32,367 nucleotides of DNA from an uncultured Candidatus Saccharibacteria bacterium (GCA_964361795.1 CAYIBZ010000004.1:1-32367); one strand, 5' to 3'. Positions 1-32,367 are shown, counted from the first letter of the stretch. Notes: generated by a model not told the origin, from the letters alone. Numbers and translations: made by a program.

Positions 1-19
1 CTAGTTGTCGAGTGGCCAT
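1..19 (-). CDS. nusB: 5' end of a gene running off the window, probably transcription antitermination factor NusB
   Basis: Minus-strand ATG at 19 reads MATRQL. This resembles the MAxR(H/Q)L(S/A)R start of CPR NusB proteins, and the gene lies directly downstream of rpmF. Only 6 codons are visible. Confidence 0.4.
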
Positions 20-27
20 AAGGTTTA

Positions 28-119
28 GAAATTCAAATGACAAAATTCAAATGACTAAATGTTTTGGATTTTAGATTTTGAGCTTGATTTGACATTTGAG
101 CTTTGAAATTTGGATTTTA
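28..119. repeat. 7/14-nt periodic, imperfect inverted repeat in the rpmF-nusB spacer
   Basis: AAATTCAAATGAC occurs at 29-41 and 43-55 (period 14). It is followed by a T-rich mirror arm (TTTGGAT/TTTAGAT/TTTGAGC/TTTGACA/TTTGAGC/TTTGAAA/TTTGGAT) with 7-nt periodicity. Confidence 0.7.
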
Positions 120-152
120 AAGAACTGGACAACGCAGTAAATTGTAAATTAA

Positions 153-314
153 TTATTTCGTCCCGTAAACCCCGCATTGCAAGCAAGTTCTGTGCGGCAA
201 TACTGGCCCTTTGCAATTTGAGCAAACGGCAAGATTGACCCGCTGTAGGGCCAAATGAGAACGTCTGCGGCCAACCTTGGACTTAGAATGATGTTTTACT
301 GGTACGCCACCCAT
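153..314 (-). CDS. rpmF: 50S ribosomal protein bL32 (zinc-ribbon form); not in the supplied ORF track
   Basis: Manual translation gives MGGVPVKHHSKSKVGRRRSHLALQRVNLAVCSNCKGPVLPHRTCLQCGVYGTK* (53 aa). It has the L32 VP..S.S...RRSH motif plus CxxC..PH..CxxCG.Y. Confidence 0.97.
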   Translation of the reverse strand: MGGVPVKHHSKSKVGRRRSHLALQRVNLAVCSNCKGPVLPHRTCLQCGVYGTK

Positions 315-342
315 AAGAAGTATTAATTAGAAAATACCATGG

Positions 343-371
343 TTGTAAAAAAATAGCAAATAATTTAGGAT
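343..371 (+). promoter_or_regulatory. Putative sigma70 promoter of the serine protease gene
   Basis: TTGTAA-17 nt-TAGGAT, followed by an AGGGAG SD before ATG 407. Confidence 0.4.
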
Positions 372-406
372 TAAATTAGTATTTTCAAAAATAAAAAGGA
401 GACGAG

Positions 407-1114
407 ATGAAGCTGGCTGTTTTGTGGATCCTTTGCTTAATCGGGTGCTCAACCGCCCAGCCTAAAACTCTTCAAGAAATTTACAAAGAAGCCGATTATT
501 CAGTTGACATTACGATAACACATGAGACTTTTGATGGACAAATATTAGAAGGAGGAGGAGCGGGATTTGTGATCGTGCATGACAACCAGCACTATATTTT
601 GACTGTCGCTCACCTAAAATTGATTCCCGATAATTCAAAAGAAATTAAAAAAATACTGGGAATTTTTAAGTCTTCACATCATCCGAATCCGGAAGAACTG
701 GAAGTTGTTGGGTATGACGAAGACGCGGACATCATGACGTTAAAAGCTAAGGATGATTCGTTTATTTTCAAAGGCAATGCCGCAAAACTTGGTTCGTCTA
801 AAAGTTTGCGGGTTGGCGACTCCGTTATCGCCTTGGGATCTCCTTTAAATTTTCGGTTTTGTTTGAGCGAAGGCGTTGTCATGCGGCTCAATGCGCCATC
901 CAGCAATTTCAGGAACAATACTGCTTATTTTATTTTACATAGCGCGTTAATTAATCCCGGAAGCTCCGGCGGCCCGCTTCTAAATAACTTCGGTGAAGTT
1001 ATTGGGATTAATACTATGGTAGTCACCCGGAAAATGACAGGCGTTACGGCTATGTCGCTGGCCATTCCAATTGACGACGTTAAAAAAATTCTCCCGAAAA
1101 TAATTGGACAATAG
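407..1114 (+). CDS. Trypsin-like (S1C/HtrA-type) serine protease lipoprotein without PDZ domain
   Basis: Catalytic motifs LTVAH (His), DADI (Asp) and INPGSSGGPL (Ser). It also has the HtrA-like segments GDSVIALGSP and GEVIGINT, and an N-terminal hydrophobic stretch with lipobox LIGC. Confidence 0.9.
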   Translation: MKLAVLWILCLIGCSTAQPKTLQEIYKEADYSVDITITHETFDGQILEGGGAGFVIVHDNQHYILTVAHLKLIPDNSKEIKKILGIFKSSHHPNPEELEVVGYDEDADIMTLKAKDDSFIFKGNAAKLGSSKSLRVGDSVIALGSPLNFRFCLSEGVVMRLNAPSSNFRNNTAYFILHSALINPGSSGGPLLNNFGEVIGINTMVVTRKMTGVTAMSLAIPIDDVKKILPKIIGQ

Positions 1115-1141
1115 CCCCTCGTTAAAAACGGAGGGGTTTTT
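1115..1141 (+). terminator. Intrinsic terminator after the protease gene
   Basis: CCCCTC...GAGGGG hairpin followed by TTTTT directly after the TAG stop. Confidence 0.75.
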
Positions 1142-1193
1142 GATAGGTTCTGATTGAAAATGATTCCCTAATCAATTAAAATTTTTATAACAG

Positions 1194-4100
1194 ATGAAAT
1201 TTACACACTTGCATACTCACTCTCATTATTCTTTGCTGGACGGCTTGGCAAAAATAGACGAATTGGTCAATCGCGCCAAAGAATTAGGAATGGATTCTAT
1301 CGCGATTACCGATCACGGCAATCTTTATGGGGCGATTGAATTCTATAAAAAAGCGAAATCGGCGGGCATCAAACCAATACTGGGCGTGGAGGCCTACATC
1401 GCCCCTCCCGCCAACAGCGCGGAAAAATATTTTCATCTTGTTATACTCTGTAAAAATAAAATCGGCTGGCAAAATCTTCTAAAACTAATAAGCCACGCTA
1501 ATCTTGAGGGCTTTTACTACAAACCGCGGATTATTAAAGATTTTTTAAGAAAACACAGCGATGGCCTGATTGCTCTTTCCGCCTGCCTCTCCGGAGAAAT
1601 ATCTAAAGCTATTTTAAATAATAAATTTGGCGAGGCGGAACAGATAGCGCTTGAGTATCAAAAAATTTTTGGGCCGGGAAATTTCTTTTTAGAAATCGGC
1701 GCCCATTCTAATATCAAAGAAACTCTTAAAACCCGCGAATGGCTGATTAAAATTTCTCAAAAAACGGGCATTCCGCTGGCGGCAACCCAAGATATTCATT
1801 ATTTGAAAAAAGAAGACGCGAAATATCACGATATCTTATTAGCCGTTCAAACCGGCAATAAATTAAACGATCCCAACAGACTGACTTTAAAAGACGATGA
1901 TTTTTCTTTGCGCTCTCCGGAAGAAATGGCGCCGTTTTTCCAAGACATTCCGGAAGCGATGGAAAACACCGTAAAAATCGCCGAACAATGCAATGTTGAA
2001 CTGGAATTAAACAAGATACAATTGCCAAAATTTGACGTGCCGGATGGGCGTTCGTCTATTGATTATTTAAAGCAATTATTGTCAGAAAGAGTAAAAAACC
2101 GATATTCACCCGTATCCGAAGAAATTCAAAAAAGGATTGAATACGAATTAAAAGTCGTGTCGGGAATGGGTTTTGCCGATTATTTTTTAATTGTCCAAGA
2201 TTTTATCAATTGGGCTAAAGATCGCGGCATTGTTGTCGGCCCGGGCAGAGGTTCGGCGGCCGGCAGTATTATCGCTTACATTCTGGGAATCACGGGCGTG
2301 GACCCGCTAAAATACGATCTCCTTTTTGAAAGATTTTTAAATCCGGACAGAATCCAAATGCCCGATATTGACATTGACATTACTGATAAACGGCGCGATG
2401 AAGTTTTTGGCTATTTGGTGGAAAAATACGGCTCGGATCGGGTAGCGCATATTATTACTTTCGGAACAATGGCCGCGAGAGCGTCAGTCAGGGACGTTGG
2501 CCGGGCTATGGACATCAATCTCGCCTTTTGCGACCGGCTGGCAAAGCTGATCCCGTTTAATCAAGACTTGGAAACTGCTTTGCAAAATTCGGAATTGTCT
2601 AATTTATATAAAACAAATTCCGATGCCCAAAAAATTCTGGATGCCGCCAAACATTTGGAAGGAGTGGCGCGCCACGCCTCCATGCATGCCTGCGGCATCG
2701 TGATTTCTAAAGAACCGCTCACTAATTATCTGCCATTGCAAAAAGCGCCGCAGGATCCCAATAAAATCATTACTCAATTGGAAATGCACAGCGTGGAAGA
2801 CCTCGGACTTTTAAAAATGGATTTACTGGGCCTTAAAAATCTTACCATCATTGAAGACACCACCAGACTAATTCATCAAAATAGCGGAGAAAAAATTGAC
2901 ATCAATAATATAGCTCTCAACGACGCTCAAACTTTTAAGGCTCTTCAAGATGGGGACACGACTGGAGTGTTTCAATACGAATCTTCGGGCATGAGACGCT
3001 ATATGAAAGAAATAAAGCCGACAGAATTTGAGGACCTCGTTGCCCTTGTGGCCCTTTATCGCCCAGGGCCAATTGACCTTATTCCTACCTATATACGGCG
3101 CAAACACGGCTTGGAGCAGATTTCTTATCTTCATCCTAAATTGGAAAACATATTAAAAAAGACTTACGGGGTCGGCGTATATCAAGAGCAAATGATGAGC
3201 ATCGCCCGCGACTTGGCCGGTTATTCTTTGGCTCAAGCGGACACTCTCCGCAAAGCAATCGGCAAAAAAATTAAAAGCTTACTGGACGAACAGCAGGAAA
3301 AATTAGTGAAGGGCATGATAGCTAACGGCATATCGCCGGAAACTGCCAATACTATTTGGGAACTATTCCCGCCATTCGCCCGTTACGGATTTAACCGTTG
3401 CTTAACTGGAGAAACTGAAATTATTGACGCTGAAACTGGACTTCCGGTAAAAATAGGCGATCTCGTCAACAATCCAAAATTACTCAAGAAAACAGGTACC
3501 TTCAATGACGAAAGCGATCTAAAAATTTCTATCCAAACAGTGCTTGCGGTAATTCCTAACGGTAAAAAACCAGTATTTAAGGTGCGCACGCGAAGCGGCC
3601 GGCAAATCCGAAGCACTGAGAACCATCCGTTTTACGGCATTCGCGGCTGGCAATTGTTAGAAAAATTAAAGCCAGGCGATAGAATCGCAGTCCCCCGCCG
3701 CCTGCCAGAGCCGGAAAAACCGCTTCATTTGCCAAAACATAAATTAGCAACACTAGGCTATCTGCTGGCAGAAGGCAATTTCTGCCATCCAAACGGATTT
3801 TATTTTTATTCTAAATCTAATGAGGAAGTTCAAGATTACATAAAATATCTGGAACAATTTAAAAATACCGTTGCTAAAACAAACAATTCCAAGCCGGCAA
3901 TTTCAGTCTATTCAAAAAGAAAAAATCTTCGCCAACCGTCGGAAGCTGTGGAATGGGTGAACGCCACCGGCCTGCGATACAAAAAAGCTACGGAGAAATT
4001 CTTGCCCACTTTTATGTATAGTCTTGCAAATGACGACCTCACCGTCCTTATTGCTAAAATGTTCCAAGGCGACGGCTGTATTAATATACAACGCGGCGAT

Positions 4101-5648
4101 CCCCAAATTTTCTACGCCACTTCTTCACAAAAGATCGCCAACGGCCTTCAGAGGCTCCTGCTTCGTTTTGGAATTTTATCAACAATCCATAAAAAGAAAT
4201 TTAAGTACCGCGGCGGCATAAAAATTGGCTACACTGTTACCATTAGTCGCTTCGATAACATCAAAAAATTCGTTGAAAATTTTTCAAAACACTTAGTCGG
4301 AGAAAAAAGAACAACTGCCGAATCAATAAAAACTAGCCATCCGATTATTAATGGTTCCCTCCCCGCTTGGTCGGCCCGCGGCAGCAAGGATATTATCCCA
4401 ACAATATTAGCGAGACCGCTCATCCATGCCGGAGTTACGACTGCGGGTCTTACTTTTTCCGGATTTGCTAAAACTATCGGCATTGCGGAACGTTTATTCT
4501 CAAATGACGACCAAAAAATCGGCTATCTAAGAGAAACGATTGGATTTATAGGGAGCGCTCTAAAAAATCCTGAGATTATCAAGCACGCGAAATCCGATAT
4601 TTACTGGGACGAAATCGTTTCAATTGAATTTGACGGAATAGAAGAAACGTTTGACCTTTCAATGGAAACAAACCATAACTTTATCGCCAATGACATTTTT
4701 GTTCATAATTCACATGCTGTTTGTTACGCCCTAATCGGCTATCAAACCGCCTATCTTAAAGTTCATTATCCGGTAGAGCTGATGACTGGCGTCCTTAATG
4801 CCGATTCTGGCGATATTGACAGAATTGCTTTTTTGATTGGTGAAACCCAAAAAATGAATATAAACATTTTGCCGCCTGATATTAATAAGAGCGATCTGTC
4901 TTTTGCTCCGGAAAACGGCAATATCCGGTTCGGATTAGCGGCTATTAAAAATGTCGGTGAAAATATAGTGCGGGCGATTATTGAAGAACGGCAAAGATCC
5001 GGGCCATTTGAAAACTTGGCATCGTTTTTAAGCAGAGTCCAGCATAAGGATTTAAATAAAAAATCTTTAGAAAGCCTGATTAAGTGCGGCACTCTTGATT
5101 CATTGGGGATAGAAAGAAAAATGGCCTTAGAAAATCTGGATGAAATCGTTAAATTTAATTCTTTAGTAAAAAAATCTCGGCAAACTTCTCAAATGGGACT
5201 TTTCGGAAGCAGTGTTTCGCTAAAATCTTTGAAACTGAAACCGGTTGAACCAGCCGAAATGAAAGAGCGTTTAATGTGGGAAAAAGAATTGCTGGGAATC
5301 TATCTTTCCGAACACCCTCTGGCCCAATACCAGGAAAAAATGGCAAAAACCGGCATAAGGCCGATTAAAGAAGTGATGGCTGGCGCCGATCCGTCAAAGC
5401 CCTACGCCAAGTTCAGCATTGGCGGCATCGTGTCTAAGATTCAAAAAATTACCACTCGTTTTGGCCAGCCGATGCTTTTTGCAAAAGTTGAAGACTTGAG
5501 CCATACTGTGGAAGTCGTCGTTTTTTCCGAATCGCTGGCAAAAAATCCGGCGGTTTGGCAGGAAAATAACGTGGTCGCCGTTACCGGCAAAATGTCTTGG
5601 CGCAATGGCGAACAAAAATTAATTTGCGACGAAGCCAAACTCCTATGA
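1194..5648 (+). CDS. dnaE: DNA polymerase III alpha subunit containing one intein
   Basis: PHP domain (HLHTHSHYSLLDG), GPGRGSAAGS, catalytic PDIDID, YGFNR|SHA and a C-terminal OB fold. Confidence 0.98.
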   Translation: MKFTHLHTHSHYSLLDGLAKIDELVNRAKELGMDSIAITDHGNLYGAIEFYKKAKSAGIKPILGVEAYIAPPANSAEKYFHLVILCKNKIGWQNLLKLISHANLEGFYYKPRIIKDFLRKHSDGLIALSACLSGEISKAILNNKFGEAEQIALEYQKIFGPGNFFLEIGAHSNIKETLKTREWLIKISQKTGIPLAATQDIHYLKKEDAKYHDILLAVQTGNKLNDPNRLTLKDDDFSLRSPEEMAPFFQDIPEAMENTVKIAEQCNVELELNKIQLPKFDVPDGRSSIDYLKQLLSERVKNRYSPVSEEIQKRIEYELKVVSGMGFADYFLIVQDFINWAKDRGIVVGPGRGSAAGSIIAYILGITGVDPLKYDLLFERFLNPDRIQMPDIDIDITDKRRDEVFGYLVEKYGSDRVAHIITFGTMAARASVRDVGRAMDINLAFCDRLAKLIPFNQDLETALQNSELSNLYKTNSDAQKILDAAKHLEGVARHASMHACGIVISKEPLTNYLPLQKAPQDPNKIITQLEMHSVEDLGLLKMDLLGLKNLTIIEDTTRLIHQNSGEKIDINNIALNDAQTFKALQDGDTTGVFQYESSGMRRYMKEIKPTEFEDLVALVALYRPGPIDLIPTYIRRKHGLEQISYLHPKLENILKKTYGVGVYQEQMMSIARDLAGYSLAQADTLRKAIGKKIKSLLDEQQEKLVKGMIANGISPETANTIWELFPPFARYGFNRCLTGETEIIDAETGLPVKIGDLVNNPKLLKKTGTFNDESDLKISIQTVLAVIPNGKKPVFKVRTRSGRQIRSTENHPFYGIRGWQLLEKLKPGDRIAVPRRLPEPEKPLHLPKHKLATLGYLLAEGNFCHPNGFYFYSKSNEEVQDYIKYLEQFKNTVAKTNNSKPAISVYSKRKNLRQPSEAVEWVNATGLRYKKATEKFLPTFMYSLANDDLTVLIAKMFQGDGCINIQRGDPQIFYATSSQKIANGLQRLLLRFGILSTIHKKKFKYRGGIKIGYTVTISRFDNIKKFVENFSKHLVGEKRTTAESIKTSHPIINGSLPAWSARGSKDIIPTILARPLIHAGVTTAGLTFSGFAKTIGIAERLFSNDDQKIGYLRETIGFIGSALKNPEIIKHAKSDIYWDEIVSIEFDGIEETFDLSMETNHNFIANDIFVHNSHAVCYALIGYQTAYLKVHYPVELMTGVLNADSGDIDRIAFLIGETQKMNINILPPDINKSDLSFAPENGNIRFGLAAIKNVGENIVRAIIEERQRSGPFENLASFLSRVQHKDLNKKSLESLIKCGTLDSLGIERKMALENLDEIVKFNSLVKKSRQTSQMGLFGSSVSLKSLKLKPVEPAEMKERLMWEKELLGIYLSEHPLAQYQEKMAKTGIRPIKEVMAGADPSKPYAKFSIGGIVSKIQKITTRFGQPMLFAKVEDLSHTVEVVVFSESLAKNPAVWQENNVVAVTGKMSWRNGEQKLICDEAKLL
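3399..4709 (+). mobile_element. 437-aa intein with LAGLIDADG homing endonuclease in dnaE
   Basis: Starts CLTGETEI (block A), contains STENHPF (block B) and ends FIANDIFVHN followed by extein Ser. LAGLIDADG-like helices LGYLLAEG and IAKMFQGDG are present. Excision restores YGFNRSHA. Confidence 0.95.
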
Positions 5649-7357
5649 TTGAAAATAAACGGCATTCGCTCGCCCACCTTTTGGCGGCGGCGGTTTTGAA
5701 AAAGTTTCCGAGCGCGAAACTAGGCATAGGCCCGGTTATTGAGAACGGATTTTATTATGATTTTCAATTGCCCAGAACGTTAACGCCGGAGGATCTGAGA
5801 GAATTTGAGAAAGAGATGAAAAAAATGATCGGCGCAAAGCTCCAATTTACCGGGAAAAAGATTACTGCCGCTGAAGCTAAAAAATTTTTCAAAAGCCAGC
5901 CTTTTAAGTTAGACCTTATAAAAGAATTCTCCAAAGAAAAGAAAACTTTGACCCTTTATAAAACCGGGGACGTTTTCTCGGATCTTTGCCGAGGCGGACA
6001 CGTGGACAATACTTCCGAAATAGATCCGGACTCTTTCAAATTAAATAAAATTGCCGGAGCTTATTGGAAAGGAAACGAAAAGAATCCTCAACTTCAGCGA
6101 GTTTATGGCCTGGCTTTTAATACTAAAAAAGAGCTGGACGAATATCTGAAGACAATGGAAGAGGCCCAAAAAAGAGATCATCGCAAACTTGGAAAAGATT
6201 TGGAGATTTTTCATATCTCCGAAGAAGTCGGGCCGGGATTGCCGCTGTTTTATCCCAAAGGGGCAATCTTAAGGCGCGTCGTGGAAAATTTTATCATTGA
6301 ACTTCAGGAAAAACGGGGCTATTTGCCGATTTGGATTCCTCACGTCACTAAAGGCGAACTCTACAAAATTTCCGGCCATTTGGATAAATATGACGCAATG
6401 TATCCGCCGATGAAACTGCGCGGCGAAGCGGATTATTACATTAAACCAATGAACTGCCCGCACTTTATGGCTCTTTATAAGAGCGCGCCTCATTCCTATA
6501 AAGAACTGCCGATCCGGTGGACTTCAACCACCACAAACTATCGCTATGAAAAAAGCGGCGAATTGTCGGGATTAACTAGGGTGAGATCTTTAACCCAAGA
6601 CGACTGCCATGTTTTCGCCGCGCCGAACCAGATAGAACAGGAAATTAATCTGATGCTGGATATGATTGGCGATACATATGAAAAGTTTGAATTTAAAAAT
6701 TTCTGGGTTCGGATTTCTACTCGCGATCCTAAAGACAAAGAAAAATACATAGGAGATAAAAAAATTTGGGACGAGTCGGAAAAAATATTGGCTGAATTGA
6801 TTCAAAAAAGAAAATGGCCGCATAAAATAGGCGCCGGCGAGGCGGCTTTTTACGGCCCTAAATTGGATTTTATGATAAAAGATGTTTTGGGAAGGGAATG
6901 GCAGCTCTCAACGATTCAACTGGATATGAATCTGCCGAAAAGATTTGAATTAGAATACGCCGCCGATGATGGGTCAAAAAAACAGCCGGTGGTTATTCAT
7001 CGGGCCATTTTGGGCTCCACGGAAAGATTCTTAGGAATCTTGATTGAACACTTCGCCGGCGCTTTTCCTTTCTGGCTGTCCCCTGTTCAGATAAGAATAT
7101 TGCCGGTTTCGGAAAAACATCTGGATTACGCGAGAAAAGTCGCCGAAGAATTGAAAAATTACCGCGTAGAGGTTGCCATGGAAAATGAAACAGTCGGTAA
7201 AAAGATTCGGATCGCTGAATTGCAAAAAGTGCCATATGTAATTGTTGTGGGCGACGCGGAAAAAAATAACCAAACGGTCAGATTGCGCGAACGCGGCAAA
7301 GGCGACTTGGGCGAAATGAAAATAAACGCCCTCCGACAGCTGGTCGGAGGGTCTTAA
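5645..7357 (+). CDS. thrS: Threonine--tRNA ligase (lacks the N-terminal TGS domain)
   Basis: RHSLAH and DLCRGGH editing domain, RDHRKLG, KPMNCP, GEAAFYGPK, HRAILGS.ERF. The start ATG 5645 overlaps the dnaE stop (ATGA). Confidence 0.97.
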   Translation: MIENKRHSLAHLLAAAVLKKFPSAKLGIGPVIENGFYYDFQLPRTLTPEDLREFEKEMKKMIGAKLQFTGKKITAAEAKKFFKSQPFKLDLIKEFSKEKKTLTLYKTGDVFSDLCRGGHVDNTSEIDPDSFKLNKIAGAYWKGNEKNPQLQRVYGLAFNTKKELDEYLKTMEEAQKRDHRKLGKDLEIFHISEEVGPGLPLFYPKGAILRRVVENFIIELQEKRGYLPIWIPHVTKGELYKISGHLDKYDAMYPPMKLRGEADYYIKPMNCPHFMALYKSAPHSYKELPIRWTSTTTNYRYEKSGELSGLTRVRSLTQDDCHVFAAPNQIEQEINLMLDMIGDTYEKFEFKNFWVRISTRDPKDKEKYIGDKKIWDESEKILAELIQKRKWPHKIGAGEAAFYGPKLDFMIKDVLGREWQLSTIQLDMNLPKRFELEYAADDGSKKQPVVIHRAILGSTERFLGILIEHFAGAFPFWLSPVQIRILPVSEKHLDYARKVAEELKNYRVEVAMENETVGKKIRIAELQKVPYVIVVGDAEKNNQTVRLRERGKGDLGEMKINALRQLVGGS

Positions 7358-7785
7358 CGGCCTTTTATTTCAACTTCAAAAATTATCTTGCCGTCCTGAT
7401 CAAATACTTCAATAATCACTTCAACAATCACATTATAATGGTTGCGTTCTATGTTCAGACGAAAGCTTTCTTTTTTGCCGCTATCCAATACAAACTCGCG
7501 ATTCCCGTCATAAATAGCAACCGCCTCCAGATCGTCATTAGAGTCATTAAATCCCCAAAATTTTAATCCTTTTCCAGATTCCAATATCTCAACCACTTCC
7601 CCGCTAATATAGGAAAAATCAGGATGACGATATTGATAAGATATTCCCAAAACAGCATTGGAACCATCTTTTGTTTTGGATTCAGTGCAAACCTTGCCGG
7701 CTTTGAAATCGTAATAAACCACGCTCTGATCTAGAAATTCCCATAAGGCAAAATCTGGCGAGGACTTTTTATTGAGATCGGCCAA
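7354..7785 (-). CDS. Hypothetical beta-rich protein, paralog of 9312..9743
   Basis: Open frame with AAGGA SD ahead of TTG 7785 (MADLNKKSSPDF...). It has its own promoter candidate TTGATC-17-TACTAT (7844..7816) and motif similarity to 9312..9743. Confidence 0.65.
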   Translation of the reverse strand: MADLNKKSSPDFALWEFLDQSVVYYDFKAGKVCTESKTKDGSNAVLGISYQYRHPDFSYISGEVVEILESGKGLKFWGFNDSNDDLEAVAIYDGNREFVLDSGKKESFRLNIERNHYNVIVEVIIEVFDQDGKIIFEVEIKGR

Positions 7786-7824
7786 CGGCTTTCCTTTCAA
7801 AGAGCGGATAAAGAAATAGTAGAA

Positions 7825-9261
7825 TTATATCGTTAAAAGATCAATAAGAATTTTTTGCAGAGCGGCGGGATTGCCTTTCCCTTTAAGAGCGGACATGGAC
7901 TTCCCAACTAAAAATTGAAGGGCGTTGGATTTCCCATTTTTGTAGTCGGCGGCGGCGGCGGGGTTTTCCGCGATTACTTTTTCGGCTGTTGGCCTTAATT
8001 GGCTTTCATCGGAAATCTGGGATAGATTCTCTTGTTCCAAAATTTTTCTCGGATCTAAGCCGGTTTCCGCCATTTTTATTAAAATATCTTTAGCGCCTCG
8101 GCTGGAAACTTTCCCGGAAGAAATTATCTGGATAAGATCGGAGAAATCTTCCGGAGAAATTTTTAATTCCAAAAAGCTAATTCCTTTACTAACCATTAGT
8201 CCTCTTAAATCGCTAGTAAGATAATTAAAGGCCAAGATAATTTTTTCCGGCAATTTAGATCCATCTTCTTCCGCCAATTCGGAGATTGTTTCCTCAAAAT
8301 ATTCAGCTAAATCTCGGCCTATCACCAATAATTCCGCCTGTTCCGGATTTAATCCGTATTCTTTAGCAAAACGGACGCGTTTTTCGTGGGGCATTTCGGG
8401 AATAGAAGACTTGAAAGATTTTAAATCAAACTTTCCAATATCCATCATGGGCAGATCCGGCTCGGGAAAATAACGATAATCGTGGGCTTCTTCTTTTAGC
8501 CGCTGTGACACCGTCTCTTTTTTATTGTCGTCCCATCCTCTGGTTTCTTGCACTATTTTTTTGCCATCTCGCAGCGCTTCTTCCTGCCTTTTTGTCTCGT
8601 ATTCTATAGCGTCATGAACCGCTTTGAAAGAATTGATATTTTTCACCTCTACTTTAGTCCCCATCGCTTCACCCTCTTTTCTAACAGAAATATTCGCCTC
8701 CACCCTCATTTGTCCCTTTTCCATATCAGCGTCGGAAATGCCTAAATACCGCAAAATAAGCTGCAGCTCTTTCGCGAATTCAACTGCTTGATCGGCATTT
8801 TTTATATCCGGCTCGGTTACTAATTCCATCAGCGGCACGCTGGCGCGATTAAAATCCACTAGCGAATTTTTGCCATCTTCCGAATGAATAAGACGGCCGG
8901 TGTCTTCTTCCAAGTGGATTCTTCTCAAACTAACGCCCCGTAAAACGCCGCCAAAAATTAATGGCAAGTCATATTGAGAAATTTGATACCCCTTGGGAAG
9001 ATCGGGGTAAAAATAATTTTTACGGTCAAACTTAGAAAATTGGGGAATATCGCCATTTAACGCCATGCCTATTTTTAAAACCGATTCCACGGCTTTTTTA
9101 TTAATAGTCGGCAAAGTGCCCGGATGGCCGGCGCAAATCGGGCAAACATTGGAGTTTGGATGCTTTTCGTTCGGATCATTCAGGCATTCGCAGAACATCT
9201 TCGCGGCTGTCTTCAGCTCGGCGTGTATTTCCAAGCCGATGGTTGGCTCATATTTAGACAT
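7825..9261 (-). CDS. gatB: Asp/Glu-tRNA amidotransferase subunit B
   Basis: IGLEIHAEL, CPICAGHPGTLP, FDRKNYFYPDLPKGYQISQ, HLEEDTG, EVKNINSF, DYRYFPEPDL. Confidence 0.98.
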   Translation of the reverse strand: MSKYEPTIGLEIHAELKTAAKMFCECLNDPNEKHPNSNVCPICAGHPGTLPTINKKAVESVLKIGMALNGDIPQFSKFDRKNYFYPDLPKGYQISQYDLPLIFGGVLRGVSLRRIHLEEDTGRLIHSEDGKNSLVDFNRASVPLMELVTEPDIKNADQAVEFAKELQLILRYLGISDADMEKGQMRVEANISVRKEGEAMGTKVEVKNINSFKAVHDAIEYETKRQEEALRDGKKIVQETRGWDDNKKETVSQRLKEEAHDYRYFPEPDLPMMDIGKFDLKSFKSSIPEMPHEKRVRFAKEYGLNPEQAELLVIGRDLAEYFEETISELAEEDGSKLPEKIILAFNYLTSDLRGLMVSKGISFLELKISPEDFSDLIQIISSGKVSSRGAKDILIKMAETGLDPRKILEQENLSQISDESQLRPTAEKVIAENPAAAADYKNGKSNALQFLVGKSMSALKGKGNPAALQKILIDLLTI

Positions 9262-9282
9262 AATCTATAAAATAATTTTAAC

Positions 9283-9312
9283 AAAAAAATCTTCCGATAG
9301 CCATCGGAAGAT
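9283..9312 (-). terminator. Intrinsic terminator ending the deaminase/NDT operon
   Basis: Perfect 10-bp stem ATCTTCCGAT/ATCGGAAGAT with a 4-nt loop, followed by a T-run on the minus strand. Confidence 0.8.
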
Positions 9313-9743
9313 CATTTTTCAATGCGAAACTGCAAAACAGTTTGGCCGCTTGATCTTTCTATAATTCTAACCTCAACCGCCGACACTTTGTAAGCAGGCC
9401 TGGAAATAATCGGTTTAATCTGTCGCCGGTATTGACGGCCGGGGTAAATTTCCCATTTATCTTTCATTAAAACAGCGCATAGATCATTGCCTTTCTGATT
9501 CGTGTCGGCTTTGAGACCCCAAATTCTTATAACCGTTTTCTTCCCTAAAATGTCGTAATCCCGTCCATTCGCTAAACCCGAGGGATCTGTGTAAAAATTT
9601 ACGTAACAAAACCATAAGGGATTATTCATATCATTAGGGTCGGAGACTGCGGTATAAAAAGATCCTTTTTCCAAATCAATATATAAAGATTGCTGACTGT
9701 CTAATTTCCAACTTCTGAAGTCCGGCGATGTCATGTTCTTCAT
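9312..9743 (-). CDS. Hypothetical protein, paralog of 7354..7785; last gene of the deaminase operon
   Basis: ATG 9743 overlaps the upstream stop (TAATG) and has a GAGG SD. Reads MKNMTSPDFRSW... Confidence 0.65.
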   Translation of the reverse strand: MKNMTSPDFRSWKLDSQQSLYIDLEKGSFYTAVSDPNDMNNPLWFCYVNFYTDPSGLANGRDYDILGKKTVIRIWGLKADTNQKGNDLCAVLMKDKWEIYPGRQYRRQIKPIISRPAYKVSAVEVRIIERSSGQTVLQFRIEK

Positions 9744-10204
9744 TAAAGAAGCCTCTTTAAAAGTTCGCACGGCGTGGCAACAACTTCGTGAATTAATTTT
9801 CGCGCCGATGGCTCTAAATAAAGGCCGTCGGGATACTGGCCCATCAGAGTTTTATCTTCAAGCGCGTAAATAATCTTCCCCCAAGCGGCGGCGGCAAATA
9901 ACTCGCCAATCGTGTTTGCTCCGAGATAGCCATCTTTATTAAAGATAAAAGTAACGTCGGTTACTCTAACTTTTCTGAAGAGATGGTCATAAACCCGTCC
10001 GGCAACTTCGGATCGATAGACTTCGTTATTCATCCGGTCTTTCTCCGAAAGAAGATGAAAATTATCGGGGCGATTTCTAAATTCCGGATCAAAGACGACC
10101 AATTTAAATCCTTTCCGAGACGCTAATATATCAATGGAATGGATAAAGAAATCTAACTGGGTTTTAAAACGCTGGCTTGAACAAAATGTCACCGATTTAG
10201 CCAT
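9743..10204 (-). CDS. Nucleoside 2-deoxyribosyltransferase-like (NDT/DNPH1/MilB fold) protein
   Basis: Pattern VTFCSSQRF ... HLFRKVRVTDVTFIFNKDGYLGANTIGELFAAAAWGKIIYALE matches the NDT-like signature (H..KI...D.....N..GY.G..T..E...A...GK.I). Confidence 0.75.
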   Translation of the reverse strand: MAKSVTFCSSQRFKTQLDFFIHSIDILASRKGFKLVVFDPEFRNRPDNFHLLSEKDRMNNEVYRSEVAGRVYDHLFRKVRVTDVTFIFNKDGYLGANTIGELFAAAAWGKIIYALEDKTLMGQYPDGLYLEPSARKLIHEVVATPCELLKRLL

Positions 10205-10694
10205 CAAGCCATCCTTTCAGCCAGTTTTCCCAGACTAAATCAAAGTCCAGCGGATTGCCCTTTGGATGTTGAAAGGTGAATATCCTTTTGCGGTCAGTTT
10301 CGGAAACTAGGGCCATGTAACTTTCTTCTTCGTTTGGTTTGAGCATAATGACAGTCACGTCCAAGACTGCCGATCCAAAAATTTCACCGCCGGTATTCTT
10401 GCCGATATAACCGTTTTCTTTTCTCTGGCCGTTCAAGGATCGCGGATTAAAAACCAAACAGATTCCACCCATCTTGCCAACTTGAGCGATTCTTTTGAGG
10501 TGGGACAAAACTAATCCTTCAGCTTTGGTGCCGGACGCTTTTGGACGCCGATGCGGCAATCTTTTAGCAATCCGCCTGCGAATATATTTGAAGTTAGGCG
10601 GCAAAACCAGAACTCGCCTCTTTTCCAAAAAGTGGACGAATTCGTCCAGCTCCGATTTAAATCTCTGACTGCAACAGATGACCAGCGGCCTCAT
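10197..10694 (-). CDS. Second, divergent NDT-like protein
   Basis: LVICCSQRF ... HLKRI ... LVFNP...NGYIGKNTGGEI, collinear with the neighbouring NDT-like gene. SD AAGGAGGT. Confidence 0.65.
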   Translation of the reverse strand: MRPLVICCSQRFKSELDEFVHFLEKRRVLVLPPNFKYIRRRIAKRLPHRRPKASGTKAEGLVLSHLKRIAQVGKMGGICLVFNPRSLNGQRKENGYIGKNTGGEIFGSAVLDVTVIMLKPNEEESYMALVSETDRKRIFTFQHPKGNPLDFDLVWENWLKGWLDG

Positions 10695-11245
10695 GCTTTC
10701 ACCTCCTTCATGGTGATTTCCAGTTTTGGCAGATTTCGAAAAATGCCTCCCGGGCCCTGTAAACGCGCCAGAGCTTTTTGGAAAACTTTCAAAACTTCAA
10801 CAACGTCGGATGCCCACTGATCAAGCCGAACAGCTTTATCGCGGCAAAGTTCTTCCACATAATTTTTCCCTTTAGCGTTCTCATAAGAACCAACGTAAAC
10901 TATTCTTTTTACGCCATTTTGAAGCAATGCCTTAACACAATCAAGACACGGCGTTGCCACAACATAGGCAGTCGCGCCTTCAAGATCGGCAACTGAATTA
11001 TGAATGGCATTAGCTTCTCCGTGCAGGGTCCGTAAGCAGTGGCCATCAATGAGGAGATGGCCGACACCGTCGTCATCGCAACTCGGAAGGCCGGAAACTG
11101 ATCCATTGTAGCCAGTGCCAACAATTCGCCTGTTCTTCACCAAAACACAGGCGGTTCGCAAACGATCGCAAGAACCGCGAGCAGAAATTAAAACTGCCGA
11201 CGTTATAAATAATTCGTCCCAAGAAAGCTTATTCTCGTTGCTCAT
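10691..11245 (-). CDS. dCMP deaminase family (ComEB/DCTD-like) zinc-dependent deaminase
   Basis: SWDELF, SC.R...C.LV, TGYNG, LHGEANAI (HxE), PCLDC (PCxxC). SD AGGAG. Confidence 0.9.
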   Translation of the reverse strand: MSNENKLSWDELFITSAVLISARGSCDRLRTACVLVKNRRIVGTGYNGSVSGLPSCDDDGVGHLLIDGHCLRTLHGEANAIHNSVADLEGATAYVVATPCLDCVKALLQNGVKRIVYVGSYENAKGKNYVEELCRDKAVRLDQWASDVVEVLKVFQKALARLQGPGGIFRNLPKLEITMKEVKA

Positions 11246-11282
11246 CGCGCTCGCTCCTAAGAACTATCAACGAACTGCCTAT

Positions 11283-11321
11283 AGCATACAAAATAAAAAA
11301 TACCCTTGCAAGGGTATTTTT
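11283..11321 (-). promoter_or_regulatory. Promoter of the deaminase operon with its -35 at the centre of a 26-bp palindrome (also a likely terminator of the upstream Cys-rich ORF)
   Basis: TTGCAA-17-TATGCT. Perfect palindrome AAAAATACCCTTGCAAGGGTATTTTT at 11296-11321. Confidence 0.6.
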
Positions 11322-11511
11322 ACGCGGGGCCGCCTACTTCATTGATTCGTTTGTCACAACAGACGCAACGCTTGCGCCGCACGGCGCAGGTAACACAGGA
11401 TCGCCAACTGCCATTCATCGCTTCTTTCTTGCATCGCGGACAATCCAGAATCACTCGGGTAAACCTCTTCTTTCGGCATTCAATACAAAGATGCGTCCGA
11501 GATGAAGCCAT
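11320..11511 (-). CDS. 63-aa cysteine-rich protein with four CxxC pairs (CRIPT-like spacing)
   Basis: CIEC, CPRC, CVTC, CVCC. It has an AAAGGAGG SD, its own promoter TTGACG-17-TAAAAT (11581..11553) and a hairpin right after the stop. Confidence 0.8.
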   Translation of the reverse strand: MASSRTHLCIECRKKRFTRVILDCPRCKKEAMNGSWRSCVTCAVRRKRCVCCDKRINEVGGPA

Positions 11512-11596
11512 GCGGCTGCCTCCTTTAACGCTGCCAAAAAGTTCCGAGTCGTATTTTAATAGACTTTCCCCGCGCCGTCAACTGCTTTTACGAAAA

Positions 11597-11650
11597 AGAA
11601 AAAACCCGCCAAAACTGTAATCGCGCTTGATGCGACGAAGTCTTGGCGGC
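11597..11650 (-). terminator. Probable terminator after the small membrane protein gene
   Basis: Minus strand: CCGCCAAGACT...AGTTTTGGCGG stem followed by a T-run. Confidence 0.55.
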
Positions 11651-11665
11651 AACTATTTGATATAG

Positions 11666-11818
11666 TTACAAACTATACCGTAAAAGAAGGGCGAGAACAA
11701 TTGGAAAAAGAATAAAGATGCCCACAAACCACACGAAAATTGTCCAATAAGACGGATTTTGAAATTTTTCCCAACGCTCCCACTTTAATAGATAGCGCTG
11801 CATGTCAAAACTAGCCAC
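11666..11818 (-). CDS. 50-aa single-pass membrane microprotein; not in the supplied ORF track
   Basis: GTG start after AAAGGAG. Reads MASFDMQRYLLKWERWEKFQNPSYWTIFVWFVGIFILFPIVLALLLRYSL*. Promoter TTGCAT-17-TAATAT (11874..11846). Confidence 0.7.
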   Translation of the reverse strand: MASFDMQRYLLKWERWEKFQNPSYWTIFVWFVGIFILFPIVLALLLRYSL

Positions 11819-11906
11819 AACATCTCCTTTCAATTTCCTGCCTGTATATTAACATATCTCTAAAAATAATGCAAGTTTTATTTCCTCGACCTTCTCGCCC
11901 AGTCCG

Positions 11907-12158
11907 TTAATTGTAAATCTCTCGGCGGTGGCCAACCGCTAGAACAATAATAGAATTATTCACAACGTCAAAAATCACTCGGTAATCCCCGATACGGTAG
12001 CGATAGCTTCCAACATTTTTATCTTTTAATGCACTAGCAAAGCTCAATGGCTTGTTCGTACTAGTGAAATAATCGAGTTTTTTAATAATTCGTTTTTGAA
12101 TCGGCTTAGGCAACTTTCTTAAATCCCTTAGTGCGAAGGGTTTAAAATAGTAATCCAT
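11907..12158 (-). CDS. relE: RelE/ParE family toxin (RelE/StbE-type)
   Basis: A.RDLRKL.K.IQKRI ... YRYRIGDYRVIF ... VLAVGHRREIY. Confidence 0.92.
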   Translation of the reverse strand: MDYYFKPFALRDLRKLPKPIQKRIIKKLDYFTSTNKPLSFASALKDKNVGSYRYRIGDYRVIFDVVNNSIIVLAVGHRREIYN

Positions 12159-12169
12159 AAATCGAAGTT

Positions 12170-12385
12170 CTAAATACGAAGAAGCTCTTTCACTTGCGAG
12201 GAAGAATAAAATTTCTTCTCCATTCGCGCTTTGGCAATTTTTTTCTTAAAACTTTTGGATTCATTGGCTTGCACATCCTCTAATCGATCTTCTATCTCTT
12301 TCCAAATAGAAAGCGGTAAAACCACTACTGGCTTTTTGCCGATTTTTTGCACCTTACTTTGCTCTAATAATTTAGCAGTAGTCAT
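12170..12385 (-). CDS. Cognate antitoxin (Phd/RelB-like)
   Basis: 71-aa ORF immediately upstream of relE with a KPVVVLPL..W.EIE..LED pattern. Confidence 0.75.
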   Translation of the reverse strand: MTTAKLLEQSKVQKIGKKPVVVLPLSIWKEIEDRLEDVQANESKSFKKKIAKARMEKKFYSSSQVKELLRI

Positions 12386-12408
12386 ATAGTTTAATTATAA
12401 CAAACTAT
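12386..12408 (-). promoter_or_regulatory. TA promoter -10 (TATAAT) inside an inverted repeat, a candidate autorepression operator
   Basis: ATAGTTT-9 nt-AAACTAT flanks TATAAT (12399..12394), 8 nt upstream of the antitoxin ATG. Confidence 0.5.
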
Positions 12409-12833
12409 CACTCAATAACCTCAATTCCCATATTTCTGGCGGTGCCGGCGATGGTTTTCATGGCCGATTCAATATCATTCGCGTTTAGATCGGGCATTTT
12501 CTTTTCCGCAATCTTGCGGAGATCTTCTTTGGTAACTTTTCCCACTTTCTTGGTGCGCGGTTCTCCGGAACCTTTTTCAATGCCAGCCGCTTTTTTCAAT
12601 AATGCCGACGCGGGAGGAGTTTTTAATTTAAAAGTAAAACTGCGGTCTTCATAAACAGTAATCTCGGCGGGAACAACATCGCCTGTCATTGTTTTCGTGG
12701 CGTCATTAAACTGTTTGCAGAATTCTTGAATGTTAACGCCGTGCTGGCCTAAAGCCGGCCCGATCGGAGGGGCGGGATTTGCTTTACCGGCTTCAATTTG
12801 AAGTTTTAATAACGCTTTAACTGGTTTTGCCAT
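12408..12833 (-). CDS. rplK: 50S ribosomal protein uL11
   Basis: [32 protein letters not shown]...FCKQFN...[10 protein letters not shown]. The true start is ATG 12833, not 12980. Confidence 0.98.
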
Positions 12834-12914
12834 TTTTTCCCAAGAGCGAAGCGATTGGCTGAAAAAATGAGCATCCCGCCCAAATTTTGCCGTAGCTTCT
12901 ATGATTAAGTAATA

Positions 12915-12942
12915 ATTATACTTTAAAACCAGGAATTGTAAA
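12915..12942 (-). promoter_or_regulatory. Putative rplK promoter
   Basis: TTTACA-16-TATAAT. Confidence 0.55.
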
Positions 12943-12944
12943 GT

Positions 12945-13026
12945 GCGGCCCGCGCGGGCCGAATAGGCGCATCCCGTCATTGGCGAAGCGGGCCGCTATG
13001 GCATAGCCCGCAAAATTTTGGCGGGG
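12945..13026. repeat. Cluster of GC-rich palindromes between nusG and rplK
   Basis: CGGCCCGCGCGGGCCG (12946-12961, perfect), GCTATG-G-CATAGC (12995-13007) and CCCGCAAAATTTTGGCGGG (13007-13025). Confidence 0.65.
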
Positions 13027-13034
13027 AGCCATGC

Positions 13035-13586
13035 TTATAACTTTTTAATCTGTAAAGAGTCTAATTCCACGACGGTGTCTCGGCCAAAAATTGGCACTAA
13101 AACTTTTATCTTTCCCTTATCTTCGTCTATCTCTGCCACTTTAGCGTCATAATCCTTAAACGGACCGTCGGTTATTTTTACCGTTTCTCCCACCTTCAAG
13201 TCAACGGTGAATTTAGTTTCTTCGTTGCCCATTCTAGACATCAGTTCGTCAATTTCGGTTTTGGAAAGAGGGGCGGGAGTTGTGGAATCCGCGCCGACAA
13301 ATCCGGTAACCCGAGGCGTGTTGCGCACAACATACCAGGAATCTTCAGTTAAGACCATATCCACCAAAACATAGCCGGGATAAATTTTTTCTTCAACAGT
13401 TCTCCTCTTTCCATTTTTGATTTTAATTTTCTTTTCTTTGGGAACAATAACATTAAAAATCTTGTCGGTCATAGACAAAGATTCAACCCGCTGTTTTAGA
13501 TACCGGGCAACAGCGTCTTCGTAGCCGGAATAAGTATGCACCGCATACCAATGGCGACTTTGATCTTTCTTAATTTCTTCTGCCAT
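13035..13586 (-). CDS. nusG: Transcription termination/antitermination factor NusG
   Basis: WYAVHTYSGYE, PGYVLVDM, VRNTPRVTGFVG and KOW motif GETVKITDGPF. Confidence 0.98.
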   Translation of the reverse strand: MAEEIKKDQSRHWYAVHTYSGYEDAVARYLKQRVESLSMTDKIFNVIVPKEKKIKIKNGKRRTVEEKIYPGYVLVDMVLTEDSWYVVRNTPRVTGFVGADSTTPAPLSKTEIDELMSRMGNEETKFTVDLKVGETVKITDGPFKDYDAKVAEIDEDKGKIKVLVPIFGRDTVVELDSLQIKKL

Positions 13587-13592
13587 TATTTT

Positions 13593-13775
13593 TTAAATTA
13601 TCTTGCTTAAAGCGAAAGTGAAAATCGCGTCCAAAACTCCCAAAAAAACGGCAACGGCTAATGAAATAATAATTACCGAAGCGGTCATTCTAATGGTATC
13701 GCGGTAACTTGGCCAATTGACCCGATGAAATTCCTGACGAGATTCCTCCAAAAAATTTTTGACTTTAGAGATCAT
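13593..13775 (-). CDS. secE: Preprotein translocase subunit SecE
   Basis: FL.E...E..RV.WP followed by a single TM helix; located upstream of nusG. Confidence 0.95.
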   Translation of the reverse strand: MISKVKNFLEESRQEFHRVNWPSYRDTIRMTASVIIISLAVAVFLGVLDAIFTFALSKII

Positions 13776-13835
13776 ATGCGATTCTAATAAACCGGATTTG
13801 TATAATTAGTATTCATTAGTATATTAGAATCGGTT

Positions 13836-15773
13836 CTAGATGTCAAGATTTTTTACGTATTGCGCCCTGCTTTGAATAAATTGTTTTCGCGGCTCTACTT
13901 CTTCGCCTAATAAAATGTCAAACAAACGGTCGGCTTCCTGGGCATCTTCAACCACGACTTGTTTCAAGACTCTATTGGCGGGATTCATGGTGGTTTCCCA
14001 GAGCTGTTCGGGATTCATTTCGCCAAGGCCCTTGTATCTTTGGATGCTGGCGCCGGGAGATTGTTTTATCAATTTTTCTTTTTCGGCGTCGCTGTAAACA
14101 TACTGAACATCTTTTTTGTTGGCAATTCGGTAAAGCGGCGGCTGGGCAATATATAAATGGCCGTTCTCCACGAGAGCCGGAAAATAACGATAGAACAAGG
14201 TCAGCAGTAGAGTGCGAATATGGGAACCGTCAACATCGGCATCGGTCATCAAAACTATTTTGTAGTATCGCAATTTGGAGATATCAAAAGATTCAGCGAT
14301 AGCGGTTCCAAGAGCAACCACTAAAGCTCTGATTTCTTTATTAAGAAGCATTTTATCAACTCGAGCTTTTTCAACATTGAGAATTTTCCCTCTCAACGGC
14401 AAAATAGCTTGAATGCGCCGATCGCGTCCGGACTTGGCGGAACCTCCGGCAGAGTCCCCTTCCACGATAAATAATTCTGATTCTTCGGGATTTCGCGAAC
14501 TGCAGTCCGCTAATTTTCCCGGCAAAGTCAGCCCTTCCAACACGCCCTTGCGCAAAACCGTTTCCCTGGCCGCTTTGGCCGCTTTTCTTGCCTTAGCCGC
14601 CAACAAAACTTTTTCAATAATCCGCCGGGCATCGGCGCCGTTGCGCTCCAAAAAATTCTTCAGCGCCTCGTTCACCACGCTTTCAACGGCAGTCCTCGCT
14701 TCCGGACTTCCTAATCTTGCCTTAGTTTGGCCTTCAAATTGCGGCTCTTGCATCTTCACCGATACAACGGTCACCAAGCCCTCTCTCATATCGTCACCAG
14801 TCAAATTCTCGTCCGACTGCTTCAAATAGCCCTCACTGCGGGCATAATCATTAATGGTTCTGGTCAAAGCGGAACGAAAACCGGTGAGGTGCATGCCTCC
14901 ATCGGGCGTATAGATATTGTTGGCAAAACTTAATTCTTCCACTTCTGTTTCGTTTACGTAAGTAAAAGCGGCTTCAACATCAACTTTGTCAACAGTCTGA
15001 TTGATATAGAAAGGATTTTCCTGAAGCGGCTTTTCGGTTTTCGCCAGATATTTAATAAAAGACAATAGGCCGCCGTCAAAATAAAATCCGTGATAAACCG
15101 GGGTGTCATTGCGCGAGTCAATGAACTCCACCTTTACGCCTTTAGTCAAGAAAGATTGCTGGCGCAAATGGTCAAGAATTTTTTTGGGATCAAATTCTAT
15201 TTTTTGGAAAATTTCCGGATCGGGCTCAAAGGTAACTTTCGTGCCAGTAGTTTCGCATTTGCCAACTTTTTTAACTTTGTATTGCGGCACGCCGCGCTTG
15301 TACTCTTGCGCATAAACTCCTCCGTCGCGGCAAACTTCCGCTTTCAGCAATACGGATAAGGCGTTGACTACCGAAACGCCGACACCGTGTAAACCGCCGG
15401 AAACTTTATAAGATTCGCCGCCGAATTTTCCTCCAGCGTGAAGTTTGGTCATAACCGTTTCCAAAGCGGAAACCTTGGTTTGCGCGTGGATTTCCACCGG
15501 GATGCCACGGCCGTCGTCAGTCACTGCAACTTGATTCTTTGGTAAAAGTTCAACGCGAATGTTTTTCGCATAACCCGCCATCGCTTCATCAATGCTGTTG
15601 TCCACTACTTCCCAAATCAAATGATGCAAGCCGGCCAAATCGGTTGTGCCGATATACATGCCCGGTCTCTTGCGAACCGGCTCCAAGCCCTCTAAAACAT
15701 AAATATCTTTGGCGGTATAAGACGTTGGCTTATTAGGGTCTTTCGCGGGTTTTTCCTCTGGTTTTTTTGGCAT
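13836..15773 (-). CDS. gyrB: DNA gyrase subunit B (short form)
   Basis: LEGLEPVRKRPGMYIG, EVVDNSIDE, LHAGGKF, VEGDSAGG, PLRGKILN, MTDADVDG, RYKGLGEM. Likely start MPKK at 15773. Confidence 0.95.
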   Translation of the reverse strand: MPKKPEEKPAKDPNKPTSYTAKDIYVLEGLEPVRKRPGMYIGTTDLAGLHHLIWEVVDNSIDEAMAGYAKNIRVELLPKNQVAVTDDGRGIPVEIHAQTKVSALETVMTKLHAGGKFGGESYKVSGGLHGVGVSVVNALSVLLKAEVCRDGGVYAQEYKRGVPQYKVKKVGKCETTGTKVTFEPDPEIFQKIEFDPKKILDHLRQQSFLTKGVKVEFIDSRNDTPVYHGFYFDGGLLSFIKYLAKTEKPLQENPFYINQTVDKVDVEAAFTYVNETEVEELSFANNIYTPDGGMHLTGFRSALTRTINDYARSEGYLKQSDENLTGDDMREGLVTVVSVKMQEPQFEGQTKARLGSPEARTAVESVVNEALKNFLERNGADARRIIEKVLLAAKARKAAKAARETVLRKGVLEGLTLPGKLADCSSRNPEESELFIVEGDSAGGSAKSGRDRRIQAILPLRGKILNVEKARVDKMLLNKEIRALVVALGTAIAESFDISKLRYYKIVLMTDADVDGSHIRTLLLTLFYRYFPALVENGHLYIAQPPLYRIANKKDVQYVYSDAEKEKLIKQSPGASIQRYKGLGEMNPEQLWETTMNPANRVLKQVVVEDAQEADRLFDILLGEEVEPRKQFIQSRAQYVKNLDI

Positions 15774-15830
15774 AGAATATTGTAATTGTAGCATGAATCC
15801 AACATATAAATCTAGGTCATGTTGCTATAT

Positions 15831-15859
15831 AAAAAGACCCCGTTTTACAGCGAGGTCTT
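15831..15859 (-). terminator. Intrinsic terminator after the 15874..16308 gene
   Basis: Minus strand: AAGACCTCG-loop-CGGGGTCTT followed by TTT. Confidence 0.65.
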
Positions 15860-15873
15860 GAGAAATATTAAGT

Positions 15874-16308
15874 TTAGATTGAGTCGTCTCGCGGAACGAC
15901 CCTTTTTGGCTTCTTAAGCTCCTGACGATATTGCTGACCGTCAATGAGACATTTATTCACCCAATCATACCACCTAGCCCAATCATAATCGTCCGGAACC
16001 AGAACAACGGCGGATTGGAAACGATAACCAAACGGGGAAATTTTATTCTTGCCCAAAACGGTAGTGTAGTCCCTCTTATCAGTCCTGACTAGGACGGTAA
16101 TGCTATCAACGGAAACGTACATAGAGTGCTCATTTTCGCCGTCCGAAATATTAAAACTAACTTCTCCGAACGACTCTAGGAATTCGGCTTTCCTAATCAT
16201 AAACTCCTGATCCGGCTTTAGAAAACCCGGCGCGTAAAGGTAGAAAACTTCAAACACAAGCGCTGCGGCTAATACCCAAAGGGTAACGGGAAACCAATGC
16301 TTTCGCAT
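15874..16308 (-). CDS. Hypothetical protein with N-terminal membrane anchor
   Basis: AAGGAGG SD, promoter TTGACT-16-TATACT (16362..16335), hydrophobic residues 5-26 and its own terminator. Confidence 0.75.
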   Translation of the reverse strand: MRKHWFPVTLWVLAAALVFEVFYLYAPGFLKPDQEFMIRKAEFLESFGEVSFNISDGENEHSMYVSVDSITVLVRTDKRDYTTVLGKNKISPFGYRFQSAVVLVPDDYDWARWYDWVNKCLIDGQQYRQELKKPKRVVPRDDSI

Positions 16309-16389
16309 TGCCCCTCCTTAAAAAAACTAATCGCAGTATAAATCTTTGCCTGTAAAAGTCAATCTAACATTCCACGCTCCTTCCCTTTC

Positions 16390-16782
16390 CTTGCCAATCT
16401 ACATTGAGGTCTCAATCCATATTCCTTTTCGGAAACAGAATAATCCGCTTCCTGCGAGCGGATTTTCTTCACCCTCGCCCCGACGCTCTGAATTGAATGA
16501 AGCTAATTATAATTCAGAGACCATGCCGTCGGGGCTCCGGGATGTTCCGAAAAGCAACATGGATTTCGACCTGAAGAAACCCCAATCTTTTTCTTCTCCG
16601 AAACCTAAGCGCCTGCCTGCCGGCAGGCAGGAGCGGATTGGCTTGGAGGTTTTTGTATAATTAACCTCACAAAAACCCAATCCCGGCGAGCGGCAAGTGA
16701 AGCCCCGCGCCGGACGGGGCGAAACGGGTTGAGGGAAGAGAAAATTGGGGTTTCTGGTTGTGAATCCAAGATATTTGGCGGA
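16390..16782. other. Large multi-hairpin intergenic element (structured RNA or MITE/REP-like composite)
   Basis: Nested inverted repeats: CTTTTCGGAA/TTCCGAAAAG, GCCCCGACG/CGTCGGGGC, CTCTGAATT/AATTCAGAG, AGAAACCCCAAT/ATTGGGGTTTCT, plus the perfect palindrome CCTGCCTGCCGGCAGGCAGG. Confidence 0.65.
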
Positions 16783-16803
16783 AAAAAAGAACTATGCTAA
16801 ATT

Positions 16804-18708
16804 TTATCGAACCTCTACCTCAAATTGATCCTCAAGCGCGGCGACAATTTTTTCCATTTCTTTCCCTACTTCTTCGTCAGTTAGAGTATGGTCTTTAGCT
16901 TGAAAAATTAAGCGAAAGGTTAAGCTTTTCCGGCTATTGCCAATCTTTTTAGGATCTTCGTACCAGTCCAGCAGATCAATGTCGTCAAGTAAATGACTGC
17001 CGTTTTCAATAATGTTTTGCACTTTACCAACGCGGGTATCCACGCCAACAACCACCGAAAGATCGCGCATTACCGATGGATATTTAGGAATCGGCTGATA
17101 TTCACGCTCTTCGGAGGCTAAATCTAAGACAGTTTCAAGATTCAATTCGGCTAAAGCAGTCTTTCCTCGCGCGTAAAAATTGCCAATGTACCGGTGATCT
17201 GGCGCCTCTATTGTAAGTTTGTTTAAATCGGATTGGATGATTGTATAATCTGCTAATCCTATTCCCAGGAGAAGCTGATCAACTATGCCCTTTATTTCCG
17301 GCAAAGAATTTTGATCTTTACCGGCGATAGCTAATCCTAAACTCAATTCTTCGCGATCATAAAAACTTAGGACAACTCCGGACTTGAATATCTTGCCAAT
17401 TTCAAAAATTCTAACTCCATCATAGAATCGCAAATTATCCTCAACATTTTTTTCCAATTGCGGAAACAAGCTTCCGCGTAAATACTTTTTATCCTCCGCG
17501 ATAGGATTAGCAACCTCCACATAACCGGGGAAAAACGAGTAATTATAAACCTCGCTCAAGCCAAAACCGCTTAAAATCTGGCGGACTTTGTCTTTTAGGG
17601 CAATCAAATCTTCGTAACCGGACGGCAAGAGAGCAACATGGGGAATTTTTGACGGCATTTTGTCATAGCCATAAAGATTGACAATTTCTTCGGCTAAATC
17701 TTCAAAAATGGCGACATCAGTCCTCTCCGGCGGTATCTCTACGATTTTTCCTCTGATTTTGAAGCCGAGCGTTTGAAGATAATTCAGGCAAGTCTTTTGA
17801 TTAAGATCCAGGCCAATTAATTTATTAAATTTTTCGGCGTCAAATTTTAAAACCTTTTTTGGCAATTTAGTTTGGCCAATATCCAACCAATCCCCAATCT
17901 TAGCTCCGCAAATTTCTTGAAGCAGTTTCGCCGTTCGCTTAATCGCCCGCTCTGCCAATACACTGCTCAAGCCGTGGCCAAACCTAAGCGAAGCATCAGT
18001 GGTTAAATTAATCCGGCGCGATGTTTTATAGATATTGGCGGCTTCAAAATTAGCCGCCTCAACAATAATCTTTTCCGTCTGGCTGTTAACTTCCGCCCGC
18101 TTCCCTCCTTTGATGCCGGCAATCGCCAAAACTCCCTTATCGTCGGCAATCGCTAAATCAGAATTAGAAAGCTCATAATTGCCGCCGTCAATTGTTGTTA
18201 CTTTTTCTTTGTCGCTTGCTAAACGAACATTGATAGCGCCGGAAACTAAATTGGCGTCAAAAGCGTGCATCGGCTGGCCGATTTCCAGCATTACATAATT
18301 CATAATATCTACTACATTGTTAATCGGCCGCAAGCCGCAAGAAACCAAAATTTCCTGAAGCCATTTTGGAGACGGCTGAATTTTTATTTTTTCCGCGTAT
18401 AGTCCGCTATAGCGGGAACACAATTTTGGAGCGGAAATTTTTACGGAAAATTTTTTGGAGCTGGATTTCGGCTTGAGATTGGCTGACGCGGGTTCTTTTA
18501 GCCGGCCGCCGAAAATCGCTGACGCTAATCTGGCAATGCCGATATGTGAAGCGGCATCGGAATAACGATTAGCCGGAATGGCAATGTCTATCGTGTCGCC
18601 ATTTACGTTTTCTACTTCAAAAGCGCGCAACGGAAATTCTTCGATGAATTTGGCTGGCGCGGGAATCTTTGAAGCAAATTTTTTTAATAATGAATAGGAA
18701 AACTTCAT
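16804..18708 (-). CDS. pheT: Phenylalanine--tRNA ligase beta subunit (lacks the B2 OB domain)
   Basis: ANR..D..SHIGIAR, RPINNVVDI.NYVMLE.GQPMHAFD, R.D....DL.EEI...YGY and the C-terminal FDX-ACB domain (YPSV.RDLS, KSLTFRLIFQ). Confidence 0.95.
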   Translation of the reverse strand: MKFSYSLLKKFASKIPAPAKFIEEFPLRAFEVENVNGDTIDIAIPANRYSDAASHIGIARLASAIFGGRLKEPASANLKPKSSSKKFSVKISAPKLCSRYSGLYAEKIKIQPSPKWLQEILVSCGLRPINNVVDIMNYVMLEIGQPMHAFDANLVSGAINVRLASDKEKVTTIDGGNYELSNSDLAIADDKGVLAIAGIKGGKRAEVNSQTEKIIVEAANFEAANIYKTSRRINLTTDASLRFGHGLSSVLAERAIKRTAKLLQEICGAKIGDWLDIGQTKLPKKVLKFDAEKFNKLIGLDLNQKTCLNYLQTLGFKIRGKIVEIPPERTDVAIFEDLAEEIVNLYGYDKMPSKIPHVALLPSGYEDLIALKDKVRQILSGFGLSEVYNYSFFPGYVEVANPIAEDKKYLRGSLFPQLEKNVEDNLRFYDGVRIFEIGKIFKSGVVLSFYDREELSLGLAIAGKDQNSLPEIKGIVDQLLLGIGLADYTIIQSDLNKLTIEAPDHRYIGNFYARGKTALAELNLETVLDLASEEREYQPIPKYPSVMRDLSVVVGVDTRVGKVQNIIENGSHLLDDIDLLDWYEDPKKIGNSRKSLTFRLIFQAKDHTLTDEEVGKEMEKIVAALEDQFEVEVR

Positions 18709-18720
18709 ATTTTGTAGCGA

Positions 18721-19722
18721 TTAGAATTGATTAATAAATCTTAAATCTCCTGAATAAAACATTCTAATATCGGGAATTTTATATTTAATCATCGCTAATC
18801 TTTCTAATCCCATTCCGAAAGCGAATCCTTGAACTTCTTTTGGATTATAGCCAACGGCCTTGAAAACATTGGGGTGCACCATCCCCGCGCCCATTACTTC
18901 CAGCCATTTGCTATTGAGCTGAACGTCTACTTCTAATCCCGGCTCCACGAAAGGAAAATAGCTTGGGCGAAAACGAACGTGCGTTCCCGCTCCAAAAAGC
19001 TGTTGAAGAAACTCTTCAATCACATATTTAAAATTTGCCAAATTGACGTCCGTTCCAACCATCAGCCCTTCTACCTGATGAAAATTTATTTCGTGCGACG
19101 CGTCCGTCGCCTCAAACCGGAAAACCCGCCCCGGAACAATAATTTGAAACGGCGGCCTATGCTTTTCCATATAGCGAACCTGCATCGGACTGGTATGCGT
19201 CCGTAATAATAGTCTCTCCAAGTTTTTGAATTTTTGATTTTTGATTTCGTTCTGGAGAAGCCAGAAAGTATCCCACATATCTCTTGCCGGATGGTTCGCG
19301 GGAATGTTAAGCGCGTCAAAATTATAATGCTCGGTTTCCACTTCCGGCCCTTCAACAACAGAAAAATTCAAAGTAGAAAAAATTTCTTTGATCCGGTCTT
19401 CCATTTGAGTAAGAGGATGCAGATGCCCGAATGGAATTTTTTTTCCGGGTAAAGTAAGGTCAACGGACGATGATTTTTGGCTCGCGGCCAGCGACTTTAA
19501 TTTTTTTTCTAAAACAAGCTCTAGTTCTGCTTTCAAGGCATTGGCTTCCGGCCCGACTTTTCTTTTTTCTTCCGGAGACAGATCTTTAAGAGACCGTAAA
19601 ATCTTCGTTATCTCCCCGTCTTTCCGGCCCAGATATCTAACTCTGACCGATTCCAAGGCCTTTGCGTCTTTCACGTTTTTTATTTCTTCCGAGAAAGATT
19701 TTTTAACAGAATCCAGATTCAT
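18721..19722 (-). CDS. pheS: Phenylalanine--tRNA ligase alpha subunit
   Basis: GHLHPL, NFDALNIP..HPARD..DTF, LLRTHTSP.Q, FPFVEP, GFAFGMGLERL. Confidence 0.98.
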   Translation of the reverse strand: MNLDSVKKSFSEEIKNVKDAKALESVRVRYLGRKDGEITKILRSLKDLSPEEKRKVGPEANALKAELELVLEKKLKSLAASQKSSSVDLTLPGKKIPFGHLHPLTQMEDRIKEIFSTLNFSVVEGPEVETEHYNFDALNIPANHPARDMWDTFWLLQNEIKNQKFKNLERLLLRTHTSPMQVRYMEKHRPPFQIIVPGRVFRFEATDASHEINFHQVEGLMVGTDVNLANFKYVIEEFLQQLFGAGTHVRFRPSYFPFVEPGLEVDVQLNSKWLEVMGAGMVHPNVFKAVGYNPKEVQGFAFGMGLERLAMIKYKIPDIRMFYSGDLRFINQF

Positions 19723-19765
19723 TCAATTCATTGTAACAAAACAGACGATTAGCAACAAACCCAAT

Positions 19766-19794
19766 TTGCCAAATTAAAAATTTTAGTGTATTAT
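19766..19794 (+). promoter_or_regulatory. Putative promoter of the ligase gene
   Basis: TTGCCA-17-TATTAT. The leader contains GCACTTTGATA and a GGGAGG SD before TTG 19863. Confidence 0.6.
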
Positions 19795-19862
19795 ATAGGC
19801 GGCACTTTGATAGCCCGCCTACTCCGTTGGCTAGCGGATACGGCGAGGCAAGGGAGGCGTGA

Positions 19863-21131
19863 TTGCCTAAGTTCTGCTTTGACCCTCTGCCTAAGGGATT
19901 TGTGCTTGCGAAACCGCTTCAACGAGAAGCTTTTGATGAGTCGGTAATTTATGAGATGGAAAAGCAAGATCGCCTTGTGATTACCCGTAAACGCAATGGT
20001 TATAAAATTTTCGCGGTTAAGTACAGAAACCGGGTAAAGATTTACACTGACGGAATGAATGAAGCAACCAATCGGCTTGAGCATATCGCCAAGGAATTGG
20101 AGCTTAAGATGGCTCACAATAAGTCAATGATCGTTGGCGAGGCAGTTATTGATTTGAATGATAACGATGATTATCTAAAAGTCGCCAGCATCTTTAAGTC
20201 CAATCCTAAACGGGCAATTGATCTTCAGAAAATAATGGGAAAGATCAGGATGATGATTTTTGACGTGGTTTTCTGGTCTGGCGCCAATACGCTCAATCAT
20301 CCTTATGTTTCTCCCGCGCGCTTAGGCCTGATTCAGCGCCGGCTCAACGGCAAATATGCCTTCCCTGTCCCGGTTTTGGATATGTCTTATGACGAAGCAA
20401 AGAAATTAGTCGCTGAAAAGAAAAAGACTAATGAACATGGATGGGAAGGATTGGTTCTTTACGATAAAGATTTCAAATCTTCTTTCCGGCTGGACGGAAA
20501 AAGCCCGGAAAGAATCAAAGGCTGTTACAAGTGGAAGCCGATTTTGGAAGATGATTTCATAATCCGCAGTTGGATTCCATCAGAGAAAAATCTAAATTTA
20601 GTTAAAGAAGTGGTTCTGCTTCAAGTTGACCCGGTTACCGGAAGAGAATTTTCCTGCGGAAAGTTTGGAGGTTTTACCAAGAAAATGCGAACTGATCTCG
20701 CCGCGGCGAATTATCCATTAGTGATGCAGATAGAGTTTGAAGTCCGGTTCCCGAGCGGAAAACTCTGCAACGCGCGGCTTGGGCCAATGGGCATTCGCGC
20801 GGACAAAAAACCCGAGAACTGCGTCGCGTCCGTTAGCTATCCAAACGCGGAGGTGATTCTAACCAATGAAGAAAACCTGAAAGCGCTTGAAGAAAGGATG
20901 AACAAATCAAAAAAGCTTTCGGATTTTGTAAGAACCGTTAGATCAGAACGATTAAACATTAGCGGCCAAACGTTGGAACGCCGCCCATCAGCAAGTTCTT
21001 TTGAACAATGGGCTGATGAAAAAAAACAGAAATTGAATCTTTCCAAAAAAGAAAATAAAATGGCATCGGAATGGCTGGTTCTTCTTTGGAAGGTTGAGAG
21101 AATAGCTTTCAACCCATACGACGGCACATAG
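19863..21131 (+). CDS. ATP-dependent DNA ligase-like protein (adenylation + OB domains) with C-terminal extension
   Basis: Motif I RKRNG, III IVGE, IIIa IFDVV, IV EGLVL, V YKWKP, then an OB-like region (GKFGGFT ... QIEFE ... SGKL). Confidence 0.8.
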   Translation: MPKFCFDPLPKGFVLAKPLQREAFDESVIYEMEKQDRLVITRKRNGYKIFAVKYRNRVKIYTDGMNEATNRLEHIAKELELKMAHNKSMIVGEAVIDLNDNDDYLKVASIFKSNPKRAIDLQKIMGKIRMMIFDVVFWSGANTLNHPYVSPARLGLIQRRLNGKYAFPVPVLDMSYDEAKKLVAEKKKTNEHGWEGLVLYDKDFKSSFRLDGKSPERIKGCYKWKPILEDDFIIRSWIPSEKNLNLVKEVVLLQVDPVTGREFSCGKFGGFTKKMRTDLAAANYPLVMQIEFEVRFPSGKLCNARLGPMGIRADKKPENCVASVSYPNAEVILTNEENLKALEERMNKSKKLSDFVRTVRSERLNISGQTLERRPSASSFEQWADEKKQKLNLSKKENKMASEWLVLLWKVERIAFNPYDGT

Positions 21132-21139
21132 CAACAAAT

Positions 21140-21162
21140 GACGGCCACTGGCCGTCTTTTTT
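21140..21162 (+). terminator. Intrinsic terminator after the ligase gene
   Basis: GACGGCC-ACT-GGCCGTC followed by TTTTTT. Confidence 0.75.
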
Positions 21163-21865
21163 AATTTTTCCCGCCACCATTTTCTAAATTTTTTGAGGGC
21201 GGGACCCCGACTTTGGCGGTGGCAATTTTCAATTTTTGACTCCGGTGCTTCCAGAATTCTATTACCGCTGGAATGAGAGAGATGGCAATGATGGCAATAA
21301 TCGCGATTTCAAAATTGTCTCGGACAATTGGAATGTTCCCGAAGAAATACCCGCCAAATACTGTTAAGGAGACCCAGAGCAATCCGCCGATAATATTATA
21401 GACGGCAAAATTCTCGTAACGCATTTTCCCTACTCCGGCGATAAATGGCGCGAAAGTTCTAATAATAGGAATGAATCTCGCCAAAATAATAGTCTTCTTA
21501 CCGTGTTTTTGGTAAAAATCTTGCGTGCGCTTGAGATAATCTTCATTGACGAACGGCCGATCGCGTTCAAATACCGCGCTGCTAACGCGCCGGCCGATAA
21601 AATAATTAACCGCGTCCCCCAATACCGCCGCTAAACTTAACAAGCCGAATAAAGACAGCGGGTCCAGAAAACCTCTCGCGGCAAACGCTCCAACCGCGAA
21701 AAGCAGAGAATCGCCTGGCAAAAACGGGGTAACAACCAGCCCGGTTTCCAAAAAAATAATTAAAAATAAAATCGCGTAGGTCCATCCCCCGTAAGTTTGA
21801 ATAACCGGACCGAGTTTTTGGTCAATTTCCAAGATATAGCTGATTAAATTTGTTAAAATTTCCAT
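21161..21865 (-). CDS. dedA: DedA family membrane protein
   Basis: IIFLETGLVVTPFLPGDSLLF, GD.VNY.IG, LARFIPIIRTFAPF.AG. Confidence 0.95.
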   Translation of the reverse strand: MEILTNLISYILEIDQKLGPVIQTYGGWTYAILFLIIFLETGLVVTPFLPGDSLLFAVGAFAARGFLDPLSLFGLLSLAAVLGDAVNYFIGRRVSSAVFERDRPFVNEDYLKRTQDFYQKHGKKTIILARFIPIIRTFAPFIAGVGKMRYENFAVYNIIGGLLWVSLTVFGGYFFGNIPIVRDNFEIAIIAIIAISLIPAVIEFWKHRSQKLKIATAKVGVPPSKNLENGGGKN

Positions 21866-22848
21866 TAATTACTTAACATTTTCGCCGCTTCGTCAGGGTC
21901 AACGATATTAATTTCCACGCCAGTGCCAAGCTCAAATCCGGCTGAAATAGAGACTTTCGGCGTGATTTCTATGTGCCAGTGATAATGCCGGTAGCGGTCT
22001 TTGTCTTGAATAGGAGCGGTGTGAAGGAAAAAATTATAATCAGCATTAAGCTTTTTAGAAATTGTTTTCAAAGATTTTTGCAGAAGATCTACAGCGCTGT
22101 CCAGATCGGAATCAAAAGTATTTTCAAAATAAGATAAATGTTTTTTGGGGAAAATCCGAATTTCAAACGGGCTTCGGGAAACAAAAGGAGCGAAAGCGAT
22201 GGCTTCGTCATTTTCAAAGACAATTCTTTTTTTCTCTTTTACTTCAAATTCAATCATGACGCAATGCACGCATTTTTTATGGTCATGGAAATACCGAGCC
22301 GAACCCGCGAGCGAGTGTTGAATATCCGGCGGCACGACCGACATCGCAATCATTTGATAATGAGGATGATAAATAGAAGCGCCGGCTTCCGGACCCCAAT
22401 TTTGAAACATAGACACGTAAGACAGGCATTTATCGTTATAAATCCCGAGATAGCGGTCACGGAAGGCTTGAAACACTAAACGCGCTTCGTCGCGAGAAAG
22501 GTCCGAAAAATTTTTATCATGGTCTCTGGTGATTAAAATATCGTGATGTCCGATTCCGGGAAAAATGGCATAGGGGCCATGAGAACTTCTAACGCCGCAA
22601 ACGTCGCGATGCCGCAGAACGGGAAATCTATTTGGGATAATCTGCAAACTCCAATCCTTATGGTCGGGATACTTTAAAATTGGCTCGCCGTTGCCGGATT
22701 TTTGCGGGTCTTCAAAAGGACAACCCTTTTTCGGCTCTTTGACTGTTTTAGTTTTTTTAATAAAGGCATTCGGCCTCTTTAATCGGCCCGGCGCGATGAT
22801 AATCCAGTCACCGGAGACTAAGTCTTGACGCAATTCGGAATTTAACAT
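21865..22848 (-). CDS. galT: GalT-family nucleotidyltransferase (galactose-1-phosphate uridylyltransferase / NDP-hexose phosphorylase-like)
   Basis: ELR.D.V.G.W.IIA..R..RP, CPF, NRFP, AGASIYHPHYQ (HxHxQ), C.HC, YHWHIEI, AGFELGTG. Confidence 0.85.
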   Translation of the reverse strand: MLNSELRQDLVSGDWIIIAPGRLKRPNAFIKKTKTVKEPKKGCPFEDPQKSGNGEPILKYPDHKDWSLQIIPNRFPVLRHRDVCGVRSSHGPYAIFPGIGHHDILITRDHDKNFSDLSRDEARLVFQAFRDRYLGIYNDKCLSYVSMFQNWGPEAGASIYHPHYQMIAMSVVPPDIQHSLAGSARYFHDHKKCVHCVMIEFEVKEKKRIVFENDEAIAFAPFVSRSPFEIRIFPKKHLSYFENTFDSDLDSAVDLLQKSLKTISKKLNADYNFFLHTAPIQDKDRYRHYHWHIEITPKVSISAGFELGTGVEINIVDPDEAAKMLSN

Positions 22849-22857
22849 GGTTGTTAA

Positions 22858-22899
22858 TTAGCCATTAAGTCATTAAGTTAACTCAATTACTTAATGGCT
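22858..22899. repeat. Short inverted/tandem repeat across the mrdA stop codon
   Basis: AGCCATTAAGT-CATTAAGT...ACTTAATGGCT: an 11-bp inverted repeat with an 8-nt tandem duplication. Confidence 0.55.
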
Positions 22900-24706
22900 T
22901 AGTAGCAATTCTGTTGTAATAATACCATTCCATTACGTCTTTCGCGACCGGGACGGCATTGAGACTGCCTTCGCGGGAATTTTCTATTAATACTAAAAGA
23001 GCAATTTGGGGATTTTCGGCCGGCATGTACCCGACAAAAAATGCGTTCGTGCGAGTATTATTGGCAACCTGGGAACTGCCGGTTTTACCAGCTGATTTAA
23101 TCGGCAGATAAGATAATAAGCTGGCGGTGCCGTAATATTTTTGCACCGCGTCTTCCATTCCTTTTTGAACTTCCCTAATTTCCGCCTGCCAATCTGAATA
23201 ATCAGAAACAATCTCGGGCTGTTTGCCGGCAAATTTAGTTAAAGTCGGCTTGTAAAATTTTCCGCCGTTGGCGATTGAAGAAATAAAATTCAACAGCTGT
23301 AGTGGAGTCACCATCAAATCGCCCTGCCCGATGCTGATGTTGTAGGTATCGCCAATTCTCCAAATCTGGCCGGTGCGTTTTTCTTTCTCTTCCGGATCCG
23401 GCAAGAATCCTTCGTTTTCCGACGGCAAATCAATGCCGGTTTTCTCGCCAAACAAAAACTTTTTCCAGTATTCCTTTAATTTTTCAATTCCAAGGCCTTT
23501 AATGTCTTGAAAGCCGCCGCCGATGGAATAAAAATAAACGTTGCTGGATCGAGCCAAAGCGGAGTGCAGATTTACCCAGCCATGAGGCTTCCAATCTAAA
23601 AATCGGCTCGGCAATTCCGGGTTGAAAGGATTGGGCAATTCTATAAAACCGGCAGAAAATACCTGAAATTCCGGCTTTACCAGATTCTCTTTTAGCGCCG
23701 CGAGCGCCACTAACGGCTTGATAGTTGAACCGGGGGTGTAAACGCCGGACACAACTCTATTGAAAAGCGGCTGACTGGGAGAATTTAGATATTCTTTGAC
23801 TTTATTATTGTCAAAACTTGGCAGACTAATAAGAGCGAGAATTTCCCCGTTTTGAGGATTGATAGCCAAACCGGCGCCGGAGTCCCTTCCTAAAGTACTC
23901 AACATTTTTTGAAAGCGGCTGTAAAAAAATCTTTGCAAATCCGCGTCAACGGTCAGTTCTAATTGATTGCCTAATTGGGCGTCTTTAATGACCTTCTGGT
24001 CCAAAACTTCCCCTCTGGCGTCCCGATATAAAATTTTAGACCCATCTTCCCCGCGCAAATAACTGTCATACGTATTTTCCAAGCCATCCTTTCCAACGAT
24101 ATCGCTATTAATATCAGAGAGCCCCGTATAGCCGACAATGTGGCTGAAGACCGGCCCATCAATGTAATTTCGCACATAGTCATCGCTAATCTGGACCGCC
24201 GGCAAGTTTAGGCCCCTCAAGGCGATCATTTGATCTGACGAGATATTTCTGGCGACAGCCATCAGGCTGTTTTTCTCTAAATTAGCGCGTCTAAGCTGTT
24301 CGGCCAGCTTGCCCGCGTCCAAACTCAATGTTTCTCCTAAGTTTGATAAAAAAATATCCCAGTCAAGCTTCTGGGCTTTGAGCAATTTTAAAAGTTCCGT
24401 GGAATTTACAAAGACGCTAAAAGAACTTTTATTGCCGGCTAATTGCTGGCCGAACCGGTCAATAATCGCTCCTCTGGGAGCGGGAATGTTGATTTCTTTA
24501 TTCGCGTTAGACAAAGCCCGATTTTGATATTCATGGCCTTGAACCAGATTAACAAAAACCATTCGGACGAAGAAAATCAGCATCACCAAAGAAACCGCCG
24601 CTCCCGCCAGCAAGAAAGTTTGCCGGGACAAAGGAAGTTCCAAATAATCTTCTTCGGGATTCTCAATCAGCGATATTTCTTCAAAATTTAATTCGTTTTT
24701 AGACAT
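22883..24706 (-). CDS. mrdA: Penicillin-binding protein 2 (class B transpeptidase)
   Basis: N-terminal TM helix, APRG.I.DR.G, PGSTIK (SxxK), SSNVYF (SxN), GKTGS (KTG); follows mreBCD. Confidence 0.93.
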   Translation of the reverse strand: MSKNELNFEEISLIENPEEDYLELPLSRQTFLLAGAAVSLVMLIFFVRMVFVNLVQGHEYQNRALSNANKEINIPAPRGAIIDRFGQQLAGNKSSFSVFVNSTELLKLLKAQKLDWDIFLSNLGETLSLDAGKLAEQLRRANLEKNSLMAVARNISSDQMIALRGLNLPAVQISDDYVRNYIDGPVFSHIVGYTGLSDINSDIVGKDGLENTYDSYLRGEDGSKILYRDARGEVLDQKVIKDAQLGNQLELTVDADLQRFFYSRFQKMLSTLGRDSGAGLAINPQNGEILALISLPSFDNNKVKEYLNSPSQPLFNRVVSGVYTPGSTIKPLVALAALKENLVKPEFQVFSAGFIELPNPFNPELPSRFLDWKPHGWVNLHSALARSSNVYFYSIGGGFQDIKGLGIEKLKEYWKKFLFGEKTGIDLPSENEGFLPDPEEKEKRTGQIWRIGDTYNISIGQGDLMVTPLQLLNFISSIANGGKFYKPTLTKFAGKQPEIVSDYSDWQAEIREVQKGMEDAVQKYYGTASLLSYLPIKSAGKTGSSQVANNTRTNAFFVGYMPAENPQIALLVLIENSREGSLNAVPVAKDVMEWYYYNRIATKPLSN

Positions 24707-25166
24707 GCTGAAGACGCCGGATATCGCCGTGGCGCGGCTGAATAGCCAAAAAAACTAATATGCCGAGTAGGGAATTATAAATTGCTTCTCCGATAAATAC
24801 GGAAAAATGATTATAAATAAACGATGGCTTCAATAAAAGATAAAAAATCAGCGTTGAACTGAAAATTAGCGCAATGCTATTAGCCGCCCATAGCCAGGGC
24901 AGCCGTTTTGCGAGAAAAAAAGCGGCTAAGCTTAAAACAGTAAAAACAAAGATTTCCAATTCCGGCGCCATTGTAAAACGCAAAAAAAACAAGCCGATCA
25001 GCAAAAAAACCAGATAGTTTGTGAAAAAATTTATAACAAAAGACAAGGAAATTAACGCGACTAACAGCAAATTCGGTTTAATGCCCAGAACATTCAAAAA
25101 ATTGGAATTTTGCAGAATGCCAGCCAAAACAATTATGGTAAAAGAAATCAGAACTCTATTGCGCAT
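24699..25166 (-). CDS. mreD: Rod shape-determining protein MreD
   Basis: Multi-TM protein with a LQ...G.KPNL.LV motif, located between mreC and mrdA. Confidence 0.8.
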   Translation of the reverse strand: MRNRVLISFTIIVLAGILQNSNFLNVLGIKPNLLLVALISLSFVINFFTNYLVFLLIGLFFLRFTMAPELEIFVFTVLSLAAFFLAKRLPWLWAANSIALIFSSTLIFYLLLKPSFIYNHFSVFIGEAIYNSLLGILVFLAIQPRHGDIRRLQHV

Positions 25167-25773
25167 ATCCCATGAAAATCAATACTTCTCTTAACGAACC
25201 GAAATTATAGTCAAAACTGATGCCGCTTTCCTGGAAAGTTTTGGTCGGCAAATTAGAAAAGTTTTTTATAAACCCTATTTTAAATCCGTAGGGAAAGTCC
25301 CGGCTGGCGGAATAAATTGAATCGCCAATTTTAACAGTTTCGGATTTGTCTATCGTGGTTAAGACCGGTTCTTGGCCACCAACTAATAAAGCGTCAATTT
25401 CTTTGTCCCCTATGCGGACTGGAGACGACCAGCTGGAATCGTAAAGAGTTACCGCCAAACTAAAGTGAGGCGAAACTTCCGTAATTTTTCCAAGTAAAAT
25501 TTTACCATTAACTGTAACAGCCATTCCTTCTTTAACGCCTTCTCGCGCGCCAGCGTTAATGCCGATTAAATTACGATGGTTAAATGGATAGGTTGAGTAA
25601 ATCTTAGCTCTTAAAAACCGGCGATTGCCTAAGTCAACGAAAGCGGCGTCATAATCGCCGGCAACCAACGATTCTGAAACCAATGAAAGAAACTGATTCT
25701 TAGAACCAACGAAAAAATTGCTAAAGAAAATTGGTCCTAAAAGCAGTAAAAGCAGCCATCCGCCATATTTCAT
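25156..25773 (-). CDS. mreC: Rod shape-determining protein MreC
   Basis: IN.G...GVK.GM.V...LLGKI.EV, GD.I.S....FP.G..IG; located downstream of mreB. Confidence 0.88.
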   Translation of the reverse strand: MKYGGWLLLLLLGPIFFSNFFVGSKNQFLSLVSESLVAGDYDAAFVDLGNRRFLRAKIYSTYPFNHRNLIGINAGAREGVKEGMAVTVNGKILLGKITEVSPHFSLAVTLYDSSWSSPVRIGDKEIDALLVGGQEPVLTTIDKSETVKIGDSIYSASRDFPYGFKIGFIKNFSNLPTKTFQESGISFDYNFGSLREVLIFMGYAQ

Positions 25774-26819
25774 ATTTTAATATCGCGAGGGCTTAGAGGA
25801 GTATCTAAAATGTGTTTGTATTTTTCCAAATTCTCAACCACCACTCCGGTTCCTCTGGCAACGCAAGTTAATGGATCATCCACGACGGTTGTCATGACGC
25901 CTAATTCCCTAGCTAATAAAACATCCATTCCTTTTAAAAGACTGCTACCGCCGCAAAGAGAAATTCCTTTCCTAAGCATATCTCCGGCCAATTCAGGAGG
26001 AGCATTTTCCACCACTTCTTTAATTGCTTCAACGATTGTCTTCAAAGATTTAACAATAGCGGCCCGAATATGAGTGTCTTTGACTAAAATTTCTTTTGGC
26101 AAACCAGTGACCAGATCCCGGCCTCTGATCGCGATCTCCATTTTTTGGTCAACGGGAATGGCCGATCCGATAGAAATTTTTAATTCTTCGGCAGTGGGCT
26201 CTCCGATGGCTAAACGAAATTCGTCTCGGATAAAACGAATAATATCGTCATTAAGCCGATCGCCGGCAATTTTCAAACTTTTAGAAATGACCGTGCCGCC
26301 CATAGAGATAATGGCGATTTCAGTCGTGCCGCCGCCAATATCCACAATCATATTGGCTGTCGGCTCGTCAATCGGCAAACGAGCGCCGAGAGCGGCGGCC
26401 AGCGGTTCTTCAATGATGTACGCCCGGGAAGCGCCGGCGCCGACTACCGCGTCTTCAACGGATTTTCTTTCAACTTCCGTTAAATTGCTGGGCACGCCGA
26501 TTACCGCGTTCTGAAAACCAAGAAACGAATTGGATCCTCCAAGTTTTCTTAAAAAATACCGCAAAATTTCCTGGGTCATGTCAAAATCAGAAATCACGCC
26601 GCTGACTAACGGCCGGATAACGCTAACGTGGATAGGAGTTCGGCCAACCATTTTTTTAGCTTCTTCTCCAATAGCCAGAATCTGATTTGTCTTATTGTTG
26701 ATGGCCGCTATAGACGGCTCGTTGACCACGATTCCGCGCCCGGAAAGATAAATCAAAGAATTGGCAGTGCCCAAATCAATACCGATATTTTTTGAAAATA
26801 TGGCAAAAGGAAGTTTCAT
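25770..26819 (-). CDS. mreB: Actin-like rod shape protein MreB
   Basis: IGIDLGTAN, EPSIAA, IEEP.AAA.GA, DIGGGTTE, GE.TAE.LK. Confidence 0.97.
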   Translation of the reverse strand: MKLPFAIFSKNIGIDLGTANSLIYLSGRGIVVNEPSIAAINNKTNQILAIGEEAKKMVGRTPIHVSVIRPLVSGVISDFDMTQEILRYFLRKLGGSNSFLGFQNAVIGVPSNLTEVERKSVEDAVVGAGASRAYIIEEPLAAALGARLPIDEPTANMIVDIGGGTTEIAIISMGGTVISKSLKIAGDRLNDDIIRFIRDEFRLAIGEPTAEELKISIGSAIPVDQKMEIAIRGRDLVTGLPKEILVKDTHIRAAIVKSLKTIVEAIKEVVENAPPELAGDMLRKGISLCGGSSLLKGMDVLLARELGVMTTVVDDPLTCVARGTGVVVENLEKYKHILDTPLSPRDIKI

Positions 26820-26833
26820 GGCTTTATACTAGA

Positions 26834-28060
26834 CTATTTTAATTGCTTTAACAACTGGGTTGGAGAAATTAGTGAAAACTTCTCCGATCCGCGTTTTTTC
26901 AATTCAACTTTGGCGCCGGTTTTCTCGCTGATCACCGCTCTCCAGGACATTCCCAAAAGATCGGCGTCGGCGAATTTTTCTCCAGCTGAAACGTCTCGGT
27001 CATCATACAGAATTTCTGTTCCGGCTTTTTTAAGCTGATTATAAATTCTCTTGCATCTTGATTCCGTCCCGCTTCCTCTGATTTCAATCAAATGAACTTT
27101 GTAGGGCGCCACGGCTGCCGGCCAAATGATGCCTTTTGGATCGTTATAAACTTCCACTAAAGTGGCGAGAATTCTAGTCGGCCCGATCCCGTAAGAACCC
27201 ATAACGACCGGATGGCGGCTTCCTTTTTCGTCGGTAAAAGCCAGATTAAAAGCGTCAGAGTATCTGGTGCCGAGTTTGAAAACGTTGGCTACTTCAATGG
27301 CGGACGAGGATTGGATATCGCCGCCGCATTTTGGACAGCGATTTCCGTTTTGAACAATGGCAATTTCCTTATTTTGAGAAAAATCGCATTGAACGCAATA
27401 AAAAATTAAATCCTCTCCGGCCGGAGCCAAAACCTGAAATTCATGGGTGTATTCTTTGGTAAAGGCGCCCCCGCTGGCTTCCGTGATTCTGGCTTTTAGC
27501 CCCAACCGTTTTAAGATTTTTTGGTACGCCGCTATAACTTGCTGATAATAATTGTCCAGGCTTTCTTTGTCGGCGTGAAAACTATATAAATCTTTCATTA
27601 AAAATTCTCTGCCCCGAAGAAGCCCGTTTTTTGCTCTCGGTTCGGCGCGGAATTTGGTTTGAATTTGATAAACAGCCGCCGGCAAATCTTTATAGGAATT
27701 GATAAAATGGGCGGCCATTGAAGAAATGACTTCCTCGTGAGTCCAGCCGAGAGCGAACTCTTCGCCAAACGGCGACTTGAACTCGTAAGCGATATCCGTG
27801 TGCCAGCGCCGGGATTTGTCCCAATATTCTTTAGCAACTAAAGCCGGCATTAATAATTCCTGCGCGCCGATGGCGTTCATTTCCTCGCGAATGATTCTGT
27901 TGATCTTATCTAAAACTCTCAACGCCAATGGCAAGTAAACATAAACGCCGGAAGAAGATTTTCTAATGAATCCGCCTCGGATTAAAAGTTTTGCGTTAAT
28001 CGCTTCCTCGTCTTTGGGAAAAGTTTTAAGAGTTTTGGTGAAAAGTTTGGACTGAAGCAT
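26834..28060 (-). CDS. proS: Proline--tRNA ligase, short bacterial form without the INS editing domain
   Basis: LL.RGGFI, THEE, YQIQTKFR.E.R...GLLRGREF.MKD.YSF, MGSYGIG, G.KFADADL.G. Confidence 0.96.
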   Translation of the reverse strand: MLQSKLFTKTLKTFPKDEEAINAKLLIRGGFIRKSSSGVYVYLPLALRVLDKINRIIREEMNAIGAQELLMPALVAKEYWDKSRRWHTDIAYEFKSPFGEEFALGWTHEEVISSMAAHFINSYKDLPAAVYQIQTKFRAEPRAKNGLLRGREFLMKDLYSFHADKESLDNYYQQVIAAYQKILKRLGLKARITEASGGAFTKEYTHEFQVLAPAGEDLIFYCVQCDFSQNKEIAIVQNGNRCPKCGGDIQSSSAIEVANVFKLGTRYSDAFNLAFTDEKGSRHPVVMGSYGIGPTRILATLVEVYNDPKGIIWPAAVAPYKVHLIEIRGSGTESRCKRIYNQLKKAGTEILYDDRDVSAGEKFADADLLGMSWRAVISEKTGAKVELKKRGSEKFSLISPTQLLKQLK

Positions 28061-28127
28061 AGCTCCAGTATATTAAATTTCAAACAAAATTGGAAATTGT
28101 TTTTGGGGTGTGTTATTGTGGGCGGCG

Positions 28128-28799
28128 ATGGCTTGGATGATCAAAATAAAAAATTGGGTACTGAACGCGATTTTTCCGACGGTTTGCCTGACAAGCGGCA
28201 TAAAATTAAACAAAACTTTCTTTTGTTCCGTCTGCAAGTCGCGGCTTCCGTACAATAAAAAAACGTGCCATCGATCTGCTCCGTATATTCTGGCGCCGGC
28301 CGCTTCTTATAGCGACGAACAAGTGAGAAAATTGATCTGGCAGTTAAAATACCGGGGTCGTTCCGGCAACGCCATTATGCTGGGAAATTTGCTAATTAAT
28401 TATCTTAAAAATTTGAATATAGCCCGCCAACTGGCGGATGAAAATTTTGTTATTGTCCCTATCCCTCTTTCTAAAAACCGCCTGCGCCAAAGAGGTTATA
28501 ATCAGGCGGCATTGATTGCTAAAATCGTCGCGGAACAAATTCAACTGCCTATTGAAGAGTCAGCGCTAGTGAGAGTTAAAGATTCTTTACCGCAAGCGGA
28601 AACCAAAGACTGGGATCAGCGAAGAAAAAATATAGCCGGCTGTTTTGGCGTTAAAAATCCGGAACAGATTAAAAACAAAAATATAATCCTAATAGACGAT
28701 GTATCCACTTCCGGATCAACTCTGGCCGAAGCAGTCCATCAGCTTAAGGCTTGCGGCGCTAAAAAAATTATTGGATTGGTGGCGGCAAAGGCCGGATAA
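28128..28799 (+). CDS. comF: ComF family phosphoribosyltransferase-like competence protein
   Basis: LKY.G, VPIPL...R...RGYNQA, R..NI.G.F, ILIDDV.TSGST. Likely start ATG 28128. Confidence 0.9.
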   Translation: MAWMIKIKNWVLNAIFPTVCLTSGIKLNKTFFCSVCKSRLPYNKKTCHRSAPYILAPAASYSDEQVRKLIWQLKYRGRSGNAIMLGNLLINYLKNLNIARQLADENFVIVPIPLSKNRLRQRGYNQAALIAKIVAEQIQLPIEESALVRVKDSLPQAETKDWDQRRKNIAGCFGVKNPEQIKNKNIILIDDVSTSGSTLAEAVHQLKACGAKKIIGLVAAKAG

Positions 28800-31377
28800 G
28801 CCATTTTCCGATTTCAATCGCGATTAAATTAACAAGGCCAAAACCAATGACGCCAATCAGCCATGACAGCGGCAAACTGACGGTGCTTAGCAATGATTGC
28901 GCGGGCTCCCAATAAATAGTTCCCATTATTGAACCTAAACCCGCCAAAACTCCGATTAAAAGCACCGGATTGGAAAAAAAATTATAGCCGATAATAGGCT
29001 TGCGCAAACTCCGGACTGAAAAAATCAAAAATAAAGAATAGCTCCCAAAAGAGGCAAAAATAAAAGTTTTCACTAAAGCGGCGTCAAATCCCAAACTTAA
29101 AAGATAATAATACAGCAAAAATAAGAATAAACTGCTGGGAAGGCCGACCACAAAAGTCAGAAAAGCCATTTCTTTGTCAAAAAGATTGCGGGAAATTTTT
29201 CTTTTAGGCCGCGCGAGATAATCTATATGATCCTCAAACGCCAAAGAAACAGCGGGAAAACTGTCAGCGATAAAATTTACAAAAAGTATTTGCAGAGCGT
29301 TAAGAGGCAAAGCGATTCCAATTAACAGCGCGCCGCCAATCAGGAAAAGCTCGCTAAAAATGGACGAAAAAAGATAGACAATTACCTTTCTAATATTTTC
29401 AATGATGCGCCTGCCTTCTTCTATGGCGGAGACAATGGTGGAAAAATTGTCATCCAGCAAAACCAGATCGGAAACGTCTTTGGCGACATCGGTCCCAGAA
29501 CCCATCGCTATGCCAATATCCGCTTGCTTCAAACTGCCGGCGTCATTAATGCCGTCGCCGGTCATCGCGATTGTTTCGCCCAATGACTGAAAAGTTTTAG
29601 CAATTCTTAATTTTCCCTCGGGACTGACTCTGGACACAATCCGCAGAAAAGGAAGTTTTTTCTTTAATTCTTCATCGGATAATAAATCCAGCTCAAAACC
29701 GTCAATAACTTCATCGCGATCAATGTGCATCCCTAATTCTTTCGCGACAGCTTCCGCCGTTCCTTTGTGGTCTCCGGTAACAATAACCGTTTTGACGCCG
29801 GCGCGTTCAACCGTGGCTAACGCTTCTTTGACTCCTTGCCGAATCGGGTCCCTAAAAGAAAATGTTCCTAAAAATTTTAAATTTTCAAAAGTGCTTTTAT
29901 GTCTCAAGGAGACTCCGTCAATCGCGGTTAATTCTCTAACCGCCAATCCTAGAACCCGCTCTCCGCTGTACGCCATCTTATCAACTTCCCTGACCAACTG
30001 ATGCCGTTCTTCTTCTTTTAAATTAGAAAGTTTGATTAAAATTTCCGGAGCGCCCAAGACATTCAGCAAATAGCGCTCTCCGGTTTTTATAATTGAGGCG
30101 GAAAATTTGTTTTTAGAAGTAAAGGGCAAAAAATCAATTTGTTCGGACTCTTTTTTAATGCCATGAAAAGAAATCCCTTCGCGAGCCGCTTCTTTAGCGA
30201 TGGCGATTTCCAAAGGACGGCCGATAATCCGCCATTTGTCATGCGGGTCCCGGGGATTTTCTATGACAACATCCGTGTTGAACAAAGCGTTTTTCAAAAT
30301 TTCGGCTCGGCTGAATTCTTCCGTGAAAACCGATATTTCTGACAGCGTCATTTTGGCTTCAGTAAGAGTTCCGGTCTTGTCCGTTAAAATAATGGAAGTA
30401 TTGCCAAGCGTCTCGGCGGCTATCAGTTTTCTAACCACGCCGTTTCTCTTCGCTAATCGCTGTACGCCAATAGCTAAAATAACCGTCATAGCAACCGGCA
30501 GTCCTTCGGGAACGGCCGACACCGCCACTGCCACCGCGATTAAAAACATGTCTAGAATCGGATGGCCTAAATATATTCCAAAGAAAAATATCGCCGCCGT
30601 TAAAATAGTAAGAAAAATGCTGACCTTCAAGCTAAAATTAAAAATTGAGCGCTGAAGAGGCGTGGTTTCTTTTTCGGCGGCCGCGACAAAACCGGCTATT
30701 TTACCGAGCTCCGTATCGGATCCGGTAGCGCAAACAACGGCATTGGCAAATCCCTGAATAATTGAGGTGCCGCTAAAAACCATTGACCGGCGATCCGCCA
30801 AAACGGCTTTAAAGCTTGACGGTTCGGTGGTTTTAATAACCGGAAGGGATTCGCCTGTTAAAATAGATTCGTCCACAAAAAAGTCATTGATATAAATCAA
30901 CCGGCTATCTGCCGGAACCCGATCGCCTTGAGAAAGATGAACAATATCTCCCGGAACTAAGTCAGCCGATTCTAACTCTATCTCTTGGCCGTTGCGCAAA
31001 ACTCTGGTTCTTTCAACGATATAAGTTTTCAAGTTGGCTAAAGCGGCTTCGGCTTTGTTTTCTTGGTAAAAACCCAAAATAACATTCACGGCCACCGCCG
31101 CAAGAATCGCGATAGTATCGCGATAATCTTCCAGAAATAAGGTGATGCCGCTCGCCGCCAATAAAAGCAATAAGAGCGGGCTTTTGAATTGCCTTAGGAA
31201 AATTTTTAAGCCGGTGGATCCTTTGCTTTTCGGCAAGATATTTTTGTTAAAAACTTGGCGTCTGGCTTCCACTTCGTCGTCCGCGAGCCCAAATTTAGTC
31301 GTTTCCAAGGCATCCAAAACTTCTCTTATCGGCAGAGCCCAGAAAGATCTGCGTAAAATGTCTTTTGTAAGCTGCAT
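28768..31377 (-). CDS. P-type cation-transporting ATPase (type II, Ca2+-pump-like)
   Basis: DES.LTGES, VPEGL, DKTGTLT, TGDH, MTGDGIND, multiple TM helices. Confidence 0.95.
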   Translation of the reverse strand: MQLTKDILRRSFWALPIREVLDALETTKFGLADDEVEARRQVFNKNILPKSKGSTGLKIFLRQFKSPLLLLLLAASGITLFLEDYRDTIAILAAVAVNVILGFYQENKAEAALANLKTYIVERTRVLRNGQEIELESADLVPGDIVHLSQGDRVPADSRLIYINDFFVDESILTGESLPVIKTTEPSSFKAVLADRRSMVFSGTSIIQGFANAVVCATGSDTELGKIAGFVAAAEKETTPLQRSIFNFSLKVSIFLTILTAAIFFFGIYLGHPILDMFLIAVAVAVSAVPEGLPVAMTVILAIGVQRLAKRNGVVRKLIAAETLGNTSIILTDKTGTLTEAKMTLSEISVFTEEFSRAEILKNALFNTDVVIENPRDPHDKWRIIGRPLEIAIAKEAAREGISFHGIKKESEQIDFLPFTSKNKFSASIIKTGERYLLNVLGAPEILIKLSNLKEEERHQLVREVDKMAYSGERVLGLAVRELTAIDGVSLRHKSTFENLKFLGTFSFRDPIRQGVKEALATVERAGVKTVIVTGDHKGTAEAVAKELGMHIDRDEVIDGFELDLLSDEELKKKLPFLRIVSRVSPEGKLRIAKTFQSLGETIAMTGDGINDAGSLKQADIGIAMGSGTDVAKDVSDLVLLDDNFSTIVSAIEEGRRIIENIRKVIVYLFSSIFSELFLIGGALLIGIALPLNALQILFVNFIADSFPAVSLAFEDHIDYLARPKRKISRNLFDKEMAFLTFVVGLPSSLFLFLLYYYLLSLGFDAALVKTFIFASFGSYSLFLIFSVRSLRKPIIGYNFFSNPVLLIGVLAGLGSIMGTIYWEPAQSLLSTVSLPLSWLIGVIGFGLVNLIAIEIGKWLIRPLPPPIQ

Positions 31378-31399
31378 TGTCTTCTCATTATTATAAGAT

Positions 31400-31427
31400 A
31401 AACCCCGCCGATATTCATCGGGGGGTT
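31400..31427 (-). terminator. Probable terminator after the metalloprotease gene
   Basis: Minus strand: AACCCCCCGAT-loop-ATCGGCGGGGTT followed by a short T-run. Confidence 0.55.
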
Positions 31428-31429
31428 GT

Positions 31430-32101
31430 TTATCTTATCGGCATCAAGCCTTTTTCTGCGAATTTGATGTAATCAGATAGAGTAATAAATCCGAAATCGC
31501 GTAAAAGTTCTAATTTATCCCAGTACCGAAGGTCTGAAGTTTTAATTTTTGAAAAGGCGGATTGGCGACAAACGATTTCATCAACGAGGCGCAGGGACGC
31601 GTAAAATTCTTCAACTGTTTCCGCTATATCTTCAAAATAGCTTTGACTGCCATATTTAGTTAAAACACCGTCGCGGGGATAGGATTCGGCGGGATAATTT
31701 TTATGATAAACGTTGCCGGCAAGTCTTTGCCATAAATAAAAAAAATGGCTGCCTCTCATTTTAAGATAATTGGAATAAGCGTGAGCGGCTTCGTGCCACA
31801 GCGAGGAGGAAGCAACCACGCTGGATTGAAAACAAAGTTTTCCGCAAAGAAAATGGCAATGCCCAACAACGGAAGTGTTTTCGTAGTGGCTTACGTCGTT
31901 ATTGACAGTGATAGAAGCAATGCTCTGAACGACATTTTCCGGCAATACTATTAAAAGTTTATCTAAAATCTCTACCTGCTTTTCGGTAAAATTCCCATAA
32001 AGCGGTATGTTGTATTCCGACTTCAGCGGCGATCGTGGAATGCCAGTACAGTTAGTTAAGCAAAGGATGAAAAGAACTGCGGCTCTCCATCGCTTGGCCA
32101 T
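31430..32101 (-). CDS. Zincin metallopeptidase lipoprotein (HEXXH + downstream E)
   Basis: HEAAH and YGSQSYFEDIAE (third-ligand motif), lipobox LTNC, AGGA SD before ATG 32101, promoter TTGCCA-17-TACAAT (32160..32132). Confidence 0.8.
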   Translation of the reverse strand: MAKRWRAAVLFILCLTNCTGIPRSPLKSEYNIPLYGNFTEKQVEILDKLLIVLPENVVQSIASITVNNDVSHYENTSVVGHCHFLCGKLCFQSSVVASSSLWHEAAHAYSNYLKMRGSHFFYLWQRLAGNVYHKNYPAESYPRDGVLTKYGSQSYFEDIAETVEEFYASLRLVDEIVCRQSAFSKIKTSDLRYWDKLELLRDFGFITLSDYIKFAEKGLMPIR

Positions 32102-32144
32102 GCGCGCTTCCTGTTTTAAAAGAACGATGTCATTGTACCTCAAA

Positions 32145-32173
32145 TTGACGGTTTTGGCAACGGGAGTTAATAT
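32145..32173 (+). promoter_or_regulatory. Sigma70 promoter in front of the interrupted tRNA-Ser
   Basis: TTGACG-17-TAATAT, 16 nt upstream of the tRNA 5' end; divergent from and overlapping the metalloprotease promoter. Confidence 0.7.
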
Positions 32174-32189
32174 CTTGGCAGAGCGTCTT

Positions 32190-32278
32190 GGAAGGGTGGC
32201 CGAATGGTTTTCCCGCTTTCAGCGGGATCCCGCAATCATTTATAGTTTATTAAATGTGCGGGAAAGGCGACGGTCTTG
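32190..32278 (+). tRNA. 5' half of tRNA-Ser (probably UGA) with a 53-nt insertion in the D-loop, broken off within the anticodon
   Basis: Removing 32211-32263 gives GGAAGGG TG GCC GAATGGTTTAA GGC G ACGGT CT TG, a canonical class II tRNA-Ser 5' half. The expected A-AA-ACCGT continuation is absent from the window. Confidence 0.8.
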
Positions 32279-32288
32279 CCCCGCCTGA

Positions 32289-32367
32289 ACATTTGTATCT
32301 AAATTAAAGAAGTTTGAAAATAAGATTGCGGCTCGCAAACGAGAATTACAAATAAAATCTTATAAGA
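32289..32367 (+). pseudogene. C-terminal remnant of a GIY-YIG endonuclease (runs off the window)
   Basis: Frame reads TFVSKLKKFENKIAARKRELQIKSYK, matching the GIY-YIG helix motif F..K..A.KRE.QIKSYK. It is preceded by an in-frame TGA and has no start codon or GIY/YIG motifs. Confidence 0.65.

Follow-up and report, generated by a model that had tools for sequence, protein, structure and literature searches.

How does a tRNA-Ser gene come to stop in the middle of its anticodon and give way to the tail of a nuclease? We have analyzed such a case in the genome of an uncultured Candidatus Saccharibacteria bacterium (G000, 678,620 bases in 49 contigs), starting from a stretch of 32,367 nucleotides that corresponds to positions 1-32367 of contig C4 (hereafter, the window). 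The explanation that we consider very probable is that positions 32190-32278 are the orphaned front (nucleotides 1 to 35) of the resident tRNA-Ser(UGA) gene, split by a cassette of hairpin, nuclease gene and tRNA that has since decayed. The anatomy of the locus, the homologies of its parts, their contiguity in the DNA and the recurrence of the same design elsewhere are direct observations of the analysis, and are described below.

The end of the window contains the following elements:

32145..32173, plus strand: promoter-like site of the resident tRNA-Ser (TTGACG, a 17-nt spacer and TAATAT, 9/12 matches; 1646-1674 in L001)
32190..32210, plus strand: orphan tRNA-Ser(UGA), nucleotides 1-21 (acceptor 5' strand, D-stem and start of the D-loop), 20/21 identical to the intact tRNA at C4 32567-32587
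32211..32263, plus strand: complete double-hairpin module inside the D-loop, about 53-54 nt, found by sequence reading and folding
32211-32227, plus strand: hairpin A of this module, stem of 6 bp and loop of 5 nt
32228-32263, plus strand: hairpin B of this module, stem of 7 bp and AT-rich loop of 22 nt
32264..32278, plus strand: continuation of the orphan tRNA fragment (D-stem 3' strand, anticodon stem 5' strand, C32 U33 U34 G35), 15/15 identical to the intact tRNA
32279..32310, plus strand: truncated second hairpin module at anticodon position 35|36, with its left arm CCCCGCC and an AT-rich loop, the right arm being absent
32306..32367, plus strand: first part of a GIY-YIG nuclease stump, with homology from about codon 49; the remainder lies past the end of the window

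The promoter-like site is located 16 nt before the tRNA fragment, as the original prediction, made from the sequence alone, had recognized; on the minus strand, a second, divergent one overlaps the same positions. The two tRNA pieces are collinear on the same strand, and the match to tRNA-Ser(UGA) breaks off exactly between G35 and A36, with CCCCGCC coming next, which is precisely the break that had been described. The fragment had been taken for a canonical tRNA-Ser 5' half. It does represent nucleotides 1-35 of tRNA-Ser(UGA), but it is not canonical, because a 54-nt double hairpin that had been overlooked splits its D-loop. At the anticodon junction itself there is a GC-rich hairpin module, and the nuclease stump begins some 27 nt further on. 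That tRNA scanners would miss the locus proved right: ARAGORN detected no tRNA in the window, and a search of positions 31000-32367 against Rfam gave no tRNA and no intron, only noise (mir-318, UCA1).

Two other features of this region deserve mention. The AT-rich loops (22-26 nt) of the larger hairpins, at 32235-32256 and 32286-32310 of the window and also in loci L078 and L071 of relatives, hold hexamers resembling a -10 box, e.g. TATAGT, TATATT or TAAAAT, shortly upstream of the nuclease start codon. By their sequence, these might be candidate promoters for the nuclease gene. Besides, an open reading frame of 237 residues (31430-32143, minus strand) diverges from the tRNA promoter region and has a promoter-like site of its own. 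No homolog of it was found beside tRNA-Ser in the relatives examined.

Past the window, positions 32368-32522 of C4 consist of 100 N followed by a second exact copy of the last 55 nt of the window. The same exact overlap of 55 nt between flanks was found at 14 of the 33 gaps (100 N) of the assembly, and the apparent repeat is therefore an artefact of the assembler; for this reason a true tandem repeat was ruled out. Beyond the gap the following elements were found:

C4 32523-32560, plus strand: rest of the nuclease stump, with its stop codon TAG at 32561-32563
C4 32552-32566 and C4 32654-32668: left and right arms of a 15-bp inverted repeat, which brings the acceptor stem to 22-23 bp
C4 32567-32654, plus strand: intact tRNA-Ser(UGA), detected by ARAGORN
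C4 32694-32721: terminator-like hairpin 3' of the intact tRNA, detected by a scan

With the gap closed, the intact tRNA-Ser(UGA) starts 133 real nt past the break. The original prediction had pointed to the sequence past the window end as decisive, and what appears there is another GGAAGGGTGGCC start: instead of a 3' half alone, the contig holds a second tRNA-Ser(UGA) in full. The closing GGCGGGG arm that was also expected turned out to be deleted. A check for another tRNA-Ser(UGA) in the genome had been suggested as well; the intact downstream gene is the sole one among the 35 tRNAs detected (the genome is 92% complete). No resident tRNA 3' half was found downstream of it, a piece that is present in the related loci L079, L078 and L071.

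From the old promoter up to the intact tRNA, the scan revealed no further promoter-like site. The left arm of the inverted repeat overlaps the final codons of the nuclease, and in the predicted fold of a read-through transcript the tRNA keeps a normal cloverleaf, standing on a helix of 22-23 bp. The intact tRNAs at C1, C9 and C7 of the same genome, and those of L037 and L071, are likewise enclosed by extended helices. Transcription of the intact tRNA probably starts at the old promoter and reads through the relic, the tRNA then being excised from the extended-helix precursor. For annotation, the locus illustrates how a promoter can be parted from its tRNA by a relic.

The nuclease part of the locus is only a remnant. 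The peptide ...FENKIAARKRELQIKSYK... was confirmed, in a frame of 39 codons that opens after the TGA at 32286-32288 and runs to the TAG located four nt before the intact tRNA, and its N-terminal part is absent. It comprises the last ~33 codons of a GIY-YIG nuclease of ~80 residues, joined directly to the hairpin loop. The idea that it is the C-terminal helix of a GIY-YIG endonuclease without its N-terminus stands by homology and not by domain search, since the 31-residue stump gave no match to PF01541 (E <= 10) or to NCBIfam. According to the original prediction, the lack of such a match together with the lack of any tRNA 3' half or second copy downstream would speak against it; the stump has no match, and the second tRNA copy is present. 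Residues 52-80 of the paralog on contig C5 are identical to the stump at 18/29 positions (62%, E = 3e-10, ungapped, BLASTP) and residues 52-79 of the L078 protein at 23/28 (82%, E = 5e-15, BLASTP). The C5 protein (80 residues) is itself positive for PF01541, and L078 (79 residues) was recruited with the C5 protein as query. This pairwise homology to full-length proteins places the stump in the GIY-YIG superfamily. A58, E62 and K66, invariant columns in the alignment of paralogs that include the Glu of the C-terminal helix, are retained, and the GIY motif, the YIG motif and the conserved Arg are all absent. With its catalytic half missing, the stump is a pseudogene that cannot encode an active enzyme. 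Among solved structures, the nearest are those of single-domain UPF0213 proteins (1zg2, E = 9e-5).

Intact versions of this arrangement are found in relatives. In L079 (UGA), L078 (CGA) and L071 (GGA) the 5' part of a resident tRNA-Ser stops at position 35. Next come a double hairpin, A36 plus a few tRNA bases, the nuclease gene with its start codon and an intact tRNA, and behind the latter the same hairpin module again and the resident 3' half. Two loci of the family, L030 and L031, have tRNA-Ser fragments that likewise end in ...CTTG. When the cases with the insertion at the anticodon were read by eye, the break was at 35|36 in 6/7 and at 34|35 in L080. Double hairpins were located directly upstream of the ORF in C5, L058, L070-L072, L078-L080 and L097, and several loci have them downstream too. 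As read from these sequences, the intact design is a resident tRNA, a double hairpin placed either at 35|36 of the anticodon or within the D-loop, the nuclease gene and a replacement tRNA.

The decay of the locus can be mapped against these intact cassettes. The D-loop insert aligns end to end with the anticodon double hairpin of L071 (score 46, against 13.3 +/- 2.6 for shuffled sequences, 0/2000), and the 34 nt after the break align with the L078 hairpin over its left arm and loop (score 31, shuffles 12.5 +/- 2.5, 0/2000). Both inserts thus align as members of the module family of the relatives. A global alignment between the L078 cassette (402 nt) and the locus (228 nt) contained a single gap of ~175-190 nt. 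To the left of it the two are homologous up to the loop, and to the right homology resumes at codon 49 and extends past the stop codon into the tRNA. The alignment indicates that the locus has lost about 175-190 bp between the first hairpin's loop and about codon 49, and with them the catalytic half of the nuclease. On the same alignment CCCCGCC is the surviving arm of a hairpin whose closing arm was deleted together with the front of the nuclease. In L078, AAAGA(A) is found at both edges of the gap, and a microhomology deletion therefore fits, with L078 serving as proxy for the sequence that was lost. When the stump plus tRNA was used as query in a DNA search of the 21 genomes of the family, the tRNA part alone matched.

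We have also checked whether the same design is found elsewhere in G000. The genome has nine matches to PF01541, and all 6 full-length paralogs match this domain with E values from 1.7e-14 to 3e-17. Two full-length small GIY-YIG genes, on C5 and C9, are directly upstream and on the same strand of tRNA-Ser(GCU) and tRNA-Asp respectively, and on C1 a weak PF01541 remnant is directly upstream of tRNA-Lys. Another weak match overlaps tRNA-Pro and is probably due to chance, and one is within an open frame of 426 residues, probably UvrC. Four small GIY-YIG genes are not directly upstream of a same-strand tRNA and are flanked by inverted repeats of 13-19 bp; in the case of C14, tRNA-Gly is encoded on the opposite strand at a distance of 268 nt. 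The pairs on C5, C9 and C1 are accompanied, upstream and/or downstream, by partial copies of their own tRNA that carry GC-rich hairpin inserts. Actually, a BLAST of the 35 tRNAs against the genome indicated that partial copies adjoin at least 8 of them, and some of these loci have no nuclease gene, e.g. tRNA-Thr(GGU). For generic GC-rich hairpins near tRNAs the enrichment was weak (27/582 clusters versus 3.2% expected, p = 0.035), under a crude definition that includes terminators; the count missed the hairpins of the window itself, which fall beyond its 300-nt limit through the artefactual gap. We do not count this enrichment in favour of the cassette.

Some of these loci have peculiarities of their own. 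On the minus strand of C39 (4380-4620) an intact tRNA-Thr(GGU) is nested in an older tRNA-Thr with a different acceptor and T-arm. There, a GC-rich double hairpin comes after the D-loop of the older tRNA, no nuclease gene is present, and further tRNA 3' fragments are located upstream. On C9 (100-630, minus strand), pieces of a ghost tRNA-Asp are on both sides of the nuclease-tRNA pair and have in common a direct repeat of 34 nt. This repeat includes a 7-bp hairpin with the loop GTCC that replaces the anticodon arm, and the nuclease frame extends 22 nt into the intact tRNA-Asp. The small GIY-YIG genes at C3 15600-15890, C14 6980-7290, C2 74880-75300 and C33 5940-6280 are inside perfect inverted repeats of 13-19 bp. 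Several of these four contain CCGTTAGA / TCTAACGG; the final codons lie within the right arm, so that the gene appears lodged in the middle of a palindrome.

A different conserved element, of ~150-190 nt, was found after tRNA-Ser(GCU) and tRNA-Trp (C5 ~844-1050, minus strand, and C47 ~1810-2000), and also in L016, L022 and L056. Close to its start there are a terminator-like hairpin and an inverted T-loop-like GGATTCGAAC. Paired AACCCCGA/TCGGGGTT stretches are found inside it, and at its end the last ~19 nt of the tRNA are repeated, which gives it the look of an insertion into the T-loop of a ghost tRNA. For the ~190-nt element 3' of tRNA-Ser(gct) on C5, Rfam gave nothing above noise. A palindrome of ~20 nt with a CTGCCTGCCGGCAGGCAG core is located after GCAGAC in the D-arm of a ghost tRNA-Leu in L067 (genome G014) and L042 (G016). 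The same palindrome appears again in L056 (G002), inside a conserved element, 3' of an unidentified tRNA-like sequence.

At a wider scale, the 21 genomes of the family contain ~100 matches to PF01541. Among the best small GIY-YIG loci of the family, 8/29 have a same-strand tRNA at a distance of ~100 nt or less (downstream of the gene in 3 and upstream in 5) and 21/29 have none. In the class, the C5 protein found matches in 194 of the 301 genomes sampled. In 17 of the 28 usable best loci, the start of a tRNA lies at -38 to +82 nt relative to the stop codon; the other 11 have no such tRNA. The full-length relatives have 79-99 residues, and the GIY-YIG domain spans nearly the whole protein. Thirteen proteins of the class share the C-terminal motif of the stump, ...IKSYKxGEAFKKL..., and 11/13 precede a tRNA-Ser or a tRNA-Tyr (of the remaining two, one is at a contig end and the other has no tRNA). 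The loci of this subfamily are mutually related, and therefore these counts are not independent events. As a separate observation, the 35-nt double hairpin of C5 (1403-1437) is identical in L072, from a genome (G240) that belongs to a different family of the class, while the nucleases of the two are 58% identical. An identity of this kind would imply either very strong constraint on the module or its independent movement.

Is there evidence that tRNAs have been replaced in this way? The tRNA-Ser(UGA)-folA-thyA order is syntenic in L031, L032, L034 and L037, all of them without a GIY-YIG gene (tblastn, E < 1e-3), in what is a presence/absence comparison of the same site at the family level. At least four sequence types of tRNA-Ser(UGA) were found in the family. 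In G019, the upstream fragment is closer to the family-typical type (22-23/27) than to the adjacent intact tRNA (18/27). Within the genus g6, three genomes have one type, and G009 has another, behind which a 3' fragment of the first is still present. Such a pattern suggests that tRNA-Ser has been replaced repeatedly within the family. At the window locus, the fragment and the intact tRNA are of the same sequence type, and therefore there is no sign here that the intact copy came from outside. Given this single type and the absence of a resident 3' half, the history of the window copy would be read by analogy with the relatives.

These last two features, a fragment nearly identical to the intact tRNA and a missing resident 3' half, are also what would be left by a local tandem duplication of the tRNA-Ser 5' half, accompanied by unrelated insertions of palindromes and by the chance decay of a nearby GIY-YIG gene, with no targeting of tRNAs involved. 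We consider this improbable, although it is the best surviving alternative. Against it, other tRNAs, as well as other genomes, have the parts in the same order and are broken at an identical nucleotide (35|36), the nuclease subfamily tracks the identity of the tRNA, and in relatives the fragment and the intact tRNA do differ in sequence type.

A second possibility is that the assembly had joined a fragment from one organism to the stump and tRNA of another through a shared 55-mer. The scaffold break does fall on a 55-mer that is a conserved coding stretch. We have examined the gap in the contigs of four public runs (X1-X4), obtained with an assembler different from that of this assembly. One contig each in X1, X2 and X3 (2413, 1767 and 1583 nt), runs that are a possible source of this assembly, bridges the gap skipping exactly 155 nt, with zero mismatches on the left piece and 121-185 nt on the shorter side. 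In X4, no contig was found across the gap and the contigs end at the edge of the 55-mer; a second variant could be present in that sample. Besides, the window fragment matches the downstream tRNA better than the tRNA of any relative. A chimera is thus very unlikely, and the fragment and the intact tRNA are contiguous in the DNA. The same collapse of 155 nt probably closes the 14 overlapping gaps as it does at C4, so that, for annotation, the 100-N gaps with 55-nt overlaps of this assembly could simply be closed.

Partial tRNA copies beside an intact tRNA are the usual signature of integrase-type islands, and one such copy is indeed present here. However, only 133 nt separate the two copies, with no room for an island and no integrase gene there. 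The duplicated part is the 5' half of the tRNA and not its 3' end, no 3' fragment is found downstream, and the intervening DNA is a hairpin module with a GIY-YIG stump. The chance that the locus is the attachment-site scar of an island that used the tRNA-Ser gene is slighter still, and we have discarded this reading, as well as a split or permuted tRNA, ruled out by the presence of the complete tRNA.

Group I introns of bacterial tRNA genes are located in the anticodon loop, and a homing endonuclease may be encoded in them. The interruption here falls in that loop too, but a single tRNA interrupted by a group I or other intron that is removed after transcription, one of the two readings originally offered, has practically no chance of being correct because a complete tRNA follows with no 3' exon, Rfam finds no intron, the last 5' base is G35 (where, as the original prediction had pointed out, group I introns require a U) and the intervening DNA is a truncated hairpin module plus a truncated protein gene.

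The other reading originally offered, a mobile element associated with a GIY-YIG nuclease, is supported by the complete second tRNA downstream and by the recurrence of the arrangement in the genome, the family and the class. Under this explanation, a miniature selfish cassette formed by a GC-rich double hairpin, a GIY-YIG gene of ~80 codons and a complete replacement tRNA-Ser(UGA) would have split the resident gene at G35/A36. The nuclease may cut the DNA of tRNA genes at the cloverleaf loops, possibly when single-stranded, as Ssn nucleases do at hairpins, and repair after the cleavage would copy the cassette in. The tRNA carried by the cassette would compensate for the essential gene destroyed, and the hairpin inserts would both inactivate the old copy and protect it from further attack. 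For this specific sequence of cleavage, repair copying, compensation and target loss we infer somewhat less than an even chance, and we propose it tentatively. A more general proposal, held with slightly greater reserve, is that there is a large undescribed family of such cassettes that recognize D, anticodon or T loops (probably as single-stranded DNA), with nuclease subfamilies adapted to particular tRNA classes (here the long-arm Ser/Tyr). These might drive the repeated horizontal replacement of essential tRNAs in ultra-small bacteria, and the locus described here would represent invasion, fixation and decay of the nuclease by microhomology.

If true, essential single-copy tRNA genes would be the regular target of a very small parasite that repays its host with a spare tRNA. 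The tRNA debris scattered over these reduced genomes, which scanners miss or miscall, would then be accounted for, and so would the tRNA sequence types that do not track the phylogeny of the organisms. The nucleases of ~80 residues may read the structure of the DNA at defined nucleotides of tRNA genes, which would make them of interest as possible site-specific single-stranded DNA nucleases. In the literature, supplementary files aside, we came across no account of nuclease cassettes that interrupt tRNA genes of bacteria and bring a spare tRNA along. New here are the presence of two hairpin modules in one fragment and the mapping of the decay deletion, together with the nuclease subfamily linked to Ser/Tyr tRNAs and the apparent repeated replacement of tRNA-Ser in one family.

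There are prior examples that resemble parts of this situation. SegB of phage T4 is a larger protein than those found here, with a DNA-binding part. It has been described as a free-standing GIY-YIG homing endonuclease encoded in a tRNA gene cluster; by cutting a related genome in its tRNA gene region, it favours the inheritance of its own (PMC2330249). Both cases share a free-standing GIY-YIG gene among tRNA genes and a nuclease that travels with them. However, SegB is a phage protein, whereas here we find single domains of ~80 residues in cellular genomes, in cassettes that carry hairpin modules, split the resident tRNA in its loops and leave ghost fragments.

The Ssn family (SsnA of Neisseria meningitidis; cd10448) is formed by single-domain GIY-YIG proteins of ~94 residues whose genes are associated with short hairpin-forming repeats; their hairpin-gene-hairpin arrangement was compared to insertion sequences by the authors (PMC11893778). 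Their cleavage is specific for single-stranded DNA bearing the hairpin and tolerates extensions of the loop, and SsnA is described as a modulator of natural transformation; neither tRNA nor Patescibacteria are mentioned in that paper (PMC11893778). The relatives found here are likewise single domains of 79-99 residues, with hairpin modules adjoining the gene. The likeness is one of size and hairpin layout; SsnA, as far as that description goes, is presented in the context of transformation and not as a parasite of tRNA genes.

Within the same bacterial radiation, inserts that encode GIY-YIG proteins and resemble neither group I nor group II introns have been found in the rRNA genes of CPR bacteria, most of these inserts being located at the top or the base of stem-loops (PMC11270868). 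Its authors describe the GIY-YIG inserts as sparse and regard them as outside spread by homing, and tRNA is not mentioned (PMC11270868). Again in this case GIY-YIG genes are found inside structural-RNA genes, in inserts unlike introns, but that description is limited to rRNA, with neither a replacement gene copy nor a hairpin module in the text at hand. With the group I introns of tRNA genes, the locus has in common an interruption within the anticodon loop; it differs from them in that there is no ribozyme core, the 5' base is G, there is no 3' exon, and function is kept by a second complete tRNA and not by splicing. The cassette is, in this comparison, a variant on two known themes, the free-standing homing endonuclease genes and the hairpin-associated nucleases of the Ssn type.
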